Below, in pieces: positions 1-64,000 of a stretch of 64,000 nucleotides of DNA. Position 1 is the stretch's first letter. Each line of letters begins with the position of its first letter. The translations under genes were made by a program, and so were the position numbers. The notes under the pieces were generated by a model. It worked only from the letters and a program-made list of their open reading frames with translations, had not been told where the DNA came from and did not search any database. The stretch spans positions 187,922,001 to 187,986,000 of the forward strand of contig OZ038378.1 in assembly GCA_964036045.1 (NCBI GenBank), written 5' to 3'. The DNA is from Eutreptiella sp. 'Long Island Sound 2002'. Taxonomy: Eukaryota > Protista > Euglenida.

Positions 1-150
1 ACAAATTGGTCACGTCAATGCAGAACAAGCCTGTGTAGCACCAATGGCCAAAATGAAGGTACGTGCTGCCTTCCTGAAAACTCTACCGTTAGACCTGCAG
101 GAGAAGGCTGAAATCTTAAAAATTTGGATCCAGCCGGTGGTGCAGCTAAC

Positions 151-835
151 GGGGGAACGTTAGCGCGCCGGGTGCACGCAGGGCATCTTTCGTGACCCGT
201 GCCCCACCGGTGAACTGTTGCCGTTGATATGTTGGGCAACATTATATGGATTTGCCCCTTGGCCCCCCGGACATCACTAGATGTTTTGATTTGGGATGGG
301 TATGGACCTTCTCGTACCCAAGGTGATTTCTTTGATTTCGAAGTTGGGGGCCATGATGGTGCTTACAAAGGACGGATTCATGTCATTGTGCCATTCATTG
401 AAAGAAAGAATGGCACTTTGACAGCCCGCCAACAATGTTACAATGACGTGCACGGGTGGTATAGGGCACGCATGGAGCAGCCGTTTGCTCGGTTGTGGCA
501 CGATGATGAGGCAGAGGCAGAGGCAGAAGTGTGTGATCCCGACTTCAGCCCCAGATTTACCCTCTCATGGAGAAGCCCCCCAAGTAGACCACGTTGCACT
601 GCACATCCTCCCTACAAAGCAAGTTGCATAATAAAGCAATATCTGTGAATTCAGTAAAGCCAAATGTCATGTGTATTGTACTTAACAACATTGATCCCAC
701 AAGTGTGGGTGTCAATACATTACATTCAGTACAATAGTGCTCCTTACTTTCATCACAAACGGCGACAGTGGAGCGCTTCTAGCAAAGTTAATAGAAAAGT
801 AGCGCGCCGGGCACGCGCCGGGCAAACATTCCCCC
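151..835. mobile_element. Non-autonomous DNA transposon, subfamily 1, copy E1
   Basis: Ends GGGGGAACGTT...AACATTCCCCC; perfect 3-bp TSD AAC (148-150/836-838); removal restores the LINE reading frame. Confidence 0.85.
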
Positions 836-1469
836 AACAGCCAAGATCTGGGAGCCCTCGCAAAAAGTGCTCTCAGCTCTGAATGTCATTTTCAAGATGG
901 CCCTAGACCTCTCATCATGGGACCTTAGCCCGGCCATGGTCGCGGAGCCGGTGGATCATGGTGGGGTAGCAACATTCCCGTTCGCAGTGTGGGTGAAATA
1001 CCAATTTGGCCCACTTTTTCAAATGGTGCTCAAGGAGAAATTACAGTTCACGGGGGTCTGGGTAGAGCAATTTCAGTCTTGGGTGCAGAACATTGGTTTA
1101 TCGTTGAATCCGAACTTCTTTCCATACTTGCAGCTGGTGGTGCGTCCTCGAGCATGGAGCAGGCGACACACATCCTGTGAGATGTTTTCACGGTTGCGGG
1201 AAAAAGCGCTTGCGCCACCGTTGGTGGGTCAACCAGACAATATGCCACTTTTGCACAATGTTCTTTTTCGCAATTCAAAATTCAATGAACCACACGTATT
1301 TTTCACCCAAATTGGTGCGTACAGGAATATTTAAGTTGGTTGATGTGACGGAGGGGGGGGGGGGGGGCTGAAGGACATAGTCTCCCTACCTCCCACGCGG
1401 CTGCCAGTGTAGCAGACAACAGTCCCCTTTGTCATGTCACTACCCATCCAGGATCTCCCAAGGGCCTAG

Positions 1470-2213
1470 GGGGGCGCCTTAAGCGCAGTGTGCGCGCAGT
1501 GCGGGCGCAGTGCAACTATTTGGGCGTCTAGCCGTACTGGAGACCCATACTTTGTGATATTGGGGGGCATCATTGTTGCCCCTAGCGTAGGTTTTGATGC
1601 TTCTTCCGCATTGGGGATATGGCATTTTTGGATTTTCACCCACTTTCACCCATTTCCGCCCCTTTTCACACTTTTTTGCTCATCCCCACCATGGACTCCC
1701 ACACTTTGGTGTGGGCCCTTGAGTTCGGGTGACGGACTCCCCGGTTTTTGCCTGACCACAGCCGAATGCCCAATCTGAGGCCGCATCACTGCGGATAAGG
1801 ATGCGTGGTTGTACCACAAGTGGAAGCCGGAGTTTGACGTGGATTCCCTCCTATAACCCACTTTGCCCCCCGGTCCAGTTGAGGATGAGGTGGACACATA
1901 TGAGGCCTTGGCACTAGCTGGTAGGGTGAGTGAGCTTTCAAATGCCGCCACTCCGAAGCATTCTGATTTTGTATTTAGTTGACAATTGAACAGAAAAGAG
2001 GATATGTGTGTGTGTATGTGTGTCTTTCTGCATTTTGCATGATGTCTTACGTGAGGGGAAGGTAGCTTGCGTTTGTCTTTAGCTAGGGCAGTTTGGGTGA
2101 CCTAAATTTGGGGGCATTTGGAAGGGGTGTGCCCTGGGGTTCTTTAGGAAGGACCTACTCTAAAAGTAGCGCGCAGTGCGCGCGACGTGCGCGCGCAGTG
2201 CAAGGATTCCCCC
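1470..2213. mobile_element. Non-autonomous DNA transposon, subfamily 2, copy E2
   Basis: Ends GGGGGCGCCTT...AAGGATTCCCCC; TSD TAG/TTG (1 mismatch); removal restores the LINE frame; both ends are shared with 27540-28246. Confidence 0.8.
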
Positions 2214-2879
2214 TTGGTAAAGCTCGGTAACAAAATGTTGACAACCATGCAACCATTGGATGCGCCGCAAAAACGACAAGAACCTCAAGTGTGGGAGCAA
2301 CTTGAGAAGCGTAAAATGCCGGGACAACAAAAAGACTTTGTGCGCAAAGCGCCGTGGAAAAAACTGACGGTGGGTGCCACAATCAAGAAAGCATACCATC
2401 AACCCACCTGCGTCATGTGCTCGGTCTCTAAAACTTTCAATCATGTGTTGAGCCGCTGCAAATTTTGGCCTATGGCATGTGATATTGTCACCAAGGCTTT
2501 TGGCCCAATGTGGGGCCCAACAGGGGTGGTGTGCCCCATGAAAAGGTTGCTAATTGATGAACCACTCCTCTCGTTACAAACCACACAGGGACTGGCACTG
2601 TGGGCTGCGGCACGAGCTGGTCGGGTACTCAAATGTGAGGCGAAATTTCGGGATGTCAGTTTGTTGGTGAGTGATTTTCTTACCATCTGGATGCATTTTG
2701 TCTAGTCTTGGACCTTGGCAGCACAAACCTCTTTTGTCAGACTAGAGGCAATGCACCTATGTGATTGTCTCAGTGCGTTCTTACAGGGGTGGTGATAAGG
2801 TCTGAAACGGTTCAAATGCCCAAAAAAAAGTGGGCCTTCATTCTGCCCGAAAAGATGGCCTCTATCGAAGAGATGGTCC

Positions 2880-3300
2880 AAAAGCGGTGGGATGTTGCAT
2901 TTGTCGACGGGTCCATGAATGAAGAGGGGGGGGGGGGGGGTTGAACTTCGCGGGCTATAATGTATGGTTTGGACCCGGGGATATACGCAACGAGCAAGGA
3001 TGAAAAGCAATCGATCACCAAGGCAGGGTTGACAGCTGCCTTGCGAGCCACCAAGAATAAATGCCCGGGGAAACCTCTATTGGTAGTGTCGGATTCGGAA
3101 CTGGTGTGTGTAGGGTTGCAACCCAAATGTGCAAAATGGGATAGACACAAGTGGGTGGGGTCAAGGAAGCCCTTGGCGCATAAAGGCTTATGGACAGAAT
3201 TGTGGGAACAATGGCAACTACTAGGGAACCGTGTCCAATTCCTTTGGGTCCCCTCGCATGTAGGGGTGGTGGGGAACTAAGAGGCGGACACACGAGCGTC
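2880..3300 (+). pseudogene. RNase HI domain of the LINE (frameshifted)
   Basis: FVDGS at 2900-2914, then QSITKAGLTAALRA, VVSDSELV, KWDRHKW...LWTELW and FLWVPSHVGVVGN*EAD. This is the type-1 RNase H motif order; the frameshift lies near the G-run at 2924-2940. Confidence 0.85.
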
Positions 3301-3962
3301 CAAAGGGGCAAGATAGGCCTTGCACAATGTACCACACTCAAAGCAAGTCGCAGACATCTAGAAAGAACTGGGTTTGGTGAACATGCTAGACACATGGGAC
3401 ACATACTCCAATCGGTTGGAGGGATCGTGTGTCACGAGTGACTCGGATGATGAATTTCGTGATGCCTGGCCCAAACAACCCCGTGTATGCTAATCGAGGC
3501 TAGTGGGGGGCAAAGTGGAGGTAACCGAAGTTGGCCCAAGAAACATTCGATAGCCAGATGGCGAACTGAAGGCAACGCTCGGTACCGATTTTGAACAATA
3601 TGGGCAATGACCTATGGCCTATAGCGCGGAGATCATATGGTAGCCAAGTATCCGTGCTTCATTCCCCCGTGCGGACATTGGCTCAAACAATGGATAGTAG
3701 GCGGTAAACGCCGTGGGGAGCAGGCGCAGCCGGAGCCTGATGCAGACTTTGCAACCTGACCAATTGCAGCCCTGAGGGCGGGAACCGTCACTTGGTGACG
3801 ATTCCCGGGGGGGCGGGGGTCGCTGCGGGGGGGGCTGGACAAGGGGGGGTGAGGGTACATAGCACAAGTTGCCCCAACCTTGTTGCCATGCTGTGTTTGG
3901 CCGCAGGGCCCTTTCAAGAACCAGGCATCCCACATGGGTGAACCATTCACCTTGAACAATTT

Positions 3963-4299
3963 AGGGGAGCTTTAGCGCGCCGGGCGCGTGCCGGGCATCT
4001 TTTTTTGACCATTCCCCACTTGTGCCAGTTTTTGCCCCCACCTCACCAAACAATTTGGAGTACCTTCTTGCCGTGTCTACGAATTTGGCCCATCCTTTGC
4101 ACCCGGTTTATGACAATGGCAAGGGTGGTGGTTGGAAGTGGTGTCGGTGACATTTTGTGTTGTTGAATTCTCATATTTCTTTGCGGTCGAGTGCGGTCTG
4201 CTTGGGGGACTTCCCAAGGTGAGGATAAACCTGGGGCTAGAGATAAGATACTTAATACAAAGGTAGCGTGCCGGGCGCGCGCCGGGCAAACATTCCCCT
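3963..4299. mobile_element. Non-autonomous DNA transposon, subfamily 1, short copy E3
   Basis: Ends AGGGGAGCTTTAGCGCGCCGGG...GCCGGGCAAACATTCCCCT; flanks TTT/TTG; same subterminal motifs as E1 and E5. Confidence 0.7.
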
Positions 4300-4538
4300 T
4301 TGACCAATGCTTACATGAGCAGTTCGCACTGATAGGGCAAACCCGATTTTAATGCGCAAGGGTCCTCTGTGTATATATCATTCGCGATACGCTTGGTTGG
4401 CAGGGTGCACCATCGAGATGGGAGGTAGTGCACCTAGCACTGGGCACACATTGCGGCATTTAAACAATCACAACGGTGGTTGTTCCGGGGGCCACGGCGT
4501 CTCGTCTCGTGCTAATGCCTGCCTCCTTGAGCTCCAAG

Positions 4539-4639
4539 GGTGCAGCTGCCCGCAAGGGGCTACGTGCACTTGATTCTTTCATTTTTTTGTTGCTTCTTGG
4601 GTGGTGCAGCTGCCCGCAAGGGGCTACGTGCACTTGATT
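4539..4639. repeat. 37-bp direct duplication
   Basis: GGTGCAGCTGCCCGCAAGGGGCTACGTGCACTTGATT at 4539-4575 and 4603-4639. Confidence 0.9.
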
Positions 4640-5380
4640 TTTCTGTTGTTCTTGGGTGTTTGCAATGTATATATTCTGCCTTTGCTACATTGCCTGTCCT
4701 TTTCGGCTTGTGTAGCTCAAAAACCGCCCTTAGTATGCGGCCTTAGCCGGTATACCATAGGCGTCTAGATTAGTATGCAGCCGTGTCTGCACAATTTGCC
4801 CCGTGCGTCCGTCCGTTTTTGCTTCACCTGGGTGTAGCGGTTAGTATTGCGTTGCAAGTGTTAGCACTGCGGGGTGTGTTGTGTGGCACAAAAGCTGGTG
4901 TTATGTCTGTGTTCTGGGCGGGGGGCACTTCTCATTGAGGGCAATCTGTGCACCTTGTGCCCCCTCTTCGGTTGGGGGGGTGTTCTGTCCTTGTTTTTCT
5001 TTTTTTGCATTTGTTGTTGCTTTTTGTGTGTTGCTTCACCGGCGCTATGCTTTGTCCGATGACCTGCACAGCAGTTGCCGGGCGGTAATGTGCCTGAACA
5101 CCGTCCCCGGTGTACGGCCTATGCGGGTATACCACAGGTGACAGGACTAGTATGCGGTATACAGAACATCCCCGTGTGCGCGTCCGCATATGCTATGGTA
5201 AGGCTAGCAGTTGGTACAGCATGGAAGGTCCGGGTCTTGGGTGCTACGTGTGAGCGCACGGGTTACTTACTTCACGGCGGTGAGCGAAGGGGGGGGTTGG
5301 CATGACTCGTGAGGTGCATGCCCTGAGCCTTGTAGGCTTTGCCTTTATGCCCGCTGAGCTGGTGTGGGTGTTGAGAAAAT

Positions 5381-5504
5381 CTGTAGTTTGCGTTGAAACT
5401 GAAGTTTAATGTGTTCCCTGGAACTGCCCATGTCTGTGCATTTATGCAGCATGCATATGATTTCTGTTTTCGCTTAGTTGATTTTCATAATTGATATGGA
5501 GGGT
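5381..5504 (+). repeat. Split direct repeat A1 (124 bp)
   Basis: Near-identical to 10119-10242 (CTGTAGTTTGCGTTGAAACT...GATATGGAGGGT). Confidence 0.9.
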
Positions 5505-5531
5505 GCGCCGCATGTAGGCAAGAAGTAGGCA

Positions 5532-6700
5532 TTGGACTTGGCTAACTCGGAGTGGAACAGGATCAATCAGAGTCACGGTTGGGTGGCTGGGATCCAGCAT
5601 GCGGTCCAACAGGTGGTGCCTGCGGTGCATGACGTCCTGGAACCTATTGGCAGCGTACTAGCTCTACACAGGGACACTACCGAAGGTGCCGGACCTAGTG
5701 TTCATGCTTGGTGAGCCGGAGAGGGACAAGCCCGAGATCTGGATCAAGCGGCCGCACCAGTATAGGGTGGCCTACATGAAACCGCTGTCAAGCAAGTGCC
5801 AGAAGGTGGAGAACCTAGACGCAGGAGGAAGCAGTCCATGAGCCCAGGGCGGGACACATGCGGGGACCGCAGAGATCGTGAACTCCGGTAGTACGACGCC
5901 GGAGAAGCAAGTCATTGGAGCTGGCGGAAATGAAGGAGCCGGGGCGACCCCACCCTAGGACCTGGCAGGTGGGACGGATGTGCCGATGGAAGAGGATGAA
6001 ACAATGGCCAGTATGGAGTTGCTTTCCTTGCAGGAGGAATCCGCGGGAATGAACAGGGACAATGTGCGCCGAGTCCGGAAACGAAAAGGGGCCCCGAAGT
6101 GGGTACGCAAGCTGTCAAAAATGGTGGAGACCATGGCAAAAAAGAGCGTAGAAGAGGTGCCCATGGGTGTGATCGCGTAGGAGATCTGGAATGTCATCAT
6201 TGGGCTAGACAAGGACGGCAGGCGCCTCCTCAAGGATGACGCCAAGAAGAGGAAGCAACGAGAGAGGGAAAAGAAGAAAAAGGCAAAGGTCAAGGCAAAA
6301 AAGCGAGCCAAGAAGGAGCAGAAGCGCCGGAAGCCGGAGAGTCGAAAAAAGGCCAAGCGGGCGGACACGGACTCGTCGGATGAATATAGCTCGTTCAGCG
6401 CCTCCTCAGACACCACAAGTTCAGACTCGTCGAGCGATTCCTCCCCCGACACCGATAGTTCATCCAACAGGGACCGGAAAAGCAAGTCACCAGATGGTGG
6501 AAGCCGAGATGGGACGCCGAAACCCAGGAGAGGACGCCCGGAGGATTTTGAGTTCCGATGGATCAATGGGCGCAAGCACTTTCGCACCAATAAAGGTACC
6601 TGGCAGGACTGCACCAACCCGCCCTTTCGACCGTGCAAATTCCGTGGCAACCGCCACTAGGCGTTCCAAAGTGTCAAGTTCAGATGCCGCCGAGGCGGCC
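5532..6700 (+). pseudogene. ORF1 (gag-like) of the YR retrotransposon
   Basis: Interrupted frames with a Lys-rich stretch (KKRKQREREKKKKAKVKAKKRAKKE), a Ser/Asp-rich stretch and a terminal Cys/His cluster (QDCTNPPFRPCKFRGNRH); in-frame stops. Confidence 0.5.
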
Positions 6701-6712
6701 TAGCGGACCCCC

Positions 6713-7857
6713 ATGTCCCGGGGGGGGAGGGGGGTCGCTGGCCGACAGTGGGAAAGGAGAGATCGTGACAAGCAGGCAGTGCGAGTCAGAAACGCGCTGG
6801 GAGCCTTTCTGGAGGAAGCAGAGCGGGAGATTGGCAGCTCATACGAGGCTATTGTATGGCGTAAACTGGAGGATGGCACCAGAAAGGCGTATGCGGGGGC
6901 ACTGCATAAGTATTTGCAATAGAGCAGGGTCAATGGATTCATGGCGCCACGTGAGGCGCTCAAGGGACGCATGTTACAGGTGCCCAGGGACGGCTAGTAG
7001 GAATCGCGGATCAAGGCCTTACTATCCGGACTGCGACCGGCGGAGAAAATGGCCATCATACCGGCGATCCTGGTACCAATGGACTGGATGTTCGCCGAGT
7101 CACTGGAGAGACTCCGGATATCAAGAAACCCGAGAAACATCCGATGGGCTGAGGGAGACATCATCTGCAGGAAGGACAGGTGGGAGTGGAAGCAACTGGA
7201 GTGCTTGGGCTTGGTTGTCTTATCGCTCACGAACGTGCTGCGCATCGGGGAAGCCTGGACAATTTCATCCCTTGGACCCTTGGAGATGGCAAATTGTGCT
7301 TCCTGGGAGAGAAGTCGCGGAGTGGTGAACATGACCAAGACCTCGGGCCATGGCCGTCGCGGTGGATGCGGTTCATTAAGGAAGAACGTGAAAAACGTGG
7401 GGTGGCGGAAGACCGCCCACATTGCTACCGGTCACCCGCGGATTTGGAAGAAGCGTGGGTCGCACTCGTGGCAGGATCGGAGCTCGAACACTATAGGTGG
7501 CACTGTCTGCGGAGAGGAGGGGCAACACAGTTGTGGGCGTCGGGTGGGCGCAATCAAATTGTCATGCTCGCAGGTGGGTGGGAATCACCGTCAGTGGCGC
7601 GGCATTACACAAAACCGAAGCATGCATGGAAGTTCGTGGAGAGGGGAGAGCAGCAGGTGCCTGTATGTGGAGAAAATGGGTATCGCCTCGTGTATGGGGA
7701 CTGGTCCTCCAAGCAGTGGTGGCCAGCATGGTTGCGAAAAGAGCTCAGAGAACTGGCGGCGGAGGCACGGACAGATGGCGATGTTGTGGGACCGGCTGGA
7801 CGGGCCACCCGCAAAAGGAGAAGGACCCGATTAGAAGGGCCGCTGGGGGCAGAGTAG
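6713..7857 (+). pseudogene. Tyrosine recombinase (frameshifted)
   Basis: LTNVLRIGEA (catalytic R, 7049 frame), then GEKS, HCLRRGGAT, GGW and ARHY (7180 frame): the full R-K-HxxR-W-Y set across a frameshift. Confidence 0.9.
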
Positions 7858-7882
7858 ACGTCAATGGGCGCATAATTGCCGC

Positions 7883-9619
7883 ATGGGGAAGATCGCGGTA
7901 TTGGGAGAGGAGATGGACATGGACTTGGTGCGGGTGCATGACAGGGTGTGCGACCAGGTGCATGAGAAGGAGAGAGCCAGTATGTTAGAAGCAGTGAGCC
8001 AACTAATATTGGGAATTTGCGATGTAGCAGGTGCAGGAGCCGCAGGGGCCATCCCAATGGTTGTGGGCTGCCTATCCGAGTTGGTCGAAAAGGGCGTTGA
8101 CCCGGAGGATGAGGAAAGCTACTACAGTGACGAGGAGGACCATGGGGAGGTGGAACCGGCGGTGGCAGCAAGAGGGCTGGGACAAGTTGGAAACGTCCCA
8201 ATAGCGGAGGCGTTGTGGTCGCGCTGTGTTCCGGAGGATCTGAGGAGTTGGTACCAGAAATGGAGACAGAAGACACGCGGTGTGGGATCATCGGATGGAG
8301 TGGGGGTACGCGAGATGCTGGATGCCTTGGTTGGGGATGGAGCGCTGGGCAAACACACGAACGTATAGGAGGCCAGCAGTAAGGCCCAGATCCGACCTAA
8401 GCGTAGTGAGAAGTGTGCATTCATCTTGAATTGCGTCCAACAAAACGCCTCTGATGGCCGCAAGCCGAGGGGCTTTCAGCTGCCCCAGATTGAGCACCTT
8501 CGTGACTCCATTTTGTTGGGGGGGGAGGCAGAAGCTATATATGGCAAAATTGGACCTTTCCAACTGTTTTTGGAGTCTTTGCTGCCATGGTCGTCGGTTG
8601 GGGAGTTCGGTGTGTGCGTGGGCGATGCCCATTATGTATGGCAATCCCTGCCATTCGGCTGGAAATACTCGCCCCTCCTATGTCTAAAGTTGGTGTACAG
8701 TGTGGTCCGGACATCGGTTTGGTGGTTGCCTGTGTCGTTTTTTGTCTACTTGGACGACATTCTGATTGTAGGAACCAAGCGCTTTGTGCGCAAAGTGGTA
8801 CGCCGTGCCCGGCATAGGTTGCAGCGCGTAGGTTTTGTGATTAGCCCGAAATCTGTCATCGAGCCCTCACGAAACGTGGACTTTGTAGGAAAGGTTTTTG
8901 ACCTTAGGAGTGGCACGTTGGAGAACTGCCCAGGGATGCCGAGAGGCCTGGTGCGGCTGTGGTTGCTGTTGGTGTCGGGTCTGCTGAATAGGAAAGGAAT
9001 GGAGAGGCTGCTGGGACGACTGGAGTGGGCCTTAAGGCTGTCGGCGCGACCGAGTCCCTTTGTGGCAGGTGCATACTTTTGGAAGCATGCCGGGGGCAGT
9101 AGGGTCCCGCGTGCTCTGCTGCGTCCACTGCTAACCGCCATTTGTTTTGCTTTTGTCCCATAGAGGTATACGGTGAAAGCCAAGGTGCAGGCGGAGCCCC
9201 CGACTTGCTGGGGCGCCTATGTTTTATTTGCAGACGCTGCCCCTGTGGGGCCACACAATTTCTTTGTTGGTTTGTGCGTGCCGTCAGGGGGTGTTTCAGT
9301 GCCCCTGCTGGGTGACTACCTTGCCAGCAGCGGAGTTATGGGGCTGGCTGCAGGGAGTTCGTCTGGCGACTTATATGAAGTGGCCCCGGCATGTGTAGGT
9401 AGTGACAGTACAGTGGCGCGATGCCAAGTCCACGGGCAAAGAAGTGCTACTTTTTGTGCTGGCCAGCAGCGGATCCCAGGGGCCCTATTCTGGCTTCGTC
9501 GTTGGTCTGGGATACCCATTGCGGGCTTTTATGTACCTTCTGGTCGTAACCCAGCGGATCCGCCTAGCAGGGTACACGAATTTGACTCGATGATTTCTTG
9601 TTTGGGGTCAGCCCGTTAG
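7883..9619 (+). pseudogene. Reverse transcriptase + hepadnavirus-like RNase H (pol), with stops and frameshifts
   Basis: KLDLSNCFWSL (alternate frame, 8454 ORF), LPFGWKYSP, YLDDILI, VDFVGK; then LFADAA, VGSDST and YVPSGRNPADPPSR. In-frame TAG at 8366-8368 and 9161-9163. Confidence 0.9.
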
Positions 9620-10118
9620 AGGTACTGGCAATGGCACTCGTTCCCCTTTCCGTACCAAGCATTCTTTGCATTGGCCCCTTTCCCGTAGGTCAGTGCGCCA
9701 CGTGACAGCCCTGATTGCCCCTCTGGCCTTCGTGGCCGTTGACGGGGCATGACGGGTACAACAGGGGAGGACGCCTCCGCTTCCCCCGCCTGGGGGGGAG
9801 GGGTGCCAGAGCCTATTCGACTTGTTTCCTTGGTTTTCTGCCAAGGGGGGGGGGTAATGATCTAGCGCTTTGACTTGACACGTGTGCCAGTCATGCTTGC
9901 CCCTGTCCGCTTATAAGTAGTGCAAGCGCCAGGAGATTACCTGGCCCTGTTTTCGACTGGGTGCACGCGCAGCACGTCAGTTTTGACTCGACGACATGTT
10001 CGGTCTCTATTTTCTGTTGTTGGGCCATGAGGAAAATCCTTTCCTCTCGCAACAGGGCCCCGAGTGGACCGGCAACGGTCTTGTCTTGCATGCATTCCAC
10101 GGAGGAAGGGAGTGTAAG

Positions 10119-10242
10119 CTGTAGTTTGCGTTGAAACTAAAGTTTAATGCGTTCCCTGGAACTGCTGATGTCTGTGCATTTATGCAGCACACATATGATT
10201 TCTGTTTTCGCTTAGTCGATTTTCATAATTGATATGGAGGGT
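10119..10242 (+). repeat. Split direct repeat A2 (124 bp)
   Basis: Near-identical to 5381-5504; flanked by the 21-bp repeat GGGCCCCGAGTGGACCGGCAA at 10055-10075 and 10328-10348. Confidence 0.9.
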
Positions 10243-10540
10243 CCTACCCACCCTCCCCTCGGACAGTGTCTATCCTTTGAGATGAGGGACTTTGAACTCG
10301 ACCAGCGGCGCTACGAAAAGTGCCGTGGGGCCCCGAGTGGACCGGCAAATATATACCATTGCATGTTCCCACAATTCTCTTGGTGCTTGTGCTGCCGGCA
10401 TGACAAACTACTATCTTGCTCACGTGCTGAATAGTTGTTTCTCGTTGAGGTCTTTTGGCCCTTGCAGCCTTTGTGTTCCTTGGGCTTACCTTTATGAGTG
10501 CACGCCCATCTCAACCTGCCCAGTTTCTGTTGTTCATTGC

Positions 10541-11288
10541 CTTTGGTGCTGAGTGCCGGAGAGGATGGACAGGTGGCTTTGTTGGGTATTGATTGTTTGT
10601 ACTCCGGTGGCTATTCCCGTCATTCTCTTGGTGCTTGTATTGCGGGCATGGCAAACAATGCCGGCACATCAGCTGTTCATCAGACACGGGGGTATATGCG
10701 AGCTCTGTATCCATTGCTTCATGGCCCCTCGGCTTGAGGGTGGCGGGCTCGCTGGGGTGTGCAGGGGCGCTGGGGACCATAGTAAGGATTGGGGCCCGGC
10801 CCATGCCACATGAAGGGTGTCTCTACGCCCACCCTAGCTTGGGGAGGCACTGTGGGGGGCACATGGGGGTGGGGGGTGGGGAGCTTTGGACTCCGTGCAG
10901 GTGGCCTAGCGTCACAATGGGAGTGTCGGCGGTTCCTGGCGTGTGTCCCGCCACGAGAATGGCGGTGGTGGCACTACAGCTAGCTGGCCCCGTGCTCCGG
11001 CACTTCTAGTGACCGGGTTCCTTCGCAAAGGGGTTGGAACAATGCGCGACGCATGGTGCGCACAATTCGACTGCATTTTTTTTTTCATGGTTGGTCACAG
11101 CAGCTTTCTCAGCAGGGTCAGCAGAGCTCGCATATACCCCTGTGTCTGATGAACAGCTGATGTGCCGGCATTGTTTGCCATGCTCGCAATACAAGCACCA
11201 AGAGAATGACGGGAACAGCCACTGGAGTACAAACAATCAATACCCAACAAAGCCACTTGTCCATCCTCTCCGACACTCAGCACCAAAA
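10541..11288. repeat. Long inverted repeat (foldback/MITE-like), about 167-bp arms
   Basis: 10541-10707 is the near-exact reverse complement of 11122-11288. Confidence 0.85.
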
Positions 11289-13260
11289 GCACCAAATCAT
11301 GAAGTGTAGGTGCTGTGTGGCAAGGCAACTTGTGTTTCTTTTTTTTGGTCATGCATACATGGCGGTGCACCTCATGTGTAGTGATGCCTCTAGGGGACTG
11401 TGTGTATGAGACACACTGCGACCACCGCTATTAGCACCCTCCCACACAACAGTTTGCAACCCACTTCCCTCCCCATCTTAGAATGGGTAATATGGCCACG
11501 AGTGGGCCCAAGGTACCCACATGGCACTTCCATGTATTCCAACGGTTGCAGGCGTGGGTCTTTGACAAACTGCAGCACGCCCCATCTTTCGTCAGCAATT
11601 CGTCAGCGGCCCACGCACATCGTCCCACCTATTGCCGGGGCGCCGCCACAGGTAGCTAAACCTACGGCTTGCAACATTTGGAACCACGTGAGAGGTGTTC
11701 TGTCGATCCCGCTGCACTCAGAGCCACGTTTCACAGATACCGCTCCCACGGTGGAGGAACTTCGGTGGCAATTGACACAAGCAGTCACCGCCGCTGGGCG
11801 CACATGGATCCTCGAGGCCATGGCCCAGCATCGCCATGTAGCACCGCCGCGCAAACGGCCTAGAGAGCCGTTGTCGCCACCGGCACCGACACCGGCCTCA
11901 CTGTTGTGTGAGTCTCGTGAAATCCATGCCGGACCTTTTCGGGAGCAGGGAAGGCGGGCCATTCTACACGCCCAAACGCATGACCCTGTCTAGAAGAGGT
12001 GGCGCAGGCACTCGCCCGACAGGCCATCGCATGGAAGTTCCTCTTCTTGGCGCAACACCTCGAACACTTTTGCCGGCAAGTGTATTTCCTCTCTAAGGAA
12101 CCCACGGCGCGGTGGTACGTAGAGGCGCAATTGGCGGTCTACCAATTGTCCTGGTTGGCGGACTCCCGCCGACTGCGCTTCTGCCAGTGGCGCATAGCTG
12201 TCCTCCCCAAGGCGCAGTCCATGGCGTCGCGCAAGCTCGCCGCGGCATCCTCATGTTGGGAGCAAGCTCATCTTTCGCTGTCCACCAACATCCAAGTGGA
12301 CGAAGCGTCCGCGGGGCGGCATATGTCTCAATTGTACGCAGTGACCCTGACGGCCTTACGGCGGATGACTTTGTCGGACCCCTGGTGGGACGTCTGAGGG
12401 GCCACTGCACAGCGCATGAAGCACCTTGGGACGAGAACCCACCTGAGACGCACAAGAGGCGCAGAGTTGAGGCACTGGAGGTTCCCAGTGATCTCCAGGC
12501 AGGATATGGAGATCGCGCTTGAGGACATGGGCGATGTCATTGTCTTGATTGGATTGTAACACCCCCGAGAGGTCCGGGAGGACGCGCATACCCATGCAAA
12601 TGGATCGACAGGGGTGGGGCAAGGCGCAGGACTCGTTCCTACTGCCACCCTGCCGCAGCCGTCTTGGTGAGGGTAGGTCATACCTAACCCACACCCAAAG
12701 CTGGCCCTGTCACTGACCCATGACCTGCTATGTGTACTCTTGATGGACACTTGGTGGAACTTCAGTCACGAATTAAAAAAAAAGATCAAGTCGCGGTAGG
12801 CATCACTGGAGACAAAGAGGAGCTGAACGAACACCCGCTCCCAGTGTGGTAACGATACAGGCAATGCTTTGGACAAGCGGACACCGTTGATGGGAAATTG
12901 CATGGACCCTCCGGAGGCCAAAGTATGGGAAGACACTCCACCGCAAACGACGCAGGCAATGGCGGCCGAATCTGTAACAGAGGCCATTTTCTACGGGGTT
13001 GACATCAACCCTTATGATAGGGAGGCCTGCCATACCGGTTCCCAACGTGTTGATGATGGAGGCAACAAGTTGAACATTTCAACGTGGATGATGAACCAAT
13101 GCGCAACCACCGCGATGACCAACACCCAGGACAACCATCCCCGGACCACATGGGAGTTGCCAAGCGCCCACCCTATGGTTGTTGACAAGAATGATCTAAT
13201 CCATGGGAATCAATGTCATCACCAACTGTGACCACTAGTCAATTGCAACTGCAACTCAAC

Positions 13261-13320
13261 CGCTTGGCAGCCTGCCATCTCAGGGGACTACGATTGGCAG
13301 CCTGCCATCTCAGGGGACTA
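13261..13320. repeat. 30-bp tandem duplication
   Basis: CG(C/A)TTGGCAGCCTGCCATCTCAGGGGACTA x2. Confidence 0.9.
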
Positions 13321-16300
13321 CGACCAGCAGGGGACAGAATGCTGCTTACACCATCCGTCGGTGGGTACTACAACAACCGCAACTAGACGGCGCGACTGAA
13401 CCTTGAACGCATCGACCTGCTCACTTGATCTGTGGTAGATTTGTCTCGAAACCGCAGACACCAGAGCAGCAACGCACCGTAACAACTGCCACAGACAGTT
13501 GGACGGCCCTGATCCCAGATCCCCTTAGAGTGGGGCCCTTGTCACAGAATGTCATATCAATTGATTTCAATGCGCCTCCGTAGACTTGGTTCATCAGTGC
13601 TGAACGCTGATTTGCATTGCTCTCACTGCTTGTGTCTTCTTGCGCGCGAAATGCGGCTTTGTCAGAACCGCAAGAGGTGCGGTTTCTGTCATATTTGGGA
13701 ATTTTACCGCGGTTTTGGCAAGGCCGGGGCAGGGTATGATGCATGCGGTTATGGAGCTGCATTGCTTTTCCTCTGCTATCGGGACAGACCCCTTGGCCTG
13801 GAGTTATGGAACCTTACTGATTTTCCCCCGCTATGGGACCCCTGGGTGTAGGGCTTTGGGAGCCATTTTGATTTCTCTCCACTATTGGGACTCCTCGGCT
13901 TGTCGTAATGGCGCAACACTGAGGCTGAAAATGCAGTTGACACGTTGGGTACCTGAAGATTCATTATGGATTTGCCAAAGGAAAATCTGCAGTACTGCAC
14001 CCTAAATTGTATTTCATGTGTGCACAGGTCAATGGAATGACATTGCATTTTTGAGCTTCCATTCCAGTGCAAAACGCAGGATCTGGGTTTGGATGAAACA
14101 AGCTCCAGTGACATTCAGTGCACGGAGAAACGGAGAAATAATGGACCAGGAGTTCAAATACATGATCCACGCCGAATTTTACATACCGGTGGAACAAGAT
14201 CCAAAGCCGGACGACGAATGGAAGGCATCTTGATGGAATCACCTCCACCAATTCCAGAAAGAACCATGGCGCCTCACACCTCGTTTGCTTTCACCCCCTT
14301 CCGCATCTGGTTCAAATTTCGCTACTACCTCCATCAAGTGTTATTGATTTAAGATTTCTACAGGAATTCTGAATGAATGTCATGAAAATCAAAGACACGG
14401 CTGCTGCATGAGGCCGTGAACATTTTGTGGTCGCGCAATTTAGGGCGCCCGCGTGGTCCCTGGATCAGGACATGCGAGTAACTCTGGAGCCTGCGCAATA
14501 CGCTGTATACGGATAACGGCCATGCTGGCGCAAAAGGGAGGGTTACAAAGTCAAGGTTGTTGATTTTTGTGCACACCTAATTTTGATAGGGGCTTTGCAA
14601 GTGAATATCCGCCCGTTGTAGGAGTAAAAGCCCCGCAATATGTCTTTTGTGTTGACAGTTGAGATACTCTAGTGCAAACCAACTGGGACCATTGCCTTGC
14701 CAACGAATCTACACACGACGCAAGAGACCGATGAAGATACGTGTCCACGAGTAGGGGTGGATACAAACAATGAGGGGCTTTGGTTGAGGACAATGCGGAC
14801 AAGGTGCAAACCTCATGCCGACACCGTCGTCCCGGTGGTGTAGCGCACATATGGTGCGCACTATGTCCTTCCACACGTCAAGATTGTATATGGGCACTTG
14901 GGTGTTAGGTCATTGCACACTTGTTTCCGTGTGCTTTGTCGTCCTCAGGGTGTTGACCGGGTTCCGACGAACCTGGGAATGTGCAGCCTTCTAACGTGTG
15001 CCTTGCGCAAACGGAATGAAGGTGCCCCATTTCTTCTTTGGGTCCTTAACTACGGCGGGGATGTTTCTCCTCACATGGATATGCTCCAGCAAGCCACAAC
15101 GGTGCATGATGCATTCCCCATGGAAGCCACTCCGCCAACCTCGAGCTCGTCTTCCGGATACCCGTTCATACCCAAGACTCTCGATGCGGTGAAAAGTGGT
15201 CGCGTTGCAGTGGCGTACACAAGAGGTATGGAGTCGAGTTCAGGCCGATTTTTTCAACCCAACCTTGGGATTCAAAATATGCATCTTTTGACTTGAAGTT
15301 TTGGGAAGAGTGCCGGAAGTCGGAACAAAACATTGAGAGTTAAGGCATTTGTGTTCCTCTTTTGTGTTCCTCTGATCCTTCTCTCCATGATTGCACAGCT
15401 TCAATTTTGCCCAATTTGATTGCCAGATTTCGATTGGGTCAGGTATGACGTGATGAGTTCGGAAAGGCTCTCGTTGGGTCCCAAAGGCACAAGCACGAAC
15501 AGACCAATAACAAGCAACATTTCACACAAAGCCCTCGATATGGGCTGGTTATTGTTGTTTTGCAAGGGTTCGTTGCATAGCCATTTCTTAGCCGACAGCA
15601 CAAGCAAGAACTCGAAATTTACCTATCCGCCCGAGAGGCCCAGAGGCTGAGAGACAGACTAATGCGTTCCATCCCAACACCAATGCCCGCCAGGATAGGG
15701 CCGTGGGGCGCTTAAAGTGTTGCGGGCTCCTGTTTCACACCAAAGTGGCTGTGAGCCCCCATCGTGCAGAGCGCATAGCGGCGGAGGAGGGGGTGGGGGG
15801 TGGTAAATGGCCCGTGCCGTTCAGGGCTGGTGGGAGGGTGGGGCGTCCAAGTGCTGTGCCGTTCATCCCCTTTTGGCAAATTTGAGTACAAAGAACCATC
15901 GGCCGGTGATATATTGTTGTTATTGCACACGTGCGATGACAGCGAGACCTCATGCTCTAATTTTTCAAGAAGAACTCTGTCATCATTGGTTGCTTACATG
16001 CCACAACCACATCACCGGTTGCACTTTGAACCTTTTTTTTTTGGCAAGTTGTTTCATGGTGGACCTTTTCAGGTGTTGGAACAGGGACTGGCTTGTGCTG
16101 TGCTGTGCTGGGGGGGGGGGGGGGCGGCGGGGGGGGGGGGGAAGGGGGTCGAGCCCTTATGCCACGGAATGTGCGCTGCACATCCGAAGCCACTGGACAT
16201 AAGGTATGCTCCCACATTTACCAAAGGTCCTTGTAAAGTGATAAATGTTGCTGATGATTGACAGAGGGCATAGGGCATAGGGCAATAGGGCAATCGTTAG

Positions 16301-16386
16301 TTGAGAGTTGAAGGTGAGGGACAACCATCTCAAAATGAGTCCCGAGGCATACGCTCCTTCTTCCAACCGACCCACGTTGGCCACAC

Positions 16387-19350
16387 TGCACATTTTACAC
16401 CAGGCACTCCGCACACTCATGGACACTTCGCATTTTGCATGTTACATGCTATGCACTGTGCACACCGCGCCATAAGTCTGGCACATTACACGCGGCACAC
16501 TCTGCACACTGCACACCCTTACCACTGCATATTGCAAGTTGAACTCAGCACCCTGTGCACTGCACATTCTGCACATTCTGCACACAGCGCAGTCAGCACT
16601 ATGCCTAAGTACCTACTTCTTGTGTTGCTAATTTAGACCACCAATGCCCTGAACCACATTGCATGCCCCTTTGGCTCCTCATTACTAAGCCACCCCTAAA
16701 ATGTTCTGGACGCTATTACACTTCCCGCTCTAAAGGGGAGTTCAATCCCCACAACCGCCCGCCACTAAGAATTTTGTACATATGTTTGATGCCCGGACTA
16801 GACACACAAGGTGTGCGTCCCTCTCTCCCTCCATCCCGTTGCAGAACCTGATTTTCCTCCATGACATCTGAAGAGGCATCGATGAGTTGGGCAACGATAA
16901 AGCATCCAGGCACAATTGTTTTTCCTTCTTCCTCTTGTCGTGGAATAAGAGTTGAGGACGGAAACCGTATCTCTCGGGGACATTCATAACCTGCCAACTT
17001 TCTGGGTTTTGGCACTTTTCGGCACTTTCTACAACTTTTGCTTCCGTGTGCAAACATGTCGTCACCTGGGGAGGGGGGGATGTGTATACTTTTTGAAACT
17101 TTCTGCAAGAAAACGCCGTTTCAGAAGTGTATGGGTTTGGGGGGGAGGGGTTGACATTTTTCAGCGCAGCACAACACATGGGACGGTGCACACAAACACG
17201 GCACTGCACCGTTTATCCATTTTTATGCAGAATCACTGTCACTGTCAGCATTGCTTTTTTCAGGCAGGGCGGTGACCCCATTAGGGCAGACATCCCCCTG
17301 TTTGTGGACAGGGACATATTTCTTCAATTTTTGCCAATCCTGCAACCTCCGTGCTTTCACTGGCACCCAACCCTCGTTAAGGGGCATGGCCCACAGACCA
17401 TCAGCTGTGAGGTTCACGTTTCGTTGTTTGATCATTGTTTGATTTTGTTTGATGGTTTTTTTGCCCAGGCAACGTGCTCCGCTCGAGTCACCCGCACCCA
17501 CTGTGCACCTCCGGAGCGAGCCCTTTTGCGCGACAAAGGCTTTTGTGGTGCGTCCGGGGAAGCAACAGCCCGTGGCGTGAATTTGTATGAAGACATGGCA
17601 GCTGCCTGTTAACAAAAAGAGGCAGCAAGCAACTCATGCACCGTCCGAAACGGACGAAAATCTCAGACATGTCGTCAGTCCAGCAAGCAGACCTGGGTGT
17701 TCCAAATAGCCCTTTTCAAGGGCTTTCCGGATATACCCACATACCCCTACCTCCCGAACACTCAGTTGGCAGAAATGAGGCAACAAGGTCAGCAACCCGC
17801 GAAAACCCAGAAAGTTGGCGGGAAATCCGTTGTCCCCGAGAGATATGCTACATTCACTGAGTTGGGGTAGCGAGTCATATTTGGGCACCCCGTTTACGGT
17901 CTAGGGGGGACCCACCCGTTGTAGCAACAACCTCTACAAGGAGCAAGCAAGCAGCAAGAACGGGCAAAGTGCCAAAAAATCAGAATTCGGTCTTGGTGGT
18001 ATGCATCCTAAGCACCCGATATGATGGAAATACTTTGACTCAGTTTTTGTTATCCTTGCGACCCACACGCCAAAACAGCCAAAACAAAAACCACTGAAAA
18101 TGAGCCGAAATGCCTGGTTTTTTTGAAGATTCACCCACTGATGGCCATTTTGAATGGGCTGTATTGCCTTGAGGAATCTCATGGCATGAATGCTCATGAA
18201 TCGGCAATTCGGCAAGCCTCTGTGGTGCGCTCGGGCAGGGTCATCAGGGGTTCAAAAATGAGTCAAATCAGACTTTTTCCAAAGTCCATGGTATGGCTTT
18301 ATTCTTGTGTGTTTGCTGTAATCCTTGCTGTTGGACAAATGTGATCGTTTTTTTCATGCCCGCAAGTGTATACAAGACCCATTCATTTGCATTTATGGTT
18401 CAGCCGCCCAGCCACTGCCGGTGCCACACTACCACAACTATTGGAGTGAAGTATCACGCGGGTGTAAAAACAAAGAAATTGTGAAAAAATGTAAATGTTT
18501 TTTTTTCGAGTTTCACGCGAGTCACGTGACATCCCAAAAAAATATACAATTACCACAATGCACATTTTACACCAGGCACTCCGCACACTCATGGATACTT
18601 TGCACTTCGCACGTTACATGCTATGCACTGTGCGCACCGTGCCATACGTCTGGCACATTACACACGGCACACTCCGCACACTACACACCCTTACCCCTGC
18701 ATATTGCAAGTTGAACTCAGCACCCTGTGCACTGCACATTCTGCACGCGGCGCAATGCCTAAGTACCTACTTCTTGTGTTGCTATTTTTGACCACCAATG
18801 CCCTGAACCACATTGCATGCCCCTTTGGCTCCTCATTACTAAGCCACCCCTAAAATGTTCTGGACGCTATTGCACTTCCCGCTCTAAAGGGGAGTTCAAT
18901 CCCCACAACCGCCCGCCACTAAGAATTTTGTACATATGTTTGATGCCCGGACTAGACACACAAGGTGTGCGTCCCTCTCTCCCTCCATCCCGTTGCAGAA
19001 CCTGATTTTCCTCCATGACATCTGAAGAGGCATCGATGAGTTGGGCAACGATAAAGCATCCAGGCACAATTGTTTTTCCTTCTTCCTCTTGTCGTGGAAT
19101 AAGAGTTGAGGATGGAAACCGTTACAACATATGCTACATTCACTGAGTTGGGGTAGCGAGTCATATTTGGGCACCCCGTTTACGGTCTAGGGGGGACCCA
19201 CCCGTTGTAGCAACAACCTCTACAAGGAGCAAGCAAGCAAGCAGCAAGAACGGGCAAAGTGCCAAAAAATCAGAATTCGGTCTTGGTGGTATGCATCCTA
19301 AGCACCCGATATGATGGAAATACTTTGACTCAGTTTTTGGTATCCTTGTG
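16387..19350 (+). repeat. About 790-bp direct repeat pair (16387-18060, containing an insertion, and 18559-19350)
   Basis: 16387-16968 matches 18559-19122, and 17843-18060 matches 19129-19350; about 500 bp of unique spacer (18061-18558). Confidence 0.85.
16970..17843. mobile_element. MITE-like insertion with about 45-bp imperfect TIRs and a 2-bp TSD (TA or AT)
   Basis: Ends TCTCTCGGGGACA...CCAACTTTCTGGGTTTT / AAAACCCAGAAAGTTGG...TGTCCCCGAGAGA; present in the first repeat copy and absent from the second. Confidence 0.8.
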
Positions 19351-19761
19351 AGGTTGTGGCCTTGCCAAATCCAAGTTTTGAGCTAGAAACTCACCGGAGG
19401 CGCCCCGGGGCGGGGGCGCCAAGTCAGGAGGTGCCCTCCCAAAGCTGCGCATTTTGTGCCCCAAAACAGCTCCGGTACCCAATCAAAATGGACAAAGCCA
19501 AGGAAACGGTTGCTACACTCCACGTGCGCCTTCATTGCCCGTGACAAAGAGCCTTTTCTTGCCCTCTAACTCCGCGATATGTCTGAGAAACGGTCCAAGA
19601 ATGGCCAAAAATGGCCCCAATTGTGCGTATTTTGTGTCAACAAGCCCCACTTGGTAGAGCTGAAGGGCGGCCCGGGCCGCGGGATGGGGGCCAACGGTGG
19701 GTACACCAGGGTCCCCGGGGCGAAGAAAAATCATTTTTCCAAGGTTGTTGCCAGACAACTT

Positions 19762-20105
19762 GGGATGCTCAAACAAGTGTTTTTAGCCCGTTTTGAGCCC
19801 ATGGCGACGCCTTTTGGCCCATGGAAAATCCCAAAATGCATTGAAAATGGGCCGTTTTGGGACCAAAAATGGGTCAAAAATTGGTCAAAAACGTGTTTTT
19901 CCGAAATTGATCCTGGACCATTCGGGATGCTCAAAGAAGTGTTTTTAGCCCGTTTTGAGCCTGTGGTGATGCGTTTTGGCCCATGGAAAATCCCAAAAGG
20001 CCTTGAAAAGGGGCCATTTTGGGAGCAAAAATGCGTGCAAAATGGGTCAAAAACTCGTTCTACCAAAAGTGACCCTGGACCATTGGGGGTGCACAAACAA
20101 GTGAA
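19762..20105 (+). repeat. 162-bp tandem repeat (about 2.1 units)
   Basis: GGGATGCTCAAA.AAGTGTTTTTAGCCCGTTTTGAGCC recurs at 19762 and 19924; a third partial unit begins near 20086. Confidence 0.85.
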
Positions 20106-20124
20106 ATGAGCCTATTTTCAGCCC

Positions 20125-23100
20125 ATGTTGACCGAGTTTAGCCCCTTCCGCCACATGTATGCACAAAGTTGCACCCTTCGCACGTACCTTAGGGACGAGG
20201 GGTGTAGATTAGAGGATATATACGAGGGAGTGCCGCCCTTGCCTCAAGTGCCGTGGCACCATGATGCTCTCTCGGCAGCTGTCTTGGCCACAGAGGACAC
20301 GCTTTCTCAAGTGGTTGATCGGATGTGCCATGTGCAAAAGTCAGTGTGTTTGCGGGAGCTTCATGTGGTACCCTTGTGCTCCACGGATAGCCCGCTGTAC
20401 GAAGGAGGTGCGTTCATGAAGGAGAAGGCCCCCTGGGCGTGGATTGAAATTGCTAAGCTGAGCCGCCCCCTATCTAGGGTGGGGGGCAGGTTCTTTTATG
20501 CCTGGCACCTGCGTACAGCGGCGGCCCACTATGCGCTACCCTTGCCGCCGAAGACTTTGCTGAAAACCCGGCCGTTGCTGGCGCCTCGGACTGCGCCGGC
20601 TTCTCTGTGTTTGTTCCTGTTCGACCGCCAGCTGAGCTGTGGGCCGTGGCGCTTCCCACTACGCAAGTGGATGATCTGCTTAAGACGGTACAAGTGCCCT
20701 ATGAGAAAGTCCAGCTGCTACAGGGGCCTTCGGGCCACTCAGACACTCAATGGGCACTACTGCCTGACGTATCTGAGGAGCGGTGCCAAGAGGTCCAGCA
20801 GAAGTATTACACAGAGCCCTACACAGCGTTCGTGCCATACGGTGTTTCAAGGGCCACATGGATGGAGCATCCACGGTTGCGGAGGCGTGGCTCCGCAAAA
20901 AGAAGCGCACGCCTGGTGCGATGGCTTCCCTATGGTGCACAGTGGATTTCAAGTGCAAGTCGCTTGCTTATGCGTTCACCGTGCTTCCGGATGTGCAATG
21001 GGATGCGCCGGCCAAGCTGCGCATTGCTCTATGGTTGCAAGATGACGCGGCCACGTTCATTGTAAAGGTAGTGCCTCAGTTGTTGCCGGTGGGCTTGTCG
21101 CTCACGGACAAGCGAACTGGCACCTGGATTGATGAACGCGAAGTAATGTCAGAGCGGGTCCTTTACCTACACTGTGTCTAGCTCTGCCCACAAGGCAGCC
21201 CTTGACAGTGCAGCCGAGCCGATTGTGCTTGTAGACATGCCGGACCACGTGCTCAAGGCGGATGTGGAGGCGGTGGTCCGACACGCCTTAGCGGCCAAAT
21301 TTGTGCCGGGAGCCTCGGATGCAGCGCTCCAGGCTAAGAAGCTCGACTAGACCATGGGTAATGTGCGCCTGCATTTGTGGCAGGTCTCAGGTCCGGCTAA
21401 TCTTACTACGGGGCTCCACGGGGCGATGCTGGATGTGTCTGTTCCCGGCCCCCATGGGGGAGTTTAGCAGGTAGTAGTGTACTCAATGAAGGAGTATATG
21501 TCTGCGTGTGCATCGTGGCGAAAAGGTCGTGTTAGTACCCCCCCCCCCCCCCAAGCCGGCCCCCGAGTCCCAAGCGAGTAGGGGAGGTGGGGGGGGGGCT
21601 TACGGCAGCATGGCTCCAGAAGCATGCGGAGGATCCGTCGTCCATTGATTGGGCGAAGGTTTCTTCTAAGGGTCGCCGAGAGAACCCTATGTCGTCATGA
21701 ATCCCCAGCCATTAGATGCTCCCTTACGGGACAGTCCTGTGCATCTGTTCACTAATTTTGCCGTGGCCACCTGCAATCTGGCGGGATGGAACAGTGTCCT
21801 TGGCCCTGAGCGTACACAGGCTCGCAGCCGCCTGCCTCGCTATAGTTATGCCTTCAAAATGTTCAAGCGGCACCACTTGTCCGTGGTTGGGGTCCTGGAA
21901 CATCATTTGCCTGATGCTGCAGCCCTGAAAACAGCGGCTATAAATTTGTTGGTCTACCTTCACCTGAACTCAAGTCACGGGTTTGCGTGCTTTATAAACC
22001 TACTTGGGAGCTGGTCTCCTCCACTCTGCTGTTGCGTTGTCTACTCTGTGTTGTTTTGAAACATCCTGGCGATTGTCCTGTAGCGTTTCTTGTTGGCCAT
22101 TTCTATAATGGCCCTACAGAACGCATGCAGCAGTGGCAAGCACTGCAGGAGGAGGCACATCGACTCCGTGACCTGCCTGTCGTCCTGCTTGCTGGCCATA
22201 ACTCCATTCTCACCCATCTGGACTCCATCAGGGCGAACATCTGGTCTCTCCAGGTGCTCAGTGCTATGGATGCCGAACAGGCCTGCCTTTAGGCACTGGG
22301 ACTGTATGATACGTGGGCGCATCAGTTCGCTGAACGGGACTTTCTAGGGCCGGGGTCCTGCGCCGGGGTGAGGATGGGCACGACGTGACGGTGTCACGCC
22401 GGATTGATCGTATCTCGGTCTCCAAGGGTCCGGTGGGGTATGCCTCTGCCATGTTTACCACCCCGGCGGGCTTCAGTGATCACAATGCGGTGGTGCTTCA
22501 GTTTATAGGGATGGGAATGGACGGGGTCCAGCCTGTTCGCTGGAAGTTCCCTCTTGATGCGCTCCAGCATGAAGACACGGTTGAATGGATTCGCCTTGAG
22601 CTGCAGTCTATCCATGATAGTCGGTCTCGCGGCTTGGAGGCATTTGCGCGCTGTCAAGGGGTGCTGCGGGATGCGACGCCTGCATATATGTATCTGAAGG
22701 GTATCCTACGCCGCTCCTCCCTGGAGTATGTCCCGTTAGCGGGCTTTGCAGCCCTGCGGGAAGAGGGCCAGAGACCCACCACAATGCGGGACGCCTACGC
22801 GTCCTTAGTTCGACTAGTCTCTATGTATCGGGGGGTGGAGCAAATTGAGCGTGCTTACACCCGGGTGCCTGAAGTGCTCCAGTATAGACATCACATGCAG
22901 GAGGCTCGCAAATGGCACTCCAAGGCGCTCCATCGCCTGATGCACCAGACAGAGGAGTCGCGTGTGTATGCGGCGCTGCGTGCGCGCTCAGGGCATATGC
23001 TACAGGATTGGAGGATCCGTCGCCGGCGAGCTAGTGTCCTATTGGGGCTTAGTGATGGTCGGGGGGAGGGAGTCGGAGGAGGAGTGTGCGGAGTGGCTGA

Positions 23101-23250
23101 GTGCCCGTCGGCTGCCTGCGCAGTGGCGCACAGCGGTCCCACTGCTGTGGAAAGCCTGCTCGCCAGCCCTTGTTGAGGCGGCACTCCAACAGATGGACCC
23201 CACGTCGTCCCCGGGCAATGATGGGATACAGGCAGCTGTGGGTACACTCG
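20125..23250 (+). mobile_element. Degenerate L1/Tx1-like LINE: ORF1 remnants, APE endonuclease and the start of RT; 3'-truncated
   Basis: Across frameshifts: ATCNLAG, VVGVLEHHL, LVGHFYN, VVLLAGHNSI, RRIDRI and FSDHNAV (APE motifs I-VII, 21697-22500), then RWKFP and QMDPTSSPGNDGI (pre-RT motif, about 23190-23230). Boundaries approximate. Confidence 0.8.
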
Positions 23251-23317
23251 CGCTGATTCCCTGTTCGCAGAGGTGCCGTTGAGGCATGCCCCCAGCACCT
23301 ACTCGACTCATGCCTAG

Positions 23318-24414
23318 GTTTGCATGTTCACCTGGAGACTCAGTATGCCGCGGCCCTCCACAAGCACGGCATCTCGTTTGGCACGCTGCTCCTGTATGTC
23401 CCCCTGGCGACTGTGGCAAAGCGTGGCATGGTGGAGTGCGTGGAATATGGAGTCAGTTTCCGTGGAGCTGCTGCGCCTACACAACACAGCCTCGAGTTCG
23501 TCAGTCCCAAGAACTTAGAGGACGCCGTTGCAGCGGTCGACATCGATGCGGAGTGGGAGCCCTTGCAGGCCCGTGCGTCGCTGCTGAACTTCCTGCAGGA
23601 AGCCCTAGGCCTCACAAGGCACCCGCAGGGGGTGTACATCGAGGCGGCCCGCGCCGTGGATGCAGTGTGTGACGTGTCGCAGACGTCGCCCGCGCGCTTC
23701 CGGCGCCAAGTCCTGCGGCACCTCCGCGCCGCAAAGCTGGGGCGCCCTGCGCGCGACGCCGGCCCTCATCCGACCCCTTCCGCTGATCCGTCCCCTGACC
23801 TCGCGCCCATCGCGTACCGCTTCGGCCCTCACCTCTCGCCTTCGGCCGTGGCCGCCCTGTGCGGCGGCCTGTCCGTCCCGGGCCACGCCGTCGGGCTGCA
23901 CCCGGCGCGCGTGCGACAGGCCGAGACGTCCGGCCACGGGGACGCCGTGCTCTGCCAGAACGTGCTGCTGCTGCCGCAGGCGGTGCGCCGGCTCGGCGTC
24001 TCCGGCCTCTTCCGGGACTCGAAGGAGCTGGTCGACCGCCCGCTCCTGAACCCACCGAGCGTCGTCCTGGTCCGGCTGCACGCGCTGGGGCCCCGCCCCG
24101 CACGCCGCGCGCTCGCGCAGTTCGTTGCTGCGGAGTTCGGGGCGCCCGGGTCCGACCTCGTGCGGCACTCCCCGGCGGACTTTGCAGCGGAGCCTCCGTT
24201 TTTGGCCGCCCTGCGGCCCGACCCCGGGCTCCGGGCCTTCGCCGCGGGGGTGCACGGGCTCTGGGGGACGACGGCGTACCGCGTGGCCTCTGACGTCCGT
24301 GCCAACCCCTGTCAACACACGCTCCTGTCCGTACCCGCGCCCTTCTTTGTGCCGGGGGGCCGGTTCCGGGAGATGTACTACTGGGACAGCTGCTTCATCA
24401 TCCAGGGCCTGCTG
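23318..24414 (+). CDS. TREH: Trehalase (GH37), first visible exon, including a long N-terminal extension
   Basis: LFRDSKELVDRPL and VPAPFFVPGGRFREMYYWDSCFIIQGLL; donor GT at 24415. The 5' boundary is uncertain (AG at 23316-17, or first in-frame ATG at about 23428). Confidence 0.85.
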
Positions 24415-25972
24415 GTGTGTGGCGCGCGTCATACACCCTCCGTCATGCAGTGGGTTGTGGAGAACGCCACGCACCGGGGGGTATTGCGGTGACCAAATGT
24501 ACGTGATTTCCCATCCCTGTGTGCCCCCTCCCTTACTGCATGCACGTCTTCCGGGGGGGGGGGGGGGGCGTTGCTACGGGGAAACACGCCACAAGGGGGT
24601 TTGCAAGCCCCCCCCCCCCTTTGTCGTTGGCTTTTGTTTTTATGCTAAACTAGGGTTTCCACGTTATTGTGGGTATCAAAGAACCCGCCCGCTTTTTGGC
24701 GGCGGATATCACCGGTCCGGTAGACACCACCTTGGAATGCACCATCACAGAGCTGATGCAGACAAACAAAGGTCTGAAAAGTGTTTTTGCGTTGTAAAGA
24801 TCGTCAGTAACCTACAATAGGCGTAGGCATCGTATTGATTTCGTATTGATTCCGTACTTTTGCGTCGCTTCGACAGGGGGGGACATGGGCTGTTGGCACC
24901 AGCCAAAAGTGGTCATAGCCAATGATGATTTTGCCATTGCATGCCGAACGCGTGAAACAAGTTCGTCCCTGACTGCAGCTGAACACACGCACGATGCTGC
25001 CCGCCTTTTGCTTCCCTGCGAATCCCGCGTGTGGGAGGTATGCACATGAATGAATCCCACCAAAACAGAAAGACAATGCATCCAAAGGAATGTGGATGCA
25101 AACCGACCAAAACACTGCCCGGGGTGGGGCTCAGGGCACTCACCTTGTGACTTGGTGTCTAGGGTCTGTCTTTGCTGGGCACCATCCTGCCCGTTTCCTC
25201 CTCGCATCTTTCTCCACTCCTCAACCGCGCTGACGCTTCTGCCTGCCTCTGCCTTGCCTTTGTTCTTTCTCTCGCCCCCCCCCCCCCCCGCCGCCACCTG
25301 ACGCCCCATCCTGTTCTCCCCATTTGGAACGAAAGAAGATTGTTCCAATTGGGGACAAAGATGAGCGAGGCCCAGGGAACAGGCACGGTCACACCAAGGA
25401 ATGGGAGGATGACAGCAGCAGGCCCAATGCCAACAGAGCACAGGAGATCGGGTTTTCAACTGGGTGCGGGGGGGAGGGGGGGGTCAATAGAGCTCCCCAA
25501 AAGTAGGAGAGGGGGTGCGGGAAAGGGGCTCAATTGATAAGACCATTAGTCAGCTATTATGAACTATGAACTCTGGCACCAAAGCCACCGAAAAATTTCC
25601 TGAGCACTGAAAATGGTCACGTATTTTCCCACCAGAAATATGGCAAATGATGACTTTTCTGAACCCCCTCGACGCGCTGATCCCAAAAATCCCATTGTTG
25701 TTTTTGCCGAATTTTGGGTCCGGGTCACCTCCGGGGCCCGGGGGGTCAGTCTCGGTAAGATTTGGGGGGGGGGGGGGTCTAGCCAGACGGCTGTATCGAC
25801 CCATGCCCAGTTGAAAGCCCGCCCACCCTTGCAGAGGGAAGGACCCAGGGCATACATCGAATCTTGGCTGAAAGTTCGCACTGACTTTCCCTTTTGCCCT
25901 TGTGGACCCTTCCCCCCCGTCCCATACACACACGCTCTGTATTGTACCCCTGCCTTGCATGTGTGTGTGCAG

Positions 25973-26134
25973 GTGTCTGGCATGATGACCAGTGCAAAGG
26001 GGATGCTGCGAGACATGTTCGCCCTTGTAGCCATCTACGGTTTCGTCCCCAACGGCAACCGTGTTTACTATCTGAACCGAAGCCAACCTCCGCTGCTGGC
26101 AGACGCCGTGTGGCGATACTTTACTGAGACACAG
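25973..26134 (+). CDS. TREH: Trehalase exon 2
   Basis: AG at 25971-72, GT at 26135; VSGMMTSAKGMLRDMFALVAIYGFVPNGNRVYYLNRSQPPLL...RYFTETQ; phase-0 joins on both sides. Confidence 0.95.
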
Positions 26135-26678
26135 GTGTGCACGCAAACCACCCCACTATCCCCATATCCAGAACCCCAACCCCAACCCTCAGCCCTGCGG
26201 CACATTCGCCCTGACAAATTGTACCATGAAACGTGCACGCGCATACACACACTCCACTGGTAACACCACCACCACTTGTGCAACATTTTATGGTTGCGGA
26301 GGCAGACCGAAGAAAGGGAATGTCGCCCCCAGCACACAGCAACTAGGAACACCACGGCATCTGCATGGAGCAGGTGTTTTGCATTCCTTGGCATGCCACT
26401 GCATTGGCGGACATATGTGGCACATTTCCTTGGCATGCCACTGCTTGGCGGACATATGTGGGGGCTGGAATGTTTTGGTTGGGTTGGGGGTGTGCCTGGC
26501 ACCAGTATTAACGCCATGTGGAGCACTCCCGGTCACCTCGAGTGACAAGCGGACCTCCTGCATTGTACTTGGTGCTGCGGGCAAGGGATAGCCACAAGAA
26601 GGGGGTCCAATTTTGGGTGGCGGTCTGGCTTTGTGCCACTCCGTGACACATGGAGAGTGACATTTGGCTTTTTTAAGC

Positions 26679-26760
26679 GTGACAGTGACAGTGACAGTGA
26701 CAGTGACAGTGACAGTGACAGTGACAGTGACAGTGACAGTGACAGTGACAGTGACAGTGA
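26679..26760. repeat. (GTGACA)13 microsatellite
   Basis: Directly visible. Confidence 0.95.
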
Positions 26761-27130
26761 GTTGTGCAGGGTCATGCGCAAGAGCAGCGTGCTTGCTGCA
26801 CAGGTGGAAGTAATTATGCAGCAGCAACGGCAGGAGGCAGCAAGTTGGAGGGTCAATGCTGCACAGAAGTGGGCGGAACCTACCCCGAGGCTCATTGAAG
26901 TGGTGCTGCACAATGTGCCCCAGGCTGTTGCTTTTCGGGCAGAAAATCAAGGAACTGAAACACGCAAGTAAGAAAAGCAGCAACAGGGATAAAGGGGCTG
27001 ACAGAGAGAACCAGAAAACGTGGAAAAAACAGTTGCAACGGTTCTAGTCATCGAAGGCAGAGCTGTGCAGCGTGTCTTTTCATTTGTGGGGTGCCTCTTT
27101 GCAGGACGTATTGGGCGTTTTAAAGTGCCT
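26760..27130 (+). pseudogene. Possible hAT-type transposase C-terminal remnant
   Basis: TVATVLVIEGRAVQRVFSFVGCLFAGRIGRF loosely resembles the hAT dimerisation motif (L.ip.sSa..ERvFS..g....R.rL); frames are broken. Confidence 0.3.
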
Positions 27131-27539
27131 CTCTTTGGAGGGATAGGAACACCCTGCCTGTGCCAGCCACATAGCGGACACTCTGGCTGAAGCCAAGACC
27201 GAGTTGCAAGAGCCGGGGGACAAATAACATGGGCCATATGAGCGCCTATTGCGTGAATGCTAAGCAGCTAAGGAAGGCTACACCCTTGCGGCGCCTGTGG
27301 CGCCTGCGGTGCGCCCTCCGGTGCGCGTTAGGAATAATCCCATCAGCAAACAAGACACGCAATTCATTGTTATTGGATTCACTATTTTTTGACACTCCAC
27401 CCCTTTGCACTGTGTAACATGTCCTTGGTGACTCTTTTTTCTTTTTTGACCCCCCCCCCCCCTGCCGCTAACCCGTGTGTGTTGGGGGTTGGGGTTGGGG
27501 TGATGGGGAATGCCGGGCTATGTAGCCGTTCCGCCCACG

Positions 27540-28246
27540 GGGGGCGCCTTAAGCGCAGTGCGCGCGCAGTGCAACTATTTGGGTGTTTGGCCACAGTAGA
27601 AACCCATACTTTGTGGTACTTTGGGCATCATTGTTCTTTGATAGTAGGTTTTGATGCATTTGGGATCTGGCATTTTTGGATGTTCACCCTGTTTCACCCA
27701 TTTCTACTTTTTTGCATAAAAATTTTTCCCATTTCCACCACATCTACTCTTTTTCTCGGTTGATTGATATGGTGATACATTTTCAGGGTGCCTGCTACGG
27801 GACATCATACTTCCCTCCTCATTTCTCAGGCCCACTTTCTCTATGGATCTCAGTATTGGGGATGGGGTGTTCTACACCCGCTCCAATGGCCTGCAACCTC
27901 CTACCACGGTGGTTGGAACGGCTGAAGACGGACTCCTCCACTTGGAATACTACCAAGATGGGTTGAGAGTGGTGAACCGGCGATGCAAGATGGAGTCCAT
28001 CTCCTTTGCCATCCCAAGTTCAAACTCGCCACCTGACTACCCTCCATCTCCGCCGCCCAACACACAGCCAAGTTCCCCCCCAAAGGCCCTTGGTCCTTCA
28101 CCACTGCCACAAGAACCGGGAAGGTCCCCGTCTAGTTTGGGTCGCCTAATTCTAAGGGTGTTTCCAAGGGGCGTGCCTAGGGGCTCTTCGGGTGGAACAT
28201 AGTCTAAAAGTAGCGCGCAGTGCGCGCGTAGTGCAAGGATTCCCCC
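27540..28246. mobile_element. Non-autonomous DNA transposon, subfamily 2, copy E4
   Basis: Ends GGGGGCGCCTT...AAGGATTCCCCC; perfect TSD ACG (27537-39/28247-49); ends match E2 but the middle differs. Confidence 0.85.
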
Positions 28247-29435
28247 ACGGTCTACAGGTACCAAGTTCCTTCCTCTACATTTTGGCGCATTTCAAGGGGT
28301 TAGTAAAATAGTTTAGCCCATGTGGAGAAAGTGGGGGTTCCCCTTTGCTTTCCCGTCATCAAACGTCCATGCTTTGAGCACCAGATTCACAATACGAGGC
28401 ACTATACAAATGTCATTGGTTGCTCAGTGAAGCTCCTGCATTCAGAGCTCTTCCCCGGCTCAAGGGCGGTCCTTGTGCTGTTCACTCAGTGGGTTTTGTA
28501 CAGGTAGATACTCTAAATGGTCATGGAGTGGTGTTTTTTCCTTCTTGTTGCAAGTTTCGCCGATTCTATGGTTTAAGAGGATTATTCTTGCCCTGCGGTG
28601 CCCGCGGCGTGCCTGCAGCGCCCAGGTGTAGCCCTCAAGGGATAGGGTTCCATTTCTCTTAGGCGGCCCTTTACGCGCGTAGACTTCGTTGCTAAAAGGC
28701 ACGATTCATGGCGATTTCAACATCCGTTTTTTGCACCCAAAAAAAGCATATCATTTTTTCGGCCAAACCCACGTGTATTTTCATCGTGGGATACAACAAC
28801 CTCGCCTTTTGTTGCTTCCAGAGGTGTACGTATACACCCCCTATTTCGGGTTGAAAATTGTATCATTTAAAATTTTTGGGCACTGCAGTGCCCAAAAATT
28901 TGAAATGGCTTCTTTCAGTGGGTTCTTCAGTACACCTCTGTAGTCATCTCCACAGGTGATGTCATACTGCAGCAGCAGGCATCAAAACTTGGCATACCCG
29001 TTATCCATGGGTCATCGCACCGCGGTGTTATACTCGGAAGGCCACGTACAATGTACCTTGCCCAATGACTTCCATTCCTGTCCAAATGTGCACTTGAAAA
29101 TGGACTTCCAGTACTTTTGGGCACTGCAGTGTCCAAAAAATTTAAAACGCCGTATTTCACTCCTATTGGTTCCCATTGCGTAACACCTGACAAAGGACGT
29201 ATGAATCATCGGACGTTGGTACTCATCCTCTGCTCATTGGAAATATACTGCCGGTTGTCTGACTGCCACCTTGGAGTGTACCCAGGCTTTGGAACGTTCC
29301 ACGTCCATTGGGGGATACATTGTTTGGATCTTCGCTAGCTGCTTTTGGTCTATGCCGCATCAGGTTTGTTTTGTGATAGTGTCTCTGTTTTCTTTGTCCC
29401 CTTACCTTTGCTGCCTGCGAACAGGACTTTTGTCC

Positions 29436-31526
29436 ATGGATGCGGCTCCCTTCCGGCAGTTCCTTAGTTCGAAGGTATATGCTTCAAAGGAGGATCTATC
29501 TGAGGCTGTGGGTGTGGATAAGGGTGCCGATGCGTTTTGTACGTGGGTGTTAGATCTCCGGTTGGAGTGGAGAAGTAGGCGGTCCGTTGGTGAATACATC
29601 CAACAAAGGGACAGGCGGACCGTTAATTGTCTGCCGGACCAATGGTTCCGTGTTGCTGAGCAAGAGATTTTTAATATATGGTCTGTTCTACACAAGAGGT
29701 GTCGTCCACGTGCCAAGAGGGCTGTAGGTGTTCAACCCAAGAGTCGTGTGCAACGTAGGTGTTTGGCTCACATGGGTCAATGTTCTTACCATGTACCCTC
29801 CTTTGCTGTTCAAGGAGCAACTGCGTGCACCAGTCTTTGGCAGACCTTGGAAGGTAAACCTGCTATTCTATGGTTTGATAATTTTCATAGACGTAACTTC
29901 CGGCCTGTGCCTGGTAATGAGAACCGGTCCCTTAATTGTACAGCCGGTGCTATCATACTCTTGAAACGACCTGTTGACGTTATGCCGTCTTTTCCTAGCC
30001 TCTCGGTCTTGCGGCAGAGGATTGGGTACACTGCAGACTTGTTGGTGCAGAGCCATAAAAACTTCATTGATGGCTTGCAAGGGTTGATGGACGACCCCAT
30101 CCGCCTTCAACATGTCCGTTGTCCCTTGGACATACGACGGGCTAATGTTACCAGCCCAGCTTGGACCCCCTTTTTTCTCACAGACCTAACTGTGTCCGCT
30201 ACCCCCGACCTTGTCTCTATTATTCACGGGCTCCAGGAGGTGCAGCAGCACACACAGCACCGTCTTCCATTGTTGGTCGACGAAAATATTCACTACCGTG
30301 TCCTTAAGCTCGTTTACAGCATCAGCTATGCTCGGTACAACATGCCCCTGTTCATTACACGTACCCCGGTAGTGTATGGCACATGGCACCCATATAAATA
30401 TTGTGTAACCCTGTGCTACAGAAGATTCTTCCCTTTATTTACCTATTTTCCCTATGGTTCACTCAATTTGGGCACTGCAGTGCCCAACTTTCCGAAACTC
30501 ATCTATATGGAGCGTATGATTCTGGTGCTCTTGCACTTGGCCCATAAGTGGCGCCAACCTTTGGAACAGAAGTTACAGACTCTAAGGGGTTTGCACCGAC
30601 CGGGTAACGCTAATCACAGCACACTTCTTACACAGGTGCAAGGGTTGGTAACGCTGCTGCATGGTTACATTCCAGCCTTGTTTATTATTGGGTCGCAAGT
30701 GAGGGATTGTCATTGGTCTGCACAGGGAGAGCAGCACGCTGCAGGGCCATTGCTGAGCCGTTGCCTACACGTCCTTCTGAGGCTCACACTAGGTTATGAG
30801 GACAAGGTTGAATATGTGCGCACCATTGTTGTTGCTAGGCTGTTGTGGTCCCAGTGGTTTGCCCGCTTACCTGGGGTGGCACACAGTGAGGAACCGTGTG
30901 AGGCCCTGTTAAGCCGTGTTGTGCACTTAATGGCACAACACCCTGGGAACTGTACGTTGCAACAGGTGCATGACCTGTTTATACTCACTCCCGTTGCAGA
31001 CCAGACCCCAAAGGACCGGCAGTACGTTAATGTTCCCAAGGGACTGCCACAACTGGTTGATCGTCGTTTCACCAGATTGATGGCGCGATTTGATGTTGGT
31101 GTTATACCCCCCCTGGTCTGGTCCGGTCAGAAGTCGAGTATCGTGCAAGACAGGTGGGATCCTGCCAAGATGGATTTTCCTTGCACACTAGATACGGTGC
31201 TCACTGCAGAGCATTACCGAGATCTATGTGCCAAGACATTGCAGACACTTGTTAAACCTGTTAAAGTTGATGCTGACGTGATGACAGAGCTGGGTAGACA
31301 CGTGCCACAACGTCCTCCAGGTGATATGGACACAACAGTAGCACAGGCACAGGACATGTTACGCGCATGTAATACACCAGACCGGTACAAGCAACGCCGG
31401 CCAGCACGCGCTTTTGCGCGAAGGGACCCCGCCCGGATACCCGCCCCCCCCAATGCTGATGGCGGCAGTGACAGTGATGAGGACCCCCCCCCCCCGCCGG
31501 TGGGGCAGCCGGAGATCCAGACCTGA
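29436..31526 (+). CDS. Putative DDE transposase (Academ/DUF6589-like motif pattern), about 696 aa from this ATG; start uncertain
   Basis: Open frame from 29271; ILWFDNF (D), PLLVDENIHYR (D), YGTWHPYK (GxxH) and SEEPCEALLSR (E); located inside TIRs. Family assignment is by eye. Confidence 0.7.
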   Translation: MDAAPFRQFLSSKVYASKEDLSEAVGVDKGADAFCTWVLDLRLEWRSRRSVGEYIQQRDRRTVNCLPDQWFRVAEQEIFNIWSVLHKRCRPRAKRAVGVQPKSRVQRRCLAHMGQCSYHVPSFAVQGATACTSLWQTLEGKPAILWFDNFHRRNFRPVPGNENRSLNCTAGAIILLKRPVDVMPSFPSLSVLRQRIGYTADLLVQSHKNFIDGLQGLMDDPIRLQHVRCPLDIRRANVTSPAWTPFFLTDLTVSATPDLVSIIHGLQEVQQHTQHRLPLLVDENIHYRVLKLVYSISYARYNMPLFITRTPVVYGTWHPYKYCVTLCYRRFFPLFTYFPYGSLNLGTAVPNFPKLIYMERMILVLLHLAHKWRQPLEQKLQTLRGLHRPGNANHSTLLTQVQGLVTLLHGYIPALFIIGSQVRDCHWSAQGEQHAAGPLLSRCLHVLLRLTLGYEDKVEYVRTIVVARLLWSQWFARLPGVAHSEEPCEALLSRVVHLMAQHPGNCTLQQVHDLFILTPVADQTPKDRQYVNVPKGLPQLVDRRFTRLMARFDVGVIPPLVWSGQKSSIVQDRWDPAKMDFPCTLDTVLTAEHYRDLCAKTLQTLVKPVKVDADVMTELGRHVPQRPPGDMDTTVAQAQDMLRACNTPDRYKQRRPARAFARRDPARIPAPPNADGGSDSDEDPPPPPVGQPEIQT

Positions 31527-31822
31527 GGGCTGCTGATTTTGTGGGTGATGATGGATGGGACCCGGACCCCCCCCCTCCAGAAGCAGTGTCTGTTCACAGT
31601 GATGATTCCGATGCCCCCTTGGCTGTCCTTTCGGAGCTGAATGAGTTTGACCCTCGATTTTTACCAGGTGCATCCGACTGTGATGCTATTTCTGCCATCT
31701 GTGTTCAATCGTCGAGCGCTGCCAGTAGTCATCAACATTAGAAGCCTGTAAATCAACAATTTGCAGCCCTGTGGCCTTTTGTAGTGTGCCGTGTGACCCT
31801 TTGTTAGCCCCTTTGCTAAGCT

Positions 31823-32147
31823 ATGCCTTCGGATACCGAACTGCCGGAAGGGGATGAGCAGCAGACCGCATCGCAAGCCGTTCACACAGCAGAGAAGACA
31901 CGGGCGCAGTCGGGGCAGGCTCCAGTGAAGCGGACGGGGACAGACCGGGCAACGGAAACATTCCGGACAACGTGGATCAAAAAGGAACTGGTCAAGATAC
32001 AACTGACCAAGATAAAGTTTGACACCGACCTCACGCGTGGGCAGACCAGAGAGAGGGACGAGGACTCAGTACTATCGCGGATCGCAAGCCTGAGGACAAA
32101 TCCACCCTGCCGGCCTATCTCAAACATTCTCATATGGCGAATCGAAG
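31823..32147 (+). CDS. Transposon gene 2, exon 1 (start of ParB/Srx-like domain)
   Basis: ATG at 31823 after a pyrimidine tract and AG (31819-20); donor GT at 32148. The five exons total 2,232 nt = 743 aa + stop with no internal stop. Confidence 0.75.
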
Positions 32148-32271
32148 GTACACTACCATCATGTCACACACGCGTCGTAATTTTCACACATTCTGGTCGT
32201 TTGGGCACTGCAGTGCCCATCTCGCTGATATCTCCCATCTCCCATCTCCCTGTGGAGCATTTTTCTATCAG

Positions 32272-32588
32272 CTGAAATTCCCTACTGCTTGGGCGGGGCT
32301 CATATCCTGACGGCACTCCAAAGACTTCACCGAGAATACTGTGCGAACTCACGGGCACTGCCGGACTGGTTACAACACGTCTACTGCGAGGAGATCAGAC
32401 ACGACTGTCCTGTTGACATCAGAGAGATTATTGGAGGCGATCACAATGCGGTACAACACTCAGTGAGCAAGCTGAGTATGGGACAAGTGGCCGCTCGAAT
32501 TTGGACTGAAGTGCAGAAGGGCAAAGCGAAAGAGATGCTGCTGGTGGCTCTGCGGAAGTGTGGCCGGCTGGGTGAGAAAACATCTGTG
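32272..32588 (+). CDS. Transposon gene 2, exon 2
   Basis: Acceptor TTTTCTATCAG at 32271; join WRIE-A-EIPYCLGGAHILTALQRL; donor GTATGA at 32589. Confidence 0.75.
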
Positions 32589-32712
32589 GTATGAGAGATG
32601 CACGATGAGACCACCGTTGTCAGTCCTTTGCGTACCTGTGGCCTGTCCAACACTGTATCCCTGCCAGGATGCAATCTGGAAGAATTGGAGACCGCTAGTT
32701 TCATTACTGCAG

Positions 32713-32770
32713 ATATCTGGTGGCCGCGTGGCTGAGTTTATTGACACCTTTGAGAAGACTGCCGGTGAAG
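32713..32770 (+). CDS. Transposon gene 2, exon 3
   Basis: TTACTGCAG acceptor; ISGGRVAEFIDTFEKTAGE; donor GTATTA at 32771. Confidence 0.65.
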
Positions 32771-32866
32771 GTATTATGTCCTCTGAGTACCTGTTTTTGT
32801 CGTCTTTTGGTGTTCATGGGAACTGCAGTGCCCAAATTCGATGCGACCCTAATTTTTGCACTGCAG

Positions 32867-33525
32867 TGCTCAACCCCTACACTCTGCGGCCGTTGACGGG
32901 ACTGCATGGCGACCAGATGGATGAAATACTGCTGTACATGGCTGGAGATGGGGCCAAGATCGCAGGACTACATGCCAAGGCCAGACTGTTGAAGCGGGAC
33001 CGCCTGTGGGAGATGCTGTACCTTCACCCGGACAACACGCTCATCCATCCTTCTCGACGTATGTTTATGGGGCGGCAGGGTTTGGCGCGATCGCTGTTGA
33101 CCCCCCCCCCCCCCCGGACCCACGACGTAAGGCTGTTTCGATCCCAGTGGTACCAGTGGTCTCCTGTTCTAACAGTGAACGTGCATGAAATGCAAAGAGT
33201 CCGCAAACTGCTTGCAAAGTCGCCGAGGGCCGCCAAATTGTCACTGGGGAAATGGACCTGGAGTGCCGAAAATCCCTTACCAAGCTGGGACACCATCCAG
33301 AAAGCACCGCTGTGGCAGGATGAGGAATGGGCTGACCTGAGGATTGCGCTGGCGAGGCCTGTCAAGGAAACTGCAGTGACGGCGACTGATGGGGAGAAAT
33401 CAACAACTATTTGGCTCAACAAGCCGCAGGATGGGACTGAAGCAACCGGAGCTCGGGCAGAGGCAATTGCGTTGGTTCCTGGCAAGGCTATCCCGTATAC
33501 GATTGCATTGAGGGAGTACAAAGCG
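32867..33525 (+). CDS. Transposon gene 2, exon 4
   Basis: TTTTTGCACTGCAG acceptor; VLNPYTLRP...LREYKA; donor GTATGC at 33526. Confidence 0.7.
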
Positions 33526-33625
33526 GTATGCAACCATTAGGCATAAAAATGGGATCGATTTCGCATTGCTGGTCACTTTAGGCACTGCAGTGCCCATCTG
33601 TAATGAAATGTGCTTTTGACAACAG

Positions 33626-34498
33626 GTCTTCATTGAGTGTACGAAGGAACAAATGGACGATATCCATCCGCTGGTGCTGAAGGTTGCTGGGAAGTTGGTA
33701 CCTGTGGCTATTGGTGGAATGGCGGCCGACGTTAAGTTCCTGGTTAATCGGTTGCGCGACTCTGAGGAGTGTGGAGGCTGGCAGTATATTATGACCTCTT
33801 TTTTTGATCAGGCAGTCGGTCACCCGACCTATCGGTTCGAGGAGAGGACTATTTGCTTCTGTGTCCCAGACAAGTTTAGGGTGAAGGTCCCGAATATTTT
33901 CATTTGCGATCAGGGTGCATACGGCAGCACCATTGGTCTGGCAGCGGCTGGTTGGCTCCTGCGTGTGCTTGGTATTGTTCCCCGACGCGACAGACAGTCC
34001 GAGGATGAAGTGTGGCTCCTGCTTTTGACAGCATCGGCTGTATTGCCAGCACAGCTCCTGTCCTGCCTTCCTGAGTCCCCCTGTCTGGCAGCTTGTTTCA
34101 CCGGGCGCCAGGGTTTGTTTAACGAGTTCTGTGAACAGCTAGCGGCGTATGTGCAGGAGATGGACTGTGTCTACTTGGTTAACTGGGACGCTTGGATGCC
34201 AAGGATTAGGGACTGTATGCCAGTTGTGGTGCAGCGGCCTGGGGAAGGGGAAGATGAGGAGGGGGGGGACGATGTGGAGGAAGAGGAGGATGACGAGATC
34301 GTGCTGGTCGGAGGTGGTGACAGCAAGAAGAGGAGCACCCCCAGCAAGAAGAAGCCGTCCTCCGACGACAGTGGGGATGAGGTTGATGATCCCCCCAAAA
34401 GGCCAGCCAAAAAGGCCAAGGACAGTACCCCCCTCAATATGTTTCACGCCAAAGTAGGTCAGGCCAAGGGTAAGAAGGCTCCACCAAAGAAGAAGTAG
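33626..34498 (+). CDS. Transposon gene 2, exon 5 (unknown domain, acidic tract, Lys-rich NLS-like tail)
   Basis: TTTTGACAACAG acceptor; VFIECTKEQMDDIHPL in frame with the 33653 ORF; ends KKAPPKKK*. Confidence 0.75.
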   Translation, partial: VFIECTKEQMDDIHPLVLKVAGKLVPVAIGGMAADVKFLVNRLRDSEECGGWQYIMTSFFDQAVGHPTYRFEERTICFCVPDKFRVKVPNIFICDQGAYGSTIGLAAAGWLLRVLGIVPRRDRQSEDEVWLLLLTASAVLPAQLLSCLPESPCLAACFTGRQGLFNEFCEQLAAYVQEMDCVYLVNWDAWMPRIRDCMPVVVQRPGEGEDEEGGDDVEEEEDDEIVLVGGGDSKKRSTPSKKKPSSDDSGDEVDDPPKRPAKKAKDSTPLNMFHAKVGQAKGKKAPPKKK

Positions 34499-35358
34499 AC
34501 TGCGTTGTGCGGTTGGCACTGCCTGTGTCCATGTCAGTAGTTTTTTCGCCTCGATTTGCACACTGTCGCGCGTCCTGTTCTATGCAGGTGTGAGACTGGT
34601 GCCCTTTTTCATGTTTTGGTAATTTTGGGCGCTGCAGTGCCCAAGTTCAGCGACTCGCCATTTTTTTACCCCTGCTGCGCCACTTCTTTTGCAGGCATTG
34701 TTGCCGTCATTTATTATTGCATTGGCTGCACTGGCGGCGCCTCCGTTGTTCGTCGGCACCACTGGTGGTGCATTATTTGTCACGCTTCGCATACAATCAC
34801 AGTGACTGGGTCAGCAGACGCGGTAACAAAAAGCAAACCAGAGTTTTGCATGTGTTTGCCTGTCGTCCTCCTTGCTTCATTTTTTAGGTTGCATTTTACG
34901 GTGTGGTTTGAAATGCAGCAGCGGATGATTTGGAAGAATTGGATTTTTCTTTGGATGGACACTGCAGTGCCCAAATTTGAAGGGGATACATGACTTTTGA
35001 CTGGCACATGTTGTACCCCCTACGCACAGTCATTTTGGATAATTCACAGGTTTTTGGGGGTGTTCCCTGCAAAGCACAATTGTGCAATTTTTCAAAGTGG
35101 TTTTTCAGCCCCCGTTTTGGGGTGGTACCCATTTGGGAACTGTGGCAATTTTGCTACGTGCGTATAGGGCCGCCTAAGTTTCTGGGTGATCTCCCCCATC
35201 GCTCAACGATCCGACTCACCATCAGGGGGGGAGGGGCAGAGGGGGCGGGGGATGGGGGGGGGGGGGCTGTGGCTCTCACATTTGTTGATCTGAGATGCAA
35301 ATGGTCAAGATGCTACCGCCTCCGTGACTTGCGTGCACAAGCCTCGCTCCCCCCTCAG

Positions 35359-36555
35359 GACTGGGATTTCGCAGACGAGGCGGTGCCCCATTTGGAAACC
35401 GAGCACTCTTTCTGGCAGCGCCCACCCCATCTCGTGACGTTGCCCGACGGCAGCGCACTGAATCGCTACGCGGTGCACTCCCACGGGCCGCGCCCCGAGG
35501 GCTGGGACGAGGACCAGGCGCTGCTGCCAGTGAACGCGGACGTGCCAGAGGACGCGGTGTACTCCACGGTGGCAACCGTTGCGGAGTCCGGGTGGGATAT
35601 GAGCCGGCGGTGGTGTGTGGCGGAGGCTGCTTTGAGCCCCGACGCCTTCTCTAGTGCTGAGCAGTCTTCCACTCTGTGCCCGGGCTGCACCCTCAAACCC
35701 AGCCCCAGCCCCAGCCCCAGCCCCAGCCCCACCTCCACGTCCGGGCCCAGCGCGCCCTGCGTGCACAACCCGGAGGTCTGTGACACCGGCTGCGAGCAGC
35801 CCCTGCGGGTCATCCCCGCAGACCTAAACGCCTTCCTCTACCGCAGCGAGTGCGTCATCGCCGACCTGCACCGCCGCCGCGCGGCCCGCGGGGCCGCCGG
35901 GGCCGCGGAACGGGCGGAGGTCTACGAGGCCCACGCCCGTGCGCGAGCGCGGGCCATGCGCCGGTGGCTTTGGCGTGGCCAGGGCCGTACGTGGTCGGAC
36001 CTGCACCTTGGCCCACAGGGGCCCGCGGACCGGAGCTCTACTGCGGACCCACCCCTCGCACCCCCCGATCCCCATCCCCCCACCGTCCCCGGTCCCACTG
36101 CAAGCCCCCACAGATACCTCTCCGACATCGTCCCGGTGTGGGCGGGCGTGCCGTGCCCTGAGCCCGCGGCCGCCGTACTCGCTGCGATCGAGGCCTCGGG
36201 CGGTGTGCGCTATCCCGGGGGGCCGCCCGTGGGCCTGCCGCCGGGCACAGGGCAGCAGTGGGACTACCCCAACGTCTGGGCGCCGTATGTGTTGTTCCTG
36301 GTCGAGGCTCTGGAGGCCTTGGGGGACCCGCGTGGCCCACAGTTGGCGGAGGCCGTCGCTCGGAGGTTCGTCGGGAGCGTGTGGGACGGCTGGCGGCAGT
36401 CGCCGTCCGGGCAGTTGTATGAGAAATACGACTGTCGGTACTCGGGGGGTGTGGGGGGGCACGGGGGGGAGTACCAAGTGCAGGTGGGTTTTGGGTGGAC
36501 GAACGCCGTTGTGCTGAAGCTTTTGGTCAAGTATTATGGGGCGCAGCGGTCGTAG
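35359..36555 (+). CDS. TREH: Trehalase exon 3 (catalytic half)
   Basis: CCCCTCAG acceptor after a 9,224-nt intron; ETQ|DWDFADEAVPHLETEHSFW, AESGWDMSRRW (catalytic Asp), PADLNAFLY, QQWDYPNVWAP, GGEY (catalytic Glu), GFGWTN; stop TAG. Confidence 0.95.
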   Translation, partial: DWDFADEAVPHLETEHSFWQRPPHLVTLPDGSALNRYAVHSHGPRPEGWDEDQALLPVNADVPEDAVYSTVATVAESGWDMSRRWCVAEAALSPDAFSSAEQSSTLCPGCTLKPSPSPSPSPSPTSTSGPSAPCVHNPEVCDTGCEQPLRVIPADLNAFLYRSECVIADLHRRRAARGAAGAAERAEVYEAHARARARAMRRWLWRGQGRTWSDLHLGPQGPADRSSTADPPLAPPDPHPPTVPGPTASPHRYLSDIVPVWAGVPCPEPAAAVLAAIEASGGVRYPGGPPVGLPPGTGQQWDYPNVWAPYVLFLVEALEALGDPRGPQLAEAVARRFVGSVWDGWRQSPSGQLYEKYDCRYSGGVGGHGGEYQVQVGFGWTNAVVLKLLVKYYGAQRS

Positions 36556-39500
36556 TGGAGGGGTCCGTGTGGTGTGTGCAGGCCCAGGCCTTTGCGGTGT
36601 GCTGAGTGGCATACCCCAGACGCCAAAGAAAAGTTTGTGCAACCAAAATCGGACTCCGACTTGGGGCCTCTTTAGTAAATCTCATGTTTCCCCTGAGAAA
36701 AACCTTTCTGATCTGGGTGGGTGGGCTCAGCTTCGCGGACCGACTTGCCGGCCAGGCGATGGTTTATCGCTCAGCCTTTTGCAGACCAGGGTTCAAATCC
36801 AAGCACCAACTTTTGACCCCCCCCCCCCCACCCCCCAAAAAAAGTACGGGGGGGGGGGGAGGGCTCAAAATCGAAAAATTCGTTGGGGGATCTTTTAATC
36901 TCGCAATAATAATAATGATTTTAAAACGGCCCAGACATCCAATATCATGCCTTAAAGATGCTACGCGAACGTGGATGGCTGTATGGCGTCCGGACCTACG
37001 CTTGATCTAACAACCTCTGTCCGAGGTGATCCCATGATGGTCACTTTGGTCCGGGGGGGGGGGGGGCGTCCTCCTGTGGTTGTCGGCAGTCGAAATGTAA
37101 GGCAATCTAACCGACGCCGGTCGCTACAGTAATGAGCCTCTTCTTCGTTTGGAGATGCAGGCTGACACCCAAAAAACCCAGCGGGGTGTTTCTGCCTGCA
37201 TGCCTCATTGCCTGCCTGCCTGCCTGCCTGACTGATTGGCTGACCGTCAGCCCAATTGACTGACTTTAGTGTTCTAGTGCACTCTCTTCGAGGTGCCTTG
37301 CCGGAGGCAATAGAATTTGCAATGGGGAAAATCTTGTCGGGCCATTTTTGATACACAAACTTTTCGGTCCCAGAGCCCTCCACCCCCCCTCTTGGCAACC
37401 TGAAAATTGCTCTGTGGCGGGGGGGGGGGGGGGGGTGACATGGACGCCTGCCGAAGGAGGGGGGGGGGGTTGGAGAAATGGGGTTCCGTGTTGGGCCCTT
37501 TGTTTTGTGTAAGAACGGATGTTGGCGCCAAAGGCACAGGAACACAAAATTTGGCCCGAAAAATTTTTTCCACCAATAATCCCCCCCCCCCCCCCATTTG
37601 AGTAGTCAACATGATCAGCGCGACGTGGGTATCATTTTGAGCCATAGATGTTGGGTTGCCCCCCCCCCCCCCCCCCAGCACGGCAGGTCGGGCGCCCCCG
37701 CCCTGAACCCCCCCCGTCCCGTCACGGCGGCCAAGGAGGGAGGGGGGGGGGGTTGGGAAAATGGGTATCCGTCCCCCCCCCCCCCCCGCAGAGCAATTTT
37801 CTGCCCTTTTCTAATGTTAGCCTGGGTGAGCCAGGGCCCCGCTGGTCCGTAAGCAGCGGCCTGCCTCACGTTTGCTTTGTGCACATGGTTGTGTACATGA
37901 GTCGATTTGGGACGCCGTGGGCCATAGTTTTGGCCCCGGCTGTGCCTTCACCGTGGCCCTGGGCCATCCCTTGCTCTGACCCTGACCTCAGCCCTGGCCC
38001 TCACTCTGTCCCAACGTGCAGCGACTGCCTGTTCCCGCAGTACGTTCCAGACCGCCATGCAGAGATGCCTACCCCGAACCCTAACCCTAACCCCTCCCCC
38101 CCTCCCCGGCTGCATAGATGTGTGAGCCGTCAGTATACGGGCTCGCAATGTGCCAGTTGTCAGTCAAAATGGGGCAGTAATGACAGGAGGGGACTTAAGG
38201 TGTGTAGTTTCACTCCTGCAGGGCCCATGCTATGGTGCCCCGCGCCCCTTCCGGGGCTTTGAGCAGCGTGGCCGGTGCCTTCTCGTGGGCCATCCACACC
38301 CGATGTGACTTGGTCAGGACCTGGCGGATGTATACAGTGCCCATGGCCAGGGGCCCGTCACCTCCATGTGTGCCTGGCACATGGAGGGGGTACCTATCGC
38401 CGTGGCCCACTGTTCCAGCACTGCGGGTTCCCTGAGTTGTTGGCGGACTGGAGCCGAACCTGGGCCAATGCGGGAGCCCTACCAGTCCTGCAGGCGCCGA
38501 ATGGCTGGTTGCCCTGGACTGGGCCCTGCACTTCCAGATGTGGGCCTAGGAACCAGCCCTTGGGGGCTCATGTGAGTGTGAGTGTGAGTGAGTGTGCGTG
38601 TGTGTGCAAACACGCTCATACCCCCCCCCCCTTTGTGATCCCCCACCCCTTGCAATCCCCCACCCCCACGGGGGGGGGACCGTCACTTGGCCCAAAAAGC
38701 ATAGGAAACACTAGGCTCAAAGGCGCCGAAGAAAAATTTTCTTTAGGTTGCACTGAAACTGGGGTTAGGGGGGGGGACCGTCACTTGGTGAACCCCCCCC
38801 CCCCCTAATGGGGGGGACCGGCCTGACATTCGGGGCGGGGGGTTACGTGCATTGTGCACGCACACACACTGGGGGTAAGGAATGATTTCAACTGCAAAGA
38901 ATCTCAGGGAGGGGGGAGGTACAGCAACTCCTGCAACACCGTTCGTGGGATACATGGGATAGGATAGAGTTCAAACACATGGAAAGGCAAAATACTTTCG
39001 CCGTTCGAAAGTCAAAAAAGGGTACAGAGAAAAGTCAAGGAAGATAGACCAGAGATAGACCAGTACCTACATGCACTGTGACGCACTTGTCGGAGTTTCG
39101 TGCAGGGAACCCTTCCACACTGTTGGCGGTCGATGCTGAGCGATTCAGCACATGGGTTGGCAGGCAGTCTAATGTTGCCGAATTATTCAAAGATTCCGGC
39201 TATATCGAGCCCACCCCCTGAAGCTTTGGATTCCTTATGGATTTGCACCACTCGCAGCGCCTGTGCCTGCGCGAGCTGCGGCTGCACCAAAACCTCAGAC
39301 CACACCAAAGCCTCAACCAAAGCAATTGTCCATCTCCATATTTATGTACAGTGAAATGAAAAAAGTGTCTTTCAAAACTGGGACCTCAACCATACCTCAC
39401 TTCCTCCTCAAATTGGTACCCCAAAATTACACCCTGGAACGGGGCAAAAAACTGTACATGTGGGCGCCCCGCAGGCTGAGCAATTAAGGCCTCCCAAGCG

Positions 39501-40234
39501 CTTCGTCATAGTCGGTCTGCGTGTGCTGTCCAGTGGGTGGCTCAGTGGCGTTTGGGGCTGTATGTTATGGCGGCGGTGGTAGGGGGCGCAGTTGGTCAAC
39601 ATTGCTTCCCCAGAAGGCTGAGAGAGCCCTCTGTCCGCCGTGTGTAGTGTAGTGTGGGGTGTTGGGGTCGGTGTTGGATTCCAATTCCCTGTCCTTTGGT
39701 GGGTTGTGTTGGTAGCACGAGTTTTTGGGCTCGCTCCGTGTGCGTATCCTAGGGGTCCTCCTGATCATGCAGGGAGTGCGGGGTGGGTTGTCGGGGGGGG
39801 GGGGGGGGGTTCGCGGTTCTCAACTTCTTGGTGGGTCTTCCATCCCCTTATTCCTGTGGGCGTTTGTGTGGGCCGAGTTTTCATTGTTTCCTTTGTGTAT
39901 TTTTGTGTTTGGTTGGGGCAGAGGTGCTGAGACCCGTCTCGTCCCCCCATACACTTTTGCCCCCACAACAACACGATGGCTGCCGTACACCACAACATCA
40001 ATCCACCCAGAACACACATTGCAACACCACCACAACCTCAATAAATATGACCAATCCTCCACGAACCTCACAACAGCGGAGGGCATTGAGTGCCGTTGTG
40101 GAATTTCGGATTTTTTTTTCTACCACCAACCCAACTACCCGACAACCACCCCGTGCAGGCTCTATGATGAACCTGCCACAGACTCTAAGCACTCCTGGGA
40201 TGAAGCATTGCTCCATGACACCATGATGGACGGG

Positions 40235-40258
40235 GACGTGGAACCAAACCCAGGCCCC
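40235..40258 (+). other. 2A-like ribosome-skipping motif (DVEPNPGP)
   Basis: ALLHDTMMDGDVEPNPGP within ORF 39725-40351 matches D(V/I)ExNPGP exactly; the downstream frame is degenerate. Confidence 0.7.
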
Positions 40259-40616
40259 TTCCCCATGGACCACCCCACGACCTCTCGATGGATGGGTATG
40301 TTTTACTTAGGCGGTTGGGCGCAGTTGTATGTAGTTCTCTCAACTGCCTGAATGAGACCCACAAATTAGCCAATTTCAATTATGATGGACCTAGGTTGTT
40401 ATGCATCTTGATTGTCCAGAGGACTTGGTGCATCCGTCTCGAAGTATGTTTTGCACGTGACCAAACGGGGGTGTCGAATCCCGTCATTCATCCGGATGAT
40501 GCGGGTTTTCACATCTTCTTTCCTTTTCCTTAATTACACTATTGATTTTTGTGATTTCCGCAAACACTGCAGAGATTGCCACATTGCAGTGTCACATCAA
40601 AGGGAATTGGTGCAAT

Positions 40617-41640
40617 GGGGGAGCGTTAGCACGCTGGGCATTTTTTTTTGACCCGTGCCCCACCGGTGGCCTTTTAGGGCGTGCACTAAGGGGGCGCACT
40701 TAGCGCAGTGCAGCTATTTGGGCGCCTGGTTGTACTAGAGACCCATACTTTGAGATACTAGGGCATCATTGTGACCTCTAGCGTAGGTTTTGACTTCTGA
40801 TTTTGTCCCCTTTGTTGGGGACACCCGAGAATGCAGGGGTGACGTAGCATTTCCGCCCTCTTTTGGGCCCCAACCTTCGGGTGCTATTGAGGAAACCGGG
40901 ACAATCTCTGAATCCACGCTTTGTTGCGTGGCCCCTTGAGTTGGGGCTAGGGACTCTCAATCCACGCTTGGTTGCGTGGCCCCTTGAGTTGGGGTTAGGG
41001 ACTCTCAATCCACGCTTGGTTGCGTGGCCCCTTGAGTTGGAGTTCGGGACTCGCAATCCACGCTTTGTTGCGTGGCCTGTTACAATGGCGTGCACGGGTG
41101 GTATAGGGCATGCATTGTGCAGCTATTTGCTCGGTTGTGGCATTGGGGTTTGGTCAGGAACATCTGGCGTGGCGGCCCCAATGAGTTGCACCAGTTAGTC
41201 CGTATTTCGTTGCAGTTTACACAATTTTGCATCCGGAGGCAAGTCCGTCACCCCCCTTATAGACCATGGAAGCATGTCCCGCCTCATGTTTGGACCGACC
41301 AAAGCAACTCGGCCGCCACGCAAGATGAGGCAGAGGATGAGGCAGAATTTTATTGCCAGAAGCGCTCCACTGTCGCAGTTTGTGATGAAAGTAAGGAGCA
41401 CTATTGTACTAAATGTATTGACACCCACACTTGTGGGACCAATGTTGTTTGTTAAGTACAATACAAATGACATTTGGAGTTGTTGAATTCACAGCTATTG
41501 CTTTATTATGCAACGTGCTTTGTAGGGAAGGTGTGCAGTGCAACGTGGTCTACTTGGGGGGCTTCTCCATGAGAGGGTAAATCTGGGACTCAAGTCGGGA
41601 TAGTTAATAGAAAAGTAGCGCGCCGGGCAAACATTCCCCC
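40617..41640. mobile_element. Non-autonomous DNA transposon, subfamily 1, copy E5, with a nested subfamily-2 left end (from 40690) and a 48-bp tandem array
   Basis: Ends GGGGGAGCGTTAG...AACATTCCCCC; perfect TSD AAT (40614-16/41641-43); internal segments shared with E1. Confidence 0.85.
40911..41077 (+). repeat. 48-bp tandem repeat, about 3.5 units
   Basis: AATCCACGCT... starts at 40911, 40959, 41007 and 41055. Confidence 0.95.
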
Positions 41641-42438
41641 AATGAAGTTTCGCTGCGCCGATTGGTTGTGAAGTGTGTGACGATACTCCTATGCCTTCGT
41701 GGAATGTTGTTTGCAAAGCAGAATTCTGGGCATATGGAAAGTATGTGAAGTTTAGAGGGCATCTCACGACCACGCAATTCTCTTGATGTCGCTGGCGTTG
41801 ATGGGAATGTGGTTTATCTACGGACAGTAACTGGTATAGATGTCGGGAGTCCGGAATCGCCATTTCAACTCTTTTTACCCAATCCTACCTTATTGCACAT
41901 TGCCATAGTTGTAGGTTTGCCATTGATAATGACAATTATCGAAATCCCAAAGGGGTAGCCATCGGACTGTTCGCGGGTATCCGCGTCTCTGACAGTGGGC
42001 TCCAAACAGGTGGGGAGCGGAGAGACATGGGTCATGGTAGGTGGAGGTGCAGTAGGTGATAATGTTGTTGTATAGTTCGTGGACGCGTCGTGAATACTGG
42101 TGTCCTTGTAATTCCAATGCCAGGTACACTAGGGTTTGGTGTTGCGTCGTTCGCACCAAATTACTTTCTGGTGTGATTGTAGGTTTCGCCCTAGGACATC
42201 TACTCCACATTCCAAAGGAGCAGATTTTCCATACCCCCCGCCCCCCGTGTCTAACGAATGCCTTGTCCAACTAACACTTCCGTTCGGACCGTATTTTTTG
42301 GGACCTAATTAATGAGTCCCTGGGTTTAGGTACTGAATTAATTACGTACCGAACATGGTGTCCACCGAACACTCTTGTTCGGACTGTATTTCTTGAGGAC
42401 TTTATTGTTCGCTATACACGGGGGGGGGGGGGGAGGTA

Positions 42439-42884
42439 CAAACATATATGCGTAGGTACCAACACCCCTGCCGTTAGCGATTATGACCATTCAATCTGAC
42501 CAACTAGTGGGGCCGGAATCACCAAATCTGGTTGTTCACATGCATATCCGTTTGAAATTTGAAGGTTCGGTCGTATTTGGATTCCTCAAATCTGATGTTG
42601 ATGAATTGCCCAAGGAGGCTATCCCAGTCACCCAGTCTGAGTTACATGATTTGTCCTGATTTGGTGCAGTGTGTTTCCCTCCCCCCTTAGCAAACATATA
42701 TGCGTAGGTACCAACACCCCACAATTGGGTTGCCGTCAGCGATTATGACCATTCAATCAGACCAACTAGTGGGACCGGAATCACCAAATCCGGTTGTTCA
42801 CATGCATATCCGTTTGAAATTTGAAGGTTCGGTCGTATTTGGATTCCTCAAATCTGATGTTGATGAATTGCCCAAGGAGGCTAT
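42439..42884 (+). repeat. About 185-195-bp direct duplication
   Basis: 42439-42622 matches 42691-42884. Confidence 0.85.
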
Positions 42885-43341
42885 TGAGTTGACAACTGAT
42901 AGTTTGAGAGAAAGCGACTCTTTGGCCCCAATATATGGGGAATTCGGTTTGCCTCAGCTGGGTAAGGGTATTCTTGCGGACAAGACCGGGATCGCCTGTA
43001 ACTAAAAATGGGGTGCAAAACAACGGAAATGGACACATGGCGCAAATTTTTGCATCATATCGGAAAACGAACGATTTGGGGTACGGTATTTGCATGGCAC
43101 TGTACACACTCTACCTTCCTCGGGATTGGTGCCAATGTAATGGTTGACATTACCAACTGCATCATGATCATTATGTTCACCACATTTACCCCCTCCTCGG
43201 CCTAAGCAGACTTCCGTGGACTCTTGATGGGGCAAACCTCAGCTAAGTCCCGAGCAATGACCAACGGTTTTCCCAAGGAGACGTGGCACACACCAAGAGG
43301 AGGGAGCCCCATTGAGCAGTCATTAGAGTGTTGTTGTCCCC

Positions 43342-43365
43342 GGGATCCGGGTTGGGTTTGACGTC
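43342..43365 (-). other. Degenerate 2A-like motif (DVKPNPDP)
   Basis: LLAQDATIGWDVKPNPDP in ORF 43243-43539; two G-to-A changes away from DVEPNPGP. Confidence 0.4.
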
Positions 43366-45379
43366 CCAGCCAATGGTTGCGTCCTGAGCCAGCAATTGAA
43401 GACCAGCATAGGTGGGTGGATTGGTCTTTGGTTGTGCAGTGTTTCTCGTCTTATCAACGTGAGGTTGTTTGGCATAAGCGGTATGACCATTGTCATTGGC
43501 GATGGGGCGGGGGTGTTTTGCACAACGAAGGCAATACAAGATCCATCAAGTAGCTTCATAGGCCTACCAGCCCGGGATTCGGTGTAGTCCAGATTCAATA
43601 GGTTCCCCGTATGCACGAGGGTTTCATAGATCTAGAATCCCCATGACCCACATACAATCAAGCCTCCAGGGCAAAACAGGCATACCACACCCTGCTCACC
43701 TCATGTCAACAAGACCAAATACGCTAATACGCTTGCTACAGCTGGACCACTGGCGGCAACAACACTATGCTAGACGAACTATGCATACCAGATGGCAAAA
43801 TACACAATGCACAAACAACTAACGGAGGCGTCATCAGCAGTGTGCCTATCCCACAGGTACATGACCCACTTCCTCCTGCCGCAGACCCAGGTCAGAACGC
43901 ATCAACAACACATCACTTGTGTTCCAACAGTAGGAGGCCTGGCCACACTGCCAACGGCTAGAAGCACACACGTACTGGGTCTTATTAGACCCACACAATG
44001 AAGAAACAAGACCACTACGCAAACAAATATGTTTCTGACACAAACGACCCAGGCAGGAGTGGGACCCCGCCTTGTGGGAAATCCCACTACACCCCCTCCC
44101 CAAACAGCACAAGGCACATTGGGACCCCCCGCAAGTGGGAAATCCAACGACACTGACACCAACGCTAACAGGGAAACCATGGGGGACTAATTAGGAGCTG
44201 AAATCCGTATGCTTACCCAGGCCGAAATCTGTATTTACCATGAACTCACCCTTGTGGCGCTGGCACATTCACATTGGCCCATTTGATAAAAAAAAGAACA
44301 CTACTTCATGTATGCACCGCATTCCTCATGCAGGCCGTTAGACCGAACATTTGTTTTGCTAAAAGGGTGGGAGAATGTTGTCCATTCGGTGGCAGGCTGC
44401 TCCCCTTGTCGAAAAAGATAACCAACACCCTCCCCTAGCTTGTAGTTTGGACACCCTTGGTCCTCCCTCTTCTTCAGGGCAGGCTTGGGGTGGGCTTTGG
44501 GGAGGGCTTGGGGTGGGGCGGAGGCTTGGTTGCTTGCCCTTGTCTCCGCTTTTTCTGGGGTGCTGTACTCTCCCTCTGTGTTGGACTCCAAAGGTCGGGC
44601 TTTTTCGACAAGCTACTGGGTTTCTTGGGTGGAAAGTCTGTGTAATTCTATTGATGGCATCCATGTGATGAGAATTTGCGTGGCACAGGGTTGTGCACAG
44701 GGTGTTTGGTGATTGTTGAGGGGTTTGGCTGACACAGTTGACACTTATTTGTTATGCAGCCGTAGTAGGGGCGCCTTAGCAAACGCATGCATTTCCACCC
44801 CTTTTCAGCCCATTTGCACCCACTTGCCCCCCCTTCTTGTACTTTGCTGGTGGGGATTGGATGGGTGGGGATAATGGGGAATCACATACACTGCACTACT
44901 ACATTTATGACGCAACAGCCATTGATGGCTAGTTTGTTCATGCATGACAAGACTGATCCATCGGTTGCATGCAATGCTCAGGTGGGCATTGACATCAGCC
45001 TCAAGGATGTATGACTAGATATGTGTCAAGCAATCATGCAAGGGTAGGCAACCTCGTTGTGCATTTGAAGACAACACAACCTGGTTCTGTTGGTACATTG
45101 CCCTGTTGTACAAGGTGGTGGGTGGTTTTAGAGGGTTTCTTATCTTGTGGGTTTTGCTAGATCTGCATCTCGTGCGCACACAGTGCAACAACATTGCCTC
45201 TGGGTGTGCATGTGGTGTGCATCTGAAATGTGTGCATTTCGTCTATTCTAGGTTATGCTGATCTATTTCCCAGGTTCTTCGAAGGTAAATAGCTTCTGCT
45301 GTCTTTTTCATGAGGAGGTGCTTGGGGGCCATACAGTGTCTATTGTTCCCACATGCTTTTTTCTTCATTTTGCCGCTAG

Positions 45380-45631
45380 GCCCATGTCGAAATGCACACT
45401 ATTATCAAGACTGGGGACCAGCATTTCATCGTTGCGCACACCTCCCGTGGGGCATGCGTGTTCGCCGTCGATCGCTTCAGTGGGCAGCTGCTGTTCCACG
45501 GCTGTGAGGGCCAGGATTTGTTCCAAACAGCTGAGGAGGCCGTAGCCCATGTGATGGCAACCATCAACGGACGTGTTGACTTCACTCGACAGGTGGCAGC
45601 GATCTTGGGGTATACGATCCTGGGCTTTGAG
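45380..45631 (+). CDS. SAC9: SAC9-like phosphoinositide phosphatase, exon 1 (ATG at 45392)
   Basis: Pyrimidine tract + AG at 45378-79; MHTIIKTGDQHFIV...DRFSGQLLFHG...AILGYTILGFE resembles the SAC9 N-terminus; donor GT at 45632. Confidence 0.8.
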
Positions 45632-47233
45632 GTATTGCACCCGCAAATTCTTGCACACAGCATGCGTGTAGTTGCACGTAGCCCGCTCATTTGTTGTGCA
45701 CAGCCTGCCTAGACAACCTGAAGTTTGCTGCCCACACCCTGCACATTGTCTCACAGCCTGTGCATTGTTGCATACATGCCGCACATTGTTGTACACAGCT
45801 TGCACATTGTTTCGCACGTTGTCGCACATTGTTTCGCACAGCCGACACACTGCTGGACATGACCTGCACATCATTGCGCACAGCGCCCACTTTGCTTATT
45901 GTAGCCTACCTCCTGCAGATTGTGGCCCATAGTGGGCGCATTACCGGACACAGCCCGCACATTGTATTGCACATAGCCTGCCTGCACATTGTTGCACAGC
46001 TGTCAAGTTGTTGTACGCAACCTACCTGGGCTCTATCTTGATTGTGTGAAGTGTTTTGATCTAATACGACAAGTGGTGCTATTGGAAATTGCCCTGGGGC
46101 AGGGCATATTGAGAATTGCTTGGGCAGGACATGGTTACACAGGGGTGTGCAATGAGCTTGTCATTGGCTTTTTTTCCCCTCTACAAACGGCATCGTAGAA
46201 GCACGCCTTTTCGGTGTCTTCATGAATCTGTTGATGCGCAAGAATGAAGCATTCGAGTAGATGCATGGCCTACACTTGGAGGTTAATCAGCCCAAGAAAG
46301 CCCTACACCTTATTGTCCTGGCACTTGGATATTAAGATTGTACATGTGGTGTGGCAACAGGAAGATAAGTCAGTGGAGCCCAGAGACCTTGTACAGCGAC
46401 TTCATTGGCATCATCGGGTTAGGATGTGAACAATAAGAAGTTAGTTTCTCTACACCCCAACTTTCGACACCACATCACATATTCAAGGAAAAGCTTTTCC
46501 CTGGCCACATAAGAGGAGAGGGGTCACAGACACTGGGCCATTTTGATCCCCGAAATAAGGTTGTGCCCGGCCTAATGTGACCGGCCTACACACATCTAAC
46601 TTTCTTTGCATCCAGCTCAAAGACTTCTAGGCCTTTGAGATCAGAGGGCTCTGCACAATTTGGCGACTAGGCAGAGCCAATGAAATTTTCTGTCTCCCAC
46701 ATCCAGGGCATAGAGTGGCGGTCACTGGTGCACAAATATGCTTGTTTTTGTATGGCTAGTGCACCTGTGCAAACCACTTTCTTTGTGATGCCACAGTCCA
46801 TGTGGGAAGCCAACTCACACTCCCACATTTAGCAGAGCATTACAGATTGCAAAGCGACTATGCTGGCAACTGTCAGTGAACTGGTGGGAATACCAGGCAC
46901 GGAGGTGATGACCCCCTTTCCACTCAACTGGGCTCAAACTGGGCAAAGCTTGACCACAAGATTCGCAACCATTTGCAATCACAATTGATACCAGCCCGGG
47001 CCCACTGGTCCATATGCTGGCTAGGCTCTTTGTCGGGCTTCACTGGCACACAAACAGACAGTAACTGCTTGCCTGCTTGCCAGAACTTTACAGATCATTG
47101 CTTGAATGTGCCATTTGGAAAGCTTTAAGGGTTTTCCCCCGTCTACTTTGCAGTGCAATGGGGGCACTGCATGTGCGTCATATGCAAAAACCTGTAGTAT
47201 TTGCGCTTGAAACTCTGTGTGATACAGGGGCCC

Positions 47234-48237
47234 CTGTAGTTACCCCCCCCCCTCTCGTGCCCAGGAACCGTATTGCGCAAGAAATAACCCCTTTTCCTGA
47301 CACTACCCCACCCCCCCCCTTGTATAAGCTACGCCCTTGTCCAAGTCCAAGTCGGTGGGGACCTATTGCTGAACTTTCCACTGTTCTATGGCCAAGCTAC
47401 AGTAGGTGTAGGGACCATAATAATTGTGTACGCAATTTTAATTGCGTACAAAATGTAGTGCGGCCACATAAGACATGGGTTTGTCGTCACATTTGCCAAT
47501 TACATGGAGTTATGGACACATTTGTTGTGAGTCTTTGCCCACTTCAACCCACATGGCTTTGATTTTGGGGATATTTTTGCTTTATATTCTCCTTTCTTGC
47601 ATCAACTCACCATGCAATCTTCTCTTTTTGAACCTGGCCGTCCAGTTATTTTCACACGTTCCACCGGTGATCGTGTGGATGCTACAATGAAGGGACCATC
47701 GGAGAAGGGGGACCAATTTGCGGTGTTCGAGTACATGAAGGGTGGGCGGATGGTCACACACCCCTGTGCCCCCCTCCCAAGAATCGAGTTCTTCATCCAG
47801 TCCCTAGTTTCCAAGCCGAACATTTGTAGGCTTCGTATTCTTCATTACTTGTGCCAATTTGGGTGTGAACCTGAAATTTTCATATTCCCAAGGCTTTCTT
47901 GTGTTTGCATACACTTGGAAATGTGGGCGGAGGTCAAGGTGCACTCATACCATGCACGCGCGCATGTGTGTGTCGGTATTTGTATTTGCTGTGCACAAGC
48001 TACGCCCTTGTCCAAGCTACAGTAGGTGTAGGGACCGTAATAATTTTGTACATTGGCATAGCTTATACAAGGGGGGGGGGGGTACTACCACAATGCAGGG
48101 CTGCTCATGGCGGTTCGCAAGAGCTGACCCCTGGTTCCGCCGCTTTTTTTTGCTTGAAAACACTGTCCAAGAAACATCTACTAATTCTGAGGCAAAACAT
48201 TGCTGGTTCCTGGGCACGGGGGGTACTCTGCTACACA
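47234..48237. mobile_element. MITE-like element in SAC intron 1 with nested inverted repeats; ends approximate
   Basis: CGTGCCCAGGAACC (about 47256-69) versus GGTTCCTGGGCACG (about 48205-18); CCCCTTGTATAAGCT (about 47316) versus AGCTTATACAAGGGG (about 48060); internal direct repeat GCTACGCCCTTGTCCAAG. Confidence 0.65.
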
Positions 48238-49502
48238 GTATGCAGCCGGCTCCTTGCACGCGGCGCATTCCTGTGTGCTATGTGTTGAGCCCCACATTGC
48301 CTTAGCTAGCACTTTGGCCTGCCGCATGATTTGGCCAAAAGCTGAAAGTAAAAACTCTTGTGCCAAGCAGTGCGGCCGGTCTGATTGCTTGCCCAAGTTC
48401 TCCTAATTCCGTGGTTTTGTGTCACTTAAAAGTGTGTGTTGGTCCTGCACAGATTCCCACGGTAAGTACAACCACAAGATGTGTTCATTTGTTTCTCTGC
48501 TCTTCGTGCAGCAGGGGCATGTAGAGGACACTCGCACCCCAGCCGATAATAATCGGAAAACCACCAGAGAATAGTCAAGTGCAGGCTATTATCAAACGAT
48601 TGCTCCCAGGAGGGGGCCGTTCGCTCAACAAACAATGCGTTCATGAGGCAAGCACACTGCCTTGAGGGCATCCGCAAACATACTACCAACACCCTTAGGT
48701 TAAACAGACCACAACATCCAGTCCCCTCCCAAGCATCAGCATCATTAGCCCCACAAGAGCTGCAGGTGCGGAGGAAAGCATTGAAACAATGTCTTGCCCC
48801 CTTTCTGGGCAAACACATGGTGGGTCATCCAGAGACTTGGTCCCATCCAACTTTTGCTTTTCGGAAGGGGGGGAGGGGGCACAGCCATAAAGAAGTACCA
48901 AAAGAAGTTCTGTCATCAGTGTGTAGTATGCCTGCCTCCCTATAGAGGGAAAAGGGTCCTCCTCATTGATTGATTGATCAGCTCACACACCCTCCACCAA
49001 GGTGAGAGGCGAGGACTAAATATTTGGACCTCTTGGCAGCCTGGAAACTAGGCATAGTATGCTACTGATGCCACTAACCCATACCGGTGTCCCTTTGTAA
49101 TATGCCCATGGCAGAGCAATTGGCAATTGGCACACACGCGGCCGACAGGTTGGCGAAGGTAGGAGCCAAGCTGTCCATTGTACACAAAATCAAATGGTAG
49201 AGTAGGCCACAGGATCCGCAATTGGAGAGGCAAAAGCAGAAGAACAAGCGAGGTAGGGGAATCAAAAGGCACACAGCAGTATAGGTGTGGGACAGTACAA
49301 CGGATGAAGAGGTGCATTCAGAAAGTAGGTGAAGAAAGCGCAAGTGGCAAGGGCCACTTGGATTGCCCGACCAGTGCGAACAGAGCTGTGGAAGTGGTAT
49401 AGCATAGCGAACGCTATTGAGTTGGTTCCAATGATTGGGCGTCACACACTCAGTCGCATACGCTCTGCTCACCATTTGTGCATGCTTGCACATTGCCAAC
49501 AG

Positions 49503-49859
49503 GGGCTGCTGCTGGTAGCCACGACCACCAAACAGACCGCGCGCTACCCGAGCCTCCAGGAGCACATTGTCTATACCGTGACGCAGTCCGAATGGATATC
49601 AATCCCGTTGCTGCAGCCCCTGCACGTGTTTCCCATGGTGCCAGCGAATGGGCTCCCCAGCGATGGCAGCCCAGACCAGGCTGCCACTGACGAGGCCCCA
49701 AGCTCAACTTCCACTGAAGATGAGGGATACAGTTGGCTTCCGCGATACAAAGCAACAGCCAAGCGACTGAAGCTGACGCGCCTGGACAACACGCATTACT
49801 TCTGCAGTTCTCTGGACCTCACAAATTTTTGGGTAACCAGCAGTGGGGCGGCAATGCAG
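49503..49859 (+). CDS. SAC9: SAC9-like exon 2
   Basis: GFE|GLLLVATT...VYTVTQSEWISIPL...HYFCSSLDLT; AG at 49501-02, GT at 49860 (an alternative donor near 49833 is possible). Confidence 0.85.
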
Positions 49860-50000
49860 GTCTCAGATGGGTTTACTGCACTGCACTGTACTGCCCTGCA
49901 TTGCGTTGTAATTGTGCTACAGCAGTTACTGATTTGCCCCCGTGCCCCCTGTAGCTGCGCTTCATGCACCAATGCACCTCTGTGCCCGACTGCTTCGCAG

Positions 50001-50387
50001 GCCACCCCCCGCAGTGGGACATGGGATGCGGCCGCCCCGGAGTTCGTTTGGAACGACCACCTGATGCAGCCGTTCCGTGACGCCGGAGTCCCCGACGTGT
50101 GCCCGGTGCTGCTGCGGGGCATGTGCTGCAGCTGGGACCTGCCGCAGGGCACCGTCTGCACATATGTGGTGCGCCAGTCCAACGTGAGCCCTGGCACGCG
50201 GTACTTGGCGCGGGGGCTGGGGGCCCACGACGGCTGCGTGGCGGCCGGCAATGAGTACGAGTGTGAGCACGTCGTGTGGCGTGCCAAGGAGGGGGCCCCT
50301 GCGGGCACGTGGTTGTGGGCGCATTACGCGTGGCGGCGGGGCTCCGTACCCATTGCCTGGACCTCTGTCATCAAGCCTCACGGCGAG
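50001..50387 (+). CDS. SAC9: SAC9-like exon 3
   Basis: EFVWNDHL, PGTRYLARGL, GNEYECEHVVW and WRRGSVPIAW (SAC domain motifs); AG at 49999-50000, GT at 50388. Confidence 0.92.
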
Positions 50388-53249
50388 GTCGACCGCCTTC
50401 TGTGCGCCGCCTGCTCATTGCAAATGCGTGCGACTGACAGATGTGAATGGGGGAGAGGGGAAGGGGATTTGCAGTCCGCAAATTTCTGCAAATTTCAGTG
50501 GCGCTCCTTGGACACTGACCTGACTGGCCCCGCAGGCCACGGGGGGGGGGGGGCTTGCTTGTCGGGCCAGACGCCCCCCCCCCCCCCCCCCCACCCACGC
50601 ACCCACACCAACGGCAACGAATGAGGAACGAACGACTGGGGCCGGCAGCGCCTGGAACATTTTTATAGCCTCTGTGGACCGAGGCACAGAATTTCCCCCC
50701 CATTTCCCCCCATTTGCCCCCCATTTGTGGTGAATGGTAAAAGGGACCCCCCGGACTTATGTATTTTCAAAATGCTCTGAATGAGACGGGGCAGTCAAAA
50801 ATGCCCTAACAACCCGAAAAATTTTTGACCCCCCCCCCCGCCCGCCACTCTGAGAACCCCCTGCCCACGTCGCAGGGGTTGGGGCCCGGAACTGGGCTGC
50901 TCCCCCCATGCCACTGCCACTTTGTCGCAGTATGTCAAGAGTAGTAGAATGAGGATTTGCTAAATGACCCGCATTTTTCTGCCAGTTTTTGCTAATGCCC
51001 TGCACAAACATGAGCCACATCACCCCCCGGAGCCTGGAAAGGCTGCACCAATGGGCAACACTTTGTGATTCAGAACCCCCTGACCCTGTGTTGCTCTTCC
51101 ACGTCAGTCGTGCTGAGCACTCTCCCTCCGAACTTCAATGTCATGGGAATGACTGAATGTGAAGCATCGCCGCCCCCGGCGCGGGAGGGACGCCAAGGGG
51201 CAGCAGCACCTGTGAGCAGAGGGACACCTGTCCCACTGTCACGAACCAAAAACGCTTTGCCCCCGTGGCTCCGGTCAAGCAATGCAAACATTTCATTAGT
51301 GAACAGCATGTACACCCTGGAAGCACCAACTGGCACACTTAGTTTAGCCCTTATGCCCCCCCCCCCCCCGCGCCGCCTTACCTCTGAAACTTGGAAATGA
51401 AATATGGAATTTGACATCCAGGCGTGTCCCCTCGCTGCCCTCCGTTTGTCACGCACTGGTGTGCACGCATACATTGAGACAAACTTGTTCGGGCACGGTG
51501 GCCTTCTTGGACTGCGCCCAGCCCCGTGCTTGGATGGGCAAAAAGAGGAGGCTGTTCAGATGGCACTGCCTCTTGTGAACACCAATTCCTCTACACAAAA
51601 AGCAATTGTGTGGGAGTGGTGCACGCAGAAGGGCATGCCATCTGGTCAGCAAGGGTGTTCTATGGATGTGCAGGCGCTGTTTCGCCGCTCAGACCACGTG
51701 GCCTTTTGTGGAGACCGTTGTGAACAAAAAACCCGCAGTGTCCTGGGGGGTTGTGTATATTGGGGGTCCACATCGCCTGACGCACAGAAGGCCCTGCCAT
51801 GTGACCGCATGCTGCCGCCAGAGCACCACCTTGCTTTGCCAGGGGGCTACAGGAGGGGGCTGCAGGAGGGGGCTACGGGAGAGTGGTACAAGAGGGAGGG
51901 GGGTTACAGGAGGGGTCTATGGGAAGGGGATACTGTTGCTCGATGCAACCTCAGAGGTCACTGGAGCAGATGGAGTAACGGGAGGCTCTCCAGGGAGGAG
52001 CCTCAAGCCCTCCGTGTGGGACAGGTCCACACGCACAGGTCTCCGAGTAGGTGCCCCAGGGAGGGGGATGGGGAGGGTGTGGGCCGCCAATCCTGTGTGC
52101 CACACTAAAAACCAAACCAAACCTGGCATTGAACCAGAACCAGAACAGAGCCGCTTTCATCGGTTGCTGCAAGCCACCTCGCCCCAAGCAAAGCTGGGTC
52201 AGGGATGTGCTCAGTGCTTGGCCGGGCTTACATGGTGGAACGGGATGGGATGGATGGGTGGTGTTAGGGCAAAAGAAAGTTTGTGTGCCCAAAATGGATT
52301 TTTTAGTTTTGGGTGGGTGGGTCACCTCCCCGGGCCTGGCTTTGCCCCTTACCTCACCTCAGATTCGCAGCGATGCGCTGCCTTGCAACTGCTGTGGTCT
52401 GCACCTGTGCAGTGCTGTGCAACAGTGCGCTGCTTTGCGGCCGCTGCTTCTTGCAGCTGTGCAGCCATGCTCGCCTTGCATCCTCCCCGCCCCCTCTGTG
52501 GCACAACGCATGCATAACACGACAACTGGCAGGCTGCTGGCCATGCATAGCAGCACACATGTCCGCGGTTAGGCAGGCGCGTACCGCGGCCAGCCACCTC
52601 ATGCGCCCGGCAGCGTGTGGTGCGCGCATGGCCTGACTCCCCGAACGAGGCTGGGCCACTACCCCCTAAGGCCTCAGTGGTTTGGGGGGGGAAGCCGAAA
52701 GCCTAAAGCCCCCCCAATACCGAGGCCTTGTGCCACCCCCCCCCCCCCCCCGGTGTTCGTATCAGTGTAATCTCTGACTGAAGCAAACTGCGACATCCCG
52801 GGGAGCAGTGATACCACTGCCCAGTGGCGTTGGGCCTCTTGATCTTTTGTGTGTCGCTGCGTGTGCCCATGTGTGACTCTTCCCGGCTCGGTGTTGTGTG
52901 GCTCGGTGGTGGTGTTTGTCATCGTGTGGCAGTGGTATTGTTAGTGGTGCACAAATCTGTACGTGATGTACTTAGACCCCCCCCCCCCCCGCAGAAGCAC
53001 AAGGCAGATGAAACAACGGTCACAACACCCCAGTGCCAGATATGCGGGTCAAGATGCCCAAGGTGTCCCCCTTCCAAACCCCAGTAACATGCACCCTGAG
53101 GTTCGGCCGGCCAGCCATGCGGGCGGTTTTTTCACCCAATCCCCCCAGACGGTACGAGTAGTCGGCCAAGCCACCCCTGATATAATAGGACCACCACAAA
53201 CCAAGTCCCCCCCCCCCCCCCGCCGACCAAGGGAATGGAAAGGGAAGGA

Positions 53250-55740
53250 GTGGTGAGAGGCCGATGGGCACCATGGCCTATGGAGGGAAAGGCCAAGGGA
53301 AAGGAAAGGGAAGTAGAGAGGGAAGGTTAGGGCAGGGAGGAAGAGGAAGGTCACAGGGCGGTGAGAGGCCGATGGGCACCACCGCCTATGGGGGGAAAGG
53401 GTCCAAGGCAAGGGCAGCGAATGGCGATCGGCCAGTAGGCGCCGCCAGCTGCAGAAGAGAACAACACGTCATGCCAACCCCCTCCCCCCCTCTCACCACA
53501 AACACTGCAAGGATCTATCTACTCTCATCCAAAGCCGCCTCTTTTGACACTGCATGTACTATGCCGTGCAGGAGGGGTTGCACCCCAGCATTGTGGTACG
53601 CGCACAACCCCATGCGTACACCGCACCAGGCAGAGGCAGGGGCCAGCTCAGTCGACCTCGAACAGCCTATGACCCAACCAACCCCACCCGTGTAGTGTGG
53701 CTGGCTGAAGTGAGGGATGAACGACAAAAACATCATAAAAGTGGGCGGAGAAGGCTGCATTGGCGGTCACCTTGTGCGCCCCCACAGTGCCACAGCCCAT
53801 ACACTAAACAGAGGCAGAAGTCCAGATGCCAACCATATTCGAAGCTCACCTCTCAACTCCACAGAGACACGGACACAGGGCCCGCACTATGCAGGTACAC
53901 TGAATGAGGCATGTCCGACTCAAGCCCGTCTACGCGCAAAGAACGGGCGCCGGCACAGGCGCAACGGTCGCCTGAGGCAGTGCCCTTCCGGCGGCCTGGG
54001 AGGTCAGGGGATCGAACAGTGCGGGTCATGTGTGGGTAACCGACACGTTGGTTGAGTCCGCCCCCCGAATGCCTGCACCCTCTCGCCCTCCACCCTCTGC
54101 CCCATCTTGCACCCGCTGCCTGCGCCCTTCGCTGCATCTCTGCTCCATCCTCCCCCCCCCCCCCCCGCAGGTCTGTCAGATCGCCCCGCAGCCATTCGAG
54201 GACGTGCAGGCGTACTGGGACCGCGTGTGGGCGCGCCACGAGACGGACGCCGTGTGCTGCGTGAACCTGCTGCGGTGCCTGGGGGGCCCGGGGCCGCCGC
54301 AGTCCCCCGGGCTCGGCAGCCCCCGGGACGGCGGCCGCGCCCGCACGCCCCCGCCGTCCATGTCCCGCAGCAGCCCGGCCGCCCCCCCGCCGCCGGAGCT
54401 GCAGTCGAGCTTCGACCTGATGGACCTGGACGCGCTGCGGGGCCCTGCCCCCTCCGCTACCCCGGACCCCCCCCCGGCGGCGGAGGCGGGGCCCGCGGAC
54501 GCCGAGTGGGACCCCTTCGCCGACCCCGCGCCCTCTCAGCCGTCGCAGCCCCCCTCTCTTTCGGGCTCTGCGTCGCCCTCCGACCCCCTTCCGTCCACCG
54601 ACGGGGCCGCGGATGCCCCTCAGCCTCCGGTGCCCCCAAGCCCCCCCCAGCCCTCCGACGATCCTCAACCCTCCGACACACCTCAGCCCTCCGTCGGCCT
54701 CGGGCCCGCCGATCCCACGCCCTCTGCACCCCCCGCACCGCCCCCACCGGCGGACCCCACGGAGGACTCGCGGGCCGCGGCGCAGAAGCAAGCCCATGCG
54801 CAGGCGGCGCGCCTCCCGCCGCCCCTCGTGCTGCCCGCCGCGGGCGCGGCCGAGCCCGTGCGGGCGGTGTCCCCGGCGCCGGACGGCCCGGACTCCGAAA
54901 AGGACCCGGAGCCGCGGACCGAGGCCGCGCCCGGCGCCGCGGTGCCGGACCCGGCGGAGGACCTGGACGCCCCCTCCAACTTGACGGGGGAGGCGCGGCT
55001 GGGGCGTGCGTACGAGGACTCGCTGGCGGGGCTGGCGACGGGCCGCACGCAGATCGTGCACTTTGACTGGCACGGGGTCGTGCGGAAGCGCGGCGCGAAG
55101 GACGCCATCGAGAGCCTGTGGCGCGTCGTCGCGGACCGGCTGGTGGAGTTCGGGGTGAGCCACGGGGAGGTGGCCTTCACGGCGGAGGGGGCGGCGCTGG
55201 AGCGGGCGCAGTGCCAGCGCGGCGTGTTCCGGTTCAACTGCCGGGACAGCCTCGACCGCACCAACCTCTGCATCTTCATCTGCATGCTCCAGGTACAGAA
55301 CGGGGGGCGGTCGGGCCTGCAGTCGTGGGGGGGGGGGTCGATGGAGCCCCGCCCACAGGCCGTTGCCCAGTGGCACACCCACGGAGGAGATGGTGGGGGG
55401 GGACTGTTTGTGTTACTGAAATGGGGCTCCAAGTCTGGGCCGCTTCAATAGATTTCTTTTTTTTTTTCCCCTGAGGAGAAGGTTTCTGCTGCCGGTGGGT
55501 GGGGGTTGGCCTGACCAGCCCCCCCCACCCCCCCTAAGGGACGTGTGCGTAGGGTGCGTAGGGAGGTGAGGATAGGCCAGGCAGAGAGAGGGAGGGCACA
55601 AGGCGCTGAGAGGCCGATGGGCGCCGCCGCCTACGCAGGGAAAGGGTTCAAGGGAAGGGCAAGGGTAAGTGGCGAGAGGCCATTAGGCATCGCCAGCTGC
55701 AGACAGCCATACAACCGGGCGTCATGCCACCCCCCCCCCC
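53250..55740 (+). repeat. Dispersed repeat family; copies at about 53250-53490 and about 55600-55740
   Basis: Shared GAGAGGCCGATGGGC(A/G)CC...GCCAGCTGCAGA...GTCATGCCA followed by a C-run. Confidence 0.7.
54171..55292 (+). CDS. SAC9: SAC9-like exon 4 (catalytic CX5R motif; long Pro/Ser-rich insert)
   Basis: CVNLLRC, GEARLGRAY, HFDWHG and QRGVFRFNCRDSLDRTN; AG at 54169-70, GT at 55293. Confidence 0.92.
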
Positions 55741-58321
55741 GCCCGGACCAAGGATGTATTTGAACAGCGGACGACCACAGAAGGAGCTCCCCTGGACCCC
55801 CCCCCCCCCGACCAAAGGGACCATTGTGGGAAAAAAACGACGTCACGTTCAAGAGAGGTTTAGCATACCCCAAGGGTCCGTAAAGTGGATGGTGGGGCGA
55901 CGCGTGCAGGGGCCGGTTGGCCGCCATCGTGCACCCCCCTGCTCCATGCACGTACCGCGGATAGGCTGCCGGCAGCGCTGGAGTTGTTGGAGGCAGTGCA
56001 AGTGCCCGCCTACCGCGCGTGCCTCGTGTTCAGGGGAAGGCACCGGCAATGTTCAGGCACGATGTTCCTCACCAGGGCTGCGCATGAAGCGGGGGGAGGC
56101 TGGAGGGAGGGTGCAAGAGCGGCTGCAGCAGCGGTTACTGGCGGTTGCAGGGTGGGTGCAGTCTGGCGGTTGCAAAATGGTTGGACACAATGGGGGGGGT
56201 CAGAAGCGGTTGAGACGGAACTGGGCGTCATCCCCGAAGCGGGGGGCGGGGGGGGCAGGGACTTGCTTTAATTTTCATTTCTGGCAAGGGGGGGGGGGGG
56301 GGCTCCCCCCTGGACCCCTCCCCCCCTCCCCTGGACCCCCTCCCCCCCCTCCCCGCTCAGCTCAAGTGCACCCGAAAACCTGGGTTTTGGGAACATATTT
56401 TAGTCATGAGGAAAAAATTTTTTTCGGCGCTTTTGGCACATGCCATACACTGTATACATATTGCTCCATGTGTGCTCCATATACCTTGTTTTCCAGACTA
56501 CCATGCCCCAACGCTTGTTGTTAGTGTATTTCAGCTCCCTGGTCCCACCATTGCCACGCGCAAAACGCGAAGACGTAATTGACGCGCTGGTCTATTTTAG
56601 GTTTAAAGATAGGATCACCGGTCATAAAAGACAAAAAGCCCAGGTACCCTCTGATCCGGAGTCAGTGGATGATGAGGCGCTGCCTAATAATTTGTCTGAT
56701 GTCTCCCATTCAGGCAGTGACTCAGGTTCGTCATCATCATCAGGTTCCAGTTCCAGTTCCACTACCGATGGGGGCTCCAGTTCAGGTGAGTCTAATTCTG
56801 ACTGACAAGAAAGATCACTGTCATTTGGCATGAGATGGTGAATGTCCCGCTTTGTTGTAGTTGTTGTGTATTGGTGAGATGTGGGAACCCTAAATTGACA
56901 TTCAATGATGAATTTTCTTTGTTTACGGCCGACAACATGACATTTCCATGTGCTGAGTTGTTCATTCTCCAATAATTTTTCTGTTCCCCGTGGATTGGGT
57001 ATGTTCCAGCAGGGGGGGGGGAGGGGACCCCTCCCCCCTGGACCCCCTCCCCCCCCTCCCCTGGACCCCCCCCCCCCGCTCAAGCCATTTCCGGGGGGGG
57101 TTCGAGCGCAGGCCTGTTCCTCACCATCTACACCGCACGCCCGCCGCTGCCTGAGGTAGCACCACATGACAAACGTGTACTGACGCGCCGCCGCCCAGCA
57201 CACCCACCAACGGGTGGCCCACGCGCTGCACCACAACACCAGCGCCGTACGCAGAGTTGGCCACTACGCCCACTACCACGGCTACACAACGTGACAACAT
57301 TCGACGGATGTCCCGTAGGCGCCCCCCCTATGAGTGTGCCGGCCACGCCATCGCGATGCCCTTTGGACGCAGGACATACTGACGCCAACGCAGGCGGCCA
57401 GACGGTGCAGGGGGTGGGCAACCCGCGCACCCCCACCATCAAACCCCCCGACTCGGGGACAACTACCACGCGCAGCCACCGCAGCGCCCCCGCGCCGTGA
57501 CCCCCCTCTTGCAGGACCACACGCCCGGAGCGCCTCCACAACACAATCCAGCGCGTGAAACTGGAGGTACCAACCGCCACACCGACTCCACGTTTATGCC
57601 CAGCCCCGTGTCCAACCTCCCCTCCCCCCCCCGGGCGTCTTTATAATTAGAAACCAACAGGGGGAGGCCCCCCCCCGCCTCCCCGGACCAAAGTGACCAT
57701 CGTGGGAACAAAAGAAATTTACAAAACGGAAAATCTGGTCGGGCCATTTTTGGTACACAAAAATTTTTGGGTCCCAAACACCCTCCCCCCCTCCCCCCCC
57801 TCGCTCCATCGACGCCCTGCCCCCTCCCTTTGGAAAGCAGGCGGAAAAACTCCGGCACTGTCTTCTTTGTAGGCCCAGATGGTCGCCCCACTCTACAGCG
57901 TGACCCCCCCCCCCCCCCCGAAAGGCACTGACCCGACAGATGTGCGTACGCACTCAGCCTCCACGGCAAACCCCCAGGCGTGCACTTGAAGGGGGGCTGG
58001 GAGCCCCCCAGCCCCCGCCCCCCCGTCCCCACACAGTCCTCAGCCTAAATGACAGATTGGCCCGTGTCCCGATCGCTTCTGTCCGCCACCAGCGGCGTGT
58101 CGACCGTTTTGTAGCCGCCTGACCTCCTTCCCCACTCGCTTTTCCAACCGCCAGCAACCGCTGTGGCCATCCCTCCCCCCCCCCCCCCCCCGCTCCTCCC
58201 AATCACCCCATTTCGTCCGCGTGCAACCGCTTCTGGGGCCCAGGGCGGTTTCTACTGCCCCCTCCCCCCGCCGTTAGCCCCCTCTTGTGCCCCCCCCTCC
58301 CCCCAACCGTGTGCCCTGCAG

Positions 58322-58939
58322 GTGCTGCCGCAGCAGTGCCACAAGGTGGGCGTCCCCCTGCCCACGGGGAAGGACTCCGGGGCCCTGACGCGGCCCCTGT
58401 ACAACGCCCTCCGGTCGAAGTCGCGAGACGTCGGCGACGGCGACACCGACGGCGAGAGCAGCGCGCGCGGCGCCAGCACCACCGCGTCGCCGATCACCCC
58501 CGCCGAAGCCGCGAGCGGCGCGTTCCCGAGCCCCCGGGACGGCGACGGGGAGTGGCCGTTCCTGGCGCTGGGCCGCCACAACCTCTTCAAGATGCTGCAG
58601 CGCTTCCCCCGCCGCACCCTCGAGCTCACCGCCGCGGCGTACGTGACGTCCGGCGACGTCTGCGCGACGCTGTACGCCAGCAGCCCCGCGATGCTCTCGG
58701 GGCTGCTGCGGCAGTTCGCGGGGGACCAGGTCAACGCCGCCGCCAAGTCGAACCTGCGGATCGGCCTCGAGCGGTTCTCGAACAACGTCCTGTCGGACGG
58801 GGACCGGCAGCGGGGCATCGAGACCCTCTTGGGGCGCCCGCGGGACCCGCTGCCGAAGCCACCGTCCATCGGCTACGAGCAGGCGTCGCGGTGCGTGCTC
58901 CTGATGTCGGACTCGAATCTGGAGCGCGACTGTGTGCAG
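58322..58939 (+). CDS. SAC9: SAC9-like exon 5
   Basis: LQ|VLPQQCHKVG, SGDVCATLYASSPAM, NVLSDGDRQRGIETLLG; AG at 58320-21, GT at 58940. Confidence 0.9.
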
Positions 58940-59537
58940 GTGCGGGTCGCGCGGGGGCAGGGCTGCGGTTGAGGGTGCCTCCAAACCCTTGCAAAAGTGC
59001 ACTAGCCCCCCATGCCATCCAAACATGCCTCTCTGTCTCAAAATTGATCCTCTCGCAGTGGCTATTTTGTTCGCAACCATTATTTTGCCGTCGCCGCCAT
59101 GCAATTTGACACACAATTTGACTGAAAGTTCGCGCGACAGTTTTGCATTAGTAGGGAGGCTGAAGGGAGGGTGCAAGAGCGGCTGCTGCAGCGGTTAATG
59201 ACGGTTGGAGACCGGGTGCAGTAGCCGTGCTGGCGGTTGCAAAACGACTGGACGGCAGTGCGGTGTGTGTGGAGGGGGGGGGGGGGGGGGGGGTTGGCAC
59301 AAGGCCTCGGTGTGTGTGTGTGTTTGATATGGGGGAGGGGTCGCAAACAGGCAGCAGTGACCAACGGCAGGCCTGACTCAAAAATGAGCTTGAAATTAAC
59401 GGACGGGAACCTGCCCCCCCCACCCCCATGCCCCATGATACGGACCTCACAATGATGAGCGCGTCGTGGGAACCGTTTTGACTCATATGTTGGTGGGTAA
59501 CCCCTCCCCGCCCTCCCCAAACCCCCTGAGTTGTGGC

Positions 59538-59557
59538 TCCTCCTCCTCCTCCTCCTC

Positions 59558-59581
<24 letters not shown>
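59538..59581. repeat. (CCT)n microsatellite
   Basis: Directly visible. Confidence 0.9.
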
Positions 59582-59592
<11 letters not shown>

Positions 59593-60088
59593 CCCCCTGC
59601 CCCCCCCCCGTCGGCATGTCGATAAGGGCCTCGGTCCCGGGAGCCCTTTTGAGGGGGGGGGTCCAGAAAGTGGGCTCGACCCCCACCCCCACATGAATTT
59701 TGTCCCACGCCCCATCAGTTGTGCACATTGAGTGGGAGTGCAACAACCCGAGGAAGGGGCTGACCAACGTGACCTGAAGAACGAATGGCTGTGAGTGTCC
59801 CTAGCGGGAACAGTCAGTCTGTCTGTCCCAGGCCATTGCTTAGTCGCACACACCCACACACCCACGCTGTCCTGGGTTCTGGGGTGGGTGGGTCAGAGGC
59901 CAAATAAACGTTTGTGCTCCCAAATTCGGCCTCCAATTTGGGCCCCCTTCAATGAATTTCATACATTTTCCGAGGAAAAGTTTTCTGATTTGGGTGGGGG
60001 GGGGGGCTTGGCTGGGGTTTGCCGGGCTCCTCAAGCAATGGCCGGATCAGTACGGACCATCGGGCCCCCCTCTCCTCCGGCTCCGCAG

Positions 60089-60496
60089 GCTGTGTTTGCG
60101 AGCTACGGCCCGTACACGCACATGTCGCTTGTGAACGAGATCTCGGGCATCCCGATCGGCCCCGACGCGGAGGTCGACCGGAAGAAGGCGCTGGGGTTGG
60201 TGGTGTTCGAGCGGCAGGCCGGCGCGGAGGCCGCGCTGCGGGGGTGCCGCGGCACCGCCATCACCGCCGTGGACTGCACGTCCAAACAGTACGTGACCAT
60301 CCAGACGGCGGTGGTCAAGTACACGCTGCGCCGCGCGCAGACCGTTGAGCTGGAGCAGAAGGCGAAGGCCGCGGTGCAGGCGACCGGCAAACTGATCACG
60401 GACAAGTTCAACAAGGCCAAGAGCAGCGTCACCAGCGGCTTCTCCAAAGCGTTCGGCGGCCCCAGCATCTCCAAAGTGTTTGGGAAGAAGAATTGA
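60089..60496 (+). CDS. SAC9: SAC9-like exon 6, with RRM-like domain and basic tail
   Basis: AG at 60087-88; DCVQ|AVFASYGPYTHMSL...KALGLVVFE...AEAAL; stop TGA. About 1,043 aa in total from ATG 45392. Confidence 0.8.
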   Translation, partial: AVFASYGPYTHMSLVNEISGIPIGPDAEVDRKKALGLVVFERQAGAEAALRGCRGTAITAVDCTSKQYVTIQTAVVKYTLRRAQTVELEQKAKAAVQATGKLITDKFNKAKSSVTSGFSKAFGGPSISKVFGKKN

Positions 60497-63339
60497 GGGT
60501 TTTCTGACGGGGGGTCGGGGGGGGGGGGTCCTGAGTGTCCATTTTTTTTACCTATTTGCAAAAGGCGCCGGGGGTGGGGTTTCGGCAAGCCTTTTGGGGG
60601 CGTACCGTGCGCTGTGCGCGCGCTGTGCGAAAAGTTGGCTGTTCTCCACCACCGGGAGTTCGGTAAGTTCAGAAGCTTGAAAGGACGTCATTGAATGGCT
60701 GCTGCAGTGGACGGGGCTACAGGGGGCAGAATTTAGGTCCCTGGGACCCATGGCAAGCATCAGATGTTTGAATTTTTGAGGTTTGAATTGATTGTGCATG
60801 ATTCCGCAGGTGGGTGGTTTTCAGGGTTGTTACCTGGATAATCACCGTAATAATTGGCGCTGTGCCCGCGCTGTGCCCGCGCTGTGCGAGCGCTGTGCGA
60901 AAACGCCCCCTTTCTCTCATTCTTGTGGCTGCATGTGCTGCCTGTTGTGCTGGTTGTCTCACCACCACCGCCGCCGCTGCTGCCGCCACCGCCACCAGCA
61001 CCACCACCACCCGCGTGATGGCTCACACGCCACCATACGGGGGGGGGGGGGGGCATGGGGGTGCAGAAAGGCGAAGGTGGAGACACAGAGGGGGCGCAGG
61101 GAGGGGCACAGGGAGGGGCAGAGGCACTGTGCCACTTTGAACTGGCCTGTGAAGCGAGTGGTAGAGATAGGCCCGTGACTTCGTTGCTTGCCTCGAAGAT
61201 TTCCGACGACAACGTCTCCAATGCCACGGGAGGCGGGGGGGGGCGGGGGGTTGTCTCTAGTATCAAGCCGCACCTCAGGCTCCAGCATGGCCCTCCCCGG
61301 GTGATGGATCCGCTGCCGGTCCCGGACTGAGGAGTCCACAGGGGCCCGAAGGAAATTTTGTCCGTGGCTGCCTACAGCACCTCATTGCTCGCCACTTTGG
61401 GCTCCAATGCCTCCCCCGCTTTGGGGACTCCGGAGACGGCAGGGGTGATGTAGCCCCCCCCCCCCCCAACCACCCACAGAGGGGCTTCCCACCAACGGTT
61501 CGTTTCTTTTGGGGGATTACTTCGCGTCAGGACCCCCCCCCCCCCAATGTACAAGAATTTTGCACAAAGGTCCTCTTCTGAGTGTGGGCGTGCGCGTTGC
61601 GTAGAGGGCGTGCGAGACCATGAACTCCATCTTTGCAGTCCCCTCTGTCGCTCTGTGCCCAGGCCTCTCCCTACGGTCCGGGCAGCATTGGGGCTGAGGC
61701 CGGGCGGAGGAAGTGTCGGGACAGACCCGAAGAGGGGCCCTGCACAGTGCCCCTGCCTCGAGGCCCTCGAGGACCTTCCAGCCCCAGGGCCCCAGGCGGA
61801 CCCTGCCGCACATGACCTCCATCGGGCGGACCTGGAGGTCGTATCTGCCCGGGCCTCAGGGAGAAGCCTGGGACGGTGGAAAATGTTTTTGTCAGGGGGG
61901 CGAGGGCGAGGAGCGGGGGGGGGGGGGGGCAGAAAGGGGCTCCTTCGGCCCGGCCTTTGTGAAAGATTTTTGTTTGGAAAAGGGGGTGTGTGAGAGAAAG
62001 GGGCCTCTTTTGGCAGCCTGCCCGAAGGGCCCCTGCCAAAGGGGGGGGAGGGTTGGGAAAGGGGCTCCTTGCCCCCCCCCCCCCCCGGGACATTTATTCC
62101 CCCACCCGCCCCCTGTCCGTCACCGCACGGCCAATCCACAGCCTGAACCCGCGGCGCCACCTCTTGAATGTCGGGCACTTGGCGGCACCTTGGCACCTTC
62201 TCCACCAGTCATCTGAGGAACCACGCGATCAATCACGTCAACGCGCGCGTCTCGGTACTGATGCATCTTTTCTGGCAACGGACCCCACGATGGACCGGTG
62301 ACAGTTGAGCGTTGCAAGGGCGAGGACTTGGCGCGGCGGGCGCGCGGCGCACCTCTGCGGGCCGCGGGGGGCTTTGTTGAGTTCACGGGAGGCCTGGGGG
62401 GGATGCGTGTGGTAATGGAGTTGCCACTACGAGTGCGCCTCCGGGGGGTTGGGGGCTGGGATGTCACCGATGTGCAATGCAGTGCGTCAGGAGGTAAACA
62501 CAAGTCCGGTCTTCGGGTGTATTGGTCCCTGATTGTTAGCCAAACGTCAACCCGACACCTGCTCCACGGGCCAGCCCGGCGGGAGTGGAAGGAGCGCGGG
62601 CACTAATCCGCCCGTTCCGGGGAGCGCCGATGCCAAAGGGGCGTGTGGCGCAGGCACTCCTCCAAAGAGTACTCCCCACGACAATCCCCCGCCTCCCGGA
62701 CGATGCGGCCACAGAAGTCGCTGCAGGAGAGATGTGCTTTGCCGCTGCAGGCACTGCACTTCGTTGCGTGACAGTGATGTGCTTGTCATGTACCATTGGA
62801 CGGACGCGCTGATGATGAAGGATCCGGGCCCCCATCCCGGGTGCTTGATCTCGCCCTCCCCACTGGCTTGTACATACCCCCTGTATCCCAAACAGGACAG
62901 AGATGGCGACGGTTAAAGATGATCCTCAACACTGGCCACACCTGCGGAGGGGGTCCCCCCCCCCCCCCCAAACCCCAACCCTCAGACACTGTTAGTTGGT
63001 GGGGCGGTCACAGCCAAACTGCACGGGGTCCCCCCCCCCCCCCCCCGACAGTCGCACTCCCTTCTTCAGACTGGACTTGGGTTGGCCACTGACCTCCTTA
63101 CGCTGCCCCCGACACTCGTGTCCTCCCGCACGAGCCTCTGAGCCCGAACGAGACTTGGTGGTCGTACTGCGCATTGATCTGGCCCGCCCGCCGACTCCAA
63201 TTCCACCGTCTCTTTGAGGCATAACCCCCCCCCCCCCCCCGCCACCCCCCTGTCCAATGGGCAATGAAGTGGTGGGCGTTCGCAGGACAAATATGGCCAA
63301 TGGGGACCAGGCCATTGCTTCGTGGGCAAAGTACAGAGG

Positions 63340-63480
63340 GTCAGTTGGCCAAAAAAAGTTTGTGTACCTAAAATCGGCCTCAAATTTCCGGCCCGTTTGA
63401 TAAATTTTGTTTTTTGCCGGAACAAAAATTTTCTGATGTTGGTGGGTGGGTGGGTGGGCCGGGGGCTGGCCAGGGCCCCA
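63340..63480 (+). repeat. Member of an abundant dispersed repeat family (related copies at about 36630-36720, 52275-52330 and 59900-60000; reverse-strand copies at about 37310-37420 and 57690-57790)
   Basis: Shared AAAGTTTGTGT(A/G)C...AAAAT(C/G)G core with adjacent T-rich tract and GGGTGGGTGGG/G-runs. Confidence 0.65.
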
Positions 63481-64000
63481 AACAACCTCCACCCCCCCCC
63501 CCCCCCCCGAGTCACCAAGCAATGGCCTGATGGGGACGCTGGTGCGCACGCATTGCAAAGTGTTCATACGATCGCATTTACCGAGCCCCTCTTTCAAGCC
63601 TCACTCTGCCCTGGGTATACACCCGTGTCATGGGTTATGGGGAGATGAGGATGCCTCCAGAGCAGATGGTAACAAATATGTTTGGGTGCACTTTTCTGTG
63701 CTTCCGGGAGGTCATGGTTGTCAATACTACGTGGGCAGGCATGTATTAGAACGGCCGTACACCGTAGGACCCCCCCCCCCCCCCCTGGACCCCCCACCTG
63801 CCCTTCCAATGTTTGAGGCGGACGGCCAAAATTTTGCTTCGACGCCTTTGGCGCCAGGAGGATTTAAGCTGAAAAGTTTTGGGCCTGCCTTCGGCGGGGA
63901 CCATAGGGGGACCCAAGGAGGAGGGGTGTCCCAGCCACCCCCCCCCCCCCCCCTTTCAGAACCCCCCTTCCCACCTTCTAATACATCCCTGCACGTGGGT

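Follow-up and report, generated by a model that had tools for sequence, protein, structure and literature searches.

The window, the whole stretch of 64,000 nucleotides analysed here, contains a DNA transposon of 6,521 bp (positions 28658-35178) that is inserted in an intron of a host trehalase gene and carries two genes only. Its left terminal inverted repeat (28658..28682, forward strand; 25 nt) begins CTTAGGCGGCC and pairs with the right terminal inverted repeat (35154..35178, reverse strand) at 92% complementarity over 25 nt. The 5-bp target-site duplication TTTCT precedes the left end (28653..28657) and is copied in the 5 bases 3' of the right end (35179..35183). A second copy was found at L001:6223-12743; it was 97.5% identical to the window element, its homology began at the first base of the left repeat and its span was exactly equal, whereas the duplication on both sides of it was CATGT. 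In the DNA runs, five to six distinct flanking sequences followed right after position 35178. Two copies with equal limits and unlike target-site duplications, together with the varied flanks, demonstrate that the element and its limits are real, as the initial annotation had proposed in calling an intact element with terminal inverted repeats. The window element is a recently mobile, young two-gene cut-and-paste DNA transposon, and it is probably still transposition-competent.

Gene 1 (29436..31526, forward strand) encodes a 696-aa protein with the motifs WFDNF, LLVDENIHY and AHSEE, which we regard from its sequence as a putative DDE-type transposase of an unclassified family. Its product is 97% identical to P0001, whose cluster has 288 members, and D282 and E485/E486 were invariant in A5. 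Pfam searches with six gene 1 homologues returned no match even at E 10, DUF6589 (PF20231) included, and no DNA-binding domain was identified in gene 1. Protein-language features of gene 1 were nearest to DUF6589 (0.94; 196/256 shared), which is a lead only. Target-site duplications of AcademX measure 3-4 bp, and in this respect the window element, with 5 bp, differs from AcademX.

Gene 2 and its ParB/Srx-like domain

Gene 2 lies on the forward strand and was modelled with five exons (31823..32147, 32272..32588, 32668..32770, 32867..33525, and 33626..34498). The reading frame remains open with GT-AG introns, as had been claimed for a spliced product of 743 aa; that model is, however, one of 252 open intron combinations, and the product may therefore differ from 743 aa in length. 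Among the four predicted introns, intron 1 (32148-32271) was seen spliced 32147/32272 in one estuary-metatranscriptome contig (run X1; loose end at 32149). In the distant family L003, too, an intron interrupts the gene at this position, and its phase is identical.

Exon 1 (from ~31991) and exon 2 hold the first and second halves of a ParB/Srx-like domain. A profile search yielded 250 homologues in which the motifs D..GQxR, PP, and GxQH..A are conserved, and the best PDB sequence matches were sulfiredoxins, aligned at GGCH/GGQH. Because an intron interrupts this domain in the window element, the fold was modelled on the closest uninterrupted homologue, P0176, and not on the window protein. P0176 is 31% identical to exon 1 (matching at residues 7-55) and 41% identical to exon 2 (residues 66-133, E 7e-16), and its model was obtained with a pLDDT of 93 and a pTM of 0.86. 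All of the best 50 PDB matches in a Foldseek search with this model were ParB, Noc, KorB, PadC, Srx or SerK. The match to ParB bound to CDP (M. xanthus; VIA) reached Z 10.7 with an rmsd of 2.4 Å over 95 residues, and alignments extended over 170-190 residues with ParB-parS, pNOB8 ParB and KorB structures. The assignment to the ParB/Srx superfamily in the initial annotation is upheld by the sulfiredoxin match at the predicted motif and by this structure search, and at the fold level, through the modelled homologue P0176, it holds for the gene 2 N-domain.

Directly after the N-domain, the models predict, at the level of the fold, a helix-turn-helix-type DNA-binding domain. Residues 1-227 of the P0176 model matched ParB_N+HTH_ParB and ParB_N+KorB clusters with TM 0.59-0.69. 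The helical domain starts in exon 2 and continues into the ParB-HTH-like exon 3, whose limits are approximate (open-frame models) and which can be aligned to uninterrupted homologues, P0205 among them.

The GxxRxxA arginine patch of ParB was absent across the gene 2 family, with no conserved arginine at the patch. The family consensus is instead L-x-G-Q-H-x-x-x-A (NGQH 62, GGQH 24, SGQH 20, and AGQH 19 occurrences), and the window lineage has GGAH in exon 2, a place where almost every relative has GxQH. The glutamate/asparagine of CTP hydrolysis is probably missing in the family too. The caveat raised earlier about GGAH was therefore right and applies family-wide; since the canonical nucleotide-binding residues are absent, the mechanism is not simply transferable from ParB. 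The GxQH motif resembles that of DGQHR/DndB-type domains but lacks the arginine of the latter. One AFDB cluster match (rank 3) was named 'DGQHR domain-containing protein', and structures of the DndB system and SspE matched the P0176 model with Z 3.7-4.5, far below the partition ParBs.

Exon 4 encodes a middle region of unassigned fold; families L008 and L009 conserve it at 29-47%, and it gave no match in Pfam and PHROG searches. Exon 5 encodes a candidate N6/N4 DNA methyltransferase-like domain (to ~34240), followed by an acidic segment and a tail rich in lysine. Sequence searches with exon 5 (Pfam, PHROG, PDB) returned no match. Its structure model had a pLDDT of only 52; nearly all of its best 50 PDB matches were beta-class/MT-A70 amino-methyltransferases (Z <=10.2), and among its 10 closest clusters in the ESM Atlas, 9 were PF01555, matched by this pLDDT 52 model with TM ~0.53. 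Methyltransferase motifs IV (DPPY) and I (FxGxG) were not found in exon 5, and family L003 carries TPPG at the motif IV position. The models thus point to a candidate methyltransferase-like domain that has lost DPPY. This C-terminal region had been missed in the initial annotation, as had the count of perfect palindromes and the earlier reports of algal ParB-like cargo given below.

The palindromes and those of sister families

The palindrome TGGGCACTGCAGTGCCCA had 8 matches at <=2 mismatches in the window, all within the element, compared to 0.00 expected (100 shuffles), and a ninth site with three mismatches was also inside. Nine perfect, element-only palindromes had been claimed; the number and the confinement stand, but only three of the nine are perfect, and of the others five carry a single mismatch and one carries three. 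Both subterminal regions hold sites, at 28877..28894 (perfect, and perfect over 32 bp, 28870-28901) and 29118..29135 (one mismatch, the variant also being present in L001 and L002) on the 5' side, and at 34626..34643 and 34956..34973 (one mismatch each) on the 3' side. A perfect site at 30469..30486 is part of the coding sequence of gene 1 and specifies the residues GTAVP; these are kept in the 38%-identical P0004, whose DNA has three synonymous differences and no palindrome. The remaining sites are in gene 2 introns, of which all but intron 2 hold at least one: a perfect copy in the centre of intron 1 (32202..32219), two copies at intron 3 (32817..32834, one mismatch; 32855..32872, three mismatches, with its central CTGCAG giving the predicted acceptor AG), and one in intron 4 (33579..33596, one mismatch). 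The intron of family L003 that is homologous to intron 1 measures 69 nt and has no palindrome. Every site but 32855 retains one perfect half-site. The window copy and L001 differ at 1 of 162 palindrome bases, whereas neighbouring non-coding DNA was 3.4-4% diverged. Confinement also held beyond the window, since the motif was absent from all 11 fetched loci outside copies of the window family.

Of the sister families in the same genome, at least four have a palindrome of their own, 18-22 bp long and present in several copies, and a fifth retains a single copy. The palindromes were AGTGCGCGAGGCCTCGCGCACT in L003 (10 copies), TTGCGCGAGGCCTCGCGCAA in L010 (7 copies), GAACGCTCTGCAGAGCGTTC in L008 (7 copies), and CTGGCCGAAATTTCGGCCAG in L009 at 16-18 kb (5 copies); that of the L009 centre, AACGCGCTGCAGCGCATT, is in intron 1. 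Between families both half-sites always change jointly, which is the expectation for a dimeric reader. The ParB-like domains of the CTGCAG-centred families (window, L008, L009 centre) were 49-53% identical to one another, and those of the GCGCGAGGCCTCGCGC families L003 and L010 were 37% identical mutually and ~21% to that of the window. Among the window, L003, and L008 transposases, in contrast, distances were about equal (32-34% identity). L010 has a ParB-like gene and 7 palindromes, and no transposase of the gene 1 type was found within 9 kb on either side. Judged from these comparisons, palindrome kinship seems to track the ParB-like protein and not the transposase, an indirect form of support for binding by the former. 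The link is drawn from five families, with L008 and the L009 centre represented by decayed or rearranged copies.

Relation to known systems

ParB-like and ParB-methylase cargo with inverted-repeat arrays in algal transposons has already been reported, in 2011 and 2025. In the red alga Bostrychia, the Plavaka element PAG3 has a ParB-like accessory protein, inverted-repeat arrays adjoin the ParB-like gene, and the authors suggested binding of the protein to the transposon that encodes it (bioRxiv 10.1101/2025.02.11.637652, later Curr Biol 2025). Sola1-1_Ec32 of Ectocarpus has a ParB-like domain fused to an N4C/N6A methyltransferase (PMC12477816), and green algal ParB-like transposon cases are credited to Iyer, Abhiman and Aravind (2011) in a paper citing that work. 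The window element resembles these systems as a cut-and-paste transposon with a cargo gene whose N-terminal domain is ParB-like and with which inverted repeats are associated; gene 2 is probably also similar to the Ectocarpus fusion, at the level of a modelled candidate domain, but its methyltransferase-like domain lacks DPPY, and the partner of the ParB-like domain is not a 2OG oxygenase. The transposase belongs to an unclassified family with a 5-bp duplication and not to Plavaka/EnSpm or Sola, and the repeats are single 18-22-bp palindromes spread over the whole element, introns and coding sequence included, instead of the tandem arrays beside the gene in Bostrychia. The host is a different eukaryote from the reported algal hosts, and, unlike in the algal reports, its genome is shown to contain several co-resident families whose palindromes differ.

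Among bacterial systems, the domain order suggested by the models is like that of phage and plasmid ParB_N + N6_N4_Mtase fusions (PF02195 + PF01555), an architecture found in three Atlas clusters nearest to the exon 5 model, although in gene 2 motifs IV and I are unrecognisable and the domains have a long middle region between them. ParB-parS partition systems share the N-domain fold and a palindromic site of parS-like length; the window differs in having no arginine patch, ParA or segregation evidence, and in sites that are family-specific and inside a transposon. In KorB and Noc, as in gene 2, ParB_N is followed by a helical DNA-binding domain, and the P0176 model aligned with KorB (8qa9) over 175 residues with Z 8.7 and with ParB_N+KorB clusters at TM 0.60-0.63. 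KorB-OB of RK2 and Noc-NBS are also like the window in that one short palindrome is scattered in many copies over the encoding replicon; plasmid RK2 carries 12 OB sites. KorB and Noc, however, are CTP-dependent clamps with the GxxRxxA patch, which the gene 2 family lacks. The window element also lacks the ParA/IncC partner, KorA and plasmid replication of RK2 (a Pfam search of the element for a ParA-type partner found no ATPase domain), and its host is eukaryotic, with spliceosomal introns in the gene.

A proposed reader for the palindromes

We consider it reasonably probable that the locus is, as a whole, best explained as a transposon with a private ParB-like protein and palindromic sites to which this protein would bind. 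As a counterpoint, the transposase is always co-inherited with the sites and could be the palindrome reader instead. The palindromes would then be gene 1 transposase sites aiding assembly of the transposition complex, like the subterminal repeats of hAT, CACTA, and Mutator, and the ParB-like protein would serve elsewhere, e.g. in chromatin or DNA marking. Such a role would suit the paired sites near each end (at ~210 bp and 460-535 bp), with similar distances in L003, and the DNA-run read depth, which was 3-5x higher over the termini holding subterminal palindromes and fits non-autonomous derivatives that retain site-bearing ends. We nevertheless regard it as rather unlikely: the palindrome is not contained in the terminal inverted repeats, introns and intergenic DNA distant from the ends also hold sites, gene 1 has no identified DNA-binding domain, palindrome kinship tracks the ParB-like protein among families with equidistant transposases, and L010 retains its 7 sites around the ParB-like gene with no such transposase nearby.

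Still less probable is a role of the palindromes as structures in DNA or RNA or as host-factor sites, independent of any protein of the element (cruciforms affecting replication or repair, pre-mRNA hairpins, triggers or decoys for host silencing). In keeping with this, the palindromes are perfect or nearly so and reach 32 bp, many lie in transcribed introns or untranslated regions, and one provides a predicted splice acceptor, but 9-bp hairpins without a loop are weak RNA structures, codon choice keeps the palindrome in the gene 1 coding sequence, and sequences of like length particular to each family fit a co-evolving specific reader better than one host factor or a generic structure. That the repeats are functionless by-products, spread within the element as tiny palindromic insertions or by gene conversion, we hold to be very improbable. 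Although the sites lie mainly in freely variable DNA and the old dead copy L011 has lost them, there was no common flank or target duplication around the sites, their number far exceeds chance, they are better conserved than adjoining non-coding DNA, and the architecture is repeated in at least four other families with a different palindrome in each.

Under the preferred reading, a transposon with its own ParB-like protein, gene 2 would encode an accessory protein of ~750 aa with a bacterial-type layout: a ParB/Srx N-domain, a ParB-type helical DNA-binding domain, the middle region, the methyltransferase-like domain, and the acidic/lysine-rich tail. We infer that this protein, as a dimer, most likely has the nine 18-bp palindromes as its cognate sites; as half of a private protein-and-site pair, it would find and load onto the DNA of its own family. 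With the arginine patch, and probably the hydrolysis Glu/Asn, missing, site-specific binding and bridging of many sites, an occupancy in the style of KorB/Noc, would be expected over a CTP-gated sliding clamp. Binding may result in pairing or compaction of the ends for transposition, or in control or marking of the element's chromatin. A ParB-like gene with its own palindrome is probably a way for the element to recognise its own DNA.

The element, its copies and gene 1

The region at 28658-35178 is a discrete mobile element. Inverted repeats of 25 nt (28658-28682 and 35154-35178, 92% complementary) bound it, the 5-bp direct repeat TTTCT stands on both sides, and a second copy in a public assembly (L001:6223-12743) is 97.5% identical across exactly the same span, with CATGT on both sides. 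These features bear out the intact-looking TIR element of the initial annotation. The Pfam Trehalase domain is encoded on either side of the element, positions 2-197 upstream at 23320-26263 and positions 303-511 downstream within 34990-36555, on the same strand as each other, which places the insertion within an intron of a host trehalase gene. Past position 35178, three DNA-like public runs show five or six different continuations, and read depth at the termini was 3-5x the internal depth; the family is therefore multi-copy, with non-autonomous derivatives. The copy at L002:6700-11000 is an internal-deletion derivative in which gene 1 is fused directly into gene 2 exons 4-5 and six palindromes are kept. 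A scrambled old copy (L011) is 70-75% identical; its palindromes have decayed and it is uninformative for co-variation.

Immediately before position 34585, contigs of four runs carried an identical foreign sequence, which was absent from every retrieved locus; a common variant or derivative thus matches the element over just its final 594 bp, two palindromes included. Three copies of GCGAAATTTCGC occur upstream of the L002 derivative, in a fragment belonging to another family (L002:1783-5111). Poly-C tracts in coding regions (window 31483, 31566 and 33100) vary in length among copies and runs, which would shift the frame in some copies. Short repeats at 19648-19998, 27555-27620, 28134-28246 and 40703-40843, 82-92% identical to the L001 flanks, are unrelated dispersed repeats of this genome. 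An Rfam search of the window yielded no match.

Gene 1 is an open frame of 696 aa that falls in a cluster of 288 members and has relatives, 34-38% identical, in other samples. Invariant residues D282 (in LLVDENIHY) and E485/E486 (in AHSEE), together with a WFDNF motif, are compatible with a DDE transposase. DUF6589 is suggested as a candidate family solely by protein-language features, and a sequence profile of the transposase searched against the PDB returned only noise.

An array of palindromes within the element

The initial annotation had counted nine perfect copies of a palindrome, all inside the element. When the window was searched for TGGGCACTGCAGTGCCCA, 8 matches were found at ≤2 mismatches (0.00 expected), all within the element, and a ninth site carries 3 mismatches. 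Both the number of sites and their confinement to the element within the window thus stand, but the perfection of all nine does not: three sites match exactly, five differ at a single position, and the ninth is the one with 3 mismatches. One perfect half-site is retained in all sites but one. The imperfect variants recur unchanged in L001 and L002, so the master copy already had them. The window copy differs from L001 by 3.4-4.0% in non-coding DNA and by 1.5-2.1% in coding DNA; among the 162 palindrome bases there is a single change.

Two palindromes lie near each end, about 210 and 460-535 bp from the element termini. The internal sites are located in the gene 1 coding sequence (one) and in gene 2 introns 1 (one), 3 (two) and 4 (one). 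The coding-sequence site (window 30469-30486) encodes GTAVP. This peptide is conserved in P0004, a gene 1 homologue from another sample that is 38% identical (L004:1676-1714), where three synonymous differences leave the DNA non-palindromic; the site in the window element thus seems to have been fitted into gene 1 by codon choice. The predicted acceptor of intron 3 falls in the most degenerate palindrome (window 32855-32872), where the AG comes from the central CTGCAG.

Two accounts of how the palindromes arose were rejected. They are not small transposons in their own right (MITEs), as the sequence shared among sites is at most about 22-32 bp and no target duplications were found. That the introns were made by palindrome insertion was rejected for intron 1, which has the same position and phase in the distant family L003 and contains no palindrome there. 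The placement of the sites in all types of DNA that the element offers, with an older intron that gained one and a coding sequence that was recoded, suggests selection for many sites across the element. Occupancy or bridging would account for such a spread better than recognition of the ends by itself.

Gene 2 and its predicted domains

The predicted ParB-like domain of gene 2 is interrupted by intron 1 (32148-32271). Of the four introns predicted initially, intron 1 gained transcript support from one metatranscriptome contig spliced from exon 1 to exon 2, and another contig was unspliced across intron 2; runs X4, X6 and X8 behave like DNA, and the splice evidence is this single contig. A second line of support for intron 1 is its counterpart in L003, which lies at the same residue and phase and is 69 nt long and in frame. 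Exon choices for gene 2 include 252 open combinations, and the exact gene model is approximate.

Neither gene 1 nor gene 2, searched piece by piece, nor their homologues matched any Pfam model, and a PHROGs search yielded nothing useful. A profile built from two families recovered 250 homologues (E up to 0.001), many of them uninterrupted, which share the motifs D..GQxR, PP, GxQH..A and R..AG..Q. In the PDB its best sequence matches, six sulfiredoxins (E 0.13-0.47), align precisely at GGCH/GGQH. Because the window domain is split by intron 1 and the L003 open frame reads through the in-frame 69-nt intron, we folded P0176, the nearest homologue without an interruption, which is metagenomic and 31% identical to window exon 1 and 41% identical to exon 2. 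The resulting model (pLDDT 93.1, pTM 0.86, 54 sequences in the alignment) was compared with known structures by Foldseek, and all of the best 50 PDB matches were ParB, Noc, KorB, pNOB8 ParB, PadC, sulfiredoxin, SbnI or serine kinase. VIA-align superposed it on M. xanthus ParB with CDP/CTPgS at Z 10.7 (rmsd 2.4 A over 95 residues), and on Caulobacter ParB-parS, pNOB8 ParB and KorB over 170-190 residues. In the ESM Atlas, all 227 residues of the model matched ParB_N + HTH_ParB or KorB clusters (TM 0.59-0.69). The profile, Foldseek, VIA-align and Atlas matches therefore support a predicted ParB/Srx fold at the gene 2 N-terminus, followed by a ParB-type helical domain, as the initial annotation had proposed for the fold.

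Among AFDB fold clusters, those closest to the ParB-like model (A3/A2 alignment) were uncharacterised eukaryotic proteins; they included a 'Tudor domain-containing protein', a 'DGQHR domain-containing protein' and a 706-aa 'DNA methylase N-4/N-6 domain-containing protein'. The ParB-like fold may be widespread as eukaryotic cargo. The contigs of homologues P0004, P0005, P0176 and P0205 are 0.8-3.2 kb long, too short to reveal repeats or partners.

The arginine patch GxxRxxA of the ParB nucleotide site is absent across the family and xGQH stands in its place (NGQH, GGQH, SGQH and AGQH together, 125). The window lineage has GGAH at this position, so an earlier caveat that GGAH had replaced the patch holds. 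The EN of the CTPase motif likewise appears, by its position in the sequence, to be replaced by AG.

The model of the last exon was weak (pLDDT 52, pTM 0.51, from a shallow alignment of 14 rows) and by itself would not be reliable, yet two independent structure libraries gave concordant matches. Nearly all of its best 50 PDB matches were beta-class N6A/N4C DNA methyltransferases or MT-A70 enzymes, with Z scores of 10.2 for MboIIA, 9.5 for M.RsrI and 9.2 for CcrM. In the ESM Atlas, PF01555 N6_N4_Mtase characterises 9 of the 10 nearest clusters, and in three of these the protein also carries ParB_N. Sequence-profile searches of exon 5 against the PDB returned only noise, and Pfam and PHROGs were likewise without support. 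No DPPY or FxGxG motif was present in the window family or two other families; the DPPY position, as placed by structural-alignment starts, reads ECTK in the window and TPPG in L003. With moderate confidence, the modelled exon 5 is a methyltransferase-derived domain that is probably non-catalytic now. An acidic stretch and then a lysine-rich tail follow it, and the tail looks like a nuclear localisation signal.

Sister families, a candidate palindrome reader and known systems

The sister families were all drawn from one assembly, ERZ25074135. In L003, the transposase is 34% identical, the TIR likewise begins CTTAG, and ten copies of AGTGCGCGAGGCCTCGCGCACT occupy subterminal regions, the space between the genes, and introns. 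Seven copies of GAACGCTCTGCAGAGCGTTC were found in L008. L009 holds a central decayed element, with AACGCGCTGCAGCGCATT kept in intron 1, and a further element, at 16-18 kb of the locus, with five copies of CTGGCCGAAATTTCGGCCAG. At L010:8765-11921, seven copies of TTGCGCGAGGCCTCGCGCAA lie around the ParB-like gene P0119. The motif of each family is absent from the other families' loci, except for the core common to L003 and L010. A change in one half-site is always matched in the other, as a dimeric reader would require.

A 110-nt repeat, 98% identical, gives L003:6665-13881 two right termini (9441-9470 and 13852-13881), so that this locus resembles a deletion derivative beside a 5'-truncated copy; its flanks contain LTR-retrotransposon and endonuclease ORFs. 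The related element at L009:16059-18185 runs off the locus and has minus-strand coding sequence of the exon 4/5 type.

As to which protein reads the palindromes, we lean towards the ParB-like protein on two observations from sequence comparison. The ParB-like domains of the window element, L008 and the L009 centre, all with CTGCAG-centred palindromes, are 49-53% identical; L003 and L010, which share the GCGCGAGGCCTCGCGC core, have domains with 37% mutual identity and about 21% identity to that of the window. Transposase identities, in contrast, are nearly even (32-34% between any two of the window, L003 and L008), so that palindrome kinship follows the ParB-like domain in this comparison of five families, two of which, L008 and the L009 centre, are represented by decayed or rearranged copies. 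The other observation comes from L010, where the ParB-like gene keeps its seven sites and no gene 1-type transposase was found within 9 kb on either side. Neighbouring long ORFs there, one of 1458 aa, had no Pfam match, and the locus could be a non-autonomous element or a domesticated copy, or belong to a different carrier element. The kinship pattern hints at a module, made up of the accessory gene with its sites, that can pass from one transposase lineage to another.

ParB-like cargo genes in algal DNA transposons are already known from two 2025 papers. The Bostrychia Plavaka protein PAG3 combines an N-terminal ParB-like domain with a 2OG oxygenase domain; tandem inverted-repeat arrays lie beside it, and its authors proposed that PAG3 binds its own transposon (bioRxiv 10.1101/2025.02.11.637652). 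Sola1-1_Ec32 of Ectocarpus encodes a 1104-aa protein with ParB-like and N4C/N6A methyltransferase parts (PMC12477816), and green algal cases are cited there from Iyer, Abhiman and Aravind 2011. The present elements differ in belonging to another transposase family with a 5-bp TSD, in having dispersed single palindromes where Bostrychia has tandem arrays, and in coexisting as several families in one genome, every one with a palindrome of its own. Their ParB-like domain is an arginine-free GxQH domain, and their candidate methyltransferase domain is, on the model, apparently disabled. Since the arginine patch is absent and a ParA partner is missing, membership of the CTP-clamp family fails, and KorB with its dispersed operators on RK2 is a closer working analogy than chromosomal ParB-parS.

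We infer palindrome binding and function of the gene 2 protein, and offer as a tentative reading, possible rather than probable, that the co-resident families evolved mutually orthogonal ParB-type protein/palindrome pairs, much like plasmid incompatibility groups. Each protein would load only on copies of its own element, at about ten sites, where a nucleotide-independent ParB fold and a disabled methyltransferase would bridge or mark the DNA; the module and its sites would be exchangeable between transposase lineages. Should the palindromes indeed be read by the ParB-like protein, these families would constitute a compact natural set of orthogonal protein/DNA-site pairs in a eukaryotic nucleus, and the arginine-free GxQH fold would reveal what a ParB domain can do without CTP. 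On the same condition, a bacterial partition/repressor fold would have been re-used by eukaryotic transposons for self-recognition, and the system would provide a direct test of the algal-transposon proposal that ParB-like cargo binds its own element.
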